A stretch of DNA of 64,000 bases from the sequence record PV435126.1. One strand, given 5' to 3'. A model generated the notes under the pieces. The model had not been told where the DNA came from. It saw only the letters and a program-made list of their open reading frames with translations, and did not search any database. Positions 1-64,000 of this stretch are shown piece after piece. Within the stretch, counting starts at the first letter, position 1. Each line of letters opens with the position of its first letter. The position numbers and the translations under genes were made by a program. This stretch comes from Escherichia phage EPFV3-03/2025.

Positions 1-373
1 TTGTCACGGTCCGGCGGCGAAAGGATTCGAAATCGATGGTAAACTAATTATTGTCAATGTTGACGGGGAAGAGGTTGCAGTATATCCGGTGGCAGACGTT
101 AAAAGCCGTCTACAATGCCGCATGGATGTTACCGCCTATCAGCTTGATCCGGTCCGCATAGTTGCCCTGGTCCTGGAAGAAGAAATTAAAGCAATGCACC
201 ACAGCAACAAGTTTATTGGTGACGCTCAAGATAATATGAAGGTATGCCGCCATAAAGTTAATGAAGTGCTTAAAGAATATGGCTTTAAAGATCTGATGAT
301 CAAACGTGAGGAAAAATTCCGCTACCGTAACGACCTGGCAAATCGGATTTTTGAAATATACGAATCATTATAA
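1..373 (+). CDS. hypothetical protein, 5' partial (frame open to window start)
   Basis: ORF 89..373 has no in-frame stop upstream to position 2; followed by a hairpin plus T-run terminator. Confidence 0.5.
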   Translation, partial: CHGPAAKGFEIDGKLIIVNVDGEEVAVYPVADVKSRLQCRMDVTAYQLDPVRIVALVLEEEIKAMHHSNKFIGDAQDNMKVCRHKVNEVLKEYGFKDLMIKREEKFRYRNDLANRIFEIYESL

Positions 374-391
374 TTTTTTAACTGAATTATC

Positions 392-416
392 AAGGGGCTT
401 AGGCCCCTTTCTTTTT
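392..416 (+). terminator. rho-independent terminator
   Basis: aaggggc/gcccctt stem with ttag loop followed by T-run, directly after the stop at 373. Confidence 0.6.
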
Positions 417-1167
417 GTCTGCTCTTCCCCATACCATAAACGGCCCTACCTGACAAGTGGAATAATTGACGAGCCATCAATCCCGCACACTGTACAAATA
501 TACATGTAAAATAGCTATTGCATAACCTTTCATTGTGTGGTAGCGGTGCTATTTTTACCCGTTTTCTCTCCCAAAATTGCACGTAATGCAGCTATTGCAC
601 AAAATTTAACCTGATGCACATCTTCAGTATACTGTCAACAATTAAAAATCTTTATAAGTCATACACTTACACAAACCAAAAAGCGTGTCCTACGTGAAAA
701 ATCGGGTGTAACTATAGCCGACAGATCTCAGAATCCACGTACAATCACCATTCTATAGCCTGCAAAGTATTTATTCCAACCACAGAATAACGGAATAGTC
801 AATACTTGTATAAAATAATTATTCGTGTAAACTGCATAACATAAATCTTCTCATGTGTCAACATTTTTCGTAAACAGTCCGAAATTGTCACGATAGGTTA
901 CTATAATCAGAGAAATCTTTAGTCGTCTAATGTTTACTGTACATAACTATACTGACTGGAATCATTAGATGACTAAGAGAAAGATAAGAAATAATTAACA
1001 ATGTAATTGTTTTATCTGCAACAATAAGGCAACTATGCAAACGAATGGCATGGCGCGACGGAGTCGCGACATAATATAAAAGCAGTAACCATCACCCCCG
1101 TGATAGTTTGTCTGCAATCTATTAATCAGATCATAGTTGCCTTGTATTTAGTTAATCATGACATAAC

Positions 1168-1207
1168 AAGCAGGGCAACTATAGATCTTCTAATAGTTGC
1201 CCTGCTT
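1168..1207. repeat. perfect 15-bp inverted repeat with 10-nt spacer
   Basis: aagcagggcaactat / atagttgccctgctt arms around agatcttcta; the GCAACTAT core recurs nearby in both orientations. Confidence 0.8.
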
Positions 1208-2938
1208 TTATATTATGTCATATATTATTAACTTGTCAATTGTCACCTTGCTAATTGTTTTCATGCAAACGAATGTCATGGCTTATCATCTCTGTGTAAA
1301 CTGTCAATGTGTAAACAGTCTACGCAGGAACAATCTATACGTGAACAGTGAAACATGAAATAATAACAGTCGTTATTGTGTCGAAAGTGTCGTATTGTGT
1401 GACATTGTGTCAGACAAGTTTTTCTCCTCTTTGTCAAGTGCTGCATGGAAAATTTACAATCTGGTATGGTAGCATTTTTGCGGCCCCGTTTACATGCATG
1501 AGTGTATGTATAATCCTTGTTGTGTGGGCGTTTAGACGTCTGGACGGTCAGAAGTCCGCAGGTTAATATCTAATCTATTGGTCGCTAACTATATCCACCA
1601 CAAATAATAAGAAATACAATTGTTATATTCGTAAACAGTAACCCATGTTATCAATCCCTGTATGTATCGCCAGTGGTGCGCATAATGGGTATTATGTTAA
1701 ATTGCCCGTAATGATAACGATTCTCACAATGATAAGTATTCTCATTCATCCACACAAAATAGCTTGCAAATGTTGTGCCACTGTGTGAACGGCCTCGCCT
1801 ATTAATTTGCCTCACTGCCCCGATATTTGAGAATTGTTATAAGAATGAGAAGTATTCCCATTCCGTCCGCCTGGCAGCACTCCAGTCGCTACCGGCTCCT
1901 GACAGGGTAGCACTCCTGTAGGACAAGCACAAAATCTGGGCATAACTGGACCTGTTCAGATATTTCTGGCTGACTCTTCAGGTCTGTGTGGGAAAAGCCA
2001 ACCTCTCCGGCGGGGCAGGGGGGGTCTGCATGGCAGATTTCACCTGGAGCGAAACCCTTAAGGGTAAGATGGGGTGGTATTACAGGAAAAATTGCAGGTC
2101 AATTAAAAAATTTACGTGGTGTATGAAGCCCTCTTCAGGCAGGGCGTGTATTATGGGATGAAACCCTCTTCAGGTGATGATATTTGTGGGTGTGATATTT
2201 GCTGGAAAGCCAGATATGACGGGGCTCCCGGCGGGGATGGGGTAGTACAGGCAGGGAAAATGTGGGGATGTGGTGTGGTAAATTGATCAGGCAGGTAGGA
2301 TATGGAATATGTTACAAGTATGTTAAATATGGAGGTAGGATATTTGTAAGATTTGTGTGTAAAATCAAATACTTATGTGGTGTTGTGGTATTTTCTATAA
2401 ATAATTCAAGTTTAATAGGTGATATTTGTCTCCATCTACTTTGTGTGGTAAACAGATTCTAATTGAATTGGTTTACAAGTGTATATAAAGTATACAAATT
2501 AAAGATATAAGAAACCCCCCTCCCCCCTTCGGCTACCATTCACCTTTTCCTCTGACTGGTACTTAAACACTTATTCAGACTCTTCAGGTTATCACCCATA
2601 TATCATATGGCAGTGACTGGTGTCCTCCGGCCCCTCTTTCGTCACCCGTCCGCTTCGCCATGCTAATGCCATAGCTAACTGTTCGGTTGTTCACCCTGTT
2701 CACTCAGGTGTATCTCCATACCCCTTCAAACCGAAGAGAACAGAAAACCCGAATTACTCGGTAAAAGAAAAGAGAAGAACTTAATTTTATCAGGATAGGC
2801 AAGAATGTCAAGGCATGACTGCTCACTAAACAAGCAAACAGTCATGTGTGGGAGGTAAGTGATTGTGGTGGTAGGAAATTTAGTTGAAAGATGTGTTATA
2901 GGTGCTTCCAGCACTTTAGCCTGGCAGCTAATTGTGTG

Positions 2939-3154
2939 TCAGTCCAGCGGTTCATCCTCTACTTCACTGAAATCAATGTTCATGGTCTCTTCCCAACCAT
3001 CGATCTCAGCACAAGAGTGGAGTTCTTTAGGGTTTACTCCCAAAGCCTCAGCAACAGAGTCTATATTTAACACCTCTGGCAGGTATGATTCATCGAATTC
3101 AAGGTAAATCAGGCCACGAGTGTTGTCAGCTCCACCAAATATTTCTATCTTCAT
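2939..3154 (-). CDS. hypothetical small acidic protein
   Basis: 71-aa ORF starting MKIEI; last gene of the minus-strand block. Confidence 0.45.
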   Translation of the reverse strand: MKIEIFGGADNTRGLIYLEFDESYLPEVLNIDSVAEALGVNPKELHSCAEIDGWEETMNIDFSEVEDEPLD

Positions 3155-3274
3155 AAAATCTCCTCTGGGAATGAGAGTGTGAACAGGATTATACGTTCCA
3201 ATGCACTGGAATTTATATACGTTTGCCTCTTCAGGCCATGCTTTAGCATGATAAACTTGTGTGGGCTCGGTGCT

Positions 3275-3610
3275 TCATAGTCTGCCACCTCTGAACTCTT
3301 CGTTCTCAGGCATGATAGAGAACCAGATGGCTATGATGTCCTCCCACGTCAGGTCATCAGCCTCAGGGTCCACCTGGGACGGAGATAGAGAATCCTCAGA
3401 ATTGAAGTTTTTCTCTGCGGTCGCTTCTTCAGATGTCTCTTTAGGTGCATGTGTGTTGGTCATGTTCCACCCGTGAGTATTCCGGCAACAGCCGCTATGG
3501 ACGTAATGATCATCAGGATCACCACCAAAACCTCGGACAATGTTTTCATTGCGTATTCCATATTCTTCAAACGATGTGAGGATACTATCACAGGAGCTGT
3601 AATGTGTCAA
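3275..3610 (-). CDS. hypothetical protein
   Basis: 111-aa ORF; start uncertain (a promoter-like motif overlaps the first codons). Confidence 0.4.
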   Translation of the reverse strand: MTHYSSCDSILTSFEEYGIRNENIVRGFGGDPDDHYVHSGCCRNTHGWNMTNTHAPKETSEEATAEKNFNSEDSLSPSQVDPEADDLTWEDIIAIWFSIMPENEEFRGGRL

Positions 3611-3771
3611 CAGAAACGCCGCGAGGGTTGGTTAAAATCCGAGCGTATGGTGATTTGGGTCAAAACGGACGTGCGTTCTCGCTACGCTCGAAATAGAGAG
3701 TTGTTTGTAAGCAGCTCTTAAACGCTCTGTAATGATATTAACTACCTAAGGTATGGAATCGTGCACCAGAT

Positions 3772-3797
3772 AAAGAAAAGGACGCCACAGAGCGTCC
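3772..3797 (-). terminator. rho-independent terminator (minus strand)
   Basis: ggacgc/gcgtcc hairpin with T-run on the minus strand, just downstream of the gene ending at 3823. Confidence 0.5.
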
Positions 3798-3822
3798 TAG
3801 GTGCCTTAAATTTGATATTTTG

Positions 3823-4134
3823 CTATACCCATGAGGGCTTGTCTAGGTTGGAGTAGCTGAAGGGGGTCAAAAGGTGACTGTCAAAATCTTTCAAACTGTC
3901 CAAGTCTTTTTCCTCGTCCTGACACCATCTGTGCCTGCATTTATTGTTGTAGTGCATGGAATGCATAGCGTTCTGCAACTTAACAGGTACAAGTGATTCA
4001 GGAGTAGATAGAATTGTTGGGTATGCCAGGACTATCTCAAACAATGGAAACACATCGAAACTGAAGTCTATTTCTGCTGAGGTTGCTGGCATATAGGAGT
4101 ATTTAGCTGTCGTTGTAGACATAATCCACCTCAC
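3823..4134 (-). CDS. hypothetical protein
   Basis: 103-aa ORF, abuts the next gene. Confidence 0.5.
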   Translation of the reverse strand: MRWIMSTTTAKYSYMPATSAEIDFSFDVFPLFEIVLAYPTILSTPESLVPVKLQNAMHSMHYNNKCRHRWCQDEEKDLDSLKDFDSHLLTPFSYSNLDKPSWV

Positions 4135-4457
4135 ACAGGCTTGATAATACCTTCACCGAATAACTCTTCATATTTAATCTTATCAGGATCCCACTCCTGG
4201 ATAATTTCGAAGACAATATCCAGCCCAGGGATAATCACTTCTCCGGTATCAAGTCTGGCAAGAACAAAACCGGAAGGTTGAATGGTTTCCCAGTTGCGAC
4301 GATTAGAATAGATAACTTCGAAAATATCGCCAACCGCAATCTGTTGATCAAGGTGTTCAAGATTCTCTTTCATATAAACGCAGCGTATTTTCCGTGCAGG
4401 CCACAGGCCCCCTGCATCACGTTTATTTAGCTCTTTTACAGTAATCGGCATTAGCAT
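4131..4457 (-). CDS. hypothetical protein
   Basis: 108-aa ORF. Confidence 0.55.
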   Translation of the reverse strand: MLMPITVKELNKRDAGGLWPARKIRCVYMKENLEHLDQQIAVGDIFEVIYSNRRNWETIQPSGFVLARLDTGEVIIPGLDIVFEIIQEWDPDKIKYEELFGEGIIKPV

Positions 4458-4480
4458 TTCTGATCTTCTCCATAGATAGT

Positions 4481-4503
4481 AAAAAGAGGGGCCAAGACCC
4501 CTC
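4481..4503 (-). terminator. rho-independent terminator (minus strand)
   Basis: gagggg/cccctc hairpin with T5 run on the minus strand, downstream of the gene ending at 4511. Confidence 0.6.
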
Positions 4504-4510
4504 TTCGTTG

Positions 4511-4816
4511 TTATTCTGCAGAGCGTTTGAACAGAATGTCTGCTTCAGACATGTGCTCAACCTCTTCTTCGATTTTAGCTCGACGTTTTTCAGCTTCGTA
4601 GCGGATATCGAATTCGGTAGCCACCAATGACTTGATAAACTTAGGAGAATACAGGTGATCCTGTTTCTCGACAAGAATAATATCCTTGATAGCGTCTTTC
4701 AGATCTTTAATCTGAAGCTGAAGTTCCACCAGCTCTTCAATTGTTTTACGGAGGCGATCACGCTCTGCAGTGTCAGAAGGCAGAGAGGTGAACAGTTCAA
4801 CTTTAGATTTAGCCAT
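4511..4816 (-). CDS. hypothetical coiled-coil protein
   Basis: 101-aa ORF rich in E/K/L heptad-like sequence. Confidence 0.55.
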   Translation of the reverse strand: MAKSKVELFTSLPSDTAERDRLRKTIEELVELQLQIKDLKDAIKDIILVEKQDHLYSPKFIKSLVATEFDIRYEAEKRRAKIEEEVEHMSEADILFKRSAE

Positions 4817-4844
4817 AGTAAGAGTCTCCTTATATTGTTTTAAA

Positions 4845-5096
4845 TTAACGTTCTACAAAAATACCATTCAGTTCGATAACCAGGAATTTCTGATCTTCAC
4901 TATCGTCACGTGCTAGCACCTCACAGACGTAACGGTCATCTCCGTCATCATCACAGTCAAATACAAGGCTGAGGACTTTATCATGATAAATCTTCGACAC
5001 TACTGCCTCGTAAGTATTGCCGATTGTGAATCCAAGATAATCCCCGATGCATTTGACAACAACATGGTCGCCAGCATTTAAGTCAATCTTCGTCAT
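4845..5096 (-). CDS. hypothetical small acidic protein
   Basis: ORF 4845..5162 trimmed to the internal start MTKIDL, which has an aaggag RBS. Confidence 0.55.
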   Translation of the reverse strand: MTKIDLNAGDHVVVKCIGDYLGFTIGNTYEAVVSKIYHDKVLSLVFDCDDDGDDRYVCEVLARDDSEDQKFLVIELNGIFVER

Positions 5097-5251
5097 TACT
5101 GTGCTCCTTGGGTGATAATATGGTATGTAAAACTTTAACCAGAGATGTGAATAACGCCCCAAAACACACAGATAGCGCTAAAACGGATAAGGCCATCATT
5201 AAAGCTTCAGTAAAATCAGTCATTCCTCACCTCTTGTTAGTAACTATACTA

Positions 5252-5515
5252 TCATTTATCTTCGCCGTCAAGAACTTTTTTAAATATCTCAGGAATATCT
5301 CCTGTTCTTAGATAGCTCATGACCTCCCAAGGTTTCCACTTGAACTTCTTGCACAGTAAGGCAGCCGAGATCGTCTCGTTGCGAAAAGAAAGGATATTAA
5401 TATCCCACTCTGAGAACCCCAATTTCCGAAGAGTGGCTATAGAAATCCTCACAGCAACCCAACAAGAGAGGCACGCAACAAACGCCACTGCCACAACCCA
5501 CATCAGGATGTTCAT
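5252..5515 (-). CDS. hypothetical membrane protein
   Basis: 87-aa ORF with N-terminal hydrophobic segment WVVAVAFVACLSCWVAV. Confidence 0.45.
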   Translation of the reverse strand: MNILMWVVAVAFVACLSCWVAVRISIATLRKLGFSEWDINILSFRNETISAALLCKKFKWKPWEVMSYLRTGDIPEIFKKVLDGEDK

Positions 5516-5604
5516 ACAGCCCCCTTAATGAAATACAAGGCATAGTGTTAAGGTTGCTACCCAGCAAATAATTAACAGTGCCGTTGCAACCTTGGCAAGA
5601 TTTA

Positions 5605-5892
5605 TCATAGTGTCTCTAAAATTTCATACCCTTCGGGTCGGAAAACAAGCCACTCAGGTGCTCCATTTGGTCGATACGCTTTATACAGAACAACCTGATC
5701 TCGGCACATGCACATGGCTACATAGTTTTCATCAACACCTGCCTCCTGCATTGCATCTTCTTCTCCGGCAACAGCCTTGCTTACAACTTCCTTGGTAGGC
5801 AGGTGGGCGATCAGCTCGTCACCATCGTTAATTCCAAAATGACTGAGTTCTCCATTGGTATCTTTAATCTTGATCTTAACCAAATCTTTCAT
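5605..5892 (-). CDS. hypothetical small acidic protein
   Basis: 95-aa ORF starting MKDLVKIKIK; in tandem array. Confidence 0.55.
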   Translation of the reverse strand: MKDLVKIKIKDTNGELSHFGINDGDELIAHLPTKEVVSKAVAGEEDAMQEAGVDENYVAMCMCRDQVVLYKAYRPNGAPEWLVFRPEGYEILETL

Positions 5893-6221
5893 TAGTCTTC
5901 CTCCAGGTTCAAAGGTCCTAAGATTTCATATGCTAGATTAGAAGTTACCAGAGGGTCTTCTGCATCTTTAGTATTATACCATCCGTGAATAACCAGAGTC
6001 CCACTTTGCTTCATGTCTAACTGGAACTGTTCTGCCGTTTCCTCATCCATCTCCAAGATCTCCATGAGGTATTTGATGTTAGGAAGGTATGCAGCTGTTA
6101 CAGTCCCCTCTACCAGGCCTTCAGGCCAACCTACATCCGGATGACAAGTAGGGACCAGAGAGGTCAGCTTGATAGTGTATGCTTTTTCTGCACGAGCCTT
6201 CAGTAACGGATCAATTTTCAT
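5892..6221 (-). CDS. hypothetical small acidic protein
   Basis: 109-aa ORF; start overlaps previous stop. Confidence 0.55.
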   Translation of the reverse strand: MKIDPLLKARAEKAYTIKLTSLVPTCHPDVGWPEGLVEGTVTAAYLPNIKYLMEILEMDEETAEQFQLDMKQSGTLVIHGWYNTKDAEDPLVTSNLAYEILGPLNLEED

Positions 6222-6571
6222 TATTCTTCCTCCTCTTCGGTGCCTGCTTCCAGTAGTAAGTTAAGAACATCTTCAGCAGAAGGTTCGTAGAACTCTTGGC
6301 CTTCGTTGTCGATGATGCGATAGTCATCACCCCGAATAATCAGAGGATCGTCATCAAAACCTTCAAGACCTTTAACAACGACAACACGGTCGATTGCCAT
6401 CATTGTAAGAACTTTATCGACATCTTCCTCTGCTACACCATACTGCAGCAGAATGTCTTTGGTAGGAGGGACAGCATCCACCACAACACCGTTACCAAAA
6501 CCTTCCGGAAGTTTAGCTAAAATATCTTCCGGAACCACATTCATATCAAAACCTGTGATCTCTACTTTCAT
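6221..6571 (-). CDS. hypothetical small acidic protein (MK-V/I-E/K family)
   Basis: 116-aa ORF starting MKVEITG with poly-E C-terminus. Confidence 0.55.
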   Translation of the reverse strand: MKVEITGFDMNVVPEDILAKLPEGFGNGVVVDAVPPTKDILLQYGVAEEDVDKVLTMMAIDRVVVVKGLEGFDDDPLIIRGDDYRIIDNEGQEFYEPSAEDVLNLLLEAGTEEEEE

Positions 6572-6832
6572 TTACAGAACCTCTTCGTCAACTACTTCAT
6601 AAAAATGGCTTGGGATTGCAATGGCGTTCTCGCCTTCACCTAAGAACACTGTCCCACTAACGATTAACATTAGAAGAACGTCTGCGATACCTTCCTCGGG
6701 GACGTTGCCAAAACCTTTAATCAGCTCGTAGGTTGGAAGATTTACCTCTAAGATGTCACCATCTTTGGAGCGGAAATCAACACCATCCTGAATCTCTGCC
6801 GTTTCAAGGTTTTTCAATTTAATCTTCATCAA
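6572..6832 (-). CDS. hypothetical small acidic protein (MK-V/I-K family)
   Basis: 86-aa ORF starting MMKIKL, ending YEVVDEEVL; TTGACA-N17-AATAAT promoter-like motif upstream on the minus strand. Confidence 0.55.
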   Translation of the reverse strand: MMKIKLKNLETAEIQDGVDFRSKDGDILEVNLPTYELIKGFGNVPEEGIADVLLMLIVSGTVFLGEGENAIAIPSHFYEVVDEEVL

Positions 6833-6908
6833 TCAGTCTCCTGTCTTGTTAAGATGAAGGTATTATTGCACACAGGGTTGGTGTTGTCAACACCTGTGTG
6901 GAATAAAA

Positions 6909-7304
6909 TTACTGAAACAGTGCAGATAAATTACCTTCTGGTGGGAACTTATCTGCCAAGAACGGAGTCAGAACAGTGGCCTTCTGAAGATCTGGAGTCC
7001 ACTCGTTGTTCAGAACATCCCAGTAGTACGCAATGTTGCTGTGTGGGTGCCGCATTACGAACTTTTTCCCTTCGTAGTCAGTTGAAACCTCTACAGAAGA
7101 AATAACAACAGAATCTTCAAGAGTTTCTTCATAGAAAGATCCACCCTCGAATTTCCAACGAGATGCAAGAGCTCCTGCCTTAAACGCTGCAGATAACGGA
7201 CTGTCGGCAAGAACATACATTTCTTGCACTCTGTCGCTACGATCTTTGCTTCTTACGTTGTATACAGTATCTGAGCTATACTCAACACGGTATAGACTTA
7301 CCAT
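6909..7304 (-). CDS. hypothetical protein, paralog of 9107..9505
   Basis: 131 aa; shares HPxS..YW..WTP motif with the ORF at 9107..9505. Confidence 0.6.
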   Translation of the reverse strand: MVSLYRVEYSSDTVYNVRSKDRSDRVQEMYVLADSPLSAAFKAGALASRWKFEGGSFYEETLEDSVVISSVEVSTDYEGKKFVMRHPHSNIAYYWDVLNNEWTPDLQKATVLTPFLADKFPPEGNLSALFQ

Positions 7305-7636
7305 TACCGCACCTCCTCAATAACTTCCACATCTGAACCTACCACAAATGCAAAAGGGCAGGTTTCATGAAAGACATCCGGATCGCCGCCAAGCTTGCTA
7401 ACTATTTCTCCACCACTAATAAACACAAGCTCACCGATATTCATCAGATTGCTGAAATAGTATCCATAATGATTAAAGAATGCAGCAGGGTCAGGCAGAC
7501 TAGTAGCCTCAAGCTCTACATCGGTTGAGATTACTTTCTTATCATACCCTCTGGCCTTTTGAGATGCAAGATCTGCAGAATCCTCAGGCGACCGGAGATG
7601 CACAGGAATTGTTTCACCAATAAAGCGTACTTTCAT
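7304..7636 (-). CDS. hypothetical small acidic protein
   Basis: ORF 7304..7663 trimmed to internal start MKVRFIG to avoid overlap; ends VEVIEEVR. Confidence 0.5.
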   Translation of the reverse strand: MKVRFIGETIPVHLRSPEDSADLASQKARGYDKKVISTDVELEATSLPDPAAFFNHYGYYFSNLMNIGELVFISGGEIVSKLGGDPDVFHETCPFAFVVGSDVEVIEEVR

Positions 7637-7640
7637 ATTC

Positions 7641-7904
7641 TCACCCAACAACCATAGCTTCAAAAGGGGTCATAAACGAATAAACAGCATTATCATCTGC
7701 TTCAGGAAATGCCCCCAAAGACTTCATGTCTGAGCCCTTGACAAATACAAGGTTCTGATCAAAAGCTTCTTGTGGATCAATCCGATACATATTTCGTAGG
7801 GTATCACTTACCTCATCATCAAGAGGCGAGTATGCTGTGCACGTTTTTCCAATCAAGCTTTGAGAATCAGGGTATCCACCTGAAGTTTTAAAATAAACAA
7901 TCAT
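7641..7904 (-). CDS. hypothetical small acidic protein
   Basis: 87-aa ORF. Confidence 0.5.
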   Translation of the reverse strand: MIVYFKTSGGYPDSQSLIGKTCTAYSPLDDEVSDTLRNMYRIDPQEAFDQNLVFVKGSDMKSLGAFPEADDNAVYSFMTPFEAMVVG

Positions 7905-7992
7905 ACAGTATCACCTCTGGTAAGAGATGGGGATTCCTTTCCCACAAATAATTACAAACCTTTCTTGTCGAGGAAGTATGGCTAACCCAAGA

Positions 7993-8262
7993 TTACTCCT
8001 CTACAACCTCATACACATCCGGAGTTACAATCAACTCTTCTCCGTTGCCTGGAGCAACAAACACTACCAAACCTTCCGGTGTGTGCTTTTTAGCCATCTC
8101 GATGACATCTTCTCGCAGAGCTGGCTCCATCAAATCAAAACCTTCACCCAGAGCATCACGAACCACCTTCATGTAGTCCACTGGTTGTGCTTCAACGATC
8201 ATGCCTTCAACCAGTCCGCAGTTTTTGTCTGCCAGCTCAGTTTTGAATAATTTAATTTTCAT
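7993..8262 (-). CDS. hypothetical small acidic protein (MK-V/I-K family)
   Basis: 89 aa starting MKIKLF; GMIVEA motif shared with 13415..13648; ends YEVVEE. Confidence 0.55.
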   Translation of the reverse strand: MKIKLFKTELADKNCGLVEGMIVEAQPVDYMKVVRDALGEGFDLMEPALREDVIEMAKKHTPEGLVVFVAPGNGEELIVTPDVYEVVEE

Positions 8263-8399
8263 TTAGAGGTCTCCTCAATTATTTGATATTAATAGCCGTA
8301 ACCTAACACATTAACTACAACTGCGATTGCAAACATAATTTCAAAGCATGCAATCTCTACATTTGGGACTAATTTCTTAATCATACCCATTGTAGCACC

Positions 8400-8717
8400 T
8401 CAATCCCAAAAGTCAATCTTTACTTTACCTTTTCCCTTACCTTTCTTTCCACCGCATTTAGCCAACTGGCGTGCTGCAACATCCACCATACGGTCAGTTG
8501 CCTCGTAAGCATCGCTACCTTTAGCTTTGGCGATAACTTCTTTCCCAGAATTGTCAAAAATAAAAGCCATAACTTCCTGGTGATCATTTTCAACTTTTAC
8601 ACTCACACGTGCATAGTTGGCAGATGGGTGCAAACGCTCCAGTTTGGACATTTTGTGGGAAATGAAAGACACCATACCTTCAGTGATCTCTACGTTGCCA
8701 GTGATTTCAATCTGCAT
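8400..8717 (-). CDS. ribosome hibernation promoting factor / RaiA-like protein
   Basis: MQIEITGNVEITEGM...KLERL...VKVE...RQLAK resembles the HPF/YfiA family N-terminus MQLNITGxNVEITxA..KLE and C-terminal RQL(N/T)K, as recalled from the E. coli proteins; TTGACA-N17-TATCAT promoter upstream. Confidence 0.7.
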   Translation of the reverse strand: MQIEITGNVEITEGMVSFISHKMSKLERLHPSANYARVSVKVENDHQEVMAFIFDNSGKEVIAKAKGSDAYEATDRMVDVAARQLAKCGGKKGKGKGKVKIDFWD

Positions 8718-8798
8718 AACGTGCTCCTTTTAAAGAAGAGGGAACCAAACCCTCTTTGAAAATAATGATACTAAAGATCAAATGTTGTGTCAACAGTT

Positions 8799-9089
8799 TT
8801 ACAGCTTGTCGTCGATAGTTTTTAAAATATCTACTGCAAGATCTGCCATTTTACGAACATACTCTGCAAACTCAACAGGATCCTTGATCAATGAGTTCAC
8901 AGGGTCGTACCCTAGAGCGTTCAAAATGGCTGCAGCATCTACAACCTTCTCATCATTTGCGAAGATCTCTCCGTCAAACTTGTAGGTCCATTTTGAGTCA
9001 ATCTTGGCAGGGAAGGATTGGTCAACGCTTGTTACACCATCCTTTTTAAACGCTCCGGGGTTATCAGTGTCCAGAACTAAATCCATCAT
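8799..9089 (-). CDS. hypothetical protein
   Basis: 96-aa ORF. Confidence 0.5.
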   Translation of the reverse strand: MMDLVLDTDNPGAFKKDGVTSVDQSFPAKIDSKWTYKFDGEIFANDEKVVDAAAILNALGYDPVNSLIKDPVEFAEYVRKMADLAVDILKTIDDKL

Positions 9090-9106
9090 GTTAGTACCTC
9101 ACTGTT

Positions 9107-9505
9107 TCAGTTTAGCTTTTCTTCAACAACCCCATAACTTGGGGCAGAGTCAAGAGCTTTCTGGTTTAAAAGTGGCGTAGCAGAATCTGCAAACGGTGTC
9201 CAAGTTTTTGTTCTGGCATTCCAGTAATGCTTCACTCTAGAATCTGGATGCACTATAACAAAAACTTTTTCACTTGTCAACACATTAATTTCTTCCACAC
9301 CCTTGCTGATAATTTCTCCGTCATATCCTCCGGTCTGGTATCCTTCGTACCAGGTTCTTGCATAGGCATAGCCAGCCTGCCAGCATGCAGCCTCCTCCGA
9401 GGTGGAGACTACGTAGAAGTCTTTCTCAAATTCTGGGATACGCCCTTGCTTTACGCTCCAAGCTCCGCGAATTTTCATTGTAACTTTGAACAGTTTGTTT
9501 TTCAC
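9107..9505 (-). CDS. hypothetical protein, paralog of 6909..7304
   Basis: 132 aa; VIVHPDSRVKHYWNARTKTWTP matches VMRHPHSNIAYYWDVLNNEWTP in 6909..7304. Confidence 0.6.
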   Translation of the reverse strand: MKNKLFKVTMKIRGAWSVKQGRIPEFEKDFYVVSTSEEAACWQAGYAYARTWYEGYQTGGYDGEIISKGVEEINVLTSEKVFVIVHPDSRVKHYWNARTKTWTPFADSATPLLNQKALDSAPSYGVVEEKLN

Positions 9506-9517
9506 AACGGTTACCTA

Positions 9518-9772
9518 TTACAGCTCTACAATATCTGCATCTGACCCTGCCCCAAAGGCATAATAGGACTCTTTCCCGAAATAATATTCAGGTGCACCAG
9601 CGGCGATCAGGTCTGATCCTAAGATAAACACCACGTTGTGGCCTACATAACTATGATGTTGCCGCACAGGATCATCCCACGGTAACCCTTCAAAGTATAC
9701 CGCAGGAACGACCTTTCCCTTCAGGAAGGATTGTCCCAAGTAGACGTTAGAATCAAGAATTTTAACCTTCAT
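9518..9772 (-). CDS. hypothetical small acidic protein (MKVK-L family)
   Basis: 84 aa; MKVKILDSNVYLGQ..GKVV..DLIAAGA..IVEL, paralog of 9762..9989 and 13415..13648. Confidence 0.6.
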   Translation of the reverse strand: MKVKILDSNVYLGQSFLKGKVVPAVYFEGLPWDDPVRQHHSYVGHNVVFILGSDLIAAGAPEYYFGKESYYAFGAGSDADIVEL

Positions 9773-9989
9773 GATCGTCCTCCACTATCTCTACATCCTC
9801 ACCTAGGGCAAAGTTGTAGGTCCACTGACTGTCAAAGCAGTCCTGAGATGCACCAGCGGCAATAAGATCTGCTCCTTTTATTTTTAAAAGGTCAGGGTAA
9901 TCTTCGTTAGGGACAGCAGTAAACACTTTTCCTACTAAAGGCTCCTGACCAATATAGAAGCTTGAATCTAAAACTTTAACTTTCATCAA
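9762..9989 (-). CDS. hypothetical small acidic protein (MKVK-L family)
   Basis: 75 aa; MMKVKVLDSSFYIGQ..GKVF..DLIAAGA..EIVED; overlaps neighbour by about 10 nt. Confidence 0.6.
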   Translation of the reverse strand: MMKVKVLDSSFYIGQEPLVGKVFTAVPNEDYPDLLKIKGADLIAAGASQDCFDSQWTYNFALGEDVEIVEDDHEG

Positions 9990-10273
9990 CGGTCTCCATC
10001 AGGTGGTTGTGGGACGTAAACACTGTTACGAATATCGTCCGCAGTATAGTAATAAGTGTCTCCAACCCTATCTCTGGCTGCAATGTACTCTGCTATACCA
10101 ATAAGTGCCATTGATTTGGTGGCGTATCTTCCCAACTCGTTAGCTCCCCAGTAGAATTTAGACCAATAGGGAATAAGACCGAACAAATATACCTTTTGAC
10201 GAACTTCCCAGTAAGTGCCTTTCCCGACAAGTTTAAACTCGACTTCACCACTGTTAATCTTTTTCATTATCAA
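9986..10273 (-). CDS. hypothetical protein
   Basis: 95-aa ORF, start overlaps previous stop. Confidence 0.5.
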   Translation of the reverse strand: MIMKKINSGEVEFKLVGKGTYWEVRQKVYLFGLIPYWSKFYWGANELGRYATKSMALIGIAEYIAARDRVGDTYYYTADDIRNSVYVPQPPDGDR

Positions 10274-10566
10274 TCTCCCTCCACCGTGGTCGGATTGTCA
10301 GTAAGAAATTGAGCATTAGCTGGAGGCACACCTGACATTTTCCACACAACCATAAGTTTGTAACCCGGAACCCTATTAAGTGCAGATCGAGTAGAGTTTG
10401 TGCACGTATACTTTCGCTTTCCAAACCCGTTCTCCATCATAATCCAGTACCCAGTATCTTTGTCACCAGGTATCGGTAGACCACCTTCATCAACCCACTG
10501 AATGGACCACGGCACGATGGCTACAGCTTTATATTTAAACTTTTTAAACCACTCAAAAAGTTTCAT
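10270..10566 (-). CDS. hypothetical protein
   Basis: 98-aa ORF. Confidence 0.5.
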   Translation of the reverse strand: MKLFEWFKKFKYKAVAIVPWSIQWVDEGGLPIPGDKDTGYWIMMENGFGKRKYTCTNSTRSALNRVPGYKLMVVWKMSGVPPANAQFLTDNPTTVEGD

Positions 10567-10661
10567 AATTCAGCCCCGCATAGACATAATCACTATAAAC
10601 AGGCAAATAATAAATCCGAATGCCACGCCACCCATAAACGTTAATATTGATGCAATCATAG

Positions 10662-10847
10662 TCAATCAGCCTCGCTTGGCAACTCTTCTACCTTAACATG
10701 CCGAAAAGTGTTACCGTAATGGTTGATCCATGACATCAGCTCGCTTTCTTGCTCTTCCTCTGGGATGAACTCTCGAATGCTGACAAGTTTTAAGAAAACC
10801 CAATCACAATCTGCACCCATTCTACCAGACAGGCAATAGTGCTTCAT
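10662..10847 (-). CDS. hypothetical protein
   Basis: 61-aa ORF, weak. Confidence 0.35.
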   Translation of the reverse strand: MKHYCLSGRMGADCDWVFLKLVSIREFIPEEEQESELMSWINHYGNTFRHVKVEELPSEAD

Positions 10848-10865
10848 AAAACCCTCCCGCCTGGT

Positions 10866-11060
10866 TTAGAATATTGCTTCTTCCATTGCACCTGAGAGCA
10901 ACAAAGAGGTGATCTGGCTAACATTCATCTCAGACTCTACTTCCTCCCCTTTGAAAGGTTCGCGGCAGAATAGGACTGTTTCAGGACTTTTACTTCGAAC
11001 AATATAATACAAATCATTCAATGTGTTGTAGTAATAAGTGTTAAAACGTAAGTTTTTCAT
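10866..11060 (-). CDS. hypothetical protein
   Basis: 64-aa ORF. Confidence 0.4.
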   Translation of the reverse strand: MKNLRFNTYYYNTLNDLYYIVRSKSPETVLFCREPFKGEEVESEMNVSQITSLLLSGAMEEAIF

Positions 11061-11344
11061 TTTCTAGTCCCCTTCTTAGATTTTTGTGTAGAAACGCTTT
11101 CTGCAATACGAGACAAACGTTCTTCTGAAGCCTTGCCTATTCCAGGTTTTTTGAGTGGATTATCTTTATGACCACAATCCAATTGGATATTGGATACCTC
11201 TCCAACCTTGTAAGTCAATTCTAGCAAAAGGTTGTCGTCCTTGTCAAATGTTCTTACGATAAATTTTTTATCGTTCTCCTGAACTTCATATCTGGTACCT
11301 GCAGTATACAGCATGGTGCCATCAGCATAGGATATCCAGATCAT
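11057..11344 (-). CDS. hypothetical protein
   Basis: 95-aa ORF with basic C-terminus. Confidence 0.5.
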   Translation of the reverse strand: MIWISYADGTMLYTAGTRYEVQENDKKFIVRTFDKDDNLLLELTYKVGEVSNIQLDCGHKDNPLKKPGIGKASEERLSRIAESVSTQKSKKGTRK

Positions 11345-11706
11345 TGAGCCTCCTTCTGCTGCAACAGCATTAACTCTTTGTTAGAGATCTTTACTGCTGT
11401 TTTTATTGTTCCGTCTTTACGGAACCACGACCAGAACTCTACAGTGTCCCCACTATCAAGCAAAGCATACCCGTGGTAGAAGTCTTTGTCCTTAGACAGT
11501 TTCTCATCTATGTCTGCATCGACACATTCGTGATCCATAGCATTTTGCCTGAATGCATCGGTTATGCCAATGCACGCCTTGCTCTCAAGACTGGTATATC
11601 CGGTATCTTTTAATTCGGTTTCCCAAACCCAGTATCCTGCAAAAGCTACGACAGTTACCAGCCCCATAGCAGCTACCAACTTTAATACCGATTTAATCTT
11701 TGCCAT
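11341..11706 (-). CDS. hypothetical membrane-anchored protein
   Basis: 121 aa with N-terminal hydrophobic segment LVAAMGLVTVVAFAGYWVW. Confidence 0.5.
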   Translation of the reverse strand: MAKIKSVLKLVAAMGLVTVVAFAGYWVWETELKDTGYTSLESKACIGITDAFRQNAMDHECVDADIDEKLSKDKDFYHGYALLDSGDTVEFWSWFRKDGTIKTAVKISNKELMLLQQKEAQ

Positions 11707-11766
11707 TCTCTCTACCTCTTTCTTAACTTATTTAACTATGGCACATCCTTTGTGCCTCATTGCACA

Positions 11767-12228
11767 CTACTTAAACAACAATTCAAAATAGTGAAAAATT
11801 AACAGAAGTTGAATTACGCCCAGCACAACGGCAAGTATGTTAATCTTAGAATCAAAAAACTTCTTAACTTTTACTCTAAAAGGTTCCTTAATGTCCTTTA
11901 CGATCCTATCTATAGATGACCTCATATCTCTGATTACCATCCTGAACATTAAAGACGGATGATCCTTCTCTGTAACGGAATCGAAAACATACTCTCTTTG
12001 ATCATAAGGGCCGCCAGCTCTGCGTATTAACCTCTCCACAGAGACCTCGAACGTCACACCTGTAACGTAATCATCTATGACAAGTAGTGACGGGTCTTTA
12101 CCATCAAGAGGCATCAAAGTTATCTTTCCAGATTTTGTTAAAATTTCTCCTTTTTCAAGTAAGGTGTACCAATGCTCTCTGCCAAGGCTGTTGAGGCACG
12201 TTTTTACATATTTAACAAACATCGTCAC
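11767..12228 (-). CDS. hypothetical protein with C-terminal hydrophobic segment
   Basis: 153-aa ORF; C-terminal ILAVVLGVIQLLLIF. Confidence 0.5.
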   Translation of the reverse strand: MTMFVKYVKTCLNSLGREHWYTLLEKGEILTKSGKITLMPLDGKDPSLLVIDDYVTGVTFEVSVERLIRRAGGPYDQREYVFDSVTEKDHPSLMFRMVIRDMRSSIDRIVKDIKEPFRVKVKKFFDSKINILAVVLGVIQLLLIFHYFELLFK

Positions 12229-12428
12229 CCCTCATCGCACGTCTGATATAACCACTCTATGAAATCTTGATACCATTCGCCCTCTGAGCGCTCCGTAGGC
12301 CAATAATCTTCACCCTCTCGTGCATTAAAATCTGAGTATTCAACTTTCCACTCCTTTACCAGCTCGTGGAGAAGGTTTTCAGCCTGCTCTAAAGATTTAT
12401 TTTTTACCATTGCTGTCTCCTTTTTCAA
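12225..12428 (-). CDS. hypothetical protein
   Basis: 67-aa ORF. Confidence 0.45.
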   Translation of the reverse strand: MKKETAMVKNKSLEQAENLLHELVKEWKVEYSDFNAREGEDYWPTERSEGEWYQDFIEWLYQTCDEG

Positions 12429-12629
12429 GATAGTTATACATCAGAACTGCACCACCTAAGATGGCTACCAGTAACAATATCCCAGATAGCATCTCAATAA
12501 ACATGGCTTGAAACACTGAAAGGTCTCCCTAAATTAACGCACCATTTTAAATACATGCTCTTTTCCCATAAAGGTGCCTGGCTAAGATCTGCGTAGAACG
12601 CAATCTCTTTAAGAACAGTATAGATAGTT

Positions 12630-12857
12630 TTAGGTGCGGTCTCCATCCCTACTCTCCTTCCGGATATTCTTGTAGTAATCGACTAGGCACATTATTACGA
12701 TGAAGATAACAACAGGCCAAAAAGGTGCAGCAGTGATGATGGTGATAAAATCATCAAACTTCACCCTTCGTCTGGACACGATGCATATACCTGTCAAGAA
12801 TACCGCTGTTATAACGGATATTACCAAGTAACCTATTAGCACAACATTTATACTCAT
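12630..12857 (-). CDS. hypothetical small membrane protein (two hydrophobic segments)
   Basis: 75 aa; two predicted TM stretches then a charged C-terminus, a holin-like architecture but not adjacent to lysis genes. Confidence 0.45.
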   Translation of the reverse strand: MSINVVLIGYLVISVITAVFLTGICIVSRRRVKFDDFITIITAAPFWPVVIFIVIMCLVDYYKNIRKESRDGDRT

Positions 12858-12887
12858 TAGCCCTCCCTTTGTAGGTTAAATTTTATA

Positions 12888-13418
12888 CTACAGATGGTTG
12901 CTTATGGTGTCAAGAAAATTATCCCGTTCTTTCTTGGAGTTTTCACGGGTGTAGCTGAAAAACATATCTAGAATAACCTTATTGATATATTCCAGCTCCT
13001 CTGTGTTCAGGTACTTAGCAGGATCTACAATGACATCCCAAGTCTCATACAGACCGCACTCATGATAACCCCAACGCTGCTCAATTGTCAAGCTGAGCGG
13101 CAAATCTTTACCGTCACAAACAACCTTCCATCTACAAATGCTGGTATCTGGGCACACCTGTGTACGGTATACCTGTACAAAATCCAATCTGAATTTGAGG
13201 TACTCGTCATACAATTTAAGCACAAAGCTCTCGATTTGTGGAGACACTTTTGCAGCAAACTGTGCGTATTTATACTTGCACTGGATGATCTTTCTGCGTT
13301 TTGCAGTTAAATTTTTTGCAGCCAGTTGTTCTTCAGTGTATCTCCACCGATCAACAAACGCAACAGGGTCTTTGTCCCCATAAAGGTCTTCCCAGTTAAT
13401 CAGAAGCATACCTGTCAC
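12888..13418 (-). CDS. hypothetical protein
   Basis: 176-aa ORF. Confidence 0.55.
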   Translation of the reverse strand: MTGMLLINWEDLYGDKDPVAFVDRWRYTEEQLAAKNLTAKRRKIIQCKYKYAQFAAKVSPQIESFVLKLYDEYLKFRLDFVQVYRTQVCPDTSICRWKVVCDGKDLPLSLTIEQRWGYHECGLYETWDVIVDPAKYLNTEELEYINKVILDMFFSYTRENSKKERDNFLDTISNHL

Positions 13419-13648
13419 TCCTCCACAACTTCAAGACCTTTACCGCCTCGCTCTGGCAGATTACTTAAAGACAGGTAATACGTATAGTCAGGAGAGATCC
13501 TGCCAGACTCTGCACCTGCAGATAGTAAATCTTTTCCCTTAACCATGACAACATTATCGTTTGCAGATAGTCGTTTTGCTTCCACAATTTTACCAACGCA
13601 GTCAACCAAGGAAGGGTACCCTAAATCTGTAAGAAATTTAACTTTCAT
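13415..13648 (-). CDS. hypothetical small acidic protein (MKVK-L family)
   Basis: 77 aa; MKVKFLTDLGY..GKIVEA..DLLSAGA..LEVVEE. Confidence 0.6.
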   Translation of the reverse strand: MKVKFLTDLGYPSLVDCVGKIVEAKRLSANDNVVMVKGKDLLSAGAESGRISPDYTYYLSLSNLPERGGKGLEVVEE

Positions 13649-13687
13649 GCTACCTCCTACTTCTACCGTCCCTGGTAAGATAAATTA

Positions 13688-14086
13688 TTACTGAACAAAG
13701 CGCGGAGCTGGGAAGGATAACTCTTCTAAAGAGAAGATTTCATTCCCCACAATCCATGTTGCAGGATCATCTGGGTTGACTGGATAGATAATCATCACCT
13801 CGTCAGTGTTACATACCCGCTTTTTACCTGTGGAGTCATCAGCAACCAGCATGCGCGGTTCTTCAGAAATGCACAAGTATCCTCCTCGGCCCACTGTTCC
13901 TTCCACAGGATCTTGTCCTTTGATCACGATGATTATCTTCTCTCCTGAGGCGATATTACCTTGCACACTCACCGTTTGACCAACCTTGGATGTGCCAATC
14001 TTAGTGACTTCGAACATTACATCCCGAATTACTGTTGCATAATCGCCAGACACTTTCTTACCTTCTTTAGTGATCTCAATCTTCAT
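13688..14086 (-). CDS. hypothetical protein
   Basis: 132-aa ORF starting MKIEITKEG. Confidence 0.55.
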   Translation of the reverse strand: MKIEITKEGKKVSGDYATVIRDVMFEVTKIGTSKVGQTVSVQGNIASGEKIIIVIKGQDPVEGTVGRGGYLCISEEPRMLVADDSTGKKRVCNTDEVMIIYPVNPDDPATWIVGNEIFSLEELSFPAPRFVQ

Positions 14087-14322
14087 ACACTGGGCTCCTT
14101 AAATGAATCTATGTAATCAATTAAATCCCAAGCATCCCTATGACCTGTCAGAGGGTATACTTCTCCAAGAGGGATCATAGCAATAAGTCTATCAAAAACC
14201 CAGTCTGGACGCAACATTTTATGATGATATTCCCACTCACCTTCTACAGACTTTTTCTGAGTGATCAGAATCTCTGTGTAGTGTTTTGCCTGTCTTGAGT
14301 AGATTGAAAATGACTTGTACAT
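14083..14322 (-). CDS. hypothetical protein
   Basis: 79-aa ORF. Confidence 0.5.
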   Translation of the reverse strand: MYKSFSIYSRQAKHYTEILITQKKSVEGEWEYHHKMLRPDWVFDRLIAMIPLGEVYPLTGHRDAWDLIDYIDSFKEPSV

Positions 14323-14359
14323 AGATGACCCCCCCTCTTGTTGAAAACAAAATACACTA

Positions 14360-14644
14360 CTACCAGGTTACTGTCAAGTAGGCAACCGTGTTATTTTTCT
14401 CCGGAGAGATGCCAACAACATCCACCTGCAGACCTCCTGCCCTCAAATCCCCAACGATGTGTGGGAAGTAGTCTGAGAGGTGCGATGGGAGATTTATCGA
14501 AAATCCGCATCCCAGAAAGCCTGCTAACGCTTTATTTTGTATCTCCCCTACAATCGCATCATAAATGGAGTTAAGCTCGTCAGGGAGCGTTACAGGGCGT
14601 TTTAGCGCTAACTGGTGCAACTTGTCCTTAGCACTCATTTTCAT
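14360..14644 (-). CDS. hypothetical protein
   Basis: ORF 14360..14713 trimmed to internal start MKMSAKDK, which abuts the upstream stop. Confidence 0.45.
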   Translation of the reverse strand: MKMSAKDKLHQLALKRPVTLPDELNSIYDAIVGEIQNKALAGFLGCGFSINLPSHLSDYFPHIVGDLRAGGLQVDVVGISPEKNNTVAYLTVTW

Positions 14645-15174
14645 TTCAGGTCTACCTCTGGAGGTGCCAACCACATAAATGGCGGCAGGTCTAAACGGTT
14701 CTTCTTGTCCCACACAAAATATGCATATGCTTGCCCGTCAGTTCTGCCATTTGATTGGAATGATGGACGCTTAGATATTGTGATCACAGTGGTAGGTGCA
14801 TTATCAAGCCACCATTCAAATCTGGCTTTGCTTTCCAGAAAATTAAGACGCAAAAGCATAATAACTACGTCAGCATCTTTCAACGCCTTGTCTACAAACT
14901 CACGAGCCAGGCTGTACGGTGGGTTGGTGATAATACAGTCAACATGGTTGTATTCTGTATTCAGATAGTCAACACCTTCTTGGATTTCTCCCCATGCAGA
15001 TCCTAACGGCATACGGGAGTAGAACACACCTGAGGCGCTATTTCTGCAAGGCTCTAGGTAGGTCCAGTCTTCTGGGAACGGAATAAGGTCATACAGCCCT
15101 TCTGCACACCACTCCGGTGTCACATACTCGTCGTAAGCGTTACGTTGTTCATCAGGTTTTCTAGCACAAGTCAT
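14641..15174 (-). CDS. DNA methyltransferase (amino-methyltransferase, NPPY motif)
   Basis: 177 aa containing IITNPPYS, the motif IV of N6-adenine/N4-cytosine methyltransferases. Confidence 0.7.
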   Translation of the reverse strand: MTCARKPDEQRNAYDEYVTPEWCAEGLYDLIPFPEDWTYLEPCRNSASGVFYSRMPLGSAWGEIQEGVDYLNTEYNHVDCIITNPPYSLAREFVDKALKDADVVIMLLRLNFLESKARFEWWLDNAPTTVITISKRPSFQSNGRTDGQAYAYFVWDKKNRLDLPPFMWLAPPEVDLK

Positions 15175-15190
15175 GCAAATCTCCAGATCA

Positions 15191-15214
15191 TAAAAGCCCT
15201 CCGAAGAGGGCTTT
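15191..15214 (-). terminator. hairpin terminator (minus strand)
   Basis: gccctc/gagggc stem with cgaa loop flanked by A/T runs, downstream of the gene ending at 15226. Confidence 0.5.
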
Positions 15215-15225
15215 AGAATTAATGT

Positions 15226-16275
15226 TTAAGCTTCTTCGACAATTCCTGCACCCAGGATTTTTTCATTGAGCTCTTTTGCTGTTTTAATAATATTGTCCAC
15301 CAGACGCTTGCGGGTCTTATCTTTAACCTGAACTTCTTCACCTCCGTTCAGGGTGGTTTTCAATTGGGACAAAATGTCCTGAAGCTCTACCACAGAGAAT
15401 CGCTGCAGATCTTCCGAGGTAATCTCACCAAGTGCAATCTTAACGGTCTCACCGCTCTCCATCTGTAGATTCAGGAACACAGTGTGAACATCACCTTTCA
15501 CACCATTTGCTTTTGCAGACTCAACAGCATGAACCAGCTCGTCCAGAGATGTGCATTGGTGAATCTCTGGCAGGCCTGCTTCACCTAGCACACCTTCTTC
15601 ATCACTTTTTGCCAAAAGCTTTTTCGGTTTCTGTCCATTCTGAATGCGCTGAATGTTTTCATCGTCCAGAATGATAGCACCAGTTCGAGATGCCAGCTCT
15701 TCTCCATCTAACCACACTTCGCCACCAGCTGTGATGGATGCGATTTCATCTTCTGTTAACACCCCACCGTAGTATTTTTCAATCAGGCGTTCAAAACGTT
15801 TCTTCCAGTAGTTGATCTGGGTATTCATGTTCACACCGTTACCATAGGTGCCACCTTGATAGTAGTGGAACATAAATTCTGTGTCCGGAGCTACAGTTCG
15901 TTCTTTGCAACCCAGCCATAAGATTGTTCCTGCCGAGCAGCACATCCCTTCAGCGTGTACAACAACGCTTGCCTGAGACTCGCGGAATGCCTGCAAATAC
16001 GCCATAGCAATGTGAACGCAACCACCGGGGCTGTTAATGATTACACGGATACTTTCTTCTGGCTGTGCCATACGAATTGTTTGCAAACGGGACATATGAT
16101 CCTGCAAATCTTCAAGATCGTCAATATAAAGAACGTGGTCAACAACAGGTGTTGGGTAGCTGTATGTTTCCATAATACCACCCGGCATACCAAACATTTT
16201 GTTACTCATAGGTTCGAAACCGTTCTGTTTTTCTTTCATGCCGTGTACCATGGTGCTGCGAGGTGTTAAATTCAT
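15226..16275 (-). CDS. ClpP-like serine protease with C-terminal extension
   Basis: 349 aa; INSPGGCVHIAMAYLQ...HAEGMCCSAGTILW resembles the ClpP/S14 core; about 150 extra C-terminal residues. Confidence 0.7.
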   Translation of the reverse strand: MNLTPRSTMVHGMKEKQNGFEPMSNKMFGMPGGIMETYSYPTPVVDHVLYIDDLEDLQDHMSRLQTIRMAQPEESIRVIINSPGGCVHIAMAYLQAFRESQASVVVHAEGMCCSAGTILWLGCKERTVAPDTEFMFHYYQGGTYGNGVNMNTQINYWKKRFERLIEKYYGGVLTEDEIASITAGGEVWLDGEELASRTGAIILDDENIQRIQNGQKPKKLLAKSDEEGVLGEAGLPEIHQCTSLDELVHAVESAKANGVKGDVHTVFLNLQMESGETVKIALGEITSEDLQRFSVVELQDILSQLKTTLNGGEEVQVKDKTRKRLVDNIIKTAKELNEKILGAGIVEEA

Positions 16276-16335
16276 GAGAAATCCTTAATATTGGAAGTTG
16301 AAAGCTATTTATTTAAACCTGATTCACATTTACCT

Positions 16336-16695
16336 TTATTTAGCAATCACTATAGAATACTTACGATTGTCAGAAGCATCACAGCTCAATGATTGCCAGT
16401 CTACCACATACCACGTATCATTGTCAACAATTACTTTATCGCCTGTTCTGTAGCAGGTGCTGCTTTCAATAATCCTAGACTCGATAAAGAATCTGTGTCG
16501 GCGCTCACGTAGCAACGCTAAGTTGATTATATTACCACCACTGTCCTTGGTCCACACATTCTTGGATCCTTTATTTGCCAAAATTGTCTCGCCGTTATAT
16601 ACAAACAGGCAGTATATTTTATTCAGTCTCTCTTGTATTGTAGCCATACTGTGTCCTTCTCCTTGTTTTGTCCAATAATAATATCTAAAGCTCAC
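16336..16695 (-). CDS. hypothetical protein
   Basis: 119-aa ORF; TTGACA-N17-TATTAT promoter-like motif upstream. Confidence 0.45.
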   Translation of the reverse strand: MSFRYYYWTKQGEGHSMATIQERLNKIYCLFVYNGETILANKGSKNVWTKDSGGNIINLALLRERRHRFFIESRIIESSTCYRTGDKVIVDNDTWYVVDWQSLSCDASDNRKYSIVIAK

Positions 16696-16750
16696 CTGTT
16701 TGTCAACAACTGTTTTAGATATTTAAGGGTGGAATAACCACCCTTCTGTA

Positions 16751-17539
16751 TTACTCGGAAACAGGAGTCCAAATATGATTTGCACGATCCTCAATAAGAT
16801 TGAGTGCAATCTGACGGCCTAACCCGGAACGAACGACATCGTCTGGACTATCAAAGCTAATCATTCCAACCTCAGGATCTGGATGACGCGTAAAGAAATC
16901 TGTCACCCATGCAAGGCCAGATTTACCAGGGATGTCACGTTGGCTGTTATCGCCCATAATTACAAGGGTGGCCTGATCAGAGATCCTTGTGATAATTGAC
17001 AACATTTCTTCAGGATTGGTTTGCTGTGCTTCATCAATAAGGACAAAGCATCGTTCATCAAAACTACGACCACGAATGCTTTCAACCTCACAAATCTCGA
17101 TACGGCTGTTCTGACCGTCCCCAAGCATTGCTGCAAAAGCACCTTTGCCAACACGACGACAAATCGTGTCCATCATGCTTCTAAGATAGGGCCACAGTTT
17201 CTGCATTGCATTTCCAGGTTTAAATCCTGAAGTCTTTCCTGTCTGAACGTAAGGGCGTGCAACAATGATCTTATCAATCTCGTTCTTGCGCAGAAGATCC
17301 CCCGCATATGCAGATGCCATGAATGTCTTACCGGATCCAAACACACCGTTTACAATGATAATCTTACGCGACCCTAGATAATCAAGATACTTTTGCTGCT
17401 TTTTATTCATTGGTCGGAGAGCTGGAGCGGTGTGCTCTCGTTCGTCAGCAAATTTTTCAGCAGCCTTACGCAGGCGATCAGATTTGCGAGCCTCTCTAGC
17501 TTCATCACGCATGCGTTTTGTTTCTTTAGCTCGACCCAT
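16751..17539 (-). CDS. phoH: PhoH-like ATPase
   Basis: 262 aa; Walker A GVFGSGKT and overall PhoH-like organisation. Confidence 0.85.
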   Translation of the reverse strand: MGRAKETKRMRDEAREARKSDRLRKAAEKFADEREHTAPALRPMNKKQQKYLDYLGSRKIIIVNGVFGSGKTFMASAYAGDLLRKNEIDKIIVARPYVQTGKTSGFKPGNAMQKLWPYLRSMMDTICRRVGKGAFAAMLGDGQNSRIEICEVESIRGRSFDERCFVLIDEAQQTNPEEMLSIITRISDQATLVIMGDNSQRDIPGKSGLAWVTDFFTRHPDPEVGMISFDSPDDVVRSGLGRQIALNLIEDRANHIWTPVSE

Positions 17540-17577
17540 GTTGGGACTCCTTTCAGATTGAGATGTGCCAAGTACTT

Positions 17578-17928
17578 TTACTGCAATAGTTTTTCAATAG
17601 CCGCTTCCATGCTGCTTGCAACAGCCTGAACTCGGATATTCATCTCTTCTTGGTGGATCAGCTCCTTAAGCTCTTTAATGGTAAATTCTTTAGAGAAACC
17701 TTCCACCATAATCTTGTGTAAGGCTTCTTGCGTATCTACCTGCAAGAACTTTTCCAGTTTGTTGGCAGAGGCTTCTAAATCAGCCCGAATACGAGGGTCA
17801 TCTGTGCGATTCAGCATCAGGCGTAAGCCATCAAGATTAGTAGAAATAGCGTCTGCATGTTGAGTAACTAACCGTGGCAAAATGAGATCTACAAACTTAT
17901 TAGCCAAATCGATACGTTCTTGTGTCAC
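17578..17928 (-). CDS. hypothetical protein
   Basis: 116-aa ORF, probably GTG-initiated. Confidence 0.5.
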   Translation of the reverse strand: MTQERIDLANKFVDLILPRLVTQHADAISTNLDGLRLMLNRTDDPRIRADLEASANKLEKFLQVDTQEALHKIMVEGFSKEFTIKELKELIHQEEMNIRVQAVASSMEAAIEKLLQ

Positions 17929-18038
17929 TGTTGCACCCCCTCTTCATCCTCATGATGTTTCTTTTCACGCTTGTGTTTTTTCTTAAGCTCAAGCGCAATC
18001 TCTTTTTTGTACGCCTTCTTCAAGGCCTTTTTAGCCAT
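17926..18038 (-). CDS. small lysine-rich protein (about 37 aa, below the ORF-track cutoff)
   Basis: ATG preceded by gaggagg RBS; translation MAKKALKKAYKKEIALELKKKHKREKK..; consensus TTGACA-N17-TATAAT promoter upstream on the minus strand. Confidence 0.4.
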
Positions 18039-18100
18039 TTGGCACCTCCTCTGCTTTCATTACGCTAATTATAACCAACTTAACAAGACTTTGTCAACAA

Positions 18101-18592
18101 TTAGTCAACCTGAACCCAACCGCCTGCTACCTTTTTAAACATTCTTTGGTTATCGCTGCCTCGGAATGGTTTCTTGGTTGGTAAATCTTTTACATACTTT
18201 CCATCAATGACGATATCAGCCAGTTTAAGAACATCACTAGAGATATGCTCAAATGTGAACCCAGTATACACAAGAATAGTTTTCTTGTCACCAAACTTTT
18301 CCTTAATTCTCCTCATAAGGTCAATAATACCTGGCTCATTATAAGTAGCCAAAGGCTCTCCACCAAGTAAAGAAATACCGCATACAGATTCATTGTCTAA
18401 ATCCAACAAAATTTTCTGCAAATCTTCTTCGGTGAACTCTCTTCCTTTATCTTTTGACCAAAATGCTTGATTAAAGCAACCAGGACAAGCGTGTGGGCAC
18501 CCAGATACCCACAAAGCTGTCCTAATACCTGGTCCCTCGGTGTAAGATATCTCTGTATACCCGACAATATTCATACATACTCCGCATCGCAT
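18101..18592 (-). CDS. nrdG: anaerobic ribonucleotide reductase activating protein
   Basis: 163 aa; radical-SAM-type cysteine cluster GCPHACPGC; directly downstream of nrdD. Confidence 0.8.
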   Translation of the reverse strand: MRCGVCMNIVGYTEISYTEGPGIRTALWVSGCPHACPGCFNQAFWSKDKGREFTEEDLQKILLDLDNESVCGISLLGGEPLATYNEPGIIDLMRRIKEKFGDKKTILVYTGFTFEHISSDVLKLADIVIDGKYVKDLPTKKPFRGSDNQRMFKKVAGGWVQVD

Positions 18593-18750
18593 TTAGGACA
18601 ATGCCAAATAAAATCGTCCAGTGCCTTACACCAACGAAGATTGCAATGACAACCACACTTGCAAATTTTATAAATACCTGTAGACATACTGCACCTCCTA
18701 GTTTACTGTGTAACAACAATATGCCACATCCTTGTGACTTTTGTCAAGTA

Positions 18751-19713
18751 TCAGCAACCACAACTTCCGTAGTGCTTAACCCGTTCTATAACCTCCGCTT
18801 GCTTACCTTTATTGTAAGGACGAGAGTTTGGACTGGACAGATACCCGGATACGCGTCTGATCACACTGATCGTTCCTTCTTCATGGTTTCCACATTCTGG
18901 GCATACAAAGCCTTTAGCTGTTGCACTGAACTCACCAGAGAATCCACACTTAAGACATTTATCCACAGGCTGGTTAATACCAAAATACATAATGTGTTTA
19001 TATCCGAAATCAACAAGAGCTTCCAAAGCATCTAAGTTGTTTTTCAGATTTGGTGTCTCTATGTACCCAATGTTGCCACCAGAGGAGATCATAGCAAAAC
19101 CTTCCTCATACTTCCACTTATCAAAAGGCGAGCTATTGATCCATACTGGCTGATGGAAACTGTTGGTGAGGTATTCATGCTCGTGCTTCAACACTTCTGG
19201 GTATTCACGATCCAGACAGGTTGCAGCTTTATAGCATAAACTCTCAGAAGGTGTGCCGTACAAGCTAAATGCTAGTCCACTTTCCTTCTTGTATCGCTCA
19301 CAAGCATCTTTCATGTGCTGAAGGATTCCAAGAGCTAAAGCCTTGTCACCCTCTCTGCCCAAAATCTGACAGGTTTCATACACACCAATATACCCAATAC
19401 TGATGGAAGCGTACCCGTCATAGAAGAGTTTATCGATACTCTCTTCAGGATCCAGGCGAGCAAGAGCTCCTTCACACCACATGATAGGGTTCTGCCCTGC
19501 CTTTGTTCCTTTTAGACGGTTAACCCTTACAAGGTGAGCCTCATATGCCAAATCCAAATATTCGTCAAGAACTGCAAAGAAATCAACACCTTCCGTTTTA
19601 GCTTTTGCCGCAATCATTGGTAGGTTAAGGCTAACAACACCCAAGTTGAATCTGCCAAGGTATTTCTCCTCGCCTGTTACAGGGTCGCTATATTTCGATA
19701 AGAAACTTCTACA
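18751..19713 (-). CDS. nrdD: anaerobic ribonucleotide reductase, exon 2
   Basis: Begins at CRSFLS; C-terminal glycyl-radical motif RVSGY and cysteine tail CGC. Confidence 0.8.
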   Translation of the reverse strand, partial: CRSFLSKYSDPVTGEEKYLGRFNLGVVSLNLPMIAAKAKTEGVDFFAVLDEYLDLAYEAHLVRVNRLKGTKAGQNPIMWCEGALARLDPEESIDKLFYDGYASISIGYIGVYETCQILGREGDKALALGILQHMKDACERYKKESGLAFSLYGTPSESLCYKAATCLDREYPEVLKHEHEYLTNSFHQPVWINSSPFDKWKYEEGFAMISSGGNIGYIETPNLKNNLDALEALVDFGYKHIMYFGINQPVDKCLKCGFSGEFSATAKGFVCPECGNHEEGTISVIRRVSGYLSSPNSRPYNKGKQAEVIERVKHYGSCGC

Positions 19714-20475
19714 CATTATGTTCAAGGTGGTTCGCAAGGCCACCCCCGCACCTTTACGTGCTGCTGCATGTCCCCATGCAGATCAGACTATATCTTCACA
19801 CTTAGTGTGTCTACCATTTCGAGTGTCATCAGCTTACACCCTACACCGCTACATTCATCACGGTTAGTCGTTAGGCATTTCGTAACAGAACTCGTAATCA
19901 TAGTTATTAGGTGCACCACGTTTCAGGATAGCAGATATTCTTTTTCTATCTATTCCTAAAACATCAGCACAACATCTCAGACTCTTAAAGTGAATAACCA
20001 CACCAGTTAATTTGTGGGTGGCTTTCACCCCGTGACATCTTGTGTAAAAAGCATAACAGTTGTTGTCGTATCCTTCTTGAGTATTGTCTGGGCAAGCTCC
20101 CCACTCAAGGTTGTATACGCTGTTATCTTTCCTGTTGTCACCTTTGTGCTTAACATATGGTAAATTGTCTGGATTTGGTAAAAACGCTTCAGCAACAAGT
20201 CTGTGAACCCTTAGGCAAACAGTCTTTTTGTTCTTGCGTATCCTGACAAGACGGTAACCTGTGTTTATCTCTTCCCACGAATGAATAATTCTTTCATTTT
20301 CGTATCGGGTGCAATAAACATTGCCCATCTCGTCAATTTCATAACCTTCAAAATCACGAATTTGTTTTCTCATTTCAGGACTCCTCTTAGTCAGGAGTTC
20401 TGTTACGTTTAGCACGGGATTGTCCGTTCTGGAGTTTCCCCGTTTAGATAGATTTTACATGAGCAGTTATAGTTT
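19714..20475 (-). mobile_element. candidate group I intron in nrdD carrying an HNH homing endonuclease
   Basis: nrdD reading frame is interrupted; exon 1 ends in U (..atgggt) and the intervening sequence ends in G before tgt(Cys); free-standing HNH ORF inside; same arrangement as the T4 nrdD intron. Confidence 0.6.
19864..20415 (-). CDS. HNH homing endonuclease
   Basis: 183 aa; VHRLVAEAFLPNP...KHKGDNRKDNSVYNLEWG, typical HNH_3-type motif. Confidence 0.8.
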   Translation of the reverse strand: MLNVTELLTKRSPEMRKQIRDFEGYEIDEMGNVYCTRYENERIIHSWEEINTGYRLVRIRKNKKTVCLRVHRLVAEAFLPNPDNLPYVKHKGDNRKDNSVYNLEWGACPDNTQEGYDNNCYAFYTRCHGVKATHKLTGVVIHFKSLRCCADVLGIDRKRISAILKRGAPNNYDYEFCYEMPND

Positions 20476-21636
20476 ACCCATGCTTGTTACTTTGCCGTCT
20501 GTTGAACCTGTCACTTTACGATTCAGCGGAACAGAAACAAAGTCAGGATAAATCCGCTCTGCAGAACATTCTAGAGCCAATCGTTTCAAATCGTAGTTAG
20601 GATCCCCAGGGTTCATGTTGACACCCTCCTCTAAGAAGAACAGCACTTTAGGGAACACAGGTGTGATCCGTTCTTCACCAAGACCCATTTTGTGAACTTT
20701 CAAGTAGTTTTTGGTAATCATTCTACCAAAGACCGAGGTATCTAGCCCTAAACTTAATGTGATGAATGGAGTTTGCCCGTTGACAGAAGTTAACGTATTG
20801 ATTTGGTAGAGCAAAGTTTGCATACTATCAAACACGTCTTTATCTGTCATTTGCATTGCAACAGTCTCAGCATCTGGCAACCAATGTTCCTGACAAAATT
20901 TAAGGTTCTTCTCGTAGGTTGCTTCAGCATACTGTGCCAGATAATGATCAATATGGCTCATGGTCTGACCACCATATTGAGCACTAGCTACTGCACTAGA
21001 GATTTGGCTAAGGATTGTTGTTGCAACCCCTATTGACTTCGGCTTACTGACATGGGCGTTGCCAATGTTGAATCCGTTTTCCAGCATATCCGGATAATTT
21101 ACCAAACAACAGTTTGTTAACGGACTGATCAGGTAGTCAAGATCATGCACATGGATGAAGCCTTTGTTGTGCTCTTCGGAGACACGGTCTGGCAGGATCT
21201 GTGTTGATGCAAGATGTTTGCTAAGGATTCCTGCAAGCAGGTCACGATGAGTGTGTACATGATTAGTAGGCTTATTTGCGTTTTCTTTTGTAAATTCATC
21301 ACAAGTACGATCCAAGAAGCCGCTAATATCTGCAAGCAGTTTTCCACCTGCCTCTCTGTTATTATCCCTTGTCTGTCTATACTGGATGTATTCTCTGGCT
21401 GCACATTTTAAACCCATATCCATAAGAGCATCTTCAACAAGGATATGGATATTTTTTACAGAGATCGTGCACTGGTCAGTTGGCAGATTGTTGGCAACAA
21501 CTTCATTAACCGCACAGGCAATCCGGTAAGCTTCTTCTTCAGTATGTCCAGACTCAAGTAAGGCGGACTCTGCCGCCTTGATCACCTTAATTCCGTTATA
21601 AAACTCTTCTCTACCGTCCCGTTTTACAACTTTCAC
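20476..21636 (-). CDS. nrdD: anaerobic ribonucleotide reductase, exon 1
   Basis: N-terminal ATP-cone-like start MKVVKRDGREEFYNGIKV and GFIHVHDLD region; ends ..VTSMG. Confidence 0.8.
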
Positions 21637-21911
21637 TTTTTCTCTCCAAAACCATTCTTAACAAAAGAGATGAAATCGTCAGCACCACCTATGTGGATAC
21701 TGTCAAGGTTGCTTTCCAAGAAGATCTGAGGCAACGTTCTGGGAACAAATGGGCTACACTTCTCGATAAGCTCTTCTTTTGTGTATCCTTCACCTAGCGT
21801 CTTGTATACGAAAGGTATGCCTTTACTGACTGCAAATTCTTTTGCTCTTACACAATGTGGGCAGTTATCCTTACCGTAAATGATGATGAAAAAAGATTTT
21901 TCGCAGCTCAT
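21633..21911 (-). CDS. glutaredoxin-like protein
   Basis: 92 aa with CPHC redox motif (YGKDNCPHCVRAK); adjacent to nrdB. Confidence 0.7.
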   Translation of the reverse strand: MSCEKSFFIIIYGKDNCPHCVRAKEFAVSKGIPFVYKTLGEGYTKEELIEKCSPFVPRTLPQIFLESNLDSIHIGGADDFISFVKNGFGEKK

Positions 21912-21914
21912 ATA

Positions 21915-23003
21915 TTAAAACTCCCAAATTTCTTCTTCAGCGTCGTTAACAGTTGTGTTGACGCGGTAGTCAGTGTTCGACATTTCTTGGTTCGCCGTCT
22001 GTTGCAATGAAGGTTTCATCCACACCTGCATAAACGGTAGCGGGTCCTTTGTTGGCGGCACAAAGTCTTTGTCGATGTCGTAATAATCATAAATCGGTGA
22101 GCAGTTATAGTCAACCCATTCTTTAAGCAACGGTGAATTAAGACCTATAATCGCTCTTCCTTCGCTGAAAATATAGTCACTCCAACCGTACTCCTTGGTC
22201 CGCACTTCGTCAAGAATTTCTTTTAACTCACCCTTAATCTCAAGAAAGCTTTGCTCCCATGCAGGATCATCAAGCAGGATATCGATGATAGCAAAATCAC
22301 CTTTCGAATGCAGCATTTCATCAAGCATAATTTTTTGAACAAGTTGTGCCACTTGAACAAAAATACCTTGCTCAGCTACTGCGAACGTACATGCAAAACT
22401 TGCAATAAACTCAATACTTTCTAGAGCTAAAAGTGCAAAAAGTGCTCTAAGGATACATTTCCGTACAACATCTTCTTCAACACTGGAAGGATCCAGTCGG
22501 TATTTTGCACCAATAACCTCAAGCTCTTGCATATATTTGACAATAACTCCAGATCTGCTCAGCACGTTCTGGTTTTCCTGAATCTCTTCTATAATCTCGC
22601 GAGCATTAGGAAGGCATTGTCTAACAATCTCTGAGTAAGTTAGTGCATGAAGAACCTCAATCTCAGACTGCTTCATCAACAAGGTGAAAAGCTCACTGTT
22701 GGTGATAAATGGTGAAAACAGACAAATGATAGATCTTGCTGCAACACTGTCTGCCTCCCATTGCCACATCAGTGTCTGCACCATCACATCGTAAGTTGAC
22801 TTTGAGCATGTTACGAAATCAGAAATAGACTGTGACAAATCTACTTCGTCCTCTGCCCAATCTTGTTCTTTTTGTTTTTTGTATAGTTCAAACAGCTGTG
22901 GATACTTTTTGTTAATAGAGTCGTACATCCCCATCTGCTGTCCTAGAAACAGCGGATAATCACCAGTTTTATGAGCAGTGTTCTCAGTATTAAATACGGA
23001 CAT
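21915..23003 (-). CDS. nrdB: ribonucleotide reductase small subunit
   Basis: 362 aa, ferritin-like di-iron protein directly downstream of nrdA. Confidence 0.85.
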   Translation of the reverse strand: MSVFNTENTAHKTGDYPLFLGQQMGMYDSINKKYPQLFELYKKQKEQDWAEDEVDLSQSISDFVTCSKSTYDVMVQTLMWQWEADSVAARSIICLFSPFITNSELFTLLMKQSEIEVLHALTYSEIVRQCLPNAREIIEEIQENQNVLSRSGVIVKYMQELEVIGAKYRLDPSSVEEDVVRKCILRALFALLALESIEFIASFACTFAVAEQGIFVQVAQLVQKIMLDEMLHSKGDFAIIDILLDDPAWEQSFLEIKGELKEILDEVRTKEYGWSDYIFSEGRAIIGLNSPLLKEWVDYNCSPIYDYYDIDKDFVPPTKDPLPFMQVWMKPSLQQTANQEMSNTDYRVNTTVNDAEEEIWEF

Positions 23004-23013
23004 TATTCTACCT

Positions 23014-23036
23014 CTAAAATGGGGCCGAAGCCCCTT
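23014..23036 (-). terminator. intergenic hairpin (attenuator or terminator)
   Basis: ggggc-cgaa-gcccc hairpin flanked by A/T runs between nrdA and nrdB. Confidence 0.4.
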
Positions 23037-23041
23037 TTAAA

Positions 23042-25357
23042 TTACAGTGCACAACTTTCGCAATACGGATCTTCAACTGAACTATCTGCAATCAAAGGAT
23101 AGTTCTTTCTTGTTTCATCTTCAGCCTGTTTCTTCGCGTGAAGCTCCTCTGTCAAAGAGTCACCAGCACCAACCCTAGAGTTTAAGTAATACCATGTCTT
23201 CATCCCGAATTTAGTAGCACGGATAAGATACCCAAGCTGCTCCTTCATTGAAATTTTACCATCTTTCAACTTGGTGTAATCAATATATAGGTCAGCACTG
23301 ATTGCCTGTCCTGTGAATTTTTGAATCACAGCATACATATCAATCATGTCGTTAGTATCAACGTCCCAAGCCGAGGTATAATACTCTTTCAGTTCATCAT
23401 ATTCAGGAACGATAAACAGCACCTGTCCTTGTGGCGACTTTTTAAAGATAATGTGCTCACGGACAGGATAAACCCCGTTAGTTGTGTTTGTTGCCAACGA
23501 GGAGCTTTCATTAGGCATATATGCTTCAAGAACGCTATTACGTAGTCCACCGTTTTCAATAATTTCTTTACGTAACCCTTCCCAATCCTGCTTAAGAGAA
23601 GGATCTTTCACCACACTATCGACCTCTTTGTTATAAGTGTCGATTGGTAACCAACCCTCTGGGTATTTTGTTTTATGCATCCACTCGCAGACACCACGCT
23701 CTTTTGCCAATCGTAAACTTGCCTTATGCAAGCTGTAGCTGTGAAGCTCTGCAAGATCGTGAACAAGCTGTTTACTTTCAGGAGACCCGTAAGCAACCTT
23801 GTGGCTGGCAATAAAATGTGCAATATTGGTAAGGCCAACCCCGATGGATCTGCGTTTTTTAACAGTGCTCTCCATATTTTCATACGGATATGTCATGATT
23901 TCCATAACATTGTCAATCATAAGCACAGTGTAGTATGCAACATCCTCATACTCCTCTGGGGTAACCCTTCCAGCTACAAGGGATGATAGGAAGCACAATG
24001 CAACCTCACCATCATCAGCATCGTACTTGAAGATATTACGCATATCTGAATAGCCTTTTGTCGGAAGGGCTATCTCTGCACACAGATTACTTGAATAGAT
24101 TACATCTTTAAAAGGTGTATGCCTATTCATCTCATCTGTCCAGTACACATACAGCCTGCCTACCTCGGTACGCTGCGTGATCAGTTCAACAGCAAGGTCT
24201 CTAGCACGGATCCATGTTTTAGGAATGCTGTCATCTTTAGCGATACGATCAACCTCTGCATCAAACTCCTCCATAGACATGGTGAAGATACCCTCGTGCA
24301 GTTGAGGTGCGTGCTTATAAGAAACAAGCATCCAATCTAAATTCTTAGCCACACGGTTGATAAATGATCTATTAATACCTATAGAGTAGTCCATAGTGTT
24401 GATTCTTTTTGAAGCAACAGTCATAGGGTTTCTCAAACGGATCAGTTCATCAATCTGTGGATCTAGCGCAAGGAATGATACCGTTGCCGAACCTCCACGT
24501 GATTGTTGTCTATTCTCCTTAACCCCAGCATCAATACCTCGATAATATGGAAGCTTGCCCATATGTTTAATAGTGTTACCACGAACACCATCACCTGCAG
24601 ATCTTGATGATAGATAGTAGCCAATACCTGCTTGGTTAACCGTCATTGTGTACGCAACTTCACGTGCCACACCAATAGATTTTGCTGTATCGTCAGCTTT
24701 TATTACGCAACAAGATGCATACCCTGTCTTACCTGTGCGTAGACCGTTTAAGTACGGTGTCGGGGCATTAATCTTCAAGTCCGACAGATAAGTGTATAAT
24801 TTTACAACATCGTTGATACGACGTTCTTTCGGCATATTCTTCATGACAGCCATTGCTATCCCCATAAACATCATCTGGGGAGATTCAAACAGGGTGTCTT
24901 TAAGAGTATCCTTGATCCCGTATTTGTCGCGAAACTGTTTAAGGACTGCATAGCCATAACCGAGATCTTTACTGTGATCAACAACAGCGTCTAAAGTGTT
25001 TAACTCGGTAAAGCTATAACCCATATCCTCCCAATACCCTTTATCAACCATGGTATTGTAAAATGAGGGTAAGGAAGGGATCTTTGTAAATCCTCCAAAA
25101 GCCTCTTTATAAATCTGACCGATAAGAACACGACCAGCCATACGAGAATGAGCTTCGTCTTTACGGCTAACACAGGAGTCTATGATAGCTTGGTTAACTT
25201 CTTTGGTTGTACACCCATCATACAGCCGTTTGTATGCATCAAGTGCAATATGTGACCAATTGCCGTTACCGTCGTCACCGAAAATAGCTGCCTTATTTAA
25301 ACGTTCTGGGTCGAATGCCACTTCACATCCGTTGCTTTTAATTACCTTGGTGATCAA
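23042..25357 (-). CDS. nrdA: ribonucleotide reductase large subunit (class Ia)
   Basis: 771 aa; N-terminal ATP cone, C-terminal CESCAL tail. Confidence 0.9.
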   Translation of the reverse strand: MITKVIKSNGCEVAFDPERLNKAAIFGDDGNGNWSHIALDAYKRLYDGCTTKEVNQAIIDSCVSRKDEAHSRMAGRVLIGQIYKEAFGGFTKIPSLPSFYNTMVDKGYWEDMGYSFTELNTLDAVVDHSKDLGYGYAVLKQFRDKYGIKDTLKDTLFESPQMMFMGIAMAVMKNMPKERRINDVVKLYTYLSDLKINAPTPYLNGLRTGKTGYASCCVIKADDTAKSIGVAREVAYTMTVNQAGIGYYLSSRSAGDGVRGNTIKHMGKLPYYRGIDAGVKENRQQSRGGSATVSFLALDPQIDELIRLRNPMTVASKRINTMDYSIGINRSFINRVAKNLDWMLVSYKHAPQLHEGIFTMSMEEFDAEVDRIAKDDSIPKTWIRARDLAVELITQRTEVGRLYVYWTDEMNRHTPFKDVIYSSNLCAEIALPTKGYSDMRNIFKYDADDGEVALCFLSSLVAGRVTPEEYEDVAYYTVLMIDNVMEIMTYPYENMESTVKKRRSIGVGLTNIAHFIASHKVAYGSPESKQLVHDLAELHSYSLHKASLRLAKERGVCEWMHKTKYPEGWLPIDTYNKEVDSVVKDPSLKQDWEGLRKEIIENGGLRNSVLEAYMPNESSSLATNTTNGVYPVREHIIFKKSPQGQVLFIVPEYDELKEYYTSAWDVDTNDMIDMYAVIQKFTGQAISADLYIDYTKLKDGKISMKEQLGYLIRATKFGMKTWYYLNSRVGAGDSLTEELHAKKQAEDETRKNYPLIADSSVEDPYCESCAL

Positions 25358-25584
25358 TTTGCTTCCTCCACTTCATCAACGTATTTATCAAGGCAGGTAT
25401 CAGTATCTTGTTGGATAAAGGTATCCTCTTCTACAGAGATATTTATAATTTTACCTGTATATTCATCATAATAAACATCATCATACATTTTAATATCGTT
25501 TGTCAGACCGTTGAACCAAAGCCAACCAACATACTCTGCCCGACTTGCAAAACCAAGATCCTTCCACTTGGAGTTATGACTCAT
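25354..25584 (-). CDS. hypothetical protein
   Basis: ORF 25354..25662 trimmed to internal start MSHNSK, which has an aaggtgg RBS. Confidence 0.45.
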   Translation of the reverse strand: MSHNSKWKDLGFASRAEYVGWLWFNGLTNDIKMYDDVYYDEYTGKIINISVEEDTFIQQDTDTCLDKYVDEVEEAN

Positions 25585-25594
25585 CTTCACCACC

Positions 25595-26095
25595 TTAGCT
25601 TTCAATACCGAATAATTTTTCCAGGCGATGCAGATCTTCAAAATTGAAAGGTTCATCAACAATATGAATATCTTCAGCCTTTTCAGATTGTTTTGTATAC
25701 TTTCTCACATTAACACGATCTTCTACTGGGATATCATACGGAAGATCTTGAACAAGCATTGCCTCACCGGGTGCTTTATCTACATCTAAAATATCTACAC
25801 CGTTATACATCTGCGGGTATCTAAAGTCTGCACGCATGACACCAGCAAATACATCTGCCTTTCGATAATGGGTTGGCTTATTTTTGCATCTAACGTTTTT
25901 TCCACGAAGAACATCAATATTTTTTAAATCAAACCCTACGGCGAAGAGTGCAGCTCGGAGACCGTTTCGTGTGCGAACGTTAAATCCGGGAACAGTAGAT
26001 AGGAAATCTAAAGTAACTGAAATAAATGTCTTTTTAGGAATCATAACATTACTCATATCTGTCTCCATTTCTGGCTCACCAACAAAGTGAGCCAT
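25595..26095 (-). CDS. hypothetical protein
   Basis: 166-aa ORF; TTGACT-N17-TATAAT promoter-like motif upstream. Confidence 0.5.
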   Translation of the reverse strand: MAHFVGEPEMETDMSNVMIPKKTFISVTLDFLSTVPGFNVRTRNGLRAALFAVGFDLKNIDVLRGKNVRCKNKPTHYRKADVFAGVMRADFRYPQMYNGVDILDVDKAPGEAMLVQDLPYDIPVEDRVNVRKYTKQSEKAEDIHIVDEPFNFEDLHRLEKLFGIES

Positions 26096-26154
26096 TATTA
26101 TAGATTATCTGATGCTATTAGTCAACACAAAAGTTACCTATCGCTGTGATAGGA

Positions 26155-27138
26155 TTAACCTTTCATGAAGTGGTTATTAAGCAGCTGTCTGTGCTGAACC
26201 CACCCACAAAAGTTGGCAGACCAGAATTTACCATCACGGTCTTGATGGGTTACACCTTCCTGCCAAACACAGCTGTCCTGTGTGATTTCACATGAAGACA
26301 GGTAGTAGTTTAAACGTTCCATTGCGTTATCGTGATCCATAGGTGTTGCCTGATGCTCGTAAGGGCTTGCATGAATACGATCCCCACCGATCAATTTTTT
26401 AGCCACACTGTCTGCCTTTTCAAACGTGCTGTCAATATTGCGATAAGATACTTGTGCACAGCAACTAGCACTAATAGACAGAGCTTCTCCAGTGTCGAGA
26501 ATACATAGCTTCCCTTCTGTGTCACGTACAGCATAGTTAAACTCACCGTCCAAATAAACGTGCTCCACATATGGGGTGTGCCATTGACCCGGTTTAAGGA
26601 TTTCAGGAGTGCTATTTACAAGAGCCTCCCACATACAATTAGCCAACATCTGAATCGTAGGATCCGCATCGTGCCAGCAACGGAGGTGGAAAAAATTATT
26701 CCACTCGGTGCTTGTTACAACTGTTTTCATGCGTTGAAACGGCTCTACTAGGCGGTTACATACTTGCTTATGGTAACCAGCAAGGGCGAACTTCTCTGCA
26801 TGCCAAGCGGCGTTTTTTGCAGCTTCTTTCCAAAACTCTTCAGGGGTTAGCTCCATGTCAGTGTATTCTACACGGATCTTTTGATCGTGTTCCCCTCCAT
26901 CTTCCATTCCTCGCTTATTTACACCGAAGCGAACTGGCATTGCCGGATTCTCCACAATCTGCTGCAGCATCTTGCTGACAGGCACTGCACGAGAAGACAT
27001 AGCGTTTCGGCTGAACATTCGATGTGTCATAAGCTCTGAGTGAATAATTCGAGGATATTCTAGCTCAAAAGTGGTGATACGCTTACCTTTCTCTGAAATG
27101 CTGTCGGCAATAATCTTTGCAGTGCACAGTTTTAGCAT
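26155..27138 (-). CDS. thyX: flavin-dependent thymidylate synthase
   Basis: 327 aa; ThyX signature region RIIHSELMTHRMFSRNAMSSRA. Confidence 0.8.
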   Translation of the reverse strand: MLKLCTAKIIADSISEKGKRITTFELEYPRIIHSELMTHRMFSRNAMSSRAVPVSKMLQQIVENPAMPVRFGVNKRGMEDGGEHDQKIRVEYTDMELTPEEFWKEAAKNAAWHAEKFALAGYHKQVCNRLVEPFQRMKTVVTSTEWNNFFHLRCWHDADPTIQMLANCMWEALVNSTPEILKPGQWHTPYVEHVYLDGEFNYAVRDTEGKLCILDTGEALSISASCCAQVSYRNIDSTFEKADSVAKKLIGGDRIHASPYEHQATPMDHDNAMERLNYYLSSCEITQDSCVWQEGVTHQDRDGKFWSANFCGWVQHRQLLNNHFMKG

Positions 27139-27338
27139 TATTTAGCTCTCCTTGTTTTAATTTTGGAAATTTCGTCTGGGTTTATGTTGGCCTTAAATGC
27201 GAGGTATCTGTTAAACATATCGGAGCACATATCTTGGGTGATCCTAGAGGCATACACCAGCTTACCGCCCAGATCATACACCTCTAGCCAGTCACCGTAT
27301 CTGACTACAGGATCGCCACCTTTAGAACATCTGCCCAT
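27138..27338 (-). CDS. hypothetical protein
   Basis: 66-aa ORF. Confidence 0.4.
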   Translation of the reverse strand: MGRCSKGGDPVVRYGDWLEVYDLGGKLVYASRITQDMCSDMFNRYLAFKANINPDEISKIKTRRAK

Positions 27339-27339
27339 T

Positions 27340-27933
27340 TCAAATACCTTCTAAAAACTTCCCTATTTTATACCAGCTGTTAGCGGTATAGTCAACACTA
27401 ACCTTCAACTCCTCGAATTGCTCATAAGGAGTGTCTTTTAAGATTTTAATAACTTCAGGACGTGAAGCGAATTGGTTCAGGTATTCATGCCTGTCGTCAA
27501 TTATAACATCTACAGCCACATTACCTTTGAAATGTGTGGCGTAGAAGCCGTGACCCTGGGTGTGATCGTCCAGATCCATAAAATCGCTGGTCCAACGCTT
27601 TAAGAACCTTGATTTAGATGCAAGGTGACCTTTCTTACATACAGAGATAAATGCAAGCTTGTGACCACGAGCCACCAAATCTTTCATAACCTCAATAGCC
27701 CCCTCTTCAGGCTTAAGAAAGTCGTAGAGGAACGGGTCACTCCAGAAATCAAAAGGCCCTATGATGTTTTCTTTGGGGCGATCAGGCCAATACTTTGACA
27801 GATCGTAATACATCAGTCCGTTAGAAGGTTTAGCGACTGTCTTGCTGGCTGGACCATATAAACGCTCTAGCCACTCCCACCATGCTGTTCCTGAGTCTAC
27901 CAGTGTTAAATCTACATCAATTCCGATCAGCAT
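27340..27933 (-). CDS. HAD-family 5'(3')-deoxyribonucleotidase-like phosphatase
   Basis: 197 aa; N-terminal DxDxT motif (IGIDVDLTLVD) and later IIDD. Confidence 0.65.
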   Translation of the reverse strand: MLIGIDVDLTLVDSGTAWWEWLERLYGPASKTVAKPSNGLMYYDLSKYWPDRPKENIIGPFDFWSDPFLYDFLKPEEGAIEVMKDLVARGHKLAFISVCKKGHLASKSRFLKRWTSDFMDLDDHTQGHGFYATHFKGNVAVDVIIDDRHEYLNQFASRPEVIKILKDTPYEQFEELKVSVDYTANSWYKIGKFLEGI

Positions 27934-27938
27934 TGTTC

Positions 27939-28541
27939 TCAGCCCTCTTTAGCATCAATATACTTGCACACAATCTCAGATGCGCACTCCCAAGGAGCTC
28001 CCTCAGGGTTAATAACATCAAACTCGATACCTTTTATCCCGTTCTTCTCTAGGCTAAGGTAAGTTCTGGAATCATTTCCCCAATCATATCCTGCACGGTG
28101 GATACGGAACAGTAGAAGATCGCCACCTGTGCTGTATGCGTACTCGCCAAGGCATGCCAGCTCCTCTTTGAAGCCACCATCGGAGTAAACAACAACCCCT
28201 TTACCTTCAGGGAAATCTTTCTTCAAGGATGCGACTGCGGCCTTACCGAAAGCATCTTCACCAAAGATAGGTTTAATCAGATTTTCACTACAATGGATCA
28301 TCCATTCTCGCGGAGAAACATGCTTGCCGTCTATAATTAAGAACGGGCACGGTTCTTCTTTGTAGCGGCGATCATAAAGTGCATTCCACAACTGTGGTGA
28401 AATACCAGCTGCCTTAATTGCCACACTGAATAGCATTTCCTTTACCTCGCGGTGATGCGAGTTTGGAATGGCTTCCAACAAAAGATCTGCGATATGGTCT
28501 TTTCCAGAACTTGGTGGAGCATTAAGAACAATAATATCCAT
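27939..28541 (-). CDS. P-loop kinase, possible dNMP kinase
   Basis: 200 aa; P-loop LNAPPSSGKD near the N-terminus; sits among nucleotide metabolism genes. Confidence 0.5.
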   Translation of the reverse strand: MDIIVLNAPPSSGKDHIADLLLEAIPNSHHREVKEMLFSVAIKAAGISPQLWNALYDRRYKEEPCPFLIIDGKHVSPREWMIHCSENLIKPIFGEDAFGKAAVASLKKDFPEGKGVVVYSDGGFKEELACLGEYAYSTGGDLLLFRIHRAGYDWGNDSRTYLSLEKNGIKGIEFDVINPEGAPWECASEIVCKYIDAKEG

Positions 28542-28744
28542 TAAAAACCTCCGTGGTATTCTTCAACTGCATCAATAATACTTTTACACTTATCTACCAG
28601 CTCGTTAGCTACTACAGCATCGTCTTCCCAAACAGCCTCCTCAATCTGATCAAGCAATGATCGCATCTTATTCATCATTTCTGGGATAAAGCTTTCTGAA
28701 AAGCTGTCTGGAATTGTTAACTCTGGTGTCATTGCGGTCTCCAA
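28541..28744 (-). CDS. hypothetical acidic protein
   Basis: 67-aa ORF. Confidence 0.4.
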   Translation of the reverse strand: METAMTPELTIPDSFSESFIPEMMNKMRSLLDQIEEAVWEDDAVVANELVDKCKSIIDAVEEYHGGF

Positions 28745-28759
28745 TCATACTGTGCGTTA

Positions 28760-29218
28760 TTAGAAGTTTGTTTTTACACGTCCCTTTTCATCTACTTCGT
28801 TGTTAGCTAAAAGCGTTACAAAGTCTGTAAAACGAACATGAAGAACTCTTTTCTTATCCAGGTATCCTAAAGCCACACCTGAGAAATTTACCATCAAAGG
28901 TGCTAAAGAAGCTCTAGCACTGAAATGCTGCTGTTCCACTCTTCCAACACCCTTAGTATAAGAAGGGTTGAGATTGTAAGTTCTGAATCCAAGTTTTGTT
29001 GGGGCTTTAGAATTAAAAACAACTTTATAACGTTTCTTACTCAACTTATGTTCCAGAATAAGCATACCCTTTTCACCACGGATAAGCTGAAAATCTGTAA
29101 AATGCTCTTTTAAGACAAAAGGTAGTGCCAGCCCCATAGCCTGTCCCCTTTGCACGGCTGTTTCACCAAAAGCCTTTGCATCAGTAAGCTCTTTAGTCAA
29201 GTCTATACTTTTGATCAT
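28760..29218 (-). CDS. hypothetical protein
   Basis: 152-aa ORF. Confidence 0.5.
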   Translation of the reverse strand: MIKSIDLTKELTDAKAFGETAVQRGQAMGLALPFVLKEHFTDFQLIRGEKGMLILEHKLSKKRYKVVFNSKAPTKLGFRTYNLNPSYTKGVGRVEQQHFSARASLAPLMVNFSGVALGYLDKKRVLHVRFTDFVTLLANNEVDEKGRVKTNF

Positions 29219-29999
29219 ACCTGGTCTCCAAAATGTATTGTAGTTCTTTCTTGCCTATACTCTTCATTCCAGCAGTCTTACCTGCTTCTTCTTGAAAAGA
29301 AGAATAGCATTCAGCAAACACTCTGTCAACACCCTCAACTAAAGATTTTATGAAATATGTTGATTCTTCAGATTTTGGGTCATCATCTCCCAATACTTTT
29401 CCAGCATTATACCCAACACGTCTTATGCAGAAGTCGTAGTCATCCGGTGTGCTAAAAGAAAATAGCTTATTCTCTCCAATCTCTACAGGATCCCTATTGC
29501 ACACCTTTTTCTCCCAAATTTGGAAAACACATGGCACGTCATAAGGTTTGTCGTTAAGTAAAAACGAGTTCTTGGGGCACCTTTCGCTGTAGATAAGGTG
29601 CATTGACATGTCCAACTTGTTTGCAAAAAATATTTTTTCAAATGTCCGTGGCAAGATGAAGGCTATAGCCCCGCCAGGCTCTAGCAATGATGCACAGTGG
29701 TTAAAGAACTTGCAAGCTAAAGACGAATTTTTGCCGAATGGAGGATTACCTATGAAGACATCAGCCTTAGGGTACACCTCTAAGAAGTTTGCCTTAATAC
29801 ACGGTGTTGGGCCTTCAAATTCAGGATCTGGTACCAAATCGTACGACAGTATCTCTGAAAATAGTTTTGAAAAAGAACCCTTTCCAGCAGAAGGCTCAAC
29901 GTATGCACAATTCCCATACCTAGCTTTTACTTTACCAACAAGATATTCTGCATACTCAGGGTCTGTGTAATATTTGTCGTTGGACTCTTTCTTGCTCAA
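29193..29999 (-). CDS. DNA methyltransferase (NPPF motif)
   Basis: 268 aa containing VFIGNPPFGK, amino-methyltransferase motif IV. Confidence 0.65.
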   Translation of the reverse strand: MSKKESNDKYYTDPEYAEYLVGKVKARYGNCAYVEPSAGKGSFSKLFSEILSYDLVPDPEFEGPTPCIKANFLEVYPKADVFIGNPPFGKNSSLACKFFNHCASLLEPGGAIAFILPRTFEKIFFANKLDMSMHLIYSERCPKNSFLLNDKPYDVPCVFQIWEKKVCNRDPVEIGENKLFSFSTPDDYDFCIRRVGYNAGKVLGDDDPKSEESTYFIKSLVEGVDRVFAECYSSFQEEAGKTAGMKSIGKKELQYILETRYDQKYRLD

Positions 30000-30045
30000 G
30001 GTGCCTCCAAAATGAAAAGGGGAGGCGCAAGCCTCCCTCTACTTG

Positions 30046-31029
30046 TCAGATTATCTGAATCAGGGTGTTTTTCATCTCTTCTCGGGTACGGATGTTGTTA
30101 CGATCACGAACAACAGATCCACAACCTTCGCAGCGGTAGGTTTTAAATGCACTCAGTTGAGTATACGCCAAAGCCTCTTCCTCGTGAAGGTGTTCTCCAC
30201 CACAACGTGGGCAACGAACTTTTGACTCCTCATCTTGGTAGTACAACGACATGTTGGGGTGCTGCTTAGCAAACGGACGCGCCAGCAAATACAGACCTTC
30301 CAGAGACAAGATGTCCCCAACATTATACTCCCGCATCTGTTTAAACGCCTCAAGATCACCATGAACACACTTGATCCACATTTCAAATGTGTGGTCAATT
30401 AGTTTCTGTCGGGCCAGCTGGAAGTATTTACATGCATACTCTAACGTGTTTGCATTCAAACGGAATGCCTTTTTAATCATCTTGAGGGTGTCAACCTCTT
30501 TGTATGGGCTTGTTGGCGGCAAACCGTGAAATGCAAATCGTTGGTTGGCCCACCCACAGTCAAAACCAGAGTTGTGTGCTACTGCGACATCACATTTATC
30601 CAGATAATACCACAAATCTTGAATCAGCTCAAGATCGTTGTGGATATCCTCGCCCCACATTTTGTAATCAGGAAGAGCACAGTCAACCACACTGGGGCTG
30701 TCTAACCATTTACCTGCGAAAGTTAGCATATAGGGCATAATTTCAATACCGCAGGTTTGAATGTTGGTCTTATAATGCCCAAAGAACCAGCCGTTTGTTG
30801 GGGATGTCTCTGTATCATACACCCAAACTTTAGCACCTTTGTGTTCTTCAAGGAAGCGCTCCGTTGCCTCTCCTACAATCTCTGACATATTCTCTTGTGC
30901 ACGTTTAAGCTGTAGCCGGATCCAGCTCTCACGTGACTCACGACCTAGAAATTCACGAGCAATTTGTCTATTGGTGTATCCTTGTTGCTTTAGTGTTAAA
31001 ATTTGCTCAAGAGTTAACTTTGTCATCAT
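30046..31029 (-). CDS. DEDD-type 3'-5' exonuclease with N-terminal HTH and C-terminal zinc ribbon
   Basis: 327 aa; exo motifs VYDTETS, AHNSGFD, YNVGDI; N-terminal LEQILTLKQQGYTNRQIA; C-terminal CPRCGG..CEGCG. Confidence 0.6.
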   Translation of the reverse strand: MMTKLTLEQILTLKQQGYTNRQIAREFLGRESRESWIRLQLKRAQENMSEIVGEATERFLEEHKGAKVWVYDTETSPTNGWFFGHYKTNIQTCGIEIMPYMLTFAGKWLDSPSVVDCALPDYKMWGEDIHNDLELIQDLWYYLDKCDVAVAHNSGFDCGWANQRFAFHGLPPTSPYKEVDTLKMIKKAFRLNANTLEYACKYFQLARQKLIDHTFEMWIKCVHGDLEAFKQMREYNVGDILSLEGLYLLARPFAKQHPNMSLYYQDEESKVRCPRCGGEHLHEEEALAYTQLSAFKTYRCEGCGSVVRDRNNIRTREEMKNTLIQII

Positions 31030-31041
31030 CGTTAAGATTCC

Positions 31042-31263
31042 TTAGTAAAACTGAAGAATGTCTTTTAAAGCGAAGTCACGATATTCGCCCTTGTCTACAT
31101 CAAATGCATGCATCAACCACTGCTCTTCTTTATGATACTCTGTAGATCCAAACCATAAACTAGGCTCAGTAACGCAGCGATCTGCAACAACACCTTTCCA
31201 GTTACGGTATTTCATTCTGATCAGAACTGAATCGCAAGGATTGAATACCTTTTTCATCCCCAT
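31042..31263 (-). CDS. hypothetical protein
   Basis: 73-aa ORF. Confidence 0.4.
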   Translation of the reverse strand: MGMKKVFNPCDSVLIRMKYRNWKGVVADRCVTEPSLWFGSTEYHKEEQWLMHAFDVDKGEYRDFALKDILQFY

Positions 31264-31807
31264 AGAAATCTCTCTCCTCAGTTTTCTTTATAAACTCCTG
31301 CATGTATGCCTCAATAGCCTCATGCTTGGTGTACTCTGAATTAATGACAAGATCGAGATCCGATTCTGCCCGTGCAATAATCGTAGCCTTAGAGCATCTC
31401 CTCAAGAACTTTGTCATATCATCTCTGTAGTTTTTGTGGAGCGGGAAGTCGCTGTAGTCTTTCTCCAGATAGTCAGCCATCCGGCGCAACGCCTCTGATA
31501 AACTGCAATCTGTATACTCGTTACAGTATTTCATCCAGTATTTAAGCACATACCCCTCAAAGGTATTAGTGCATTGGGACAAAACACCTCTACAACGACC
31601 AGTCAGATGATCATGATCTAAACAAGGCTTACGAAGTGGTTCGCACAAGATCGGATCAAGACCATCCTGCTCTTCTGACAATTCTTTCCGAAAGTTGGCT
31701 ATGTCCTTAGAATCTTTTAGCCACCCTCTATTAACGGGGGCTTTGACAGCTTTCTTTCTTATTTTACGCTTTGCGATAATCCCTCCAGATGCGCCCTGCC
31801 TATCCAA
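31202..31807 (-). CDS. endonuclease VII-like junction-resolving enzyme
   Basis: CEPLRKPCLDHDHLTGRCRGVLSQCTN matches the T4 gp49 zinc/HLDHDH core; start uncertain because the ORF overlaps both neighbours. Confidence 0.7.
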   Translation of the reverse strand: MDRQGASGGIIAKRKIRKKAVKAPVNRGWLKDSKDIANFRKELSEEQDGLDPILCEPLRKPCLDHDHLTGRCRGVLSQCTNTFEGYVLKYWMKYCNEYTDCSLSEALRRMADYLEKDYSDFPLHKNYRDDMTKFLRRCSKATIIARAESDLDLVINSEYTKHEAIEAYMQEFIKKTEERDFYGDEKGIQSLRFSSDQNEIP

Positions 31808-32388
31808 TAAGCATCTGCGAGATCGGCCTTACCTTGTACCAAATTGATCCCATCTAGGAACCCAGGTTCAGATACTTCACAGGCCTTAACCATCAACTTT
31901 TTATCCATCGTAACAGGCTTCTTCACAGTATGCTCTTTACCCGTCCTTTTGTCAAGCTTTTTCTTCTCCTCAAAAGCAAGTTCTTCAGGAAGATGACTAC
32001 GAGCAAACTTTTTGGCAGTTGTTGGTGTCACTGTGTGGACCTTAAACAGGCCGTCATTTTCACAATCAGCTAAGGCATCCCAAAGCATAACTTCAAGACC
32101 GTAAAACAACCCAGCCAGTTCACGTGTGGCATCCCCGCGTGATCCAAAGGAAAGCCCTTCCATAACTACGGTGTCAACGCCGTGCGTGTGGATATAATAT
32201 CTGACCTGTTTGCAGATCCAGTCAATACGCTCAGCAGCTGTTGCAAAAGAAACCGTCCCTGGTTTCTTCTCTTTTGCAGATGAGCTTTGAGTTCGTAACA
32301 CAACCTTATGAACAGGCTTTCCATCGTCCCATACAACGCAAGCTGTGTGTGTCAACGACTGGTCTATGGATAATAGACGCTCTCTCAT
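31759..32388 (-). CDS. RuvC-like Holliday junction resolvase
   Basis: 209 aa; LSIDQSLTHTA, VVMEGLSFGSRGD and KADLADAYWIG resemble RNase H-fold resolvase catalytic motifs. Confidence 0.55.
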   Translation of the reverse strand: MRERLLSIDQSLTHTACVVWDDGKPVHKVVLRTQSSSAKEKKPGTVSFATAAERIDWICKQVRYYIHTHGVDTVVMEGLSFGSRGDATRELAGLFYGLEVMLWDALADCENDGLFKVHTVTPTTAKKFARSHLPEELAFEEKKKLDKRTGKEHTVKKPVTMDKKLMVKACEVSEPGFLDGINLVQGKADLADAYWIGRAHLEGLSQSVK

Positions 32389-32720
32389 GCTTCCTCATCC
32401 TCCTCTCCTTCATCAGGAGCATAAGCCTTATCTTTGAACAAGACGAGAGAGCAAAGCTTAACATCTGTTTCCACACTGGTGAACATGCATAACCGCTCGC
32501 CCTCAATCAGCTCACAATCCTCTTTTAAAACAGCAGACCATACACGGTCATCTGCGTAATCATCAGTGTACAGGATGTATGAAATGGTGTCATCTTCATA
32601 CAACCGCCACATACCTGTGGCAACAACGAATGTGTTTTTTGTTTTAAGTGTCCCTGTTGTATGATCATCCTCAAAAACAGCTTCCATAATTGCGTTATCT
32701 ACAGCATTTTTAGTCATCAA
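32385..32720 (-). CDS. hypothetical protein
   Basis: 111-aa ORF. Confidence 0.45.
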   Translation of the reverse strand: MMTKNAVDNAIMEAVFEDDHTTGTLKTKNTFVVATGMWRLYEDDTISYILYTDDYADDRVWSAVLKEDCELIEGERLCMFTSVETDVKLCSLVLFKDKAYAPDEGEEDEEA

Positions 32721-33856
32721 ATTGCTCCAACATTTCTAAGAACGTTAACAAGTTTTGTTTGATCATTGAATGTTCGCTTCATATACAAACAGTCAAAAAT
32801 TATACTCATCCATTGACCTACGGAAATTCTGCGATCAATACCATTGAAGTCAGTATACTTAACAACACCTTTCGGGAACCACTTCTTGTACTGATCAATA
32901 ATAGCCACCCACATCTCCTTTGGAGTGCTGCACTGAGACAGTAGGTAGAATGCTGAGGCATCCCCGAACTTACCCTTACCGATAAGTCCTTGATACGGCT
33001 TGATATTGTCAGCAGAGTCACCACACAGCATTTGGTATCCGAAGAACAGCATCCCGTAACCACCAACCTCTCCATTAGGCTTCATGAAGATGTTCCCCAT
33101 ACCGTTATCGATCAGCATAGGGGTTTCCCTTACAAAATCTCCCTTATCGTTTCGCATGGGATCGAACACAAGCCCCGGTAGTGTTCTTTGGTCCTTATCA
33201 ATAGAGATAATAAACTTGTTGAACTTACCCGTTTTTTGGTAGTGGTTCCAACCTTCAAATTGCTGGATAGCTAACCAGTCGTCAGCCTCGATACCGTTGA
33301 TCACTTGAGCATTATACTGCTTTTGGAGATACTGTCTTGCATCTCCAAGCAGCAGTGGTCGAAGAGTATTGTTACGGTTGGCTTTATATCTTTCCGGCAT
33401 GGGAAGATCTAGTCTGAAATTACCTGTGCCTCCAAGTACCCCCACGCACCGATCTTCCGGAATACCGAGATAATTAAGGACTGCATTAGCTTTACACTTA
33501 ATTGTGTGCAAGCAGTTCTCTACAGGATCAGGGGTTTGGATATCCAAGACATCGAAATCTTCTCGTGTCCACGGAATAAACTCCTTGCCAGCCTTTTTAC
33601 ATGCAGCTTCACGGTTGGTATTCTCAGCTTTTAACCAACCACCAACGGTGTTCTTCTGCCGCCCCCAGAACTCTGTTCGTGTTTTAAACATCTTCTTACG
33701 TCCGGAGGCTTTGTGTGTTACCTCAATTGTCCTTTTTTCACAACTTGCTGCAGCTTGATATGCAACCTGATCGAAGTCATAATAAACTATAGCGTCAGGT
33801 TCAAGAAGATCAGCCAGACAATCTATGGACTCAATAAGTGGATATTCTCTACTCAA
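32717..33856 (-). CDS. 5'-3' exonuclease / flap endonuclease (T4 RNase H-like)
   Basis: 379 aa; VYYDFDQVAYQAAAS parallels T4 RNase H CLIDFSQIALSTA; GDSADNI matches the FEN GDxxDNI motif. Confidence 0.75.
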   Translation of the reverse strand: MSREYPLIESIDCLADLLEPDAIVYYDFDQVAYQAAASCEKRTIEVTHKASGRKKMFKTRTEFWGRQKNTVGGWLKAENTNREAACKKAGKEFIPWTREDFDVLDIQTPDPVENCLHTIKCKANAVLNYLGIPEDRCVGVLGGTGNFRLDLPMPERYKANRNNTLRPLLLGDARQYLQKQYNAQVINGIEADDWLAIQQFEGWNHYQKTGKFNKFIISIDKDQRTLPGLVFDPMRNDKGDFVRETPMLIDNGMGNIFMKPNGEVGGYGMLFFGYQMLCGDSADNIKPYQGLIGKGKFGDASAFYLLSQCSTPKEMWVAIIDQYKKWFPKGVVKYTDFNGIDRRISVGQWMSIIFDCLYMKRTFNDQTKLVNVLRNVGAI

Positions 33857-34157
33857 AGACCCTCCTGTTAGTTATTCTGCAAGATGGTTGGATGCTGTAA
33901 TGGAATGCATCATCACTCTCTGCAATAAGTGACTCAACATCCCAATACTTTTCAAAAAGGAACGGATTAGACCCCCAGTGGTGGGTTATTTTCATCAAGG
34001 AGTCTGGTATCATATAACCACAGATCTTAATTACATCGCCAGGTTGAATTGTGTTTTCATGAAGGTTGCTTGCCTTCTTCAGAATCATACCTTTATGATT
34101 CTCGTTTGCATACAACTGGACAATATCTTTATCTTCAACAATAAAAATTTTAAGCAT
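33849..34157 (-). CDS. hypothetical protein
   Basis: 102-aa ORF. Confidence 0.45.
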   Translation of the reverse strand: MLKIFIVEDKDIVQLYANENHKGMILKKASNLHENTIQPGDVIKICGYMIPDSLMKITHHWGSNPFLFEKYWDVESLIAESDDAFHYSIQPSCRITNRRVFE

Positions 34158-34216
34158 ATCTAGTTCTCCTAGTTTATAGATATCTGACCGATAATATCAG
34201 ATTAATAACACTTTTG

Positions 34217-34510
34217 TCAAGACTTTTTAGTCTTTCTTGGAGAGCTTTTTGTTGATCTTTTCCTTTTGTGGTAGATTCCAAGTGCAGCGTTTTCTTGGGC
34301 GCACGTTTTAACAGTTCTCAGACAAGAACTTTCAGCTTTAGGCAGGTTTAACTCCCACCAACCAAGCCAGTAAAGTTCTGATTCAGACAACTGCTCAGAT
34401 TCAGCCTTACGATACAAGGCTTGCATACCTCTGATGATATCGTCCAGAGGTGTATCGAATACAAAAGCTGTCTTATCGAATTTCTCTTTTACAGGTTTCT
34501 TAGCCATCAA
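34217..34510 (-). CDS. hypothetical protein
   Basis: 97-aa ORF with basic C-terminus. Confidence 0.45.
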   Translation of the reverse strand: MMAKKPVKEKFDKTAFVFDTPLDDIIRGMQALYRKAESEQLSESELYWLGWWELNLPKAESSCLRTVKTCAQENAALGIYHKRKRSTKSSPRKTKKS

Positions 34511-34964
34511 GGTAACCCTCTATCCACGAAAAGTCAGTCTTCCATTCTGGAACTTTACTAAGCTCGCGCCACTCTGCAAAGCAGTCTCGGTAATACGCCT
34601 CTGCCATACCTCTGGTGATCTTATTCACCTTAGCCAACTGATTAACTGCCTGAGCATACTTTCCACGGATATTTGCTAACCCAGGATGCACCGATGTGTG
34701 ACAATCTGGGCACAACGCTATCAGTCCGACAAGCCGGATCACTCCCTCTTCGAAAGTGTAAAGTTCATGACACTCCACTGGGTGTTTGCTGCCTTTACCG
34801 CCGCACACCTCACAAGTGTAGTTGGCTTCTCTATAGCACTTCTTGCGGATCTTATCCCACTCACTCTTCTTCACAGCGTTTCGGAGGTTATTATACCAAG
34901 CTGTTTCTGGGATCAGTTGTACGATAAGCCTGCGTTCAGACTTCATTAAACGTCCGTCTTCCAC
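34500..34964 (-). CDS. HNH-like zinc-finger nuclease
   Basis: 154 aa; CEVCGG..HPVECHE..CPDCH. Confidence 0.5.
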   Translation of the reverse strand: MEDGRLMKSERRLIVQLIPETAWYNNLRNAVKKSEWDKIRKKCYREANYTCEVCGGKGSKHPVECHELYTFEEGVIRLVGLIALCPDCHTSVHPGLANIRGKYAQAVNQLAKVNKITRGMAEAYYRDCFAEWRELSKVPEWKTDFSWIEGYLDG

Positions 34965-34973
34965 GTATCCTCC

Positions 34974-35180
34974 TCATTCAAAGAAATGGGTGCGAGGGCA
35001 GGAACCTGCCTCACCTTGTTTCACAAGCTCATATAGCTCACCTTGGCTTGTCTCATAAAGGCAAATACGTTTACCATTGTCCCGATATACATCCACAAGA
35101 TACGCTGTTTCACCTGCAAACACGACACCACAGACAAGGCATGCTGCCATGAACAAAATTGCCAACAGAAAATCTTTCAT
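34974..35180 (-). CDS. small secreted or lipoprotein-like protein
   Basis: 68 aa; N-terminal signal-like LLAILFMAACLVCGVVFA; immediately downstream of the endolysin gene. Confidence 0.45.
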   Translation of the reverse strand: MKDFLLAILFMAACLVCGVVFAGETAYLVDVYRDNGKRICLYETSQGELYELVKQGEAGSCPRTHFFE

Positions 35181-35243
35181 GGTTAAACCCTCCTGAACAT
35201 TCTATGAGGCAACAATACCACGTCCGTGTGGTTATGTCAATGA

Positions 35244-35714
35244 TTAATCCAGGACAACGCCGCCTGACTTTTTGAACACCTCGATCAACTTTTCAATCTT
35301 CTGTTCGTGCTGACCGTACCCTGCACCTGGAAGGCTTGCCCATCGGGATCGGCAAAGATGGATGGCCTGGTGAATACGACCTTCATCAATATCATCGAGC
35401 GCCTTACACTCACGGATCAGTTGCAACGCAATCTTGTCCTGACTGGTAGGGCCAAAATCTGGTAATCCTAACTGCTCCATATAGTGTTTAGCAAACTTCT
35501 CCAAAATCTGGTAACGCCCAGCAGCAGAGGAGGTAAGTTTAGCATTTAACTTAACGTAAACACCTGGATGCTTACTGTAATCGCTAAACAGCTTGCCACC
35601 GACTATGACATCATAGCCCCGATCCTTGGTAGGTTGTCTACCGTTATCTGTACCTTCTGAATATGCGATCATATCCAAGAAAGCTTTTCGTTGAACATTT
35701 TTATCAAGTTTCAT
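35244..35714 (-). CDS. endolysin (lambda R-like lytic transglycosylase)
   Basis: 156 aa; QRKAFLDMIAYSEGTDNGRQ...YDVIVGG...AGRYQ...WASLPGAGYGQ closely parallels lambda R. Confidence 0.9.
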   Translation of the reverse strand: MKLDKNVQRKAFLDMIAYSEGTDNGRQPTKDRGYDVIVGGKLFSDYSKHPGVYVKLNAKLTSSAAGRYQILEKFAKHYMEQLGLPDFGPTSQDKIALQLIRECKALDDIDEGRIHQAIHLCRSRWASLPGAGYGQHEQKIEKLIEVFKKSGGVVLD

Positions 35715-35865
35715 TTTTCATACTCTCCAGTTCACTCATAACGAGCCCGATCAGCACCACTACATAGTGTGGCTATGTTGCACAGTGCATACATCAGAGC
35801 ATATGTAGGTGCCAATTGAAAACACTCATTCAATTGGCTACCGTTATCTACTAAACATACCTACA

Positions 35866-37149
35866 CTATTCCAGAACCTCCCAAGTGTCTGGATTAACAT
35901 TTCGGACGCAGATACCGACAGGGAATTGGTAGTTGTTGTCTTCTGTCCTTGCTTGATATTTAAAGGTGACAAACTTGCCGATCATTTCCTGCATCCTGCC
36001 ATAGCTACGCTCCTCGTGCGTGCCTTTCATCTTCATTTTAACAACGATGCCTTCCTTGTCAACGCAGATAAGAACACCCTCATCATTCTTATCTTTCTCA
36101 ACGTCAATAACTTTCACCTCTGCGTCGTTGAACTTTTTCCATTTCAATGCTTCAGATGTTCGCTGACCGTATTCGTATTTACCACAGAAGTTACGCATGA
36201 TAGTACCTTCATACCCTTCGGACATGAATACACCAACAGATTCTTCGCAATGATCAACTGTGTACGCAATCTCTGCGTCAACAACCCTGATATGGTCAAG
36301 CATCAGAGTGGTAATGGTATCTTCTGCATCCATAAGATCCTTGCAGCGTCCAGACTCTGTTTCTGGATCCCACCACACCTTGTCACTAGGGATATCAAAA
36401 ATGTGATACTCTAAGTCATAGCTACAGTACCCTCCGTAACGCAAATCATCACGAACAGGCTCAACATCAACAGGAATATCTACCTTATTGAAGTTTTTGT
36501 ATGTTGATAAGCCTGCCTTAATTGCGGCATGACGGCGTTTTTTATCTGCCTCGTAGTCTTTATCGATCTCGGCCTGAATCTCTTCCTGTGTGCGCCACCG
36601 TTTAGCAAGAGACACTATTTTCTGCAGAGGCAGACCATGAATATAGATCTCTCCGTCGAGCTGTTTAATCCCGGTGGTGAAGTGGAAAGAACGAAGTTGC
36701 TCCAGAAGCTTTCCTTGAATAGGGTAGGACTTATTACCACGGGAAATAAATTTAGGCTCCCCATTTTGGAAAACAACAAGTAGACGAAGGCCATCTAACT
36801 TACGCAAGATCCAGCAAGGTAATTTAAGTGCCTTTCCACGCTTCAGGTAGTCATGCACCAGCATGGGTAAAAGGTCAACGCCCTGCTCGCAATCTTCCAT
36901 ATTTTCAACATACCCCAGACGGACTTGTTTTTCCCACTTACTGATCGCTTCCAGCTCAGCCTGTTGCTCAGCTGTAGTTTCATTGGCACGACCCACGTTC
37001 TTAGGTGTGCAGATCGTCTCTTTGTATTGCAGTTTACCATCAAGCTTGCCAAACTCTACGATAACCTTATCACCATCCGTGAATACTTTCCACTGTTGGT
37101 AGCTGTCATCTTTGTTCAGTGCGTACAGTGTTGTTTTGATCTGATGCAT
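35866..37149 (-). CDS. ATP-dependent DNA ligase
   Basis: 427 aa; adenylation motif KLDGLR, EGTIMR and KWKKF-type downstream motifs. Confidence 0.75.
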   Translation of the reverse strand: MHQIKTTLYALNKDDSYQQWKVFTDGDKVIVEFGKLDGKLQYKETICTPKNVGRANETTAEQQAELEAISKWEKQVRLGYVENMEDCEQGVDLLPMLVHDYLKRGKALKLPCWILRKLDGLRLLVVFQNGEPKFISRGNKSYPIQGKLLEQLRSFHFTTGIKQLDGEIYIHGLPLQKIVSLAKRWRTQEEIQAEIDKDYEADKKRRHAAIKAGLSTYKNFNKVDIPVDVEPVRDDLRYGGYCSYDLEYHIFDIPSDKVWWDPETESGRCKDLMDAEDTITTLMLDHIRVVDAEIAYTVDHCEESVGVFMSEGYEGTIMRNFCGKYEYGQRTSEALKWKKFNDAEVKVIDVEKDKNDEGVLICVDKEGIVVKMKMKGTHEERSYGRMQEMIGKFVTFKYQARTEDNNYQFPVGICVRNVNPDTWEVLE

Positions 37150-37418
37150 TACTCAGCCTCTTCCTTAAAAATTTTAAACATCTCTTCTTTGCTCATTACC
37201 AACCAGTCTCCCATAAAGTCAACTAACCAATCCCCTTGGTACAAGACCAGGTTACCAAACGGCTCGACAAGCTCACACATGCGAAGAATATCTCTGGTTC
37301 GAACAGGTGACGATGTAAACACACCTGTATCAATCCACCGTTGCAGATCAGATACTGATGAAGAGCTTCCGTCAAACTGGTGTGCTTCTACAGGTTTAGC
37401 AAGATTAAATAACGGCAT
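37149..37418 (-). CDS. hypothetical protein
   Basis: 89-aa ORF. Confidence 0.45.
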   Translation of the reverse strand: MPLFNLAKPVEAHQFDGSSSSVSDLQRWIDTGVFTSSPVRTRDILRMCELVEPFGNLVLYQGDWLVDFMGDWLVMSKEEMFKIFKEEAE

Positions 37419-37713
37419 TGCAGTCCTCCTTCTCTAATAGGTCTTTTATCGGGTAAACAAGCAGGTGCGGATCGTAATAACTTATAGTCTTATTCTGCCA
37501 CACTATGAACTTAATTACAACTAAATTTACCACATCTTTATCCCCATGTAGTCCAACACACAAATTTGTCCATATTTTGTGGTTGAATACTTTGCTGTCG
37601 ATGTAGATCTTAGTGTCAAACTTATCCTCTATCCTACCTATAAGTTTAACCAATTCTTTCATCTGATCACCAAACACAGCATCGTTTTCAAGATCTCTAG
37701 AGTGCTTGTACAT
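37405..37713 (-). CDS. hypothetical protein
   Basis: 102-aa ORF. Confidence 0.45.
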   Translation of the reverse strand: MYKHSRDLENDAVFGDQMKELVKLIGRIEDKFDTKIYIDSKVFNHKIWTNLCVGLHGDKDVVNLVVIKFIVWQNKTISYYDPHLLVYPIKDLLEKEDCNAVI

Positions 37714-37777
37714 AACTTTCTACCTCACTTGCATACTTTCCGAAACAAGTAAAGCCGGGATCGCCCCGGCTATGTTA

Positions 37778-38491
37778 TTAAATATATTCTGTTACATCCT
37801 TGAAGCTCGAAGGCTTCATAATCTTACCTTTACTGTCGAGGAATATGATAACTTTATTTCCGTTGTAGAATTCTTCTTTAGCAACAAAACCTTCATAGCG
37901 ACCATCAAAGCGTCGCTCAAGATCTTTAATCTCCAACTCGATGAGTTGTTCAGCAGGCATATCTGCACTGGCACCGTGTGAATACCGCAGATGGTTGACG
38001 CGTGCAAACTTGCTGTCATTAGATTTTAGAACCTTCCGCATCATCCCGCACACATCACCGCGAAGCTGGAACAGCAAAGCTGTTGACAACTCTGCTAAGC
38101 GGTAAGCAGACGCTCTTTGCTTAGAGGTATTTTTCGCAGCGATCAGTGTATCATAAAATTCACCGATCTTAAACTTAAGACCTCGCGGATTATCAAACAG
38201 GTTTGACCACTTTTCATGGTTATCGTTAACAAGATAAGCGGCATAACTTGTGACAACGTGAAGATCGCAGGCCTCTTTTAGGAGATGATCCCCACCATCA
38301 CCTTTCTCCAACTCTTCCAAAACTTCATTGAACTCTTCCTCAATGAAACTCAGCTGAAGTTCGAATGGTGTGTATGATTTTTTCACTTTAGCTGCTACAC
38401 GGTTCCAATTTTCCACCCAGTTGGCAGACCAAAGGTAGTTTTCAGGCTGAGACAGTTTTTCCAGGTTGTCGATCAGTTTAGTATTCAGCAT
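37778..38491 (-). CDS. MazG-like nucleotide pyrophosphohydrolase domain protein
   Basis: 237 aa; EEEFNEVLEELEKGD...HLLKEACDLHVV resembles the MazG helical core; C-terminal domain unknown. Confidence 0.5.
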   Translation of the reverse strand: MLNTKLIDNLEKLSQPENYLWSANWVENWNRVAAKVKKSYTPFELQLSFIEEEFNEVLEELEKGDGGDHLLKEACDLHVVTSYAAYLVNDNHEKWSNLFDNPRGLKFKIGEFYDTLIAAKNTSKQRASAYRLAELSTALLFQLRGDVCGMMRKVLKSNDSKFARVNHLRYSHGASADMPAEQLIELEIKDLERRFDGRYEGFVAKEEFYNGNKVIIFLDSKGKIMKPSSFKDVTEYI

Positions 38492-38505
38492 TAAAAGGCC
38501 TCCGC

Positions 38506-39267
38506 TTACAGTTCCATAAAGTTTTCTACGATGTCAATAAATGTTTTATCAGAGAAAGCGTCAACCGCCCCGTTAAACCAAACTGGGATGCCGCGATCCT
38601 CATACTGGTAAATGTCACTACGTGAAATGCCATTCTCCCCTAAATGCTGTGAGTCGTATTTGTTAACGATCAGTAGTTTAGTCCCCTTATTACAGGCAGG
38701 GAATAGCTCCCAGTTAAAATTGATAACTGTGTTGGAGCACCCTACAAGGATAACCATATCATTGCTCGTCAGAGAAGTCAACAGGTCATACATGTCTACA
38801 TACTTTGGAGCTACTTCTCCGAAGAACACTACATTAGGCTTGACCCAAGTATACTCGCTTGCATCTACCTCAGAGTATCCAATGTCTTTAATTACGTCAT
38901 TCCCTTCATCATCCTCATAAACTATTTCTGGCAAATACCCGTGGACATGCAAAATATCTTCATGTTTTACACCAGCACGCTCCAGCAAATCATCTACATT
39001 GGTGGTCAGGTTGATCACACGACCAGACCAGCGGGAATACCACTCAGCGATCCGGAGATGTGCAAGGTTAGGCTCAACACTCCCCAAAGCTACACGCCGT
39101 GCATTGTAAAAGTCATGTACCTTATAGTAGTTCTTGGCAAAGGTGTGGATGTTACACACCTCATCGATGCTGAAATTCTCCCACATTGCAGTGCCACCAG
39201 ATCGGAAAGTTGGGATACCAGATTCAGCGCTCAAACCAGCACCGGAGATAATGATCAGTCGTCGCAT
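38506..39267 (-). CDS. Sir2-family (sirtuin-like) NAD-dependent protein
   Basis: 253 aa; GAGLSAESGIPTFRS, NLTTNVDDLLERAG..HVHG and KPNVVFFGE match the three Sir2 signature regions; no CxxC zinc module seen. Confidence 0.75.
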   Translation of the reverse strand: MRRLIIISGAGLSAESGIPTFRSGGTAMWENFSIDEVCNIHTFAKNYYKVHDFYNARRVALGSVEPNLAHLRIAEWYSRWSGRVINLTTNVDDLLERAGVKHEDILHVHGYLPEIVYEDDEGNDVIKDIGYSEVDASEYTWVKPNVVFFGEVAPKYVDMYDLLTSLTSNDMVILVGCSNTVINFNWELFPACNKGTKLLIVNKYDSQHLGENGISRSDIYQYEDRGIPVWFNGAVDAFSDKTFIDIVENFMEL

Positions 39268-39275
39268 AAGTGTCC

Positions 39276-39626
39276 TCAGTAGATGTTTTGTTTAATCTCT
39301 ATTCCAAACTTTTTAAACGAGTCAGCAGCAAGCATGAATTTACGAGCCGCTGATGGGTTAGAAGTATGCACGAAAATCTTCACGTTGTCAACTACAGGAG
39401 GCTTACCAAATACAAATTTTTCTTCCAGCATAGATAGGCAATCGTACCCTTCAAATACCTCTCCAAGGTCGTTGTCCATGTGCCACTCAGAAACGCGCCT
39501 GTAGAGCTTTCCCTTATCGTTAATAAAATCAATAAACTCAGAGGAATTCTTTAGCCAAAGAGCATCTGGGAGCCCATAATTTGACGGATCTCTCAAGTCA
39601 TCCAGCCACACAATCAACTTCTTCAT
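39276..39626 (-). CDS. hypothetical protein, possible receiver-like RNA-repair accessory domain
   Basis: 116 aa; N-terminal KLIVWLDDLRDP strand-loop; translationally coupled to the RNA ligase gene. Confidence 0.4.
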   Translation of the reverse strand: MKKLIVWLDDLRDPSNYGLPDALWLKNSSEFIDFINDKGKLYRRVSEWHMDNDLGEVFEGYDCLSMLEEKFVFGKPPVVDNVKIFVHTSNPSAARKFMLAADSFKKFGIEIKQNIY

Positions 39627-40558
39627 TGCATATAGTCCTCGTTGTGGAAATAGCAGTCAAGTATCTCACGGCGTTCCTGCTCCAGGAGGCAATTCCACAC
39701 ATCTTCTGTGTAGTTTCTACGAATGAAGTTTACCATGCCGTAAAACTCTTCGTCAACACGTTTAAAGATATCATCATCCCAAATCTTCCAAGCTCTACCC
39801 CTCATTACGACCTTCCGTGCCAGATAGTAGGGAGACTTGATCTTTAGTTGCAGGTCATAAGGGTAGTAAGACTTACGGATCATATACCCTTCGCCCCTTG
39901 TTTCTGCAGCCAACTCTTTTGCATAGCTGAACGGAATTTCACGCACAGTGTGAGGACGTTTTGCACCAAGGTATTTGGCAATACCGTCTAAAGCTGCTTC
40001 TGGTAGCATTATTCCAGAATCATTGTATCGGCAACCGATCAAATAGGCACCATGATCTTCCTGAACAATATGCGGGTCTGAAGGGTGACAAATTTCAAAC
40101 ATGAATGTCATGTTTTCATGGCCCATAACCTTCTTGATAAGATCTAAATTACCACATTGCTCCTGGATTGTTTCCTTTGCGAGGTTACAATATGGAGAAT
40201 CAAGAGACCCTGTTGTTGAGAACAACAGTTCACCTTTGTGAGATGATACCACACCAAGGAATCCGTTCTTTTTCTCTACCGCCGTCACAAGTTTATTGTC
40301 AGGCAGGTTGGTGGAATTTTCTCCCAAGTTAAATACTTTTGTGAAGGGCCATGCCACAACATTTCCTTCATTACCGACAACAATTCCTCGGCACTCTAGT
40401 AAACGCGGAGACAAATGCCATAGATTGTTGTAAAATACTTTTCTGGCATATTTATAGATCTTTAACCCAAGATCTGGATAATACCGACTGGTTACAAGAC
40501 CTTTATCCACTAAATCATCTGCATTAAAATACTTCATCATACATTCCTCGTTTGTCAT
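39623..40558 (-). CDS. RNA ligase-like nucleotidyltransferase
   Basis: 311 aa; candidate motif I KKNG, motif IV EGYMIRK, motif V LKIK; separate from the DNA ligase; next to the Pnkp-like genes. Confidence 0.6.
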   Translation of the reverse strand: MTNEECMMKYFNADDLVDKGLVTSRYYPDLGLKIYKYARKVFYNNLWHLSPRLLECRGIVVGNEGNVVAWPFTKVFNLGENSTNLPDNKLVTAVEKKNGFLGVVSSHKGELLFSTTGSLDSPYCNLAKETIQEQCGNLDLIKKVMGHENMTFMFEICHPSDPHIVQEDHGAYLIGCRYNDSGIMLPEAALDGIAKYLGAKRPHTVREIPFSYAKELAAETRGEGYMIRKSYYPYDLQLKIKSPYYLARKVVMRGRAWKIWDDDIFKRVDEEFYGMVNFIRRNYTEDVWNCLLEQERREILDCYFHNEDYMQ

Positions 40559-40601
40559 TTTGTCACTCTATCTTGCCACACAAATAAACTAGTGTCAACA
40601 C

Positions 40602-40630
40602 TTGAAATGAACAAAAGAGTTATGTATACT
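40602..40630 (+). promoter_or_regulatory. sigma70-like promoter
   Basis: TTGAAA-N17-TGTATACT upstream of the first plus-strand gene. Confidence 0.5.
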
Positions 40631-40658
40631 ACCATTAAAATTAAAACGGAGGATTACT

Positions 40659-41069
40659 ATGTCTAAAATGCTGTATATCGTGCGTGGTCTACCAGGTTCT
40701 GGCAAATCAACACTGGCAAATGCACTATCTTTAGAGGGGCTGTACCCACATTTTGAGAACGACATGTTCTGGTACGACGACGATGGAAATTACAACTGGG
40801 ATGCAAGTAAAGTAACACTTGCAGCAAAATGGTGCAAAGATAACGTAGAAGATATGATGCGTATGGGATACGACCGTGTCGTGGTAAGTAATACGTTTAC
40901 AAAAGAAAAACATGTGCAAGAATATGTTGACATGGCAATCAGTCATGGGTATAGTTATACTGTGATCGTGGTTGAAAACCGCCACGGTAATAAGAGCATT
41001 CATGATGTTCCAGATAGGGTTGTGGACCGTATGGAGCGTGAGCTTAAAAACTGCATTAAACTAAAATGA
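40659..41069 (+). CDS. polynucleotide 5'-kinase (Pnkp kinase-domain-like)
   Basis: 136 aa; P-loop GLPGSGKST and VSNT resemble the T4 Pnkp kinase domain. Confidence 0.7.
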   Translation: MSKMLYIVRGLPGSGKSTLANALSLEGLYPHFENDMFWYDDDGNYNWDASKVTLAAKWCKDNVEDMMRMGYDRVVVSNTFTKEKHVQEYVDMAISHGYSYTVIVVENRHGNKSIHDVPDRVVDRMERELKNCIKLK

Positions 41070-41076
41070 GGGATGT

Positions 41077-41631
41077 ATGAAATATTTTGTAACAAGCGAT
41101 ACACACTTTCTCCACCAGCGAGTCATGGAGTTTGATTCATGTCAAAAACACAGATCTCAGTATGATCACAATCTTGACAGTATGAACGAAGGAATCATTG
41201 CAGAGTGGAACTCTGTTGTATCACCAGAAGACACTGTGTTTCACTTGGGCGATATTGCATGCACTAAGGATAAGAATATCAACAACTTATTTCCAGATAT
41301 TCTAAATATGTTGAACGGACATATTATTCTTGTTCGTGGTAACCATGACACAAGGACGACTGTCAGAATTATGAAAGAGTTCGGTCATGAGGTTGTAGAT
41401 TATTACGAGCTTCGCCACAACAAGAATTTGATCTGTATGAGCCATTACCAGTTTGCAAAGTGGAACAGAAAGCCTCACGGATCAGTCCAACTGTTCGGTC
41501 ATGCTCACGGAACCACACAGCAGTTGTTTGGCAGGCAGTTTGATGTCGGTTGGGATGTGTGGGGGAGACTCTTACCATTAGAAGAGGCATACCGTATTGC
41601 AATGAGTCTTGCTATTGACAGCGGGGAGTAA
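41077..41631 (+). CDS. calcineurin-like metallophosphoesterase (candidate 2',3' end-healing phosphatase)
   Basis: 184 aa; SDTHF, GDI, GNHD, GHAH motifs. Confidence 0.8.
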   Translation: MKYFVTSDTHFLHQRVMEFDSCQKHRSQYDHNLDSMNEGIIAEWNSVVSPEDTVFHLGDIACTKDKNINNLFPDILNMLNGHIILVRGNHDTRTTVRIMKEFGHEVVDYYELRHNKNLICMSHYQFAKWNRKPHGSVQLFGHAHGTTQQLFGRQFDVGWDVWGRLLPLEEAYRIAMSLAIDSGE

Positions 41632-41678
41632 TCCCTGCTATTTTAAAGAAAATTGCCACACAAGGAGAATCAGGAGAT

Positions 41679-42029
41679 ATGAAAGAGGAGGATAAGCTGC
41701 CATACCTTAAAGTCCCATTTGGAATACTGTCTATGTCAAAAGTTTTGAATGATACAACTGGAGAGGTTGTTGTTCTTGACTTGTATGACAAGATCGTATA
41801 CTGCTACCTGCACAACTGGTATAAGCTTGGAGGAAATTCACGCTTCACACCCAGCACAAGGAAAATTGCAGCAGATGTTGGGATAAAGAAAACAAAAGCA
41901 GCAGCGTGCGTTAAAACTTTAGAATGTGCAGGCGTGGTTGAAATATCCACACAAGGGAGAGGTAAAAGATGCACATTTTCCAAAGTTTTGCCACCAGAAG
42001 AGGTTATTCGAATGTCAACAACTGGTTAG
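41679..42029 (+). CDS. winged-helix DNA-binding protein, candidate initiator or repressor
   Basis: 116 aa; STRKIAADVGIKKTKAAACVKTLECAGVV helix-turn-helix-like segment; followed by an iteron array. Confidence 0.5.
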   Translation: MKEEDKLPYLKVPFGILSMSKVLNDTTGEVVVLDLYDKIVYCYLHNWYKLGGNSRFTPSTRKIAADVGIKKTKAAACVKTLECAGVVEISTQGRGKRCTFSKVLPPEEVIRMSTTG

Positions 42030-42090
42030 ACCAGTAAAAACTTAAATATCTGTACTATAAGGATTCGTATGTTTTATGTCCATCCAAGAG

Positions 42091-42176
42091 CAGAGGGTAG
42101 TAACTGTCCGTAATACGGACACTACTGCCCGTCACGCGGACACATCTGCCCGTAATACGGACACTAACTGTCCGCA
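42091..42176. repeat. four tandem 21-22 bp repeats each containing the dyad GyCCG-N5-CGGAC
   Basis: taactgtccgtaatacggacac / tactgcccgtcacgcggacac / atctgcccgtaatacggacac / taactgtccgcaatacggacac, directly abutting. Confidence 0.85.
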
Positions 42177-42690
42177 ATACGGACACATAAAGAATATAAC
42201 TAAAATAACTAAATAATAAAAAATAAAAGATCTAGTACTTATGGTACTAAAGTACATATACTTAACTTATGTAGAATATACTAGATCCTAAGTACCATGT
42301 TTTAAATTTATTACTTACTATTGGTAGTGTCGGCCCTTCATTGGCACTCGCCTACGAGGGGCGAGATGCCGGGCCTCCATAGTGCACACAATAACAGGAG
42401 TGCATACATGCAGGACTGTTAACATGTGTGGGAGCGAAGCGATAGCGCAGGCCAAAGGCCGAGCACTAATGTGGACCACCGACGAAAGCTTGCCAGCGCC
42501 GTAAGGAGTCGGTTGAGAGCCTCCCGCGAGAGTTTAGTTAAAGTTTATGTGTGGAAACGGACAGGAAGGCCCCTAAATCGCCACACAGCTGCGTAAACTA
42601 TACCAAGTAAGGCAATCGCACCAGTTTGATAGAAAAGCTCGTTACAAAGCGATACAGTGAGTTTTTCTATAACTTGAAGAGGAGGCAGTT

Positions 42691-43269
42691 ATGAGTTCAC
42701 GCAAAGATGACCGCGAAAAGATTGCAAAACGTTATCAGAATGAAGAACAGATGGAGAAAACTTTCAAGTGGAAGCCAGGTTTCCAGCGTAATCATTCTAA
42801 CGCTCGTGATCGTAAGCATCCGGATAAGTGGCTAACACCGCCAAATGATGGCATGCAGGTTGGTGATGAGAAGGAGCTATCGCCTGGAAAAGATGGCAAC
42901 TACATTCGCACTAAGGACGCTGGTCCAAAGGATGACAGCTATCTTGTAGATAAGGTTCTTGATGGTATTGATGTAGATGTTGACACCACACGGAACTTTT
43001 TTCTTGGGTGGTATCGCACAGGTTTTTTCGACATCAAGGCCATTCGTCGTGTTTGTGATATTAAAAAGTCTGCATATGATGACGACTCGTTACATCGCAC
43101 CCTGAGGCAATATTCAGAAAGATATGGTCATCCGGTTATCACTCTTGACGATGTTGACGAAGTGATGTATCATGCAGAGGTTGTTGCAGGCAGATTTGGT
43201 GATGCATATCTTGATATCCTTTCTGCAAACGATGAGGTAATGTTGAATAAGATTTACTACGAACGTTGA
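42691..43269 (+). CDS. hypothetical protein
   Basis: 192-aa ORF with ggagg RBS. Confidence 0.5.
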   Translation: MSSRKDDREKIAKRYQNEEQMEKTFKWKPGFQRNHSNARDRKHPDKWLTPPNDGMQVGDEKELSPGKDGNYIRTKDAGPKDDSYLVDKVLDGIDVDVDTTRNFFLGWYRTGFFDIKAIRRVCDIKKSAYDDDSLHRTLRQYSERYGHPVITLDDVDEVMYHAEVVAGRFGDAYLDILSANDEVMLNKIYYER

Positions 43270-43279
43270 GGAGAGCTTA

Positions 43280-43468
43280 ATGAACAATCCGGTAGCAAAG
43301 AACTGTAATAAGTTCAACAAGTCTGCAATTCACACTGACAGGAAAAAGAGCTGGTCACCGGACATTGACGAGGAGCTTGAGAATTACTTTGAAGATCTGG
43401 TTACCAATGCAGGTGAGGTTGCGATTAAAGAATACGCAGACAGGAGGGATAAGGCCGGAATCTGTTGA
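43280..43468 (+). CDS. hypothetical protein
   Basis: 62-aa ORF. Confidence 0.4.
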   Translation: MNNPVAKNCNKFNKSAIHTDRKKSWSPDIDEELENYFEDLVTNAGEVAIKEYADRRDKAGIC

Positions 43469-43493
43469 CAAAAATAATGTTACCTGATAAGAT
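43465..43493 (+). promoter_or_regulatory. sigma70-like promoter
   Basis: TTGACA-N17-TAAGAT. Confidence 0.5.
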
Positions 43494-43544
43494 CTGCAAT
43501 ATGATGTGATACAATTTTAACTTACGAGGTCTACAGGTAATGCT

Positions 43545-43787
43545 ATGTTTAAGGTTAAGCTCGTTTTCCGTTCCATGAATGAGGATTATTTAGAAGATGA
43601 AGGTGAATTTCGTGCACTAGATGATGCAATAGATTTTGCCAACGACTTAGCTTGTATGAACACGGGTTATGGGTTGTGTTGTTGGGACGGTGGTATTCAG
43701 ATCGGTGATAGCAAAATCTTCTACTTCTACCCTGAGCCGGATAACAAACAAATTAAGTATGTTTTATTTATTTGTGCTTTACAATGA
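43545..43787 (+). CDS. hypothetical acidic protein
   Basis: 80-aa ORF. Confidence 0.45.
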   Translation: MFKVKLVFRSMNEDYLEDEGEFRALDDAIDFANDLACMNTGYGLCCWDGGIQIGDSKIFYFYPEPDNKQIKYVLFICALQ

Positions 43788-44074
43788 GGTTGTTTTCGTG
43801 TATCATGATGAATATCCAATTTAAAGATGAATTTGATGGCTTTATCTCCGGATGCTTTGAAACAGGGTTCGGAGAATGCTGAGTTCCCCTTAGAGGGCTT
43901 GATAGTGCACCACACTTAAAATGGTAGGGGCAGCCAGCACATGACGATGTGACCCCAGCCAACCTGTAATAAGGTCGAGCCAAAGCGCGGTAATGGGTCT
44001 CTGGTAACCCACTTGTTGGGTCTTGTGGTCCAGGACGCTGGGCAAGTCGCAGGGAATACCACCCTGCGGCGAAC

Positions 44075-44103
44075 TTGACAATCAGTATTTGCCGTGATAA
44101 AAT
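44075..44103 (+). promoter_or_regulatory. sigma70-like promoter
   Basis: TTGACA-N17-TAAAAT upstream of the gene at 44132. Confidence 0.5.
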
Positions 44104-44131
44104 CCACCTATCACGTGATAATGGAGGAAAC

Positions 44132-44470
44132 ATGGCGGATACAACTAAAAAGCGTCGCCGTAGAGGCAGACCTCTGAAAGAGGAGTCCAACGCCATTCAG
44201 CTAGAGAAGAACATTCTTGATATGAAGGAATCTTTTATAGCGATGGTTCCAGAAGCTCACAAAGTTTTAAGAGAGCTGATGTTGGATCCGAAAACCAAGC
44301 AAAATATTCGTCAAAGCATTGCAGAGTATGTCCTTGATAAGGCAGACCGAATGCAGGAAGAATATGATGAGATGTTTGGTGAAGAGGAAGAGGTAGTAGT
44401 AGAAGAGGCTGAAAAACCAGCACCTTTTATGCCATTTACCACAGAGATACAGCCTGTTGGCAATAGTTAA
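44132..44470 (+). CDS. hypothetical DNA-binding-like protein (basic KKRRRRGRP N-terminus, acidic C-terminus)
   Basis: ORF 44075..44470 trimmed to MADTTKKRRRRGRP, which has a ggagg RBS. Confidence 0.5.
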   Translation: MADTTKKRRRRGRPLKEESNAIQLEKNILDMKESFIAMVPEAHKVLRELMLDPKTKQNIRQSIAEYVLDKADRMQEEYDEMFGEEEEVVVEEAEKPAPFMPFTTEIQPVGNS

Positions 44471-44479
44471 AATATTTTC

Positions 44480-44508
44480 TTGACAAACTTTGCTTAACAG
44501 TGTAATAT
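44480..44508 (+). promoter_or_regulatory. sigma70-like promoter for the tRNA cluster
   Basis: TTGACA-N17-TAATAT about 60 bp upstream of the first tRNA. Confidence 0.55.
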
Positions 44509-44566
44509 TGTAAACATGGTCTCCCACCTTTTCTGGCGGCTCAGGTGTAAAAGAAAGCCACCCAGT

Positions 44567-44641
44567 GCCCTGTTAGCTTAGTGGATAAAGCAGCGGCCTT
44601 CTAAGCCGTTGACACTGGTTCGAGTCCAGTACGGGGTGCCA
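44567..44641 (+). tRNA. tRNA-Arg (anticodon UCU)
   Basis: Cloverleaf by eye: acceptor gccctgt/acggggt, anticodon loop cttctaa, T-loop ttcgagt, encoded CCA. Confidence 0.75.
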
Positions 44642-44645
44642 AATT

Positions 44646-44732
44646 GGGGAGTTATCCCGTAGAGGTAGCGGTGTAGACTGTAAATCTATTGTCATTGCGA
44701 CTCGGGTGGTTCGACTCCACCACTCCCCACCA
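44646..44732 (+). tRNA. tRNA-Tyr (anticodon GUA)
   Basis: Acceptor ggggagt/actcccc, anticodon loop ctgtaaa, long variable arm, T-loop ttcgact, CCA. Confidence 0.75.
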
Positions 44733-44856
44733 AATTTATATTTTTAAATGCATAAATCATACAGATAATGACATTGATATTTATCGTCGTTTATACTAGT
44801 CACTAACTGCTCGAAAATCAGTGTCATTATCAGTGTAATTTATAAAGGAGGGTAGG

Positions 44857-44947
44857 GAGCAATGGTGCTCAAGCGGTCTTGAAAACCGTCCCGTTGAGGA
44901 TGACTCGATGATGGTTCGATTCCATTACTCTCCGCCACATTGTTGAC
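44857..44947 (+). tRNA. tRNA-Ser (anticodon UGA)
   Basis: Acceptor ggagggt/actctcc, anticodon stem-loop gcggt-cttgaaa-accgt, long variable arm, T-loop ttcgatt, CCA; exact 5' end uncertain. Confidence 0.6.
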
Positions 44948-45035
44948 CTTGTAATTAAGCGAAAGCCGGAAGCAGAACCGGATTATCAAATGTTACAGTC
45001 GTCATCGCCGACTAGCCACATGGTCAACATATTGC

Positions 45036-45134
45036 GCTAGGTAAGCCCTTTGGCAAGGGCGAGGATTTTTAATCCTGAAAATAGACGAGGTAGTCGTTGA
45101 ATACATAGGTGGTTCGATTCCATCACCTAGCACC
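45036..45134 (+). tRNA. atypical oversized tRNA-like element (about 99 nt; anticodon uncertain, loop candidate tttttaa)
   Basis: Perfect 7-bp acceptor pairing gctaggt/acctagc, D-arm gccc-tttggcaa-gggc, T-arm ggtgg-ttcgatt-ccatc, but about 30 nt between anticodon arm and T-arm. Confidence 0.4.
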
Positions 45135-45139
45135 TTTTT

Positions 45140-45215
45140 GCTGATGTAGCACAATTGGCAGTGCAATTGATTTGTAATCAATAGGTTGCAGGTTCGAGTC
45201 CTGCCATCAGCACCA
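45140..45215 (+). tRNA. tRNA-Thr (anticodon UGU)
   Basis: Acceptor gctgatg/catcagc, anticodon stem-loop attga-tttgtaa-tcaat, T-loop ttcgagt, CCA. Confidence 0.75.
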
Positions 45216-45216
45216 T

Positions 45217-45291
45217 GGCCCTGTAGCTGGAAGGTTCAAGCAAGCGACTCATAATCGCCAGACGGTGGTTCAATTCCACCCAGGGCCACCA
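45217..45291 (+). tRNA. tRNA-Met or Ile2 (anticodon CAU)
   Basis: Acceptor ggccctg/cagggcc, anticodon loop ctcataa, T-loop ttcaatt, CCA. Confidence 0.7.
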
Positions 45292-45303
45292 AATAATAAA
45301 TAC

Positions 45304-45379
45304 TCCGCGTAGCTCAGCTTGGTAGAGCGCCTGATTTGGGATCAGGAGGTCGAGTGTTCGAATCACTCCGTGGAGACCA
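45304..45379 (+). tRNA. tRNA-Pro (anticodon UGG)
   Basis: Acceptor ctccgcg/cgtggag with C1-G72, anticodon stem-loop cctga-tttggga-tcagg, T-loop ttcgaat, CCA. Confidence 0.7.
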
Positions 45380-45425
45380 CCTTTAGTTATACTTTAAATA
45401 TATACACACAAAAGGAACCTTTAAA

Positions 45426-45695
45426 ATGTATACACTTAAAATTGTAGAGCGTGTAAATCCAACCCATACTGTAGATTTTCGTGACGATTTCAACCCTCTT
45501 GCTGTAAATCTTCGAGAGTCGTATCATGAACTAAGCTGCGATGCAGTTGTGGTCTTCTTTGAAGACAACTCTGAAGGGGCAGTGGCTTGTGTTGTTGATA
45601 GCGAGCAGAAGTTTTATATTTACAGAGATGTGGATGCTTACTTGATGAATGAGAATGCGGTTACTGTCAGAATCATCCACCGAGTGCCTCGATAA
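45426..45695 (+). CDS. hypothetical protein
   Basis: 89-aa ORF after the tRNA cluster. Confidence 0.45.
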   Translation: MYTLKIVERVNPTHTVDFRDDFNPLAVNLRESYHELSCDAVVVFFEDNSEGAVACVVDSEQKFYIYRDVDAYLMNENAVTVRIIHRVPR

Positions 45696-45751
45696 GTATT
45701 AGTCTCCTTTTAGTTAGTTTCGATCTATTTAGGTTACTCAATTTTAACCCG

Positions 45752-45783
45752 CCCCGTTAGCTGTATAGCTGCGGGGTTTTTTC
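45752..45783 (+). terminator. rho-independent terminator
   Basis: GC-rich hairpin ccccg..cgggg followed by TTTTTT. Confidence 0.6.
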
Positions 45784-45800
45784 GTTTCTGGAGCCTTAAA

Positions 45801-46199
45801 ATGATTTCAGTTTTAACATTGATGAGTAAATACAGAGGGATCATAAAAGGTTTAGTTTTTGCAGCTGCTCTAGGCACAGCATACTTGGGGGCCGTGTATT
45901 GGTTTAACTCTAAGCTCAACGCTGCTTATCAGGAAGGCGTAACAGCAACAGAGTTAAAGTGGGAACGGATCCTTGACCAGCAACAAAAGCAGGCCGACAA
46001 AATTAAAATGGGCCACGCAGAGGAGGTTAAAAACCTTGAAAAATCTCTTTCTGACCTACAGGATAAATTAAATATGGCTGAGAAGGCAGGTAAAGAAAAG
46101 CAGATTATCTACCTCCAATCACCTGAAGGTAAGAAGTCAACACTCCCTGACCAGCTTATAGATATCTATAATGAGAGCATTAATCAGGAGGGCAGATGA
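45801..46199 (+). CDS. i-spanin (Rz-like)
   Basis: 132 aa; N-terminal TM LVFAAALGTAYLGAVYWF followed by coiled-coil-like region; stop overlaps the o-spanin start. Confidence 0.6.
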   Translation: MISVLTLMSKYRGIIKGLVFAAALGTAYLGAVYWFNSKLNAAYQEGVTATELKWERILDQQQKQADKIKMGHAEEVKNLEKSLSDLQDKLNMAEKAGKEKQIIYLQSPEGKKSTLPDQLIDIYNESINQEGR

Positions 46200-46483
46200 G
46201 AGCCACCGTATTATTAGTTGCTTGCTTGCTGCTGTGCGGGTGTGCGACAAGTGTCGAAAAAGAATACAAGATTGACCCTCCGGATGTAGGAAGGTTGATT
46301 GTTAAACCTCCCGAGGGTGCTATGAAACCACCTGCTAAAGCTATCCCTTTGAAGAAAGGTGCGCCAGATGCGGTGAATTCTGGCATTATGAGGGATAATA
46401 ACCTGTCTTGTAGTAATGATAGAGCTAAATTGATCATTTTGCAAGACTATATAAGAACACTGTTTCCAAAGGAGAGAGGTTAA
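46196..46483 (+). CDS. o-spanin (Rz1-like lipoprotein)
   Basis: 95 aa; signal plus lipobox-like LLLCGCA, proline-rich mature region. Confidence 0.65.
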   Translation: MRATVLLVACLLLCGCATSVEKEYKIDPPDVGRLIVKPPEGAMKPPAKAIPLKKGAPDAVNSGIMRDNNLSCSNDRAKLIILQDYIRTLFPKERG

Positions 46484-48030
46484 TGTCTAAGATTTACGGA
46501 CCGTGTTCTGAAAAGCAGAAGATGATCCTTGAGAACGATGCAGATATTTTGGTGATCGGAGGTGCAGCAGGTTCTGGCAAGTCGTTCCTCTTGCAGCTAA
46601 TGCCACTTAAAATTATTGATGACCCACACAGCTCTGTGGTTATGTTCCGAAGAACAACTCCACAGTTGGAAGGTGAGGGTGGGCTATGGCCTAAAGCAGT
46701 AGCTATTTACAGTGATCTGCCTGAAAACATTAAACCAAAGTTCAGAGAGAAGGATCATAAGTTTATTTTTCCACGGTTTGATCCGAGCACTGGCAAGTGG
46801 GACAGGAGCAAAAAAGGGGCCGTTGTAAAATACTGCCACATGGAGTATGTCCAAGATAAGCTTAACCATCAAGGCCTTGAGTACACCATGGTTTGCTTCG
46901 ATGAAGGCACGCAATTCGAATGGGAGCAGATAGACTATTTGATGTCTCGTCTGCGATCTCAGTCAAAGTATCCATCAAGAATGGTTATCAGTTGTAACCC
47001 CGACTCAGAACACATGCTTGCCAAACTGGTTAGGTGGTGGTTGGACGATGAAGGGTATCCAGATCCGGAGAAATGTGGTAAGAAAAGATATTTTATCCGA
47101 CGCGACGGTGAGTTTATCTGGGGAGACTCTAAAGAGGAGTTAATAGAGAAATACACCACGGTTAACGGACTGGGTGTGGAGATCAAGCCAAGACCGTTGT
47201 CATTCTCGTTTATAGGTGCAACAATTTTCGATAATCCTGTCTGCTTGAGAGACAACCCAGAATACCTTGCTTTCCTTGAAGGTCTACCAGAGCTTGAAAA
47301 AGCCCAGCTTCTTCATGGCAACTGGTTTGCCAAACCTGAGGGTGCAAACTATTTCCAAAGATCTTTCCTTCGTGATGCCGATAGAGTACCTCTTGGATCA
47401 GTATCTTGCAGGGCATGGGATAAGGCAGGAACCGAGAGAACTTCCGGTAATAAATTTCCTGACTTTACTGCCAGTGTTAAGGTAAGTAAAGATAGCGACG
47501 GTTTTTATTACCTGTCCGGGGATTATTGTCCTGAGAACGTGGATGACGGTAGGTATTCCACAGGTCTGGAAGGTAAGTTCTGTAAAAAGGCTGGGGAACG
47601 AGATGTGATCATCAGGAAACAGGCGCAGTTTGATGGAGATGATTGCATAATCGTATTTTCTGTGGACCCCGGTCAGGCAGGTAAGAGTGAGTTCTTAACC
47701 TCGTCCAGATCCTTGCTCGCCGAAGGGTTCAGGGTTGAAGAAGATCCGATGCCTTCCAACAAATCTAAACTGACAAGGTTCTCACCTTTTGCCAATCTTG
47801 CCCAACAAGGAATGGTGAGGATTGTAAAATCCAGTTTCCATCCTGACACTCTGGAAGCATTTCTGACTGAACTTGAAAAGTTCAACGGGGAAAGATCAAC
47901 ATTTAACAGAAAAGACGACTGGGCCGACTGTGTAGCTTCTGCGATTAATTTCTTGGAGAAAGAGGAGGTAGCACTGCCTTGTGTGATTCCATCAATCTCA
48001 TCACCTTCTATGTTCAAGCGTTTTATCTAA
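46483..48030 (+). CDS. terminase large subunit
   Basis: 515 aa; Walker A VIGGAAGSGKS, Walker B-like MVCFDEG; followed by the portal gene. Confidence 0.85.
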   Translation: MSKIYGPCSEKQKMILENDADILVIGGAAGSGKSFLLQLMPLKIIDDPHSSVVMFRRTTPQLEGEGGLWPKAVAIYSDLPENIKPKFREKDHKFIFPRFDPSTGKWDRSKKGAVVKYCHMEYVQDKLNHQGLEYTMVCFDEGTQFEWEQIDYLMSRLRSQSKYPSRMVISCNPDSEHMLAKLVRWWLDDEGYPDPEKCGKKRYFIRRDGEFIWGDSKEELIEKYTTVNGLGVEIKPRPLSFSFIGATIFDNPVCLRDNPEYLAFLEGLPELEKAQLLHGNWFAKPEGANYFQRSFLRDADRVPLGSVSCRAWDKAGTERTSGNKFPDFTASVKVSKDSDGFYYLSGDYCPENVDDGRYSTGLEGKFCKKAGERDVIIRKQAQFDGDDCIIVFSVDPGQAGKSEFLTSSRSLLAEGFRVEEDPMPSNKSKLTRFSPFANLAQQGMVRIVKSSFHPDTLEAFLTELEKFNGERSTFNRKDDWADCVASAINFLEKEEVALPCVIPSISSPSMFKRFI

Positions 48031-48033
48031 GTG

Positions 48034-48062
48034 TTGCCAATCTTAATTAGATGTGGTAGAAT
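48034..48062 (+). promoter_or_regulatory. sigma70-like promoter
   Basis: TTGCCA-N17-TGgTAGAAT upstream of the portal gene. Confidence 0.45.
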
Positions 48063-48132
48063 AGAGTAATCGGAGATACTAGCCCTCTGACACGAGGGCT
48101 ATTTTGTTATACTGTTTTGAGGGGTAAAGCTT

Positions 48133-49689
48133 GTGTCCAAAAAGAACCGCAGGAAACACAACGCCACAGCCAAAACTGTGAATAAATCTGGGAACGCAGG
48201 CGCACCAACTCATAATGTTCGTATGAGTGAGATCGGTTCTGGCGCACTTTCCCAAATTATGGCAGAATCACAATCTATGATGGTTGAGGAATTGCGTTGG
48301 CCTCAGCTGATTGCCACAGTGGAGACTATGAAATGTGATTCCACAGTTGCTACTGCCTTAGATACAAAATATGTTTTCATCACGAAAGCATTTAATGATT
48401 TTAAGATCCTTTATAATGTTAAAAGTGAAGACTCTAAGAAAGCTGCCGAGCTTATAGAGTATTCTTTGCGTAATTTGGCAAACCAGCAAACTCTTCGAGA
48501 TATTGCAAGAAGCGCAGCTACCTTTAACGAGTATGGTTTTTCACTGTTTGAGAAAGTATACCGCAGAGAGAAAGAAGGTAAATATGCCGGGATGCTTCTT
48601 ATTGATAAAATTGCATTCCGACCTCAGGCCAGTTTGTCCAGATCAGAGCCGTTTGTCTTTGACAAGAATAGTAGAACACTGACAGGTATTTATCAATCAC
48701 CTAATGCATTTCTAAACACGCAGAATGCACGCTGGGCTGGCCCTCTTGCTGCAATGCCTTCAAAAGGCTTTAATGAGCCTGAAATTTTCATCCCTGCCAA
48801 GAAGCTTATGCTCATGACCTTGTCAGGAACAGAGTCTAATCCTGCAGGTGTGTCACCGATGATAGGTTGCTACAGATCTTTCCGTGAGAAAGTTCTGATT
48901 GAAAACCTTGAGGTTGTTGGCTGCTCCAAAGACCTTGGTGGTGTGCTTGAGCTGAAAATTCCTTCCAATATTCTGAACAAGGCCAGCATTGACCCGAATT
49001 CAATGGAAGGGAGAATGGTTGCAGATCTTATGCTTGACGCAGCAAATGCCCACAGTGGGGAGCAAAGTTTCTTTATACTTCCGTCTGATAGAGATAAGTC
49101 TGGTAAAGAGCTTTACTCCATGACCCTGAAGGGGGTTGACGGCATGGGTAAGCAGTATTCCACTAAAGATTTGATTGATGCCCGTAAGAAGGCGATTCTT
49201 GACCGTTTCGGTGCTGGCTTTATTAACCTCGGTAACGATAACGTTGGATCCTTCTCTCTGTCTGAGTCAAAACAATCTATCCATGGTCATTTTGTTCAGC
49301 GTGATATAGATATTATCACTGAGGCCTTCAATAAAGATCTTATTCCACAGCTTCTGGCATTGAATGGTATCATCCTTGAAGATGATGATATGCCTAAACT
49401 GAAACCTGGTCTGATTGAAGAAGTGGACATGGAGAGCTTCTCCAAGTTTGTCCAGAGGATCGGTGCTGTAGGTTACTTGCCAAAAACTCCTGCAGTAATT
49501 AATAAGATTCTTGAAGTAGGCGGGTTTGATGAAAGATTTGACGAAGACATGGATCAGGAAGAGCTGATGAAGCTCTTGGGCCAGGATATCAGCAGGGCTG
49601 GTGATGGTATGGCTGCAGGATCCACTGGCAACGGCACTTCTAAGATGTCATCAACCAGAGATAATTCCATATCTAACATGGAAAATTAA
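48133..49689 (+). CDS. portal protein (by position and size)
   Basis: 518-aa ORF, GTG start, immediately after the large terminase. Confidence 0.6.
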   Translation: MSKKNRRKHNATAKTVNKSGNAGAPTHNVRMSEIGSGALSQIMAESQSMMVEELRWPQLIATVETMKCDSTVATALDTKYVFITKAFNDFKILYNVKSEDSKKAAELIEYSLRNLANQQTLRDIARSAATFNEYGFSLFEKVYRREKEGKYAGMLLIDKIAFRPQASLSRSEPFVFDKNSRTLTGIYQSPNAFLNTQNARWAGPLAAMPSKGFNEPEIFIPAKKLMLMTLSGTESNPAGVSPMIGCYRSFREKVLIENLEVVGCSKDLGGVLELKIPSNILNKASIDPNSMEGRMVADLMLDAANAHSGEQSFFILPSDRDKSGKELYSMTLKGVDGMGKQYSTKDLIDARKKAILDRFGAGFINLGNDNVGSFSLSESKQSIHGHFVQRDIDIITEAFNKDLIPQLLALNGIILEDDDMPKLKPGLIEEVDMESFSKFVQRIGAVGYLPKTPAVINKILEVGGFDERFDEDMDQEELMKLLGQDISRAGDGMAAGSTGNGTSKMSSTRDNSISNMEN

Positions 49690-49744
49690 AAATTATCAAC
49701 ACAGGGGGTTGCAAAACCTCCTTTGGCGTGATAAAATAATCCAC

Positions 49745-50176
49745 ATGGGGAATAAGATGCCACAGGAAGAAATGATTTCCTACGAAATCATCTACGAACC
49801 TGACACTAAAGATGCTCACGGTGAGTGGATGAGTAAAGACACCATCAAAAAGGCTAAAGATAACTGGGACGCAGCATACGCCGCAGGCCTAGTTTCTGAA
49901 AACCTTTTTCACTTGACCTCTACAGATGCTTTCACCATTGAAAAGACGTGGATTCAAGAAGAGTTTGATGTTGTAGTGATTGGCACTGAGCAGGTCATCA
50001 AGGCTGGCTCTTGGGTTGCTAAAGTTAAATACAATAATCCTGAATTATGGGAAGCTAAGAAGGCTGGCATTGTTGGTGGCCTAAGCATTCAGGCAACAGG
50101 TAATGTTGATGAAGAGACTGGTGAAATTACCAACGTAAACTTCGGAATCAGTGTTGTAGAAGAGGGCAATGAATAA
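49745..50176 (+). CDS. hypothetical head-module protein
   Basis: ORF 49601..50176 trimmed to a start beyond the portal stop. Confidence 0.4.
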   Translation: MGNKMPQEEMISYEIIYEPDTKDAHGEWMSKDTIKKAKDNWDAAYAAGLVSENLFHLTSTDAFTIEKTWIQEEFDVVVIGTEQVIKAGSWVAKVKYNNPELWEAKKAGIVGGLSIQATGNVDEETGEITNVNFGISVVEEGNE

Positions 50177-51153
50177 TGTCTGAAAAAACGATTACTATTA
50201 AAGAGAAGGGGATTGCCCTGTGCCATAAGGCGCAAGGCTATAGCGCTAACAACAGACCTGTATCTCTTTTGATGAAGAGTGATCTTCAGCCTGAGCAGTT
50301 AACAGAAGATATTGTTAAGGCACTTCGCCAAGTTACTGTGGAGCTTAGTTTTGAAGAATACCTGCGTCGTTTCTTCGATATGTGGTATGACGATGCCAAG
50401 GCACTTGCACACATGCTTGGTTTTGAGGTTGAAGAGGAAGCTTGGGCTAAAGAGCATCCTGATTGGGAATGGGCGCAAGCTGACGCAGAGTCTTGTATTG
50501 CATGGCTGGAAGAGCGTTGTGATAACGTGACCATTCATAAAGCTGCAAAAGAAGGCAAGCAGCTTAGTGTGGTAGATCAGTACAGCCTGTTAAAAACACA
50601 ACAGATTTTTGAACAAGTAACCGCTGATCTCTTCGATAAAGAAGGGAACCTGATCAAGGCGGTACAGGAACCTACTGAGGTAGATAAAACTACCGAGGTG
50701 GATGATGTTGCAAAATCCGCAAATACCGAGGAGAATCCGGTGGACGTAACCAAAACTAAAGAGTATCTGGATCTGCTGAAGCAAGTAGAAGAGCTGAAAG
50801 CAACCCAGAGTAAAGCTGAAGAAATCATCAAGGCCCAGGTTGAAGTTGAAAAAGCTAAAATGCTGACTAAAGCTCAAGCTTTAAGCTTTGTTGGTGAAGA
50901 AGATCATGCAACCCTGGTTGACTTCATGCTGGAAAAAGCTAACGAACCTATTGTAGCTATGCTGGAGAAAGCTCAAGCCAAAATTGAAGAGCTGGAAGCA
51001 GAGGTGCATAAAACCAAAGAAGAGTTTGCCACCACTGAACATGGTAATGATGGCGAACCTGTTGTGGATGATATTGCAAAATCCGCAGAAGAAATTCTTG
51101 CTGAAAACGTTGCAAAAGCACTTGCTCGTGCACGTGCAGAATCTACCAAATAA
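50176..51153 (+). CDS. putative scaffolding protein
   Basis: 325 aa, acidic and helix-rich (EELKATQSKAEEIIKAQVEVEKAK); between portal and capsid genes. Confidence 0.5.
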   Translation: MSEKTITIKEKGIALCHKAQGYSANNRPVSLLMKSDLQPEQLTEDIVKALRQVTVELSFEEYLRRFFDMWYDDAKALAHMLGFEVEEEAWAKEHPDWEWAQADAESCIAWLEERCDNVTIHKAAKEGKQLSVVDQYSLLKTQQIFEQVTADLFDKEGNLIKAVQEPTEVDKTTEVDDVAKSANTEENPVDVTKTKEYLDLLKQVEELKATQSKAEEIIKAQVEVEKAKMLTKAQALSFVGEEDHATLVDFMLEKANEPIVAMLEKAQAKIEELEAEVHKTKEEFATTEHGNDGEPVVDDIAKSAEEILAENVAKALARARAESTK

Positions 51154-51173
51154 GACATTAACGGGGGAAATAA

Positions 51174-51563
51174 ATGATTACCGCTCAATATTCTGATATC
51201 GTGCTCGGCAAAGTTGATTCTAGCGATGCTGGCTACAATTTTAAAGAGATGGAAATTACACTGACAGAGCATCACCACGCTGGCACGGTTGTGACCAAAG
51301 ATGGTAGCATTGCCAATCAGGACGGTTCAGACGCTTACGGCGTTCTGGTGGATCGTGCTTTAATTCCAGACTCTGCTGGTAAAGTGCATATCGCTGAACC
51401 TCTTGGCACAAAGAAATATAAACTGGTTGTTGCCGTGCGTGGTGTTACTTTTGCCAAGGATAAATTGCTGGCAACTGGTGGCGCTAAAGCAGCACAGGCT
51501 GTGTTAGACAAGCTTGAGGCTCTGGGTAACAAGGTTCAAGTCCAGACCCTTGGTGATGAGTAA
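51174..51563 (+). CDS. putative head decoration protein
   Basis: 129-aa ORF directly upstream of the putative major capsid gene, as with lambda D before E. Confidence 0.4.
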   Translation: MITAQYSDIVLGKVDSSDAGYNFKEMEITLTEHHHAGTVVTKDGSIANQDGSDAYGVLVDRALIPDSAGKVHIAEPLGTKKYKLVVAVRGVTFAKDKLLATGGAKAAQAVLDKLEALGNKVQVQTLGDE

Positions 51564-51611
51564 GCCCTAAATTGTTCGGGAAAATATTTAAGTTTTACTT
51601 TGGAGAAATAA

Positions 51612-52622
51612 ATGATTACTCGTAAAGATGAATTTGGCATTGTTGATTTAGGTGCTACTCTGGACCTTGTTCCGCGTCAATTTCGCCTGATCACTGGTAT
51701 GGATCTGTTCGAAACCCGTCTCGGCACCTCAACAATTGCTCAGATCGAGCGTGTTGATGAAGTTGTAACCGACATTCCGGCACGCCGTCGTGGTGGTGAG
51801 CGTAACTACGTTGGTAGTGAACGTGCTCAGGTTAAAAACCTGAACATCCCGTTCTTCCCTCTGGACAAAGGCATCACTGCCGCAGATGTTCAGAACTTCC
51901 GTCGTTACTTCACCCCTGATGCTCCGAAAACTGTTCAGGACGTAGTAACCCGCGTTGTTCGCCGTATCCGTGTTTCTCATGAAGCACTGCGTGAGAAAGC
52001 GCTGTTCCAGGCTATTCTGGGTAAATCCTATGCACCGGGTGACACAACCTGTCAGTATGACTATTACACTCTGTGGGGTGTGACTCAGAAGTCTGTTGAG
52101 ATTGACCCTGCAAAAGCAGATCAGGATCCTATGGAGGTTCTGGAAGAAGCTCGTCTGCACATCGCACTGCAAGCTGGTGATAACGCAGCTGGCTATCGTA
52201 TTGTAGCTCTGTGCTCACCAGAGTTCTTCAGCGCTATTACCCATCACCCGCTGGTAGAACTGGCATACACCTACTACGGCTCTGCTCAGGAACCTCTGCG
52301 TCGCCGTCTGGGTGCTGGCGGTCAAGACAGCGTATACCGTGTGTTTGAACATAAAGGTATCACCTTTATCGAAGATATCTCTGGCAATATTCCTAAGAAA
52401 GAAGCTCGCATTCTGCCGATGGGTATTGATCAGATGTTCCAGCTGCACTTTGCTCCGGCAGATGATGTTAACGAAGCAAACACCCCAGCACAGGAACTGT
52501 ACATGTGGTATAAACACTCTGCATACCTGCGTGAAGAGAAGATTGAATCTGAAACTTCCATGCTGGCAGTTAACACCCGTCCAGAGCTGGTTGTTAAAGT
52601 AACTCTGAAAAACGGTGGCTAA
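51612..52622 (+). CDS. putative major capsid protein
   Basis: 336 aa; position in head module; codon usage strongly biased (ctg, cgt, ggt); followed by a strong terminator. Confidence 0.6.
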   Translation: MITRKDEFGIVDLGATLDLVPRQFRLITGMDLFETRLGTSTIAQIERVDEVVTDIPARRRGGERNYVGSERAQVKNLNIPFFPLDKGITAADVQNFRRYFTPDAPKTVQDVVTRVVRRIRVSHEALREKALFQAILGKSYAPGDTTCQYDYYTLWGVTQKSVEIDPAKADQDPMEVLEEARLHIALQAGDNAAGYRIVALCSPEFFSAITHHPLVELAYTYYGSAQEPLRRRLGAGGQDSVYRVFEHKGITFIEDISGNIPKKEARILPMGIDQMFQLHFAPADDVNEANTPAQELYMWYKHSAYLREEKIESETSMLAVNTRPELVVKVTLKNGG

Positions 52623-52646
52623 TCACTAAGGTGATTCATCCCATAT

Positions 52647-52679
52647 GGGGAGGGGGTTCTCCCCCTCCCCTTTTTATTT
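52647..52679 (+). terminator. rho-independent terminator
   Basis: Perfect 10-bp stem ggggaggggg/ccccctcccc with ttct loop, then TTTTT. Confidence 0.75.
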
Positions 52680-52703
52680 ATTAGGGTTTAACAGGAGTGT
52701 CCC

Positions 52704-53519
52704 GTGAAGAGAGCCGTATATCCAGTTGAGTATGATCCTCTATTAAGAGTTTTCAACAATCAGTTAAGTTTCTATCAATTTTTAGCACAATATAACCCAG
52801 AAATCAATGTTGGTTTATCAGCCCTGCTGCCACCAACAGAATTCGTTATTGGCAGTGTTCACTATCCGTGCAGAACTATTGTAGACTTCTTCGAGAAGAT
52901 TGCAAAACATACAGGCCTGCCAATTGATACTGGTATTTCAACTATCCGTATGGGTGTTATTCTTCTGTTCTTCACAGAGAACCTTGATGAAAGCACTTTA
53001 ACACTGCAAAGCGGGGATGTCAATATCACACTCACTCCGTCAGTGTTTAAAGAGGTAGATGCTGCTTTCAAAGTTTCCGTGGCAGAGGGACATCTGTGGG
53101 ACCCTGTAGGGATGCCTAAAAAAGTGACCATAAACGATGAGCAATGCAGCATTGTTTATGAAGAAGATACTCAAACTTTCACTATTGAGTGGCCTAAGAA
53201 ACGTTCTCAGGTTGTAAATCTTGGACTGACCTCTACAGTGGCTCCAGAGCCTGAACCTGAAGTGCCGGAACCACCTCTTGAGGGTGACAGTGAAGGTCCT
53301 GTAGCAGATCCACAAGATGTGGCTGTAGCCTCTTTCGCATCTGCAGCTGTTGAGAATAAGGATGAAATCCTTAAACAGGCCGCAGCTCTTAACAACGAAG
53401 ATGACAAAAGTGGTTCAAAAGATGCACTCCAAACCTTTGCTAAAGAGTACGGTGTTACCTTAAGTAAGGCAAAAACTTTCCAAAATATGATGAAAGATTT
53501 TGAGGCTGCACTGGCATAA
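52704..53519 (+). CDS. hypothetical structural protein
   Basis: 271-aa ORF with proline/glutamate-rich linker (PEPEPEVPEPP). Confidence 0.5.
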   Translation: MKRAVYPVEYDPLLRVFNNQLSFYQFLAQYNPEINVGLSALLPPTEFVIGSVHYPCRTIVDFFEKIAKHTGLPIDTGISTIRMGVILLFFTENLDESTLTLQSGDVNITLTPSVFKEVDAAFKVSVAEGHLWDPVGMPKKVTINDEQCSIVYEEDTQTFTIEWPKKRSQVVNLGLTSTVAPEPEPEVPEPPLEGDSEGPVADPQDVAVASFASAAVENKDEILKQAAALNNEDDKSGSKDALQTFAKEYGVTLSKAKTFQNMMKDFEAALA

Positions 53520-53578
53520 TTTTGTTAAGGCCCCTTCCAAATCAGGAATGGGGCTTTATTTTTACGAGGTATTTTCAA

Positions 53579-54199
53579 ATGGCATGGTATGAAGATGAAG
53601 AGATTATCCCGTCCCCGCCTAACCAGGATGGTGTAGTCGATACCCCAGAAGAACCACCAAAAGAAGATCCTGCACCTTCTGAACCTGATCCAGACCAACC
53701 TCTTATTGATATTATGAGGTTATTGCTTGGCAATGTTGATGAGGAAACACTTCCTGATGAGGTAATTAAAACATTCCTTGACATGGAGAAGCTGAAACTA
53801 AATTATCCGGCAGATCCTGATAAGCTACCTCTTCTTAAATACAATGTGCTTGTGCAGCTTGTGCGGTGGCTGATGATGCAGGAAGTGTCCAGCGGTAATG
53901 CAAGTATAACTTCTCGTCTGGAAAAAATAGGTGATGAGACCATAGAGATTCGTGGCGGGTCTTCTTACGCCCAGTGGAAAGATTTCCTTGATTGGCTGCT
54001 GGCACATCCGGATTATGTAGACTCTGAGCTAGACGCTTACAGCAGAATGATTATCATCGGTGGTGTTCGTGTAGACGAAGGTATTCGGGTTAAATTTAAT
54101 GAAAACAGTAACGGCCCGTTCGATGTTCAGGGAATTACACCTATCAGTGGTCTAAATAATCAACCTCCTCGCCACCCAAGACGCAAACGCAGTTTTTAA
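53579..54199 (+). CDS. hypothetical head-tail connector protein
   Basis: ORF 53522..54199 trimmed to internal start MAWYEDEE. Confidence 0.45.
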   Translation: MAWYEDEEIIPSPPNQDGVVDTPEEPPKEDPAPSEPDPDQPLIDIMRLLLGNVDEETLPDEVIKTFLDMEKLKLNYPADPDKLPLLKYNVLVQLVRWLMMQEVSSGNASITSRLEKIGDETIEIRGGSSYAQWKDFLDWLLAHPDYVDSELDAYSRMIIIGGVRVDEGIRVKFNENSNGPFDVQGITPISGLNNQPPRHPRRKRSF

Positions 54200-54205
54200 A
54201 AATTG

Positions 54206-54234
54206 TTGCTTTTGATGTATCTTTGTGGTAAAAT
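54206..54234 (+). promoter_or_regulatory. sigma70-like promoter
   Basis: TTGCTT-N17-TGgTAAAAT; the -10 context tggtaaaatac is shared with the promoter at 57727. Confidence 0.45.
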
Positions 54235-54252
54235 ACATTAGTGAGGAATATA

Positions 54253-54717
54253 ATGCTAAAGGTTAAATGTCAAACCAGGTTCAACCTAAAGCGTTTAGAT
54301 CGCTTTTACAAAGACCTTGTGAAACTCGAAAGCAAAACAATAACCTACGGCTTTTATGATGAACCTCACCCGTCAGGCTTAAATATGGCAACATTGGCAG
54401 CTATTCACAACTTCGGTTGGAACGGACTGCCTGTTCGCAATTTCATGGAGACGGCCTTTGCATTTCACAGCACGCAACTGCAGACCTTGACAGAAAAATT
54501 GTTGAGAGCTATGGCTAGAGGATCAAGTGCAGAGGCTGTTCTTAAGCAGATGGGAGACACAGGGGCCAAAGCTATCCAGTTTGTTATTGAGGCTGGGCAG
54601 TTTAGTAACCCTACTGTTAGTGAGCAGTGGGCACAAGAGAAGGGCTTCAACGAGGCTATGCGGCATTACGATGTGCTGCTGGAATCTGCAACCTTTAAAA
54701 TTGGACAGCAAAAATAA
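54253..54717 (+). CDS. hypothetical virion morphogenesis protein
   Basis: ORF 54241..54717, start probably MLKVKCQ. Confidence 0.5.
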   Translation: MLKVKCQTRFNLKRLDRFYKDLVKLESKTITYGFYDEPHPSGLNMATLAAIHNFGWNGLPVRNFMETAFAFHSTQLQTLTEKLLRAMARGSSAEAVLKQMGDTGAKAIQFVIEAGQFSNPTVSEQWAQEKGFNEAMRHYDVLLESATFKIGQQK

Positions 54718-54726
54718 GGGGGTTGA

Positions 54727-55152
54727 GTGGCAGCAGGTTATAAGCTGATAGGAAAGAACAGGCTAATACCCCGTAAAACATTCAAAGGTCGCCACAGAGT
54801 GTATAACAAAACAGTTGGTGGTCCTTTTGCTAACGAGGGGTTAGAACTTGAGTATGAAGAGTTTGATGTCTTAGAGTGTGTTGTGCAGCCGTTGACAGGA
54901 AGGGCAGCTAAAGACTACTCCTCTCAAATAAATCCTGAAGGTGACAGACAGTACGAGGCTTTTACGGTTTACTCCTCAACCAAGTTGTATAGTCCAGATG
55001 AAGGAACATATGCAATGGCTGATCAAATTCAACTACCTGACATCCGTGGTGACTTGAAATGGTTTACCGTTTTAAAATGCGATGCATATGTCACGTCTGG
55101 TGGTGGAAGATATAGATTTTTTGTGGTAGAAGAGCCTGAAGGAGAAAACTGA
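54727..55152 (+). CDS. hypothetical structural protein
   Basis: 141-aa ORF, GTG start. Confidence 0.5.
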   Translation: MAAGYKLIGKNRLIPRKTFKGRHRVYNKTVGGPFANEGLELEYEEFDVLECVVQPLTGRAAKDYSSQINPEGDRQYEAFTVYSSTKLYSPDEGTYAMADQIQLPDIRGDLKWFTVLKCDAYVTSGGGRYRFFVVEEPEGEN

Positions 55153-55703
55153 TGGAAGCTTTCGAAAAAGTTTTTTCTGATCTTGAAACAACCATTGCTA
55201 AGCTTGTCAAGGTTGCCACAGGAAGAACTGTAGTTCTGGCAGAAAGCTCTACCATACCGAAGCCGGAAGGTGAGTTTGTACTTTTACAAACCTTGGCGAT
55301 CAATCCCACCACTTGGGAAGATAATGAGTTTCAAGATGCGGAGGGTAATGCTTACGTAACACACAGTTACACTGTTACCTATCTGTTAACAGCTTATCGT
55401 GGCAGGGCACATGCTGCACTTAGCAGAGTATTGCAAGCAATAAATCTTCCAATGTTTTATGACAAGTATTTCCCTCTGGGATCGTGCTTTGCTTACTCTA
55501 ACAATTCAACAATCTCCCCTCAAAGGGTGCCGTTGAATAAGCAGACGTATGAAAATAGAGCCACGGTAATGCTGACATTTAACGTAAGGTTTGTTGAGAC
55601 AGACATTGGGGCTTTTGAGGATCTTCAGGGAATTAAGGCTGAAATAACCACGCACTTCCCTTCACCCAATTCTGATAAATCGGTTACAGACAGTGGTCAG
55701 TAA
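55152..55703 (+). CDS. hypothetical structural protein
   Basis: 183-aa ORF, start overlaps previous stop. Confidence 0.5.
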   Translation: MEAFEKVFSDLETTIAKLVKVATGRTVVLAESSTIPKPEGEFVLLQTLAINPTTWEDNEFQDAEGNAYVTHSYTVTYLLTAYRGRAHAALSRVLQAINLPMFYDKYFPLGSCFAYSNNSTISPQRVPLNKQTYENRATVMLTFNVRFVETDIGAFEDLQGIKAEITTHFPSPNSDKSVTDSGQ

Positions 55704-55775
55704 TCGTTATAATTGTGTAGTGTAATGATTACACTGCGTGTTTGATATCCGTGCACAGATATTAAGAGGAAACAA

Positions 55776-57152
55776 ATGCCATATTTAGATAAAGTGGTAG
55801 ATGTTACAGTTAACCTCGGAACCCAGCCTATTGACACTGTAGGTTTCGAAACCCCGCTGTTCATCGCTATCCACAACAACTTTACTGAGCGAGCTCGCGT
55901 ATATGCTGAGCTGGATCAGATGGTGGAAGACGGTTTCGCACAAGGCTCTGCAGCGTATGAGTTTGCAGCAAAAGCTTTTGGTGGTGTATTCCCTCCACAA
56001 TACGTTATAATCGGCAGACAGGCTAAAGAAAAAACCACTGTAGATTTTAAAGGTATTGCTGCCGCAGCTGATACCGATGTCGTAATGACTATTGCAAAAG
56101 GTAGCTACAATACTTCTCTGATAGTGCCTATCTCTGGTGGAACAGGTGCAACTCAGATTGCAGAGTCAATGAAGACTAAAATTGAAGCAGATGATAGCTT
56201 GAACGATATCACTGTAGCGGCTGAAGACGGTGTTCTCACCATCACGGGTGACTGTACTGTTGGTTATCATACTGGTAACTATACAATCAAAAATATCGCA
56301 AATGCTGAAAAACCTTCTACAGTAGTTGATAAGATCAATGCTGAGCGTGACAATTGGTACTTCCTGTGCCATGAAGACCACACCGACATTGAAGCATGTG
56401 CGAAGTGGGCTCAGGCTAACTACAAGCTGCATGTCTACTCTACTGCAGAAGATGTTACTGGTAAAGATAATAACATCGCCACCAAACTAATGGCTGCACA
56501 ATATGACAGTGTTGGCATGTACGATCCTCGTGCTGATAAAGATTTTCCAGAGGGTGGTATCGTAGGCGCTATGGCATCCAACGATCCGTCTTACGGTGAC
56601 AGCTTGCATTTAAAACAGATGCCAGGTGTGATTGCACCGTCTCTGACTTTAACTCAGCGTATGGCTATTTGGGAAAACCACGTTAACTTCTACAGAATGA
56701 TTAACGGTGTTGGCGCTTTCTGGGAAGGTAAGTGTGCTTCAGGTCAGTATGCAGACGCTATTCGTTTTGCACACTGGATCAAGTTCAGATCTGAAGAATC
56801 TATGTTTGGGTACATGCATCGTCGCTCCAACATGGGTTTAAGCATGAAGATGTCTGATGATGATCTTCCGGTTATCAAGTCTGTCCTGATGAACAACCCG
56901 ATCAACACTGGCATTAAGAATGGCGCGATCCTGACAGGTTTTGACGAAGACAACAATGTGTTCTACGACCCGATCATCACAGTTCCTAAACGTGCAGAGA
57001 TCCCAACCAATCAGCTGGCTGCTCGTGTTCTGGAAGGTGTGAAAGTAGAACTGGTGTATAACAACGCCCTGCACTTCGTTCGTATCCGGATCAACGTCCT
57101 CTTGGACAAAGTTGGTTCTAAATCCACCAATGCTGTTGCAATGACTGAATAA
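55776..57152 (+). CDS. putative tail sheath protein
   Basis: 458-aa ORF immediately upstream of a 157-aa tube-sized ORF, chaperone pair and tape measure. Confidence 0.55.
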   Translation: MPYLDKVVDVTVNLGTQPIDTVGFETPLFIAIHNNFTERARVYAELDQMVEDGFAQGSAAYEFAAKAFGGVFPPQYVIIGRQAKEKTTVDFKGIAAAADTDVVMTIAKGSYNTSLIVPISGGTGATQIAESMKTKIEADDSLNDITVAAEDGVLTITGDCTVGYHTGNYTIKNIANAEKPSTVVDKINAERDNWYFLCHEDHTDIEACAKWAQANYKLHVYSTAEDVTGKDNNIATKLMAAQYDSVGMYDPRADKDFPEGGIVGAMASNDPSYGDSLHLKQMPGVIAPSLTLTQRMAIWENHVNFYRMINGVGAFWEGKCASGQYADAIRFAHWIKFRSEESMFGYMHRRSNMGLSMKMSDDDLPVIKSVLMNNPINTGIKNGAILTGFDEDNNVFYDPIITVPKRAEIPTNQLAARVLEGVKVELVYNNALHFVRIRINVLLDKVGSKSTNAVAMTE

Positions 57153-57162
57153 GGAAGACTAG

Positions 57163-57636
57163 ATGGAAACTCAAATTTTAACTCCTTATGCGTATGACCC
57201 TAAAAAGGTCAAACTGTATCTGATGCAGCAGCGTGTCACTGGCTTCGCTGCTGACACCAAGATCGTTGTTTCAAGAAACGAAGACAACATCTACCCTCAC
57301 GTTGGTGTGGATGGTGAAATGTCTGCGGCACTGTCTCGTAACCAATCTGGTGTTATGACTGTATCCTTGCAGAACACTTCTGTATGGAACGCTTACCTTT
57401 CTGACTGGCAGAAACAGGCATCGATTACTGGTCTGGTATTCTTCCCGGTTCTGCTGGAAGGTAGCCAAGGCCCTGGTATTTCTACAATCGGTTGGATCCA
57501 GAAACAGCCTGACCTGACTTACGGAACCGAAGTAGGTCAGTTGGACTGGGATATCGGTATTCTGGATGCATGGCTCAACCGTGACAACATCACTGGTGCT
57601 CTCACTGGCCTCGCAGGTCTTGCAGGTATTATCTAA
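57163..57636 (+). CDS. putative tail tube protein
   Basis: 157-aa ORF between sheath-sized gene and chaperones. Confidence 0.55.
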   Translation: METQILTPYAYDPKKVKLYLMQQRVTGFAADTKIVVSRNEDNIYPHVGVDGEMSAALSRNQSGVMTVSLQNTSVWNAYLSDWQKQASITGLVFFPVLLEGSQGPGISTIGWIQKQPDLTYGTEVGQLDWDIGILDAWLNRDNITGALTGLAGLAGII

Positions 57637-57654
57637 GGGCACACTCTAGCATAG

Positions 57655-57685
57655 GCCTCACCTTCGGGTGGGGCTTTTTGCTTTT
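57655..57685 (+). terminator. rho-independent terminator
   Basis: gcctcacc-ttcg-ggtggggc hairpin then TTTTT. Confidence 0.7.
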
Positions 57686-57726
57686 AGGGTTTTGACACAC
57701 GTTCTTGAATTGCTTGAAAGGTTAAA

Positions 57727-57755
57727 TTGACAATGCACCATAATCATGGTAAAAT
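57727..57755 (+). promoter_or_regulatory. sigma70-like promoter with extended -10
   Basis: TTGACA-N17-TGgTAAAAT. Confidence 0.55.
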
Positions 57756-57798
57756 ACACAAATATGGTGCACAACATGACTAATAAGGATGCTATAAA

Positions 57799-58272
57799 AT
57801 GGCTATAAACTTTAGACCTACAACAGAGATTGATTTAGCAGGGCACAACTTTGTGATCACCCACTGGGGACCGATGAAAGCAATGAAAAACATGCCTAAA
57901 ATCGGTAAGATTGTAGCTGTCCCGCTAGGTGCTATCGGTGGATCTATTCTCTCAGGCGGTCAGAATATGGCAGAGGTCCTTCCTACAGCCCTGGCTTACC
58001 TGTTCCAAGAACTTGATGATAACTCTATCGAAGAGTTATTTAAAATCTTGTTCGAAGATATTACCGTGGATGGTGTGGATAAGCTTAACCCTGATGTTGT
58101 GTTTGCAGGGCATCTGCTGGAGATGATTAAGCTGGCAGGTAAGGTTCTGGAGGTTAACTACGGCTGTTTTTTCACACAAGACGGTTTAGGAAGCCTTCTG
58201 GAGATGTTACAGCAGATGGGTATGATTCAGCAGGTGAACAATCTGGATCAGACTCCGGAAGAGCAGGAATAA
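57799..58272 (+). CDS. tail assembly chaperone
   Basis: 157-aa ORF immediately upstream of the tape measure gene; contains slippery heptamer T_TTT_TTC at 58167-58173. Confidence 0.6.
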   Translation: MAINFRPTTEIDLAGHNFVITHWGPMKAMKNMPKIGKIVAVPLGAIGGSILSGGQNMAEVLPTALAYLFQELDDNSIEELFKILFEDITVDGVDKLNPDVVFAGHLLEMIKLAGKVLEVNYGCFFTQDGLGSLLEMLQQMGMIQQVNNLDQTPEEQE

Positions 58273-58532
58273 GCAAGGTTGTTGTGAGGGCCAGTGAGTG
58301 GGCAGCCAAGAACAGTTCACTCAACTGGTTCGACTTTCTTTGGTGCAGGGTGCTCAAGAATTTCAAAGGGGAAAATTTTGAATCGCTAAATCTTGCAGAT
58401 ATGGCGTATTTCCTGAAGCTCTGTGAGTATCTTGATATCGAAGAATTCCTAGATACCGTCCAAAACAGGGAAATGGAGCGGGAGCAGAAGGCTGCCGCAG
58501 CTGCTGCGAAAGCTAAGCGCAGGAGAGGATAA
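58158..58532 (+). CDS. -1 frame extension of the tail assembly chaperone (frameshift product C-terminal part)
   Basis: The -1 frame is open from 58158 to 58532 and overlaps the chaperone 3' end; slippery site 58167-58173 lies in the overlap. Confidence 0.55.
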   Translation, partial: LRLFFHTRRFRKPSGDVTADGYDSAGEQSGSDSGRAGISKVVVRASEWAAKNSSLNWFDFLWCRVLKNFKGENFESLNLADMAYFLKLCEYLDIEEFLDTVQNREMEREQKAAAAAAKAKRRRG

Positions 58533-58537
58533 TCTAA

Positions 58538-58573
58538 GGGCCGGATTCCTTTTCTGGGATCTGGCCCTTTTTA
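58538..58573 (+). terminator. hairpin terminator
   Basis: gggccggat..atctggccc hairpin then TTTTT. Confidence 0.55.
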
Positions 58574-58586
58574 TTATGAGGAAAGC

Positions 58587-60926
58587 ATGGCTACAAACAA
58601 AATAGTTGCCACAACAGTCAACAAGATTGGCTTTGAGATAGAGAACTCCTCCTACAAAAAAGCTGTAGAGAAAATTCGCAGTATTGGGAGGGAGTTCAGA
58701 AAACTGGGCGAGGATTTTAACTCAGCCAACCCAATGAGTAGATGGCAGGCAGTGGCTGTTAAAACCCAGCAAACAATGCAGCGGGTTGCCAGACAGCAAT
58801 CTCAGGCAAATGCTAAACTGCACAGGGAGAGCGTAGCACAAGCCAAGAAAGAGGCTGCAGTAAGGGCTGCAATAGAACGTAGGGAGAACGCAAGACGTAA
58901 ACAAGCTGTGGGTAATCTTACCGCTAAAAATCCAGAAATGGCTAGGATGCGTAAGTTCTACCAGCAGCAAGCTAAAGAGGCCAAAAAGGCTGCCAAATCT
59001 GCACCAGTGTCTTACGGCGGTTATAAGGCACCCAAGGCAAGAGTTTTGGCTAATGCCAAATCTTTCAAGTATATCCCTGGTAACCCTAATATGGGTGGTG
59101 TGGCTTCCGACCCTAACCTTGTGAAAGCTCAGACAGCTGCTATGAATCGTTATCATAGACAGCTAAGAAGAGACAGTAAAGCTGGTATGGATAATAAGCT
59201 TATGTCTGATCGTGAGGCAAGGAGAACCCACCTCTACAACTCTGCGATAAGACTTTCTGCCAAGTATGGAGCCGGATTCCGTGGAAGCTTGCCAGGATAC
59301 TCAGAGTTAGAGTCCAGGTTTGCTCGCGGAGAGATGAAAAAGTCAACCTTTAACGCCCACCTGTCAGCTCTGCAGTCTGGATTTAAAAGCGCCACCAGCC
59401 AAACGCTTACACTAGGCGATGCCATGAGAGACTTACGTAGATCTGTTATTAATGCAACAGCTGCGTATACGGCTTTCTCTGGATTTACTGCTGTGAACAG
59501 ATCTGGTCACATGATGGAGGGGGCAAGTGCTGCTCTTACTGCTGTTACTGGAGATCCAAACAAAGCCAACAGTGAGGTTGCGTTTGTCCAGCAAGAGGCT
59601 ATGCGTCTTGGTTTTGATCTCAAATCTGGTCTTCAAGGTTACGCCCAGATGGCGGTAAACGCCAAAAACCAGATGACAAATCAGGAAGTGCATGAGCTAT
59701 TCTCTGCATACTCACAGTATGCTGCTGCTTATGGTGCGGATGAGGTAAAATACCAGCGCGGTATTATGGCAATCCAGCAAATGCTTGGTAAAGGACAGGT
59801 AATGTCCGAAGAACTGAAGCAACAACTTGCTGAAGCATTGCCCGGTGCATACGAACCTTTTATCAAAGCCACCAAAGAGGCTTTTGGTCTTTCTGAACTA
59901 TCCATGGATCAGTTCATGGACATGATGAAGAAAGGTGAGGTTAAGACAGCCAAGATCATGAAGTATGTAGCTAAGTACATGAACGAGGCATCTGCAGCTG
60001 GTTATGAAAGAATGCAGAAGTCTAACGTACTGGCAGAAAACAGACTGAAAACCTTCATCGAACTATCTCGTCAGAAGCTGTTCACCCGTTGGGCTGATGA
60101 ATTAACAGAGTTCTATTATACACTGATTCGCACAGGTGAGACTTTGCAATTTGTGTGGGATGCCTCTGGTGATTTTGTTAGCGGTTTTGTGAGAGGTCTC
60201 AACTGGGTAGTTGGCGAACTAAACAATACCATAGTCAAGATCCGCATGTTTTTCCTTGAATGGGGGATTAAATGGGGATTCATAACAGCTAAGACGAAGG
60301 AATATTCTGAAGAGCTTAATGACACCTTTAGCTATGCTAAATGGGCAGGGTTTGCTGCTGCCATCATGCTGGTAGTGAACGCCCTGACAAAAGGTTTTGT
60401 CATGGCATCTATGCTTGTAAAAACCTTCAAATTCCTTAGTTCTATAAGAGGCGCAGCTGGAGCAGCAGGTGCAGGTGCAGCTACCACAGAAGGATCTGGT
60501 GGTGGTGCGGCAGGAAAAGGGGGAGGTGGCCTCAAGACACCTGGTGGTAAAGTTGGCCTGCTTGGGAAGCTTGGTATTATCGGTACAATATTAAGTGCCG
60601 GGGAGTTATTTAATGACCGTTTCAACCCGCTAAGTGAGAGAAATCAGCAACTGGATACTATCAGTGATATGATTCGCAAAGATATCATATCGGGAGGTAA
60701 CGGATTTGTTGATCCTTTGGACACCTTGCCGGGAGGAACTCTTCCGTTGCCGGGTGGTCCTGGTTTTGCTTCTCAATTAAGAACTATGGAAATGCTACCT
60801 TTAGAGATCAGCGATGGGAAAATCACGATTTCAATAGATGAGGGTGAGTTTAGCAAAATACTTGATGCAAAACTTGAGTGGGAGAATAACAAAGATATTA
60901 ACTTTATGTCAACAGATCTTTGGTAA
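58587..60926 (+). CDS. tail tape measure protein
   Basis: 779 aa; long helical N-terminal half, Gly/Ala-rich segment and hydrophobic segments in the C-terminal half; follows the chaperone pair. Confidence 0.75.
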   Translation: MATNKIVATTVNKIGFEIENSSYKKAVEKIRSIGREFRKLGEDFNSANPMSRWQAVAVKTQQTMQRVARQQSQANAKLHRESVAQAKKEAAVRAAIERRENARRKQAVGNLTAKNPEMARMRKFYQQQAKEAKKAAKSAPVSYGGYKAPKARVLANAKSFKYIPGNPNMGGVASDPNLVKAQTAAMNRYHRQLRRDSKAGMDNKLMSDREARRTHLYNSAIRLSAKYGAGFRGSLPGYSELESRFARGEMKKSTFNAHLSALQSGFKSATSQTLTLGDAMRDLRRSVINATAAYTAFSGFTAVNRSGHMMEGASAALTAVTGDPNKANSEVAFVQQEAMRLGFDLKSGLQGYAQMAVNAKNQMTNQEVHELFSAYSQYAAAYGADEVKYQRGIMAIQQMLGKGQVMSEELKQQLAEALPGAYEPFIKATKEAFGLSELSMDQFMDMMKKGEVKTAKIMKYVAKYMNEASAAGYERMQKSNVLAENRLKTFIELSRQKLFTRWADELTEFYYTLIRTGETLQFVWDASGDFVSGFVRGLNWVVGELNNTIVKIRMFFLEWGIKWGFITAKTKEYSEELNDTFSYAKWAGFAAAIMLVVNALTKGFVMASMLVKTFKFLSSIRGAAGAAGAGAATTEGSGGGAAGKGGGGLKTPGGKVGLLGKLGIIGTILSAGELFNDRFNPLSERNQQLDTISDMIRKDIISGGNGFVDPLDTLPGGTLPLPGGPGFASQLRTMEMLPLEISDGKITISIDEGEFSKILDAKLEWENNKDINFMSTDLW

Positions 60927-60939
60927 TAAACAGCACACA

Positions 60940-60965
60940 GGGGGCTCCGGCCCCCTTTATTTTAT
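60940..60965 (+). terminator. rho-independent terminator
   Basis: gggggc-tccg-gccccc hairpin then T-rich run. Confidence 0.6.
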
Positions 60966-61032
60966 CGGTGTTGTAAAAACGGCTATTTTATGATACAATA
61001 TTTAGATGGTATCGGAGTGTCCTGGAGAGGTT

Positions 61033-61917
61033 ATGCCAAGCAATATAGTTGATGAAAAAGACCTGTACAAGCCTCAAGAGGTTAAATCTCCAAAGGCTGA
61101 AAAGGCAGAGCAGCAAGCTGAAAGCGATGTAAAATACACTATGTTTGTCAGCGGTCTTAACTATGGTGGTCGCAATACGGAGATGAAGGGTAAAAACTTT
61201 ACTAACGATCTTGCCATCATCTTCGATCAGATTGAGAACTACTCTTTCAAACATACGGTTGATAAGACTGATTTTGCGGTGGAAGATAAATCTACCCTGT
61301 CAGACCACGCTGTAATTAAAGATGGTGTATTTTCTTTTACTGGTAGGGTAAATACATCACCACATATAATCTATGAGCAAAACTACATTGACAGGAATAC
61401 TGACTCTAAAAACCCTGCAGCATCTATGCGACCAGGCGCTGCACTAGAGGCTTTGACTGAGATCATTAATAAGCGCCAGTTGGTTTCTTTGGTTACCGAG
61501 GAGAGACTCCTTGAGAACTACATCATAACCAGCCTTTCTGCCAACAAGTCTGTTGGTGAAGGTGCTGCGATGGTGTTTGATGTAGAACTTACAGAGTTCC
61601 GCACATTCTACTTGAACAAGGTTGTTAATGCAACTGTATACAGCAACCCTAAGAAAGTAGGCAAGACCCAGCAAAAAGGTGCTGTCAACGACTGTAAGAA
61701 TGGCAGCAACGTAGGTAACAAGAGGGACACAGGGGCATTTGCAGACACTGCATCCACAAATGCCGCAGAAGAGTGGCAGCCATACAAATCTATGATGTGG
61801 ACGGATGAAAACGGTGTTACTCAATCTGCTGCGGATTGGTATTATCAGGAATATGGAAGACCTTCTACCATAGTCCCATCTGAGCAGGGAAACTACAACA
61901 AAGTTAACGGAAAATAA
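61033..61917 (+). CDS. hypothetical tail or baseplate protein
   Basis: ORF 61006..61917, start probably MPSNIV. Confidence 0.5.
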   Translation: MPSNIVDEKDLYKPQEVKSPKAEKAEQQAESDVKYTMFVSGLNYGGRNTEMKGKNFTNDLAIIFDQIENYSFKHTVDKTDFAVEDKSTLSDHAVIKDGVFSFTGRVNTSPHIIYEQNYIDRNTDSKNPAASMRPGAALEALTEIINKRQLVSLVTEERLLENYIITSLSANKSVGEGAAMVFDVELTEFRTFYLNKVVNATVYSNPKKVGKTQQKGAVNDCKNGSNVGNKRDTGAFADTASTNAAEEWQPYKSMMWTDENGVTQSAADWYYQEYGRPSTIVPSEQGNYNKVNGK

Positions 61918-61932
61918 TAAGGGGAGCGTGTA

Positions 61933-62313
61933 ATGGAACTTAAAGATTGGTGCATAATCACCTTTGTGTGGGACATTGACGGCTTTCCTGATCAAACCAT
62001 GCGTGTTGTTTTAGACAATGAGACGTATGAAATGCGTATGCAATGGAATGAGAGGGATGAGTCCTGGTGGTTATCTCTTGGTCCGGTAGGTGACAGCCCT
62101 TTAGTAACCAGAAAAGTAACAGCCTGTCAAGATATTTTAGACGGACTGCATTACAGAGACGATTTACCGAAAGGTAGATTGATGGCGCTGTCGTTTAAAG
62201 ACGATCAATATTGGGGAAGGGTTGGAAGATACAACCTTGGAGCAAGATCTGAGCTGCAACTTGTATACGGCACCCCAGTTGATCTTTACAAGGAACAGCA
62301 AGGGTTAGAGTAA
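61933..62313 (+). CDS. hypothetical tail or baseplate protein
   Basis: 126-aa ORF. Confidence 0.5.
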   Translation: MELKDWCIITFVWDIDGFPDQTMRVVLDNETYEMRMQWNERDESWWLSLGPVGDSPLVTRKVTACQDILDGLHYRDDLPKGRLMALSFKDDQYWGRVGRYNLGARSELQLVYGTPVDLYKEQQGLE

Positions 62314-63311
62314 TGGCAGAGTACAGACGTAGAACATGGCGATTGCTATTTGGTCGTCCTGTAGAGCATGGCGGTAAATCAAAAACCAATATCCCAAAAT
62401 CTGTTGAAAAGAAAGGAGAGAGTGATTCCGGAGTTTATGAGATTAGCTCGGACACTGGTGCTGCCAATATAGAGTTTGACATACAAAAGGACAATACCAA
62501 AGAGCCAAACAAAGGCTATGTGACAGTTTACAACCTGTCTGACGATACAGTTAACTATCTGGATATGCATCAAGCTGATGCTCTTGCAGTTATGTTTGAG
62601 GCTGGCTATGATAATGAGAACCAGTTAATATTCTCCGGAACTGTAGAGTTTGTTGAGGACAGATGGGAAGGCCCGACCAGAAAAACTAAGTTCATCTTTG
62701 GGGATGGCACTGAGAACATTATTAAGTGCCAAAGCACAAGATCTTATCAGAAAGGTACACCTCTGAACTCTGTGCTTAATGACCTGCTGAAGGATATGAA
62801 CTTGCCAAAAGGTAGGGTTGTTGGTTTTGGAAACCAGACTTTGCAATACTCTATGGCTTTCTCCGGAAACACCGCAGAAAACCTCCGCAGGTTTGCAAGG
62901 CTGACAAACTCAACATTCAGCGTTCAGGACGGTGCTTTATATTGGACCAAGGTTGGAAAAAGGTTCAAGGACTCTGTGTTTGAAATAAGTGCAGAGTCTG
63001 GGATGCACGGATCACCTACCCCTAAAAACCCAGAACCTGCTAAAAAGCGAAAAGCTAAAGCTGCTGCGAAAGGCGGCACAAGTAAGAAAAAGAAAAACCC
63101 GAGAGAGGATGTTGGTCTTACTGTAACCACATGTCTTAACGGGGCTATCCTCCCAGAGTCCACCATTTATCTTAAAAGCAGGCAATACACAGGCTTCTAT
63201 AAGGTGATCACAGTGCATCATAAGGGCACCATAGAAGGTGGTGATTACACTACGGAGCTTGGCCTTGGGGAAACAGTGGGTGGAGTTGTTGACAAAACTG
63301 AGGAGGTATAA
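62313..63311 (+). CDS. hypothetical baseplate or tail protein
   Basis: 332-aa ORF, start overlaps previous stop. Confidence 0.5.
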   Translation: MAEYRRRTWRLLFGRPVEHGGKSKTNIPKSVEKKGESDSGVYEISSDTGAANIEFDIQKDNTKEPNKGYVTVYNLSDDTVNYLDMHQADALAVMFEAGYDNENQLIFSGTVEFVEDRWEGPTRKTKFIFGDGTENIIKCQSTRSYQKGTPLNSVLNDLLKDMNLPKGRVVGFGNQTLQYSMAFSGNTAENLRRFARLTNSTFSVQDGALYWTKVGKRFKDSVFEISAESGMHGSPTPKNPEPAKKRKAKAAAKGGTSKKKKNPREDVGLTVTTCLNGAILPESTIYLKSRQYTGFYKVITVHHKGTIEGGDYTTELGLGETVGGVVDKTEEV

Positions 63312-63988
63312 TGGCAATAAATAGGAAAGATGCTGCTGTAAGATCCTTTATAGAAAAAATAATGAGGGACTACCACACCAGTATCAGGGCCAGAGTTGTC
63401 AGTGTAGATTACAGTATCCCCTCCGCAGCAGTGCAGCCAATAGCTGAAACCACGTTTGATGACGGGGATGTTGAGAGGTACCCTCTTATTTATGACGTTC
63501 CGATCCAGGTAATGTCTGCAAACAGCGGGAAGGCAAGGTTAACACTCCCTATTAAGGCTGGTGATGTTGTAGGGTTGCAGTTTTCAGAGAGAAATGAAAA
63601 CAATAACGACGATCAACAAACTCACGGCCTGTTTCCAGGGTGGGCAATAACCTCTGTTCATTCAGACTCGAACGCTCTGCAGATCGATCCTGATAATGTA
63701 GAGTTATGGAATGATAGGGTTTATTTTAAACTGACACCTTCTGGTGATTTTGAGCTTCAAACACCTGGTGGGACATTACGGTGCGACAGTAGCGGGGAGT
63801 TTTCTTTCACTAACGGGGCTGCCAATTTACGAGCTGCTGTGGATGGGAATATTAGAATGAATGGTGCCACAATAGACCCATCGGGTAGAATCATAACTGC
63901 TGCTGGTGTGGATTTGGACTCATTCTATGCAGAATATAAAGGTCATACCCACTCTTGCCCTGATGGTGAGACAAGTGGACCGCACTAA
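63311..63988 (+). CDS. putative baseplate spike/assembly protein
   Basis: 225-aa ORF in baseplate position. Confidence 0.45.
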   Translation: MAINRKDAAVRSFIEKIMRDYHTSIRARVVSVDYSIPSAAVQPIAETTFDDGDVERYPLIYDVPIQVMSANSGKARLTLPIKAGDVVGLQFSERNENNNDDQQTHGLFPGWAITSVHSDSNALQIDPDNVELWNDRVYFKLTPSGDFELQTPGGTLRCDSSGEFSFTNGAANLRAAVDGNIRMNGATIDPSGRIITAAGVDLDSFYAEYKGHTHSCPDGETSGPH

Positions 63989-64000
63989 TAGAGGGCTTGC

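Follow-up and report, generated by a model that had tools for sequence, protein, structure and literature searches.

The seven tRNA-type genes at 44567-45379 of the window (a 64,000-nucleotide stretch of Escherichia phage EPFV3-03/2025, PV435126.1) very probably form a Vequintavirus tRNA operon that serves mainly in codon supply and secondarily as a back-up against tRNA-cleaving nucleases, and whose seventh RNA is Lys-like. The source of the window is a Vequintavirus, with 98-99.6% nucleotide identity to sequenced rV5-like phages across the whole cluster and an identical gene order. Between the cluster of the window and those of rV5 and other Vequintaviruses, genes, order and promoter sequence are equal, with no substantive difference. 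Such clusters are annotated in more than 100 genomes, and the rV5 paper (Kropinski et al. 2013, PMC3606486) had already presented six tRNAs, a codon-usage argument and a listed promoter, "PtRNA". Since the six tRNAs, the codon argument and the exact promoter all stand in that paper of 2013, the cluster as originally predicted is known and holds nothing new. The same paper calls the CAU species Met and mentions neither the seventh element nor the structured spacers. New here are the family of the seventh element, the structured spacers and the upstream repair-gene context, for which we infer the functions proposed below. The interest lies in the seventh RNA, which shows clear structural selection over several phage subfamilies and has received discordant pipeline labels.

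The genes were located by ARAGORN and Rfam (gathering score of RF00005, 29 bits), all on the same strand, as follows:

44567-44641, + strand: tRNA-Arg(UCU); ARAGORN; RF00005, 67.8 bits; CCA encoded; reads AGA (and AGG)
44646-44732, + strand: tRNA-Tyr(GUA); ARAGORN; RF00005, 29.9 bits, barely over the gathering score
44847-44937, + strand: tRNA-Ser(UGA); ARAGORN only; class II, G73, CCA
45036-45134, + strand: odd tRNA-shaped element of 99 nt; unassignable tRNA in ARAGORN; RF00005, 35.5 bits
45140-45215, + strand: tRNA-Thr(UGU); ARAGORN; RF00005, 77.1 bits; CCA
45217-45291, + strand: CAU tRNA (Ile2 type); Met/Ile(cat) in ARAGORN; RF00005, 60.0 bits; CCA
45303-45379, + strand: tRNA-Pro(UGG); ARAGORN; RF00005, 66.4 bits; CCA

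The original prediction of six canonical tRNAs and one tRNA-like element was confirmed at these positions; the predictors accepted the cloverleaves, and ARAGORN upheld every anticodon assignment. All six canonical tRNAs have a regular 7-bp acceptor stem and end in N73-CCA, and five of them pass RF00005 (29.9-77.1 bits). The exception is tRNA-Ser, whose best Rfam match was the tRNA-Sec model of the same clan (41.5 bits against a cut-off of 47). By eye it forms a regular class II cloverleaf; it is annotated as tRNA-Ser in relatives and is 70% identical to T4 tRNA-Ser(UGA) and 82% to tRNA-Ser of phage D6. The low-scoring tRNA-Tyr is likewise annotated as such in relatives and is a class II tRNA with a long variable arm, A73 and CCA. 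Identity to the T4 counterparts was 69% for tRNA-Arg(UCU) and 82% for tRNA-Pro(UGG). In a diverged rV5-like contig (L042), the tRNAs are 89-100% identical to those of the window, the odd element 97%, the promoter and leader 100%, and the spacers about 80%. Phage V18, still a viable isolate, lacks Tyr, Ser, Pro and the seventh RNA (the 5' half of which is missing), so these genes are accessory; tRNA-Pro is disrupted in VB-EcoM-WM and YP-6.

The CAU tRNA is of the Ile2 type and is presumed to carry lysidine at C34 and hence to read AUA. It had been proposed that AUA would be read if this tRNA were Ile2, and this was borne out by the host homologue, the match in identity elements and the annotation in BASEL. 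The closest E. coli genes, present in 5345 of 5426 genomes and up to 81.6% identical, are annotated as tRNA-Ile, and the closest match itself carries CAT and is a tRNA-Ile rather than an elongator or initiator tRNA-Met. The host tRNA-Ile gene has the same acceptor pairs 1-6 (GGCCCU/AGGGCC, among them C4:G69 and C5:G68) and the same complete anticodon stem-loop, AGCGACUCAUAAUCGCCAG. In E. coli, C4:G69, C5:G68 and the Ile2 anticodon stem-loop are the determinants of TilS. The BASEL records, annotated by tRNAscan-SE, give the CAU tRNA as tRNA-Ile reading ATA.

Two features precede the first gene:

44480-44508, + strand: PtRNA, predicted sigma-70-type promoter; TTGACA at 44480-44485, 17-nt spacer, TAATAT at 44503-44508
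44509-44566, + strand: 5' leader of what is presumably the tRNA precursor; fold not significant (z = +0.98); 56/56 identical in L042

PtRNA has a perfect -35 hexamer and fits 10 of 12 consensus positions. As chance would yield 5.7 such sites in 3 kb and the scan gave nine, a match to the consensus says little by itself in favour of a promoter. The stretch comprising promoter and leader (44471-44566) is, however, identical at 96 of 96 positions in L042, where spacers inside the cluster have diverged, and the promoter site equals the PtRNA sequence in Table S4 of the rV5 paper (PMC3606486). The TTGACA-N17-TAATAT promoter ascribed to the cluster is thus present, conserved and equal to the "PtRNA" predicted in rV5, and retains the status of a predicted promoter. 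Further promoter-like sites were found upstream by the consensus scan, at 44075 and 43778. No terminator was predicted on either side of the cluster; with none between the upstream genes and the cluster, read-through from those genes is possible. Terminator-like sites at 45045-45060 and 45106-45129 were rejected, as they correspond to parts of the seventh RNA (the D arm and the T/acceptor arms), and the U-run behind them is absent in other lineages. All genes of the cluster are on one strand, and the rightward genes for lysis, terminase and structural proteins follow immediately downstream. Host RNA polymerase would transcribe the cluster, starting at PtRNA and possibly also by read-through, into a single precursor, which host RNase P, RNase E and 3' exonucleases would trim to mature tRNAs; the host CCA-adding enzyme would complete the one species without an encoded A76.

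The main role of the operon would be to provide more decoders for codons that are commoner in the phage (G+C, 43%) than in E. coli. In the 87 ORFs of the window, the share among synonymous codons is 25% for AGA (Arg), 37% for ACA (Thr), 30% for CCA (Pro) and 48% for TAC (Tyr), compared with host shares of 5.1%, 14.6%, 19.1% and 42.7%, respectively (PMC3606486). Per 1000 codons, the ratio of phage to a 50-kb E. coli sample was 2.2 for AGA, 1.7 for AGG, 2.5 for AAG, 1.5 for AAA, 2.2 for TCT and 2.6 for CCT, and the values for AGA, AGG, TCT, CCT and ACT increase further in the late genes that follow directly. Besides AGA, AGG and the Lys codons, several of the NNU/NNA type are more frequent in the phage ORFs than in E. 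coli. UCA and AUA were not enriched against this sample, which is biased by a genomic island of atypical usage, and the enrichment of TAC was marginal; owing to the island, the host figures of the rV5 paper are the better reference. The codon compensation put forward in the original prediction therefore stood for AGA/AGG, ACA and CCA, but was weak for UCA and, against the biased host sample, for AUA. If U34 is modified as in the host, the codons served would be AGA/AGG, ACA/ACU, CCA/CCU, UCU/UCA and AUA; should the seventh RNA decode, the Lys codons, which are in heavy use, would be added. Compatible with this, a second role would be to back up host tRNAs destroyed by defence nucleases (Lys, Thr, Tyr, Arg and Ile-CAU).

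Two of the spacers between the genes are structured:

44764-44831, + strand: structured spacer 1; 15-bp hairpin with a conserved loop of about 38 nt
44941-45029, + strand: structured spacer 2; closing stem round a conserved core (44953-45016) with two hairpins

In spacer 1, GAUAAUGACAUUGAU (44764-44778) pairs with AUCAGUGUCAUUAUC (44817-44831), and the minimum free energy has a z of -4.6. The stem carries two double compensatory changes in L042, and the loop is nearly invariant. These changes bear on whether an internal promoter, ATGACA-18-TATACT (44768-44797), gives Ser, the odd RNA, Thr, Ile2 and Pro a transcript of their own, which we regard as improbable. This site also fits 10 of 12 consensus positions, but the chance expectation for such sites is high, and its -35-like hexamer sits in the 5' arm of the hairpin. 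L042 has ATGGTA in its place together with compensating changes in the 3' arm; the hexamer has changed and the pairing has been restored, which indicates constraint on RNA pairing and not on the hexamer. With the -35 hexamer unconserved and the surrounding hairpin conserved, the internal promoter was rejected in favour of a hairpin in the transcript. In spacer 2, the closing stem is formed by UGUUGACC (44941-44948) and GGUCAACA (45022-45029); its sequence differs among the window, L042, lambda and D6, but complementarity is kept in all four. Lambda (J02459 44866-44934), P7, D6 and ST1UNAM carry the core at 85-89% identity, and the motif matched no family in Rfam. Judged by this conservation, spacer 2 is an unannotated motif common to lambda and P1-like phages.

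The acceptor stem of the seventh RNA is 7 bp long, its D arm (GCCC/GGGC) bears the loop UUUGGCAA, and its anticodon arm consists of a 4-bp stem (AGGA/UCCU) with G..G flanks and the loop UUUUUAA (UUU at 45068-45070). Next come a variable region of 30 nt, which includes a 5-bp stem, and a T arm (GGUGG-UUCGAUU-CCAUC), and the 3' end reads A73 (at 45132), CC and then U5, with no encoded A76. The anticodon stem holds a G·G, or alternatively nucleotide 26/27 is missing. By the pairing and distribution of its homologues, this RNA is a member of a phage-only family of L-shaped tRNA-like RNAs with an enlarged variable region. All 294 scored base-pair cells of the family are paired, and 10 of the 21 pairs have changed on both sides; one of these ten is the tertiary pair 19:56, which went from G19:C56 to U19:A56. 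In 500 shuffles, neither the observed pairing percentage nor the observed covariation score was ever attained, partner-shifted controls gave 34-45% pairing, and RNAalifold independently recovered the family cloverleaf. A covariance model of the family (R1) scored the window at 106.7 bits and other members at 76-118 bits, compared with at most 26 bits for ordinary tRNAs. The variable arm is flanked by single strands, AAAAUA and (G/A)AAUACAUA, whose strong conservation across the family is unlike any class II tRNA.

The family is represented in Vequintavirinae (five genera), Stephanstirmvirinae (one phage) and Schitoviridae (one phage). An exact scan for the family motif AATACATAGGNGGTTMGATTCC gave no match in 185,579 species genomes, and a bacterial origin of the family was rejected on this ground; the motif was present on 12 viral and 18 metagenome contigs, all of which carry a strong match to the family model. 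The loose pattern CTTTGGCAAGGNCGAGG returned 51 loci on viral contigs, only five of them real. A homologue in Salmonella phage 21 (L069) was excluded, as it looks degraded and its record is unverified. Existing records label the seventh RNA as tRNA-Lys, tRNA-OTHER, tRNA-Pseudo or tRNA-TERM, or leave it out, and a literature search of incomplete coverage, hence a weak negative, yielded nothing on an RNA decoy or on the element itself.

Its lack of annotation in many GenBank records, or its entry there as "tRNA-Pseudo" or "tRNA-OTHER", would suit a decaying tRNA pseudogene, as would the imperfect anticodon stem and the loss of the 5' half in V18; the long spacers would then be junk, and the six canonical tRNAs alone would matter. 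Such decay is very hard to reconcile with complete pairing, with 10 covarying pairs, with a cloverleaf that no shuffle equalled and RNAalifold found, or with 97% identity in L042 beside 80% for the adjoining spacer. The presence of the RNA in several phage subfamilies and the compensatory changes in both spacers also speak against it, and we consider it highly improbable.

In contrast to the body, which is invariant or covarying, the anticodon loops of the 25 distinct members differ in both sequence and length: UUUUUAA, UUUAUAA, CAUCAAA, UAUCAAA, CCAUCCAG, CCUUCCAG, CCAGCCAG and CCCUCAAG. Most have A33 instead of U33. Relatives carry the non-Lys triplets UAU (Av-05) and, elsewhere, UCA, UCC and GCC, many of them in 8-nt loops, in a 6-nt loop behind a 5-bp stem, or with A33. 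Lineages other than the rV5 clade encode CCA and have U73. In the rV5 clade, remodelling would have turned pair 31:39 from U-A into A-U and the loop into UUUUUAA; the discriminator went from U73 to A73, a change found only in the clade with UUU. LysRS recognizes A73 and the UUU anticodon as identity elements. Positions 30-40 (GA-UUUUUAA-UC) match at 10 of 11 positions what we take to be the anticodon arm of E. coli tRNA-Lys. The arm so assumed fits the AriB site U36AAUC|A41 published for PARIS (PMC12409363). As far as these comparisons go, the anticodon arm has, in rV5-like phages, come to resemble that of host tRNA-Lys(UUU) by convergence.

The likeliest identity of the seventh RNA is that of a tRNA-Lys(UUU) of non-canonical form or of a tRNA-Lys(UUU) mimic. 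UUU in a 7-nt loop, U33, A37 and A73 are all present, and annotations based on tRNAscan-SE call it tRNA-Lys. The class I architecture of a tRNA-Lys (5-bp anticodon stem, 4-5-nt variable loop) is absent, and the Lys anticodon is not kept among the homologues (UAU, UCA, UCC and GCC). With its 4-bp anticodon stem containing G·G, its 30-nt variable region and its unencoded A76, the RNA differs from every known tRNA-Lys; a class II-like body on a tRNA-Lys would, if true, be unprecedented. It has C41 in place of A41 and keeps U39. We put forward only tentatively that this undescribed phage RNA family has, in rV5-like phages, an arm nearly copying that of tRNA-Lys(UUU) and counters PrrC, PARIS and Schlafen as a decoy or as a tRNA-Lys that resists nucleases; it would then work together with the neighbouring ligase, kinase and phosphoesterase repair genes, and the versions in other lineages would be aimed at other targets.

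The constant body and the variable, mostly A33-bearing loops could instead belong to a tRNA-shaped decoy or regulator that is no decoder at all. Its anticodon arm would evolve fast as bait for a protein of the host or the phage, be it a nuclease, a modification enzyme or a synthetase, and its L-shaped body and variable region would serve processing, stability or binding. The conserved single-stranded flanks and the lack of the family motif in the species genomes fit such a bait, and the authors of the PARIS study suggest that viral tRNAs may competitively inhibit AriB; the seventh RNA would then be an RNA-based anti-defence element. A decoy has no need, however, of the fully canonical rV5-clade loop (7 nt, U33, A37) or of A73, and the CCA and U73 encoded in all other lineages suggest an aminoacylatable end. 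We know of no binding partner for this RNA, and we hold a pure decoy to be possible but doubtful, keeping the Lys-like RNA as the preferred reading.

A set of RNA-repair-like genes (39623-41631) lies 3-5 kb upstream of the cluster and is possibly related context:

39623-40558, - strand: Rnl1-family RNA ligase; Pfam PF09511, E = 3.7e-15
40659-41069, + strand: P-loop kinase (AAA_33); Pfam PF13671, E = 5.3e-11
41077-41631, + strand: calcineurin-like metallophosphoesterase; Pfam PF00149, E = 6.1e-6

In T4, Pnkp and Rnl1 counter PrrC. Annotations matching the repair-like genes of the window are borne by rV5 gp82 and gp81. Host tRNA-Lys(UUU) is the target of at least three defence nucleases, namely PrrC, PARIS AriB and bacterial Schlafen. 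AriB cuts the Lys(UUU), Thr(UGU) and Asn tRNAs of E. coli (PMC12409363), the Schlafen nuclease RorSlfn5 cleaves tRNA-Lys(UUU) and tRNA-Ile(CAU) (PMC13056530), and Retron-Eco7 is reported to degrade tRNA-Tyr (PMC12673091). With Lys-like, Thr and Tyr species present and a repair cassette nearby, replacement of nuclease-targeted tRNAs is plausible.

Whether defence is the main function of the cluster is a different matter. On that account, the tRNAs, including the Lys-like RNA, would replace or shield host tRNAs cleaved by PrrC, PARIS AriB, Retron-Eco7 PtuAB, bacterial Schlafens and colicins D and E5, and the nearby genes would repair the cuts. The general hypothesis has been published (PMC10264068), the gene set overlaps the targets of AriB, RorSlfn5 and Retron-Eco7, the ligase, kinase and phosphoesterase genes lie close by, and related phi92-type phages have Lys, Tyr, Asn and Thr consecutively. 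The A41-to-C change of "Mut2" substantially inhibits AriB cleavage of E. coli tRNA-Lys, and C41 is what the Lys-like RNA has; mutating U39, by contrast, abolishes cleavage (PMC12409363), and U39 is what it keeps. Positions 36-41 of the phage tRNA-Thr, UAAUCA, are identical to the AriB site of E. coli tRNA-Thr(UGU) and tRNA-Lys(UUU), and evasion of PARIS by a cleavage-site substitution in tRNA-Thr was rejected for this reason. The cluster also lacks an Asn tRNA, the literature search found no Vequintavirus infections on PARIS, PrrC or retron hosts, and the strong AGA signal in codon usage needs no defence argument. A mainly anti-defence cluster is thus conceivable but rather unlikely, and codon supply with back-up as a second role remains our preferred reading.

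Beyond the Vequintavirus clusters, a close known system is the tRNA region of T4, with eight tRNAs, the stable RNAs rnaC and rnaD and the homing endonuclease segB. Like the window, T4 represents a virulent coliphage with a tRNA operon containing extra structured RNAs and with an Rnl1-type RNA ligase. Five anticodons are common to both (Arg-UCU, Ile-CAU, Thr-UGU, Ser-UGA and Pro-UGG), at 64-82% pairwise identity; unlike T4, the window has Tyr and lacks Gly, Leu and Gln. The place of segB at the cluster is paralleled by an HNH gene in VB-EcoM-WM. Homology of the seventh element or the spacers to rnaC or rnaD was rejected: in T4, model R1 matched only tRNA-Thr and tRNA-Leu (23-24 bits), pairwise alignment found none either, and global identity to rnaC and rnaD was no better than to unrelated tRNAs. 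T5 shares with the window a Lys(UUU)-type RNA with the C41 of "Mut2"; that of the window adjoins Thr(UGU). The T5 tRNA-Lys is, however, a normal class I tRNA that also has A39, in contrast to the U39, the 4-bp anticodon stem and the 30-nt variable region of the window RNA, and the tRNA-Thr of the window retains the host cleavage site.

In its long variable arm the seventh RNA resembles class II tRNAs (Ser, Leu and Tyr). The D arm, which may have a stem of 6 bp and a loop of 4 nt, recalls tRNA-Sec, as does UCA with A37 and A38 in several family members. Yet tRNA-Sec has 8/5 or 9/3 stems and G73, whereas the family has 7/5 bp and U73 or A73, and the family is set apart from both class II and Sec by the long conserved single-stranded flanks of its variable region and by the frequency of A33. 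Identity with tRNA-Sec (RF01852) was rejected on the 7- and 5-bp stems, UUU and A73; in Rfam, the general tRNA model gives the best match and outscores the Sec model. Allo-tRNAs, with their unusual cloverleaves, are grouped with class II and Sec for comparison. One body with different triplets in different lineages is what would be expected where charging ignores the anticodon.

ARAGORN predicted seven tRNA-type genes in the entire 64-kb window, all on the plus strand within 44567-45379.

Genes of the tRNA cluster (ARAGORN) and the promoter-like site ahead of them (consensus match and conservation)
44480-44508, plus strand, promoter-like TTGACA-N17-TAATAT (PtRNA)
44567-44641, plus strand, tRNA-Arg(tct)
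44646-44732, plus strand, tRNA-Tyr(gta)
44847-44937, plus strand, tRNA-Ser(tga)
45036-45134, plus strand, seventh element, anticodon unassignable by ARAGORN
45140-45215, plus strand, tRNA-Thr(tgt)
45217-45291, plus strand, CAT tRNA
45303-45379, plus strand, tRNA-Pro(tgg)

Six of the seven genes scored above the gathering score of the Rfam tRNA model (29.9-77.1 bits). The exception was tRNA-Ser, a regular class II cloverleaf with 70% identity to T4 tRNA-Ser, whose top match was the tRNA-Sec model of the same clan, under the cut-off. CCA was encoded in all six canonical genes. Every detail of the original prediction regarding gene set, coordinates and promoter was thereby confirmed by ARAGORN, Rfam and sequence reading. 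The closest E. coli genes to the CAU tRNA were annotated as tRNA-Ile in 5345 of 5426 complete genomes, and the aligned gene carries a CAT anticodon. Phage and host molecules have acceptor pairs 1-6 (including C4:G69 and C5:G68) and the whole anticodon stem-loop in common, and the 5' acceptor strand is the same as that of T4 tRNA-Ile(CAU). BASEL records, annotated with tRNAscan-SE, list it as a tRNA-Ile reading ATA. The CAU tRNA is thus of the Ile2 type, not Met, with lysidine presumed, and AUA decoding, predicted on that proviso, seems borne out by the host likeness and the BASEL annotation.

The 1-kb cluster region showed 98-99.6% full-length identity, with identical gene order, to many Vequintavirus (rV5-like) coliphages, including B9-1, EduardKellenberger/Bas59 and naswa. 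The rV5 genome paper reported six tRNAs (Arg-AGA, Tyr-TAC, Thr-ACA, Met-ATG, Pro-CCA and Ser), made the codon-usage argument for them, and listed in its Table S4 a 'PtRNA' promoter that is exactly the window sequence (PMC3606486). The cluster finding is real and correctly interpreted, but both cluster and promoter were thus known already. Separately, 18 or 19 unannotated GenBank MG0656xx 'Campylobacter phage' records were ~98% identical to rV5-like coliphages across the cluster, and their host assignment looks doubtful.

The preceding ORF has its stop codon 10 nt before the PtRNA site, and tRNA-Arg starts 58 nt beyond that site. A consensus promoter scan returned 9 sites in 3 kb where 5.7 would be expected, so the consensus match on its own is weak evidence. 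Better support for the predicted promoter comes from conservation in a diverged rV5-like contig (L042), where promoter region and leader were identical at 96/96 positions, compared with 93% identity at the upstream ORF end and ~80% in the intra-cluster spacers. Terminator prediction found none on either side of the cluster; it is likely that transcripts from promoters further upstream read into it and that transcription carries on into the genes that follow (an 89-aa ORF, spanin, terminase and structural genes).

Codon compensation, proposed in the original prediction, was examined by counting codons in 87 crude ORFs of the window. AGA accounted for 25% of Arg, ACA for 37% of Thr, CCA for 30% of Pro and TAC for 48% of Tyr codons, against host shares of 5.1%, 14.6%, 19.1% and 42.7% (PMC3606486); ATA made up 15% of Ile codons, for which that paper gives no host value. 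Codon supply is therefore supported for Arg, Thr and Pro, and more weakly for Ser-UCA, Ile-AUA and Tyr. Against a 50-kb E. coli sample containing a genomic island, the most over-used codons were CCT (2.6-fold), AAG (2.5), AGA (2.2), TCT (2.2) and CTT (2.1), and Lys codons numbered 73.5 versus 41.8 per 1000. The late genes immediately downstream of the cluster were richer still in AGA, AGG, TCT, CCT and ACT. CCU would be read by Pro-UGG, and UCU by Ser-UGA, only if U34 were modified as in the host.

The seventh element folded into a cloverleaf with a minimum free energy of -34.2 kcal/mol (z = -3.7). Its 7-bp acceptor stem is perfect, its D arm is GCCC/GGGC (loop UUUGGCAA), and its 4-bp anticodon stem has G..G flanks and bears the loop UUUUUAA; a variable region of 30 nt and a normal T arm follow, and the 3' end reads A73, CC and U5. 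Database labels vary among tRNA-Lys, tRNA-OTHER, tRNA-Pseudo, tRNA-TERM and '???', or it is left out. Across 14 distinct sequences, each of the 294 scored cells was a standard pair, and in 10 of 21 pairs both partners had changed; not one of 500 shuffles matched the real data in pairing percentage or covariation score, and pairing was 34-45% in controls with shifted partners. Among the covarying pairs is the tertiary elbow pair (G19:C56 to U19:A56), which speaks for a genuine L shape. RNAalifold independently returned the same cloverleaf, and the element was 97% identical between window and L042 compared with 80% for the adjoining spacer. On these grounds, a pseudogene was rejected.

Homologues sit within tRNA clusters of six phage groups, namely Avunavirus (Av-05), Seunavirus (PVP-SE1, GAP31, 4MG, NINP13076, FENT2, GE_vB_MG), Mydovirus (KB57, DP, VLCpiM5b), Henunavirus (pEp_SNUABM_01), Stephanstirmvirinae (arall) and Schitoviridae (Salmonella phage UTK0002), with further members on viral and metagenome contigs; among 185,579 species genomes the family motif had no match. 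Conserved across the family are the body and, on either side of the variable arm, the flanks AAAAUA and (G/A)AAUACAUA; the variable arm itself takes several forms, in one of which a covarying stem bears the conserved loop GAACUAACAGUAC. Lineages differ in their anticodon loop: (C/U)AUCAAA, that is UCA with A33, in Henunavirus, Ithacavirus, arall and metagenome contigs; CCAUCCAG, CCUUCCAG, CCAGCCAG and CCCUCAAG (8 nt, or 6 nt with a 5-bp stem) in Seunavirus and Mydovirus; UUUAUAA in Av-05; and UUUUUAA in rV5-like phages. The arall member is diverged (L007 2029-2136, loop CAUCAAA), and phi92 is without one. CCA is encoded, after U73, in most lineages; Av-05-type members lack it and have U73 or C73; and A73 occurs in the rV5 clade only, where the 31:39 pair is A-U versus U-A elsewhere. 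The identity set of LysRS is UUU plus A73. Positions 30-40 of the rV5 clade (GA-UUUUUAA-UC) coincide with E. coli tRNA-Lys(UUU) at 10 of 11 positions. The host sequence agrees with the published AriB site U36AAUC|A41 (PMC12409363). In the Av-05 member, 9 of 11 anticodon-arm positions are as in tRNA-Ile2, the two exceptions being C32U and C34U (the latter changing CAU to UAU). Because of these near-matching arms, and UUU with A73 in rV5, the rV5 and Av-05 clade has the look of a decoder, or of a close mimic; the remaining lineages do not resemble ordinary decoders. The seventh RNA is read here as a selected, non-canonical tRNA-Lys-like molecule that may be either decoder or decoy.

Both spacers flanking tRNA-Ser are structured. 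The first, after tRNA-Tyr, holds a hairpin of 15 bp at 44764-44831 (z = -4.6), whose ~38-nt loop is conserved and whose stem has two double compensatory changes in L042; the hairpin may serve in processing or be a small stable RNA. A second, internal promoter at 44768-44797 was rejected, as it lies inside this hairpin and its -35 hexamer is not kept in L042. The closing stem of the second spacer (44941-45029) differs wholly in sequence among lineages and is complementary in each: UGUUGACC/GGUCAACA in the window, GAGGAUC/GAUCCUU in L042, GUUGUGCUG/CAGCACAAC in lambda and UUGGCU/AGCCAA in D6. Its ~64-nt core (44953-45016) showed 85-89% identity in lambda, P1-like P7 and D6, and Salmonella phage ST1UNAM, and occurred in 426 of 5426 E. 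coli genomes (332 chromosomal and 121 plasmid places). These phage copies are unannotated, and that of lambda (J02459 44866-44934) falls between orf-64 and S, in the late leader; an Rfam search of the motif matched no family. In the D6 record (L079 182-887), tRNAs Asn, Thr and Ser are annotated on the strand opposite to Rfam's, probably a strand error.

The cluster is accessory, judging from its relatives. In V18 (L099 1255-1350 and 1510-1590), a ~390-bp natural deletion joins the tRNA-Tyr 5' half to the seventh element's 3' part, taking out tRNA-Ser and both spacers; its tRNA-Pro carries a scar, GAGATAAACCATTGGG, similar to the HNH insertion junction, and only the Arg, Thr and CAU tRNAs are retained. 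In VB-EcoM-WM (L003 1403-1790), a ~345-bp insert encoding a 113-aa HNH endonuclease (PF01844) splits tRNA-Pro past the D arm. Because the anticodon stem has lost its 5' strand, this gene appears disrupted, not intron-interrupted. YP-6, with the same two-piece match and ~345-bp insert, is apparently split likewise.

Replacement of attacked tRNAs, the other role originally predicted, is a published idea (PMC10264068). PARIS AriB cleaves tRNA-Lys(UUU), Thr(UGU) and Asn(GUU), and T5 escapes through variant tRNAs with U39A and A41C (PMC12409363); a bacterial Schlafen cleaves tRNA-Lys(UUU) and tRNA-Ile(CAU) (PMC13056530), and tRNA-Tyr is degraded by Retron-Eco7 (PMC12673091). The Lys-like seventh element has C41 (the 'Mut2' change) and retains U39, and the phage tRNA-Thr retains the host site UAAUCA. 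In Stephanstirmvirinae phages (phi92, KP13-26 and arall; L005-L007), canonical tRNA-Lys(UUU), Tyr, Asn and Thr(UGU) stand in a row, exactly the PARIS plus Retron-Eco7 target set. The defence context, to which the repair-like genes upstream of the cluster (listed below) belong, fits replacement without being proof of it. The tRNA operon would be co-transcribed and processed by the host, its tRNAs supplying decoders for phage-enriched codons, with backup of nuclease-targeted tRNAs as a plausible second role. Two parts are worth separate study: the seventh RNA and the spacer motif shared with lambda.

Five of the six canonical anticodons are in common with the T4 tRNA set, an overlap that points to a shared selective pressure in E. 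coli. A triad of genes lies 3-5 kb upstream of the cluster, at 39623-41631:

minus strand, RNA ligase of the Rnl1 family
plus strand, P-loop kinase (AAA_33)
plus strand, calcineurin-like metallophosphoesterase

This triad resembles the Pnkp/Rnl1 healing-and-sealing tRNA-repair pathway of T4.

Follow-up and report, generated by a model that had tools for sequence, protein, structure and literature searches.

A conserved, oversized tRNA-like RNA in the tRNA cluster of a Vequintavirus coliphage and its possible role in conflict over tRNA-Lys

Phage tRNAs have lately been shown to neutralise immune systems that cleave tRNA, among them PARIS, PrrC and retron-Eco7. Phage-encoded tRNA-Lys protects phages against PrrC170 and PARIS (PMC11555353; PMC12409363), and an A41C change inhibits cleavage by PARIS AriB (PMC12409363). 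In coliphages, the co-occurrence of a phage tRNA-Lys(UUU) with an RNA ligase against PrrC has also been noted (PMC10264068). The bacterial LysRS identity set consists of A73 together with U34, U35 and U36 (PMC9976931, Table 1). The extent to which phages remodel tRNA architecture for counter-defence is the question on which the locus described here bears. The rV5 genome paper lists six tRNAs, with no tRNA-Lys and without this element (PMC3606486). We found no account of its expression, processing, charging or decoding in the literature on Vequintavirinae, rV5 tRNA-Lys and phage tRNA-like decoys, and it is not mentioned in the Schlafen and PARIS Nature papers.

The element lies at 45036-45134 on the + strand of the window, by which we mean the whole 64,000-nt stretch analysed from Escherichia phage EPFV3-03/2025 (PV435126.1), a Vequintavirus (rV5/Murica-like coliphage). 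A preliminary description made from the sequence alone had placed an oversized tRNA-like element here, inside the tRNA cluster, and its boundaries were borne out: ARAGORN calls a 99-nt "tRNA-??? anticodon (atcc)" at exactly 45036-45134 on the + strand, and the Rfam tRNA model RF00005 matches 45036-45132 at 35.5 bits (E = 1.9e-5; gathering score 29) with an insertion of ~26 nt in the variable region. The element measures 97 nt to the discriminator A73 (45132), followed by an encoded CC (45133-45134); A76 is not encoded (ACC-U), and a run of five U residues comes next. It thus has the cloverleaf expected by RF00005, with a 7-bp acceptor, a 5-bp T stem, a 7-nt T loop and a score over threshold. 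Our own covariance model of the family, R1, gives the element 100.8 bits versus at most 26.5 bits for ordinary tRNAs. RNA folding and ARAGORN, including its tmRNA search, had been proposed as checks. The single-sequence fold reached -34.2 kcal/mol, well below shuffled sequences (z = -4.09; 0 of 200 shuffles equalled it), and ARAGORN returned the tRNA-like call and no tmRNA; the 3:70 pair is U:A and not G3:U70, and the Rfam tmRNA model gives 17.4 bits, elsewhere only. We are close to certain that this is a real, selected member of a tRNA-shaped RNA family, and, as the Vequintavirus orthologue, it belongs to an undescribed but conserved family of L-shaped tRNA-like phage RNAs of ~100-110 nt.

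The acceptor stem is a perfect 7-bp helix, as originally claimed, with the 5' strand GCUAGGU (45036-45042) pairing at 7 of 7 positions with ACCUAGC (45125-45131); this 3' strand and the discriminator A73 together span 45125-45132. G1:C72 and C2:G71 are unchanged in all 22 aligned homologues, a metagenomic variant (L056) has A1:U72, and in the 22-homologue alignment the pairs 3:70 (CG/AU/UA), 4:69 (GC/UA/AU) and 5:68 (GC/AU) covary. Both the D arm and the T arm had been called canonical. This holds for the T arm GGUGG-UUCGAUU-CCAUC (45108-45124), which is supported by sequence, Rfam and covariation, and fails for the D arm, where A8 and U14/U15 stand instead of U8 and A14/R15. A8-A9, the D arm and an invariant G equivalent to nucleotide 26 occupy 45043-45061. 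The D stem is GCCC/GGGC with the loop UUUGGCAA, and its pairs covary. G18, G19 and C56 are present in the element, and the elbow pair of G19 (45053) with T-loop C56 (45115) covaries, being GC in 14 sequences and UA in 8. A8, U14, U15 and A48 do not vary in the family alignment. They could form 8:14 and 15:48 pairs with the bases swapped; alternatively, U14-A21 and U15-A20a could lengthen the D stem to 6 bp, closing a UGGC loop of 4 nt in the manner of tRNA-Sec. This 6-bp/4-nt arm is predicted by both the MFE fold and RNAalifold, and that of one homologue aligns to the D arm in the Rfam tRNA-Sec model.

Between the anticodon hairpin and the T stem lie 31 nt, in keeping with the ~30 nt first noted in place of a variable arm; across homologues this region measures 31-41 nt. 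It consists of a 5' single-stranded flank, GAAAAUA (45077-45083), a hairpin, GACGA-GGUAG-UCGUU (45084-45098; MFE fold), and a 3' single-stranded flank, GAAUACAUA (45099-45107), all on the + strand and with the flanks defined by alignment. The first G and the A run of the 5' flank are (nearly) invariant, as is, without exception, the AAUAC core of the 3' flank, whose last A corresponds to position 48. Unpaired conserved flanks of 6-9 nt stand on each side of the hairpin throughout the family (7 and 9 nt here). The hairpin itself was found in every homologue, its sequence and length varying by lineage, and Avunavirus carries a compensated version, GACGG...CCGUU. No homologue search returned a short version of the element; the long variable region is ancestral and present in all homologues found, and the earlier suggestion of a normal tRNA with a recent insertion was dropped. 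We also considered loop-loop kissing between a UCCA/GCCA anticodon-like loop and a UGGA/UGGC variable hairpin loop. Several Seunavirus members have the complementarity, and in 4MG the pair seems to be compensated; it is missing or buried in a stem in KE22, BIS47 and all members with a AACUAACAGUA hairpin loop; it is not a family feature.

Homologues were found in Vequintavirinae genera, in Justusliebigvirus, in one Schitoviridae phage and in metagenomic contigs. The strict family pattern had no match among 185,579 bacterial species genomes and lends no support to a bacterial or prophage origin. Among 22 distinct homologues, standard pairs occupy 98% of pair cells versus 29-47% with the partners slid, both partners have changed in 11 of the 21 pairs, and the same cloverleaf was predicted independently by RNAalifold. 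Compensatory changes maintain the acceptor, D, T and anticodon-like helices and the elbow pair 19:56. The same oddities recur in all members: A8, U14/U15 (through which the D stem might reach 6 bp), an anticodon arm that lacks two nucleotides, and the 31-41-nt variable region with its conserved, A-rich single strands. Core identity between phage pairs is 65-95%, mostly above that of their tRNA-Thr(UGU) genes (64-72%). The CCA of the preceding tRNA ends 2-5 nt ahead of the element in other genera, a spacing normal for tRNA genes, and the element entered the Schitoviridae phage along with tRNAs only. It is kept in a minimal 7-gene Vequintavirus cluster and has been lost from V18 and JES2013, which carry tRNA-Tyr::element chimeras; it is therefore dispensable for laboratory growth.

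While the body of the RNA is fixed, the anticodon hairpin is conserved within a lineage and differs between lineages. Loops in other lineages are AUCAA ("UCA", with A33), CAUCCA ("UCC"), CAGCCA ("GCC") and UUAUA ("UAU"). The most widespread is AUCAA with A33, retained even between lineages that have diverged widely. Loops of 6 or 8 nt occur in Seunavirus and Mydovirus, A33 or C33 is found in most homologues, and Avunavirus combines UAU with U/C73 and no CCA. The discriminator is A73 only in Vequintavirus, U73 in nearly all other genera, and U or C in Avunavirus.

The surrounding tRNA cluster (44567-45379, + strand; ARAGORN and Rfam) contains Arg(UCU) at 44567-44641, Tyr(GUA) at 44646-44732 and Ser(UGA) at 44847-44937 upstream of the element, and Thr(UGU) at 45140-45215, beginning 5 nt after it, Met/Ile2(CAU) at 45217-45291 and Pro(UGG) at 45303-45379 downstream, all on the + strand. 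Further weak tRNA-like remnants were seen in related clusters. Five of the six other tRNAs in the cluster of this phage read A-ending codons. Lysine codons are frequent in the ORFs of the window (AAA 41 and AAG 30 per 1000), and no other tRNA-Lys was found in the window by ARAGORN or in annotated relatives. A consensus scan alone gave a promoter-like TTGACA-17-TAATAT upstream of the cluster (44480-44508, + strand) and a second, ATGACA-18-TATACT, in the Tyr-Ser spacer (44768-44797). At a distance of 3.4-5.4 kb from the element, Pfam matches outline a candidate RNA healing-and-sealing module (39623-41631), comprising an Rnl1-family RNA ligase (39623-40558, - strand; PF09511 at 3.7e-15), annotated as "T4 RnlA-like" in the Murica record, an AAA_33 P-loop kinase (40659-41069, + strand; PF13671 at 5.3e-11) and a metallophosphoesterase (41077-41631, + strand; PF00149 at 6.1e-6).

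The anticodon-equivalent hairpin, AGGAU-UUUUA-AUCCU (45062-45076, + strand), can be drawn in two ways, with 5 bp and a 5-nt loop or with 4 bp (AGGA/UCCU) and the 7-nt loop UUUUUAA. The 7-nt reading puts U33 at 45068, UUU at 45069-45071 and A37 at 45072, with the 3' side running U36-A-A-U-C-C. Positions 26 and 44 of a normal tRNA enclose 17 nt. Only 15 nt separate the flanking invariant G residues of this arm (16 in Seunavirus and Mydovirus), so that a 7-nt loop cannot be combined with both N26 and a 5-bp stem, which speaks against decoding as a Lys surrogate. The arm departs from that of a canonical elongator in that Infernal deletes position 27 and U33 and A37 are obtained only with a 4-bp stem. 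Across the 22 homologues the loop-closing pair is CG in 12, UA in 4 and C.A in 6; L068 has A.G. Alignment and covariation favour the 5-bp stem with a 5-6-nt loop. Three forms of the hairpin gave energies of -30.2, -31.7 and -32.2 kcal/mol, the 5-bp and 6-bp forms being slightly more stable than the 7-nt loop; the gap between open and closed loops is only ~2 kcal/mol, so energy decides nothing between them. The loop had first been read as tttttaa, with UUU or a shifted UAA as anticodon. UUU can be drawn, and is joined by A73; the shifted reading falls, as the stem it requires is unpaired. Similarly, the four-base "atcc" printed by ARAGORN and the shifted UUA/UAA registers are regarded as artefacts, since the stems that they need do not pair.

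With the 7-nt loop, the element has both LysRS determinants, UUU at 45069-45071 and A73 at 45132. UUUUUAA (U33, UUU, A37 and A38) together with A73 was found in all five distinct Vequintavirus variants and in no other genus. A Lys-like loop is not a family trait, the sister genera having AUCAA, CAUCCA, CAGCCA or UUAUA with U73. Because loops differ by lineage and only Vequintavirus joins UUUUUAA to A73, the apparent Lys identity is a lineage-specific derived state and not a family feature. The changes to UUU and A73 amount to one evolutionary event and thus carry no statistical weight. The class I architecture of tRNA-Lys, with a 4-5-nt variable loop, and an anticodon shared by orthologues are both absent. 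In Mydovirus and Justusliebigvirus, the element is accompanied by a normal tRNA-Lys(UUU) and also by a normal tRNA-Gly.

Our leading interpretation, which we hold at somewhat less than even confidence, is that the element is an unconventional, nuclease-insensitive tRNA-Lys surrogate, with a non-decoding bait or mimic as its close rival. RNase P and 3' trimming would excise the RNA, and the CCA would be received or repaired as for the neighbouring tRNAs. Having gained both LysRS determinants (UUU and A73), it would probably be lysylated and would be the sole surrogate of the phage for tRNA-Lys(UUU). Being built so unlike a normal tRNA, it would be cut poorly by host nucleases directed at tRNA-Lys, such as PrrC and PARIS AriB, with the 4-bp stem, U32, C41 in the AriB site U36AAUC/N41 and the large variable region as putative protective features; the element carries UAAUCC at this site, which corresponds to C41. 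Decoding of AAA/AAG would then continue while host tRNA-Lys is cleaved, and the RNA would act beside the RNA ligase, kinase and phosphoesterase repair module of the phage. In this lineage the element may have a role in phage-host conflict over tRNA-Lys, and its context makes a connection with anticodon nucleases plausible. Several points count against a Lys surrogate. The alignment favours a closed loop of 5 nt (U-A in the element, C-G in 12 homologues), the CCA is incompletely encoded, the element is dispensable in the laboratory, and the 31-nt variable region might clash with a class IIb LysRS. The orthologues do not appear to be plausible decoders, with A33, 6- or 8-nt loops, a "UCA" that would read a stop codon, and no CCA in Avunavirus; by parsimony, this suggests that the function of the family is something other than decoding.

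That last point leads to the second reading, in which the element is a non-decoding tRNA mimic, matured like a tRNA and staying off the ribosome as a bait or competitor that titrates tRNA-directed host enzymes. We consider this possible, if on the unlikely side. The hairpin in this phage would copy the tRNA-Lys anticodon stem-loop, and PrrC and PARIS AriB would be the likely targets. The conserved body with its lineage-specific hairpin suits such a role, and the short arm, the A33 or C33 of most members and the 5-6-nt loops speak against decoding. The closed loop is energetically favoured in the element, which retains the UAAUC AriB motif and yet has the inhibitory C41; the authors of the AriB work raise competition as a way in which some viral tRNAs may inhibit the enzyme (PMC12409363). 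In other genera, where the acceptor end resembles that of tRNA-Gly, the enzymes baited could include TacT-type acetyltransferases. The determinant for TacT is U73 together with G71, a combination found otherwise only in tRNA-Gly (PMC9976931); U73 occurs in all members outside Vequintavirus and Avunavirus, and none of the 22 aligned sequences departs from G71. Mydovirus and Justusliebigvirus, which have a normal tRNA-Lys and a normal tRNA-Gly as well, do not need the element for decoding. A bait, however, has to be abundant, it has no evident need of the shift from U73 to A73 that came with UUU, and the most widespread loop, AUCAA ("UCA"), corresponds to no essential host tRNA. Surrogate and bait meet in a broader proposal, that the family is a new class of phage counter-defence RNA in which the hairpin and discriminator of a tRNA-shaped scaffold, itself marked by a Sec-like D arm, an oversized variable region and a shortened anticodon arm, are re-tuned per lineage to imitate or replace the host tRNA attacked by local immune nucleases or toxins. 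We offer this speculatively and hold it less likely than not; the re-tuning would be towards tRNA-Lys in coliphage Vequintavirus and towards tRNA-Gly-like marks (U73, G71, C35 and C36) in Salmonella and Klebsiella phages.

It is rather unlikely that the element is a structured stable RNA unrelated to tRNA-Lys, serving as a protein scaffold or ligand, an operon processing or punctuation element or a regulator, with UUUUUAA the product of drift. The conserved single strands GAAAAUA and AAUACAUA, along with the Sec-like D arm, suggest a specific partner outside translation, and the loop is constant within lineages and different between them. There is also a precedent in the T5 record, which has a "tRNA-like stable RNA with unknown functions" in the tRNA region and oversized cloverleaf folds. 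Against this stand the lack of an identified partner or co-varying gene and the transfer to a Schitoviridae phage with tRNAs only, where the RNA seems to work without lineage-specific proteins. Moreover, UUU, U33, A37 and A73 in a phage with no other tRNA-Lys would stay an unexplained coincidence.

We give very little credence to a suppressor or frameshifting tRNA (ochre UUA, four-base AUCC or Henunavirus-style opal) or a standard class II tRNA (Leu, Ser, Tyr or Sec). Some records label identical or homologous sequences tRNA-TERM, an opal annotation exists in Henunavirus, ARAGORN prints a four-base anticodon, and the Rfam tRNA-Sec model gives 39-40 bits for Henunavirus and Schitoviridae members. 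Those scores are under the gathering score of 47 and about equal to those of ordinary tRNA-Ser genes (41.5 bits), and the stems for the UUA and AUCC registers are unpaired. The helix is 7/5 and not 8/5, and the discriminator is A or U and not G. The "UCA" loops have A33, and the element itself has no UCA and no Leu, Ser or Tyr anticodon; a standard class II identity, one of the outcomes named beforehand as refuting the description, was assigned by neither ARAGORN nor Rfam. Least credible of all, and strongly disfavoured, is a decaying tRNA pseudogene or recombination relic without function: tRNA genes of these clusters do recombine (the tRNA-Tyr chimeras, V18, JES2013), the related clusters have their weak remnants and the element is dispensable in the laboratory, but it is kept across subfamilies and in the minimal 7-gene cluster, with 11 double-compensated pairs, a covarying tertiary pair and a core mostly more conserved than tRNA-Thr.

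The element occurs in widely used phages, including rV5-like BASEL phages, PVP-SE1-like phages, Klebsiella Mydovirus and phi92-like phages. Since isolates, cloned defence systems and natural variants that have lost it (V18 and JES2013) exist, it is a ready test case for surrogate versus bait. GenBank labels at the locus are tRNA-Lys, tRNA-OTHER, tRNA-TERM, "hypothetical protein" or none. Automatic calls of "tRNA-Lys", "tRNA-TERM" and "hypothetical protein" here should not be trusted as such.

Among known RNAs of similar shape, the T5 stable RNAs RNA1 (144 nt), RNA2 (125 nt) and RNA3 are, like the element, oversized and cloverleaf-like, located among tRNA genes, and furnished with acceptor-like and T arms and extra hairpins; they differ from it in size and in the position of the insert. 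Searching the T5 tRNA region with model R1 with filters off returned only ordinary tRNAs, at no more than 31 bits, and detected no homology to the element. The idea of a T5 homologue was dropped accordingly, and the T5 RNAs are regarded as analogues. The family resembles tRNA-Sec in its long extra arm, in a D stem that could reach 6 bp around a 4-nt loop, and in having A8 and no U8:A14 pair; its most widespread loop, C-A-UCA-AA, compares with CU-UCA-AA in tRNA-Sec. The Sec-like D arm and long extra arm also recall the allo-tRNAs and tRNA-Sec-like tRNAs reportedly described by Mukai et al. Unlike tRNA-Sec, the element has a 7/5 helix instead of 8/5 or 9/4, the family has U73 or A73 instead of G73, the anticodon stem is shorter and not longer, and the anticodon reading is UUU. 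The best clan match for the element is tRNA and not tRNA-Sec (RF01852), for which homologues score 27-40 bits against the gathering score of 47. More generally, no other Rfam family among tmRNA, YrlA, mascRNA and tRNA-Sec rose above threshold at the element; YrlA (RF02553) gave only 25 bits (gathering score 69) at 45244-45356, outside it. Class II tRNAs (Leu, Ser and bacterial Tyr) likewise have a long extra arm with a hairpin and are the best ordinary scorers with R1 (Ser 26.5 bits, Tyr 22.3 bits). Their extra arm, however, is 13-21 nt and starts beside position 45, whereas that of the element is 31 nt with unpaired flanks, and its anticodon, discriminator and D arm do not match theirs.

The closest functional comparison is with the phage tRNA-Lys(UUU) that acts against PARIS AriB (T5) and PrrC170. 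The element likewise sits in a phage tRNA cluster, with UUU/U33/A37, A73, C41 and an Rnl1-type ligase. The known anti-nuclease phage tRNA-Lys is a normal class I tRNA of 75-78 nt, whereas the element has 97 nt, a 31-nt variable region, A8/U14/U15 and a short anticodon arm. Its orthologues, unlike the known phage tRNA-Lys, are not Lys-like. If it is charged and decodes, the element would be, to our knowledge, the first natural tRNA-Lys with a class II-like body.

ARAGORN predicted seven genes in the window in the order Arg-Tyr-Ser-X-Thr-Met-Pro, where X, the oversized tRNA-like RNA, lies between tRNA-Ser(UGA) and tRNA-Thr(UGU) and was reported at 45036-45134 (+) as 'tRNA-??? anticodon (atcc)'. 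The Rfam general tRNA model scored 35.5 bits on 45036-45132 (gathering score 29), with an insertion of ~26 nt in the variable region and one anticodon-stem position deleted in the alignment. The element proposed in the preliminary description was thus borne out with identical ends, and the acceptor stem, T arm and overall size given there match the sequence, which reads GCUAGGU AA GCCC UUUGGCAA GGGC G AGGAU UUUUA AUCCU GAAAAUA in its 5' half and GACGA GGUAG UCGUU GAAUACAUA GGUGG UUCGAUU CCAUC ACCUAGC A CC in its 3' half. The folding check proposed there gave a single-sequence energy of -34.2 kcal/mol (z = -4.09). The T arm and 3' acceptor strand followed by CC-UUUUU (45106-45139) fit a simple intrinsic-terminator pattern, as do the D arm and the U run of the anticodon loop; these matches inside X are probably artefacts of the scan. 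The U5 trailer after X is specific to Vequintavirus in A1, our alignment of 22 distinct X sequences.

Across the tRNA cluster, Vequintavirus genomes, among them rV5, Murica, FV3 and several BASEL phages, share 98-99.7% identity with the window, and the public annotation of X is contradictory. The identical 99 nt are labelled tRNA-Lys (AAA) in BASEL records; elsewhere they go by tRNA-OTHER (note 'Asp|Gly'), tRNA-TERM, tRNA-???(atcc) or 'hypothetical protein', or carry no label. X goes unmentioned in the founding rV5 paper, whose six listed tRNAs are Arg, Tyr, Thr, Met, Pro and Ser (PMC3606486), and full-text literature searches found no description of it. The nearby tRNA with anticodon CAU (45217-45291) is tRNA-Met in most records and tRNA-Ile (ATA) in BASEL records, giving elongator Met and lysidine-modified Ile2 as its two candidate identities. 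Throughout the cluster, some 18 'Campylobacter phage' records (MG0656xx) match E. coli rV5-like phages at 98-100% identity, which casts doubt on their host labels or on the purity of the samples. In PQ014731.1 (H13) and OQ376695.1 (H15), the match to the cluster is divided by an insertion of ~345 bp, in which two hypothetical proteins are annotated.

BLAST searches and pattern scans recovered X homologues from Avunavirus (Av-05, 24-2-1), Seunavirus (PVP-SE1, 4MG, GAP31, KE22, NINP13076, FENT2), Mydovirus (BIS47, Mydo, Ro1, VIK251), Henunavirus (Erwinia phages), Justusliebigvirus of the Stephanstirmvirinae (EmilieFrey, outra, Serratia KKP_3264), one member of the Schitoviridae (UTK0002) and several metagenomic contigs; the strict family pattern had no match in 185,579 bacterial and archaeal species genomes. 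Standard pairs make up 98.1% of pair cells in A1, against 29-47% in slid controls. Both sides change at 11 of the 21 pairs. At the tertiary elbow pair, which also switches, 14 sequences have G19:C56 and 8 have U19:A56. RNAalifold independently returned the same cloverleaf, and R1, the covariance model built from A1, scored family members at 95-120 bits and everything else, ordinary tRNAs included, at 33 bits or less. The core of the window X is 65-95% identical to that of other lineages, mostly above the 64-72% found for tRNA-Thr(UGU) in the same phage pairs. This covariation and core conservation indicate a selected, L-shaped RNA and no relic, and sequence comparison firmly supports X as a real RNA with a tRNA shape and a non-standard core, belonging to a conserved phage family.

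The copy in UTK0002 (Salmonella phage vB_SenP_UTK0002, an N4-like podovirus; L031 602-709) is 88% identical to an Erwinia Henunavirus copy and is flanked by tRNA-Ser and tRNA-Asn at 5 nt, which suggests that X and tRNA genes have been transferred jointly, by a horizontal route, between unrelated phage families. Phage V18 (L063 ~651-743) carries a tRNA-Tyr(5')::X(3') chimera joined at the variable region and JES2013 (L064 ~650-727) a similar fusion joined at the T arm, and both have lost tRNA-Ser and an intact X. These chimeras show that the tRNA genes recombine and that laboratory growth does not require X.

Positions that are invariant or nearly so in A1 include G1:C72, C2:G71 and A8, the D loop UUUG(G/U)(C/U)AA, a G on either side of the anticodon-like hairpin, the A-rich strand G(A/U)AAA directly 3' of that hairpin, AAUAC(AUA) directly 5' of the T stem, and the T loop UU(C/A)GAUU. 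U at positions 14/15 and A at 20a/21 allow the D stem to lengthen to 6 bp and its loop to shrink to 4 nt, as in the tRNA-Sec-type D arm, and this form was drawn by the MFE fold, by RNAalifold and by alignment to the Rfam tRNA-Sec model. Alternatively, these bases could form swapped tertiary pairs, A8:U14 and U15:A48, which remain compatible with the alignment because the positions concerned never vary. Vequintavirus and Avunavirus have a variable region of 31 nt and the other lineages one of 39-41 nt, and every X has a hairpin there whose sequence differs while the stem is kept by compensation (GACGA/UCGUU versus GACGG/CCGUU; GUC-G/CGAC versus GCC-G/CGGC). The invariant G residues of X enclose an anticodon arm of 15 nt (16 nt in the Seunavirus and Mydovirus members), against 17 nt between positions 26 and 44 of a normal tRNA, so this arm is unable to combine N26 with a 5-bp stem and a 7-nt loop.

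In these sequences, the 'anticodon' of X is lineage-specific. Henunavirus, Schitoviridae, Justusliebigvirus and three metagenomic lineages have (G/A)GGC-[C/U/A]AUCAA[A/G]-GCC(C/U), with a 7-nt loop, A33, 'UCA' and A37. Seunavirus and Mydovirus have AGGUC-CAUCCA-GACCU, with a 6-nt loop (8 nt if the C-G pair opens) and the variants CAGCCA, CCGCCA, CCUCCA, CUUCCA and CCUCAA. Avunavirus has AGGAU-UUAUA-AUCCU ('UAU') and Vequintavirus, as in the window, AGGAU-UUUUA-AUCCU ('UUU'). The loop-closing pair is C-G in 12, U-A in 4 and C.A in 6 sequences of A1, and A.G in L068. Outside the Vequintavirus/Avunavirus clade C35 and A37 are invariant, and nearly all lineages have A or C at position 33 (U in the metagenomic variant L047). 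In the window X, forms with 4 bp/7 nt, 5 bp/5 nt and 6 bp/3 nt gave -30.2, -31.7 and -32.2 kcal/mol, values too close for energy to arbitrate between them. Nearly all lineages have discriminator U73 followed by an encoded CCA; Avunavirus has U or C, then ACA, and only Vequintavirus has A73, then CC(U) or CA(U).

Other irregular tRNA genes occur in related clusters. The tRNA directly upstream of X in Seunavirus and Mydovirus (L006 1051-1126, L007 1051-1125, L004 1118-1194) also has an irregular anticodon loop, AAGAUUC (A33, U37) in the 'Ile(GAU)' of PVP-SE1 and the 6-nt ACGAUA in BIS47, and two of these were printed as tRNA-??? by ARAGORN. Salmonella phage PVP-SE1 further carries an 86-nt tRNA-Lys(UUU)-like gene (L016 5994-6079 (-)) with a normal CUUUUAA loop and ~11 extra nt (AGUCGAAGGCA) between the D stem and anticodon stem; ARAGORN prints it as tRNA-???(ggca), and it occupies the slot of the normal tRNA-Lys in Mydovirus. 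Two X-carrying metagenomic phage contigs (L059 2791-2865, L050 7862-7934) have in the same cluster a 73-75-nt, amber-suppressor-like tRNA with anticodon CUA, called 'tRNA-Pyl' by ARAGORN. Weak unannotated tRNA-like matches lie downstream of X (L038 1680-1758, L007 1487-1565, L008 1498-1580; Rfam tRNA 38.6 and 34.9 bits, tRNA-Sec 29.6 bits).

Published bacterial identity sets comprise A73 with U34 U35 U36 for Lys, U73, G1-C72, C2-G71 and G3-C70 with C35 C36 for Gly, and U73 with G34 C35 A36 for Cys (PMC9976931, Table 1); TacT recognizes U73 with G71, a combination otherwise only in tRNA-Gly (PMC9976931). Mapped onto these sets, the Vequintavirus X carries the Lys pair (UUU with A73), the Seunavirus/Mydovirus X most of the Gly set (U73, G1-C72, C2-G71, C35, C36), and the UCA-type X U73, C35 and A36. 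This coherence of loop and discriminator across lineages, seen over very few evolutionary events, suggests that the acceptor end matters and points to aminoacylation or 3'-end recognition.

We ranked the functional readings as a tRNA-Lys surrogate, then a non-decoding bait or mimic, then another structural or protein-binding role. Our tentative preference is that X in the window lineage gained Lys identity and would act as an unconventional tRNA-Lys poorly handled by host Lys-tRNA nucleases. The UUU/U33/A37/A73 combination speaks for this, and no other tRNA-Lys was found in Vequintavirus by ARAGORN on the window, in annotated relatives or in the rV5 paper, while in Mydovirus and Justusliebigvirus X is accompanied by a normal tRNA-Lys(UUU) and tRNA-Gly(UCC). 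Of the other window tRNAs, six in number, five read A-ending codons, and Lys codons in window ORFs number 41 (AAA) and 30 (AAG) per 1000. The tRNA-Thr gene begins 5 nt after X, and in other genera 2-5 nt separate the CCA of the upstream tRNA from the start of X, a spacing that would be normal for maturation by RNase P and exonuclease; promoter-like sites lie at 44480-44508 and 44768-44797. Also in favour of the surrogate is the context of a candidate RNA (tRNA) repair module at 39623-41631, 3.4-5.4 kb upstream of X, where an Rnl1-family RNA ligase, an AAA_33 P-loop kinase and a calcineurin-like metallophosphoesterase adjoin, putatively the three activities of a healing-and-sealing pathway. It is analogous to T4 Pnkp/Rnl1, which mends PrrC-cut tRNA-Lys (PMC10264068), and phage tRNA-Lys rescues phages from PrrC170 (PMC11555353). 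A Sir2-family gene (38506-39267, -) adjoins the module. Against a tRNA-Lys surrogate, the anticodon arm is shortened, covariation favours closing of the loop, and the orthologues are unable to be ordinary decoders.

It is rather doubtful, though conceivable, that X is instead a non-decoding bait or mimic titrating tRNA-directed defence enzymes. PARIS AriB cleaves E. coli tRNA-Lys at U36AAUC|A41, cleavage being abolished by U39A and inhibited by A41C, and its authors raised the possibility of viral tRNAs as competitors (PMC12409363); X reads UAAUCC at the equivalent site. Another structural or protein-binding role, comparable to the unexplained T5 tRNA-like stable RNAs, seems unlikely. A pseudogene is disfavoured by covariation and core conservation, a standard class II tRNA by the Rfam tRNA and tRNA-Sec results and the non-standard anatomy, and a frameshifter or the suppressor suggested in the preliminary description by the family, its anatomy and the lineage-specific hairpin.

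Taken together, the structure and phylogeny of X are solid, whereas its function is inferred. The family and its architecture are absent from Rfam and from the literature covered by the searches, while phage tRNAs countering tRNA-targeting defences and phage tRNA-like stable RNAs are both known kinds. The stable RNAs annotated in the T5 record fold, like X, as oversized cloverleaves, although they are not homologous to it.

Follow-up and report, generated by a model that had tools for sequence, protein, structure and literature searches.

In phage lambda, the Rz1 gene is nested inside Rz, and intermolecular disulfides are formed by both proteins; to our knowledge, disulfide-linked homodimers are a property of lambda Rz/Rz1 and do not define all spanins. 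The closest described systems to the locus presented here are those of the rV5-like phages, which are used in typing sets, in biocontrol and in commercial products, and whose lysis-timing holin has never been identified experimentally. For CB7, rV5 and PVP-SE1, the spanin pair was reported to lie outside a classic lysis cassette and beside the large terminase, a placement that makes holins hard to find (Buttimer 2020, PMC7344957). The "rv5" spanin family, with members from rV5, FV3, 2_JES-2013, PVP-SE1, GAP31, 4MG and Av-05 (PMC6139136), was listed among the "separated" two-component spanins (Kongari 2018, PMC6139136). A holin could not be identified in LL12 (PMC6658697), Gotham (PMC7471380) or KPP-1 (PMC9862379). 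For rV5 itself no holin homologue was found, and gp129 was put forward as the holin (Kropinski 2013, PMC3606486). Spanin genes located beside the terminase and not in a lysis cassette have also been described for the podoviruses SP6, K1-5 and VP4 (PMC7344957, citing Summer 2007). A spanin pair, a dispersed layout with the pair adjacent to TerL, and the lack of an adjacent holin are thus already known for rV5-like phages.

The window, a 64,000-nucleotide stretch of Escherichia phage EPFV3-03/2025 (PV435126.1), was assigned to Vequintavirus (rV5-like coliphages, myoviruses) on the basis of 97-99% nucleotide identity to many GenBank genomes, at least 120 of them rV5-like. A megablast search with positions 45400-48100 returned 123 phage records, 115 of which had at least 80% query coverage at 90-99% identity, and these were rV5-like coliphages of the genus Vequintavirus. 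In the relatives ECP32 and HMD-6, the corresponding genes carry the annotations "I-spanin" and "O-spanin" and precede the large terminase, with a "lysozyme" ~10 kb away on the opposite strand; the pair is labelled in the same way in BASEL genomes. The features on which the analysis is based are as follows.

45801-46199, + strand: i-spanin (Rz-like), 132 aa (ORF, hydropathy, PHROG, annotation of relatives)
46196-46483, + strand: o-spanin (Rz1-like), 95 aa (lipobox, proline content, PHROG)
46483-48030, + strand: TerL, large terminase subunit, 515 aa, uninterrupted (ORF, annotation of relatives)
45751-45783, + strand: hairpin resembling an intrinsic terminator (sequence and RNA fold of -17.8 kcal/mol; terminator function putative)
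35244-35714, - strand: endolysin, lambda R-type lytic transglycosylase, 156 aa (1AM7, phrog_90)
34974-35180, - strand: rV5 gp90 homologue, 68 aa (ORF, family alignment, AF2)
12630-12857, - strand: rV5 gp129 homologue, candidate holin, 75 aa (hydropathy, identity to rV5)

The i-spanin assignment was deduced from several features. The protein was found to contain a single hydrophobic segment at approximately residues 14-35, with K10, R12 and K16 on its N-side, which implies, by hydropathy and the positive-inside rule, a predicted N-in/C-out topology with an N-terminal membrane anchor. It contains no cysteine. The AF2 model, calculated from the single sequence (mean pLDDT 70.7), consists of two helices, at residues 4-99 and 115-129, joined by a disordered linker (100-114). 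Membership of a curated family was shown by the match to phrog_4297, "Rz-like spanin" (E=7.5e-49), and the protein shares 29% identity with the gp077 spanin of PVP-SE1.

For the o-spanin, the N terminus reads MRATVLLVACLLLCG up to the predicted cleavage point and continues with C16-A17, so that the signal peptidase II lipobox comprises L13-C14-G15-C16. Since the residue at +2 is alanine and not aspartate, sorting to the outer membrane is implied. The predicted mature part of 80 residues contains 9 prolines (11%) and one further cysteine, C72. In the PVP-SE1 homologue (38% identity), Cys16 and the lipobox are kept, the latter as LLVGC, while C72 is absent. Membership of a curated spanin family was found for this protein also, through phrog_1267, "Rz-like spanin" (E=4.3e-22), and homologues were present in 191 phage records across the Vequintavirinae, many of them annotated as o-spanin.

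The genes of two-component spanins are adjacent and may be embedded, overlapped or separated; the present pair overlaps by 4 nt (ATGA), with the junction reading CAG-ATG-A and a strong ribosome-binding site, AGGAGGG, ahead of it. The stop codon of the o-spanin gene in turn overlaps the ATG of TerL by one base (TAATG), and because of this second overlap the spanin pair and terL were deduced to be packed tightly as one unit, which is probably translationally coupled. The original prediction had read the two ORFs at 45801-46483 as an Rz-like gene and a lipobox-bearing, proline-rich Rz1-like gene that overlap by 4 nt and are located with the terminase; the ORFs proved to be exactly as described, and the membrane segment, the lipobox, the PHROG matches and the TAATG junction support each part of that reading. 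Because no experimental work on rV5-type spanins was found in the literature search, the putative spanin function of the pair is based on these family features.

Comparison with rV5 places the pair among its orthologues, with 94-99% nucleotide identity to rV5-like genomes. The gp67/gp66 genes of the "rv5" family encode proteins of 132 and 95 aa, as here, are likewise adjacent to TerL and have the same ATGA overlap, the difference being that TerL is uninterrupted in EPFV3-03/2025 and split by an intron in rV5, LL12 and HMD-6. The gene order in PVP-SE1 is identical, with tRNAs, a hypothetical gene, the i-spanin, the o-spanin (4-nt overlap) and TerL. The dispersed layout of the lysis genes is conserved across the Vequintavirinae. 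The pair itself is unremarkable: it belongs to a spanin family that has already been catalogued, in a genus from which many phages have been sequenced.

The likeness to lambda Rz/Rz1 lies in the combination of an inner-membrane anchor carrying a helical periplasmic domain with a proline-rich outer-membrane lipoprotein, and extends to the endolysin, which is closely homologous to lambda R. The differences are that the spanin genes merely abut in the present phage, that the i-spanin is devoid of cysteine, and that neither a cassette of the S-R-Rz/Rz1 type nor a lambda S-like holin was present. With respect to the intermolecular disulfides of lambda, the absence of cysteine from the i-spanin and the lack of conservation of C72 in the o-spanin indicate that disulfide-linked dimers cannot be general in the rV5 spanin family. 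In T4, the i- and o-spanin genes PseT.3 and PseT.2 are separate and not embedded, as here (PMC7344957), and the T4 lysis genes (e, t, rI and the spanins) are scattered over the genome of a large virulent myovirus in a layout similar to the present one. The T4 spanins, however, are not beside the terminase, the T4 endolysin is of the E type rather than the lambda R type, and a homologue of the T-type holin or of RI was not found among the membrane-protein candidates that were scanned. Homologues of rIIA and rIIB are present in the relative LL12. The podoviruses SP6, K1-5 and VP4, compared here through the statement in PMC7344957 alone, differ in that they are of an unrelated morphotype and carry other spanin families.

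The endolysin gene lies on the opposite strand, 10,086 nt from the spanins, within an oppositely transcribed replication block where its neighbours are DNA ligase, the 68-aa protein, an HNH endonuclease and an exonuclease. The protein is a full-length homologue of the lambda lysozyme R (PDB 1AM7; E=8.7e-56, residues 4-154) and matches phrog_90, endolysin (E=9.5e-55). The SEGT motif containing the catalytic Glu is kept, with AYSEGTD aligned to AWSEGTD of 1AM7. No hydrophobic segment was detected in the endolysin by the hydropathy scans, and hence no signal or SAR segment, as for a soluble enzyme. As the enzyme has no export signal, a hole-forming (large-hole) holin or another release route is needed. 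In LL12, a gene for a SleB-like hydrolase that carries a Sec-type signal peptide was observed beside rIIA (Pfam Hydrolase_2, E=2e-19) and may be a second muralytic enzyme, judging from its sequence.

On the model of lambda Rz/Rz1 and T4 PseT.3/PseT.2, the following sequence of events is proposed. The i-spanin would be held in the inner membrane by its N-terminal transmembrane anchor and extend a helical domain into the periplasm, and the o-spanin would be a small proline-rich lipoprotein of the outer membrane. Binding between the periplasmic ends of the two proteins would produce a bridge spanning the periplasm, which the peptidoglycan meshwork is expected to restrain. Degradation of the wall by the R-type transglycosylase would then allow the spanin complexes to fuse the inner and outer membranes and so complete lysis. 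The endolysin itself would be released through a large-hole holin whose gene is adjacent neither to the endolysin nor to the spanins. Taken as a whole, the explanation that 45801-46199 and 46196-46483 encode the two-component spanin of an rV5-like phage with a dispersed layout and a presumed, non-adjacent holin is held with high confidence.

The original prediction had further stated that a lambda R-like endolysin lies at 35244-35714 on the other strand, 10 kb away, that the lysis genes are dispersed, and that no holin could be identified. The first two points agree with the data given above, the spanins being packed against terL and the endolysin located in the oppositely transcribed block. 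The third was found to hold for the neighbourhoods of both loci only; elsewhere in the window, the gp129 homologue at 12630-12857 (- strand) is a candidate. A canonical holin adjacent to either locus had been named as the observation that would refute the prediction; it was looked for by hydropathy at two thresholds, and none was found. The scan at the lower threshold covered coding-strand ORFs of 60-250 aa in the window and yielded no additional small multi-transmembrane protein. At both thresholds, no coding-strand membrane protein other than the 68-aa protein was found near the spanins or the endolysin; the remaining coding-strand segments within ~10 kb of either locus consisted of one 26-aa ORF and weak single stretches in tail genes. 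In Pfam, NCBIfam and PHROG searches, none of the candidate membrane proteins of the window and of LL12 matched a holin family, and the literature search found nothing usable on Vequintavirinae transcriptomics. The outcome for the holin search is a narrower field, in which the 68-aa protein has been removed, a gp129-type candidate has been located, and the gp31 and gp29 families are named as alternatives.

The gp129 homologue shares 88.5% identity with the rV5 gene (DQ832317, 94058-94291), the product of which was described as a "putative holin" with two transmembrane segments (Kropinski 2013, Table S3; PMC3606486). It has the shape of a class II holin, being small, with transmembrane segments at approximately residues 5-27 and 40-59, an RRRVK loop between them and a charged C-terminal tail (DYYKNIRKESRDGDRT), and by the hydropathy scans it is the only small two-transmembrane protein on the coding strand in the window. 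The gene is preceded by a strong ribosome-binding site. Comparison with the HMD-6 allele (57% identity) showed near-invariance of the loop and of the second transmembrane segment, and divergence of the first. With four Lys/Arg residues in the loop and five in the tail, the positive-inside rule does not decide the topology. The protein matched phrog_10061, which has no assigned function; a match to a holin family was not obtained with Pfam, NCBIfam or PHROGs. It was not found outside rV5-like genomes in a search of 5.8 billion proteins or by tblastn, and since the family is confined to these genomes, gene context elsewhere is uninformative. The family is also variable (55-98% identity). The gene belongs to a cluster that encodes small membrane proteins (10570-12857), within a block that also carries replication genes, and is separated from the endolysin by 22 kb. 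The rV5 "late promoter" motif, TGGTAAAATA, was not found directly 5' of it, the nearest copy being at 13586-13595 (- strand), upstream of the preceding gene. From these sequence features the gp129 homologue appears to be a reasonable candidate with a case that is weak in several respects, and its identity as the holin is possible but rather doubtful.

A second reading accepts the spanin call but places the holin in the gp31 and/or gp29 family, in the tail-fibre/baseplate module outside the window, and not in the gp129 homologue. These candidates came from a scan of the remaining genome of LL12 and are leads only. The rV5 gp31 homologue (104 aa) carries a single transmembrane segment at its N terminus, followed by a charged coiled-coil tail, and lies in the late tail-fibre module; the gp29 homologue (88 aa) has two segments of weak hydrophobicity before a charged tail and matches phrog_1322, "membrane protein". 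Conservation throughout the subfamily favors them, with the gp31 family in 223 phage records from all Vequintavirinae genera, always just 3' of the tail-fibre assembly gene, and the gp29 family in 373 records that include phi92-like, Aeromonas and Pseudomonas phages. In PVP-SE1 and CR9, an extra four-transmembrane protein is encoded between the gp31 and gp29 homologues. Both genes belong to the late structural block, as the spanins do, and their placement beside tail-fibre genes is much like that of T4 t. Mass spectrometry of rV5 virions did not flag either protein (PMC3606486), and no small membrane protein of this kind appears among the cryo-EM-modelled components of the phi92 virion (PMC13450770), the comparison being made without a gene number for the phi92 homologue; small proteins, however, often escape both methods. 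Their invariable placement with genes for the baseplate and tail fibres, which extends to distant phages, would suit a role in tail assembly equally well, and the two families show no similarity to any holin family and are nowhere annotated as holins. The one hint of a holin family, a coiled-coil match of gp31 to XhlA, was dismissed as sub-threshold (E=0.012; 16 bits, with a cut-off of 34.7). On balance, a holin from the gp31 and/or gp29 family is considered unlikely. If true, it would represent a new, widespread holin family together with a T4-like linkage of tail-fibre and holin genes. The broader proposal, that in rV5-like phages, and possibly in all Vequintavirinae and the phi92-like assemblage, the R-type endolysin is released via an undescribed holin family, is quite improbable on present evidence. 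It would accord with the three independent annotations in which no holin was identified and with the genus restriction of gp129, the sole candidate in print.

The 68-aa protein was considered as the missing lysis partner, be it as a holin with a single transmembrane segment, as an antiholin like T4 RI or as a periplasmic inhibitor of lysozyme like Spackle. Such a role is suggested by its gene being immediately downstream of the endolysin, by its N-terminal hydrophobic segment, by its high conservation within the genus, and by a predicted periplasmic disulfide-bonded domain, like that of RI. An alignment of eleven homologues (38-99% identity) showed, however, that variation is greatest in the hydrophobic N-terminal region, which terminates in AxA-like sites (VFA|G, AWS|G and AHA|G), as expected of a signal peptide that is cleaved off and not of a functional membrane helix; the original prediction of a small signal-peptide protein at 34974-35180 is thereby upheld. 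The conserved transmembrane segment that a holin would keep in the mature protein is thus lacking. The C-terminal ~45 residues are strongly conserved and contain two invariant cysteines, C40 and C61, while Cys14 and Cys17 are not conserved among the homologues. Such conservation points to a periplasmic protein that is exported via Sec and disulfide-bonded, and by its sequence the product would be neither a holin nor a lipoprotein. The AF2 model (mean pLDDT 81) comprises the signal helix and a four-stranded beta-sheet, for which Foldseek gave no match in the PDB at E<0.001; the matches listed were generic small beta folds, and no lysozyme inhibitor, RI or Spackle was among them. The gene has a sigma-70-type promoter of its own at 35240-35212 (TTGACA-17-TATTGT, with an extended -10 element), and the promoter of the rV5 gp90 gene is listed as P090 (Table S4, PMC3606486). 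In SSBI34 and ABPH49, the homologue is still found between ligase and exonuclease, and no lysozyme is annotated within the 8-kb stretch examined. A lysis role for the 68-aa protein is therefore unlikely, and its being the missing partner is very improbable. Its candidacy as holin, lipoprotein, antiholin and lysozyme inhibitor was rejected on the cleaved signal peptide, the variable Cys14 and Cys17, the lack of a fold match, and the lack of an annotated lysozyme near its distant homologues.

The spanin identity of the pair itself has one competitor. It is hardly credible that the two genes encode packaging proteins such as a small terminase, a reading to which their position directly 5' of terL and packed against it lends itself, given that terS usually precedes terL and that no small terminase is among the features annotated around terL in ECP32, HMD-6 and PVP-SE1, but which was rejected on the transmembrane anchor of one protein and the conserved lipobox and proline-richness of the other, neither of which suits a DNA-binding small terminase, and is opposed by the strong PHROG spanin matches of both.

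The assignment as spanins is accordingly retained for the pair, which heads the packaging and structural gene block outside any lysis cassette. On its 5' side are seven tRNA genes and a gene for an 89-aa acidic soluble protein, which matches a PHROG of no assigned function (phrog_8729). In a motif search of the window, TGGTAAAATA was not found 5' of the spanins or the endolysin; it is present 5' of the portal and tail genes. The hairpin at 45751-45783 consists of an 11-bp stem with one bulge and a GUAU loop, followed by U6, and may act as an intrinsic terminator. It ends 18 nt 5' of the i-spanin ATG, and this gap is too short for a promoter.

The unit in which the i-spanin (45801-46199), o-spanin and terL genes are packed is preceded by a terminator-like hairpin and, further upstream, by tRNA-like genes:

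44847-44937, strand not given: tRNA-Ser (ARAGORN call)
45036-45134, plus strand: tRNA-like gene of 99 nt, with a 4-base anticodon (atcc) and unassigned amino acid (ARAGORN)
45751-45783, plus strand: predicted intrinsic-terminator hairpin, with an 11-bp stem, GUAU loop and U6 tail (−17.8 kcal/mol by RNA fold)
46483-48030, plus strand: terL, a single uninterrupted ORF of 515 aa

The hairpin ends 18 nt from the i-spanin ATG and is absent from the terminator list of the rV5 paper (PMC3606486). A promoter was looked for between the hairpin and the i-spanin gene, and none was found. The spanin-terL unit may be transcribed by read-through from the tRNA promoter. Of the tRNA-like genes themselves, tRNA-Ser was not reported by Rfam at the gathering threshold, and the 99-nt gene scored 35.5 bits, barely over the gathering score; the latter could be a tRNA that has degenerated or contains an intron. 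At the distal end of the unit, terL is unsplit in this phage, whereas the rV5, LL12 and HMD-6 genes are interrupted by introns or a homing-endonuclease insertion.

The region of the endolysin, a lambda R-type lysozyme (35244-35714, minus strand), included the following:

34500-34964, minus strand: second HNH gene
35715-35865, minus strand: gap of 150 nt between the ligase and endolysin genes, containing the inverted repeat GTAGGT...CCAATTG...CAATTGG.ACCTAC

At the site of this gap, HMD-6 differs in having an additional HNH endonuclease gene (compared with 3597-4313 of the HMD-6 stretch, L002), and the region may be a homing-endonuclease hot spot. The Pfam-A copy used gave zero matches for the lysozyme even at E<=10, while the protein was clearly homologous to the lambda lysozyme structure 1AM7 (E=9e-56); PF00959 is the family given for this lysozyme in the rV5 paper of 2013 (PMC3606486). 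The missing match appears to reflect incomplete library coverage rather than biology.

The homologue of gp129, the candidate holin published for rV5, was observed to sit in a group of small membrane proteins (10570-12857, minus strand):

10570-10665, minus strand: hydrophobic ORF of 31 aa
11341-11706, minus strand: protein of 121 aa, signal or anchor at the N-terminus
11767-12228, minus strand: protein of 153 aa, transmembrane segment at the C-terminus
12397-12516, minus strand: protein of 39 aa, single transmembrane segment

Mass spectrometry of rV5 virions detected the homologue of the 153-aa protein.

Further membrane-like proteins and a candidate muralytic protein were located outside the window, in the genomes of relatives:

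LL12 (L003) 1980-2480, minus strand: SleB-like cell-wall hydrolase (Pfam Hydrolase_2, E=2e-19), adjoining rIIA
LL12 21180-21446 and 22591-22905, minus strand: small membrane-like proteins in the tail-fibre module
PVP-SE1 (L009) 2501-3570 and CR9 (L010) 2501-3581: small membrane-like proteins of the tail-fibre module

The hydrolase carries a classical Sec signal peptide and could serve rV5-like phages as an additional, exported muralytic enzyme. Two families are conserved in the tail-fibre module, that of gp31 (223 records) and that of gp29 (phrog_1322; 373 records, including phi92-like, Aeromonas and Pseudomonas phages), and in PVP-SE1 and CR9 an additional four-transmembrane protein lies between their members. 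None of these tail-fibre-module proteins (gp31 family, gp29 family or four-transmembrane protein) carries a holin annotation.

Approximately 18 GenBank records (MG0656xx) are named 'Campylobacter phage', with C. jejuni as host. Over the genes compared, they share ~97% identity with rV5-like phages of E. coli, which suggests mislabelled or contaminant database sequences.
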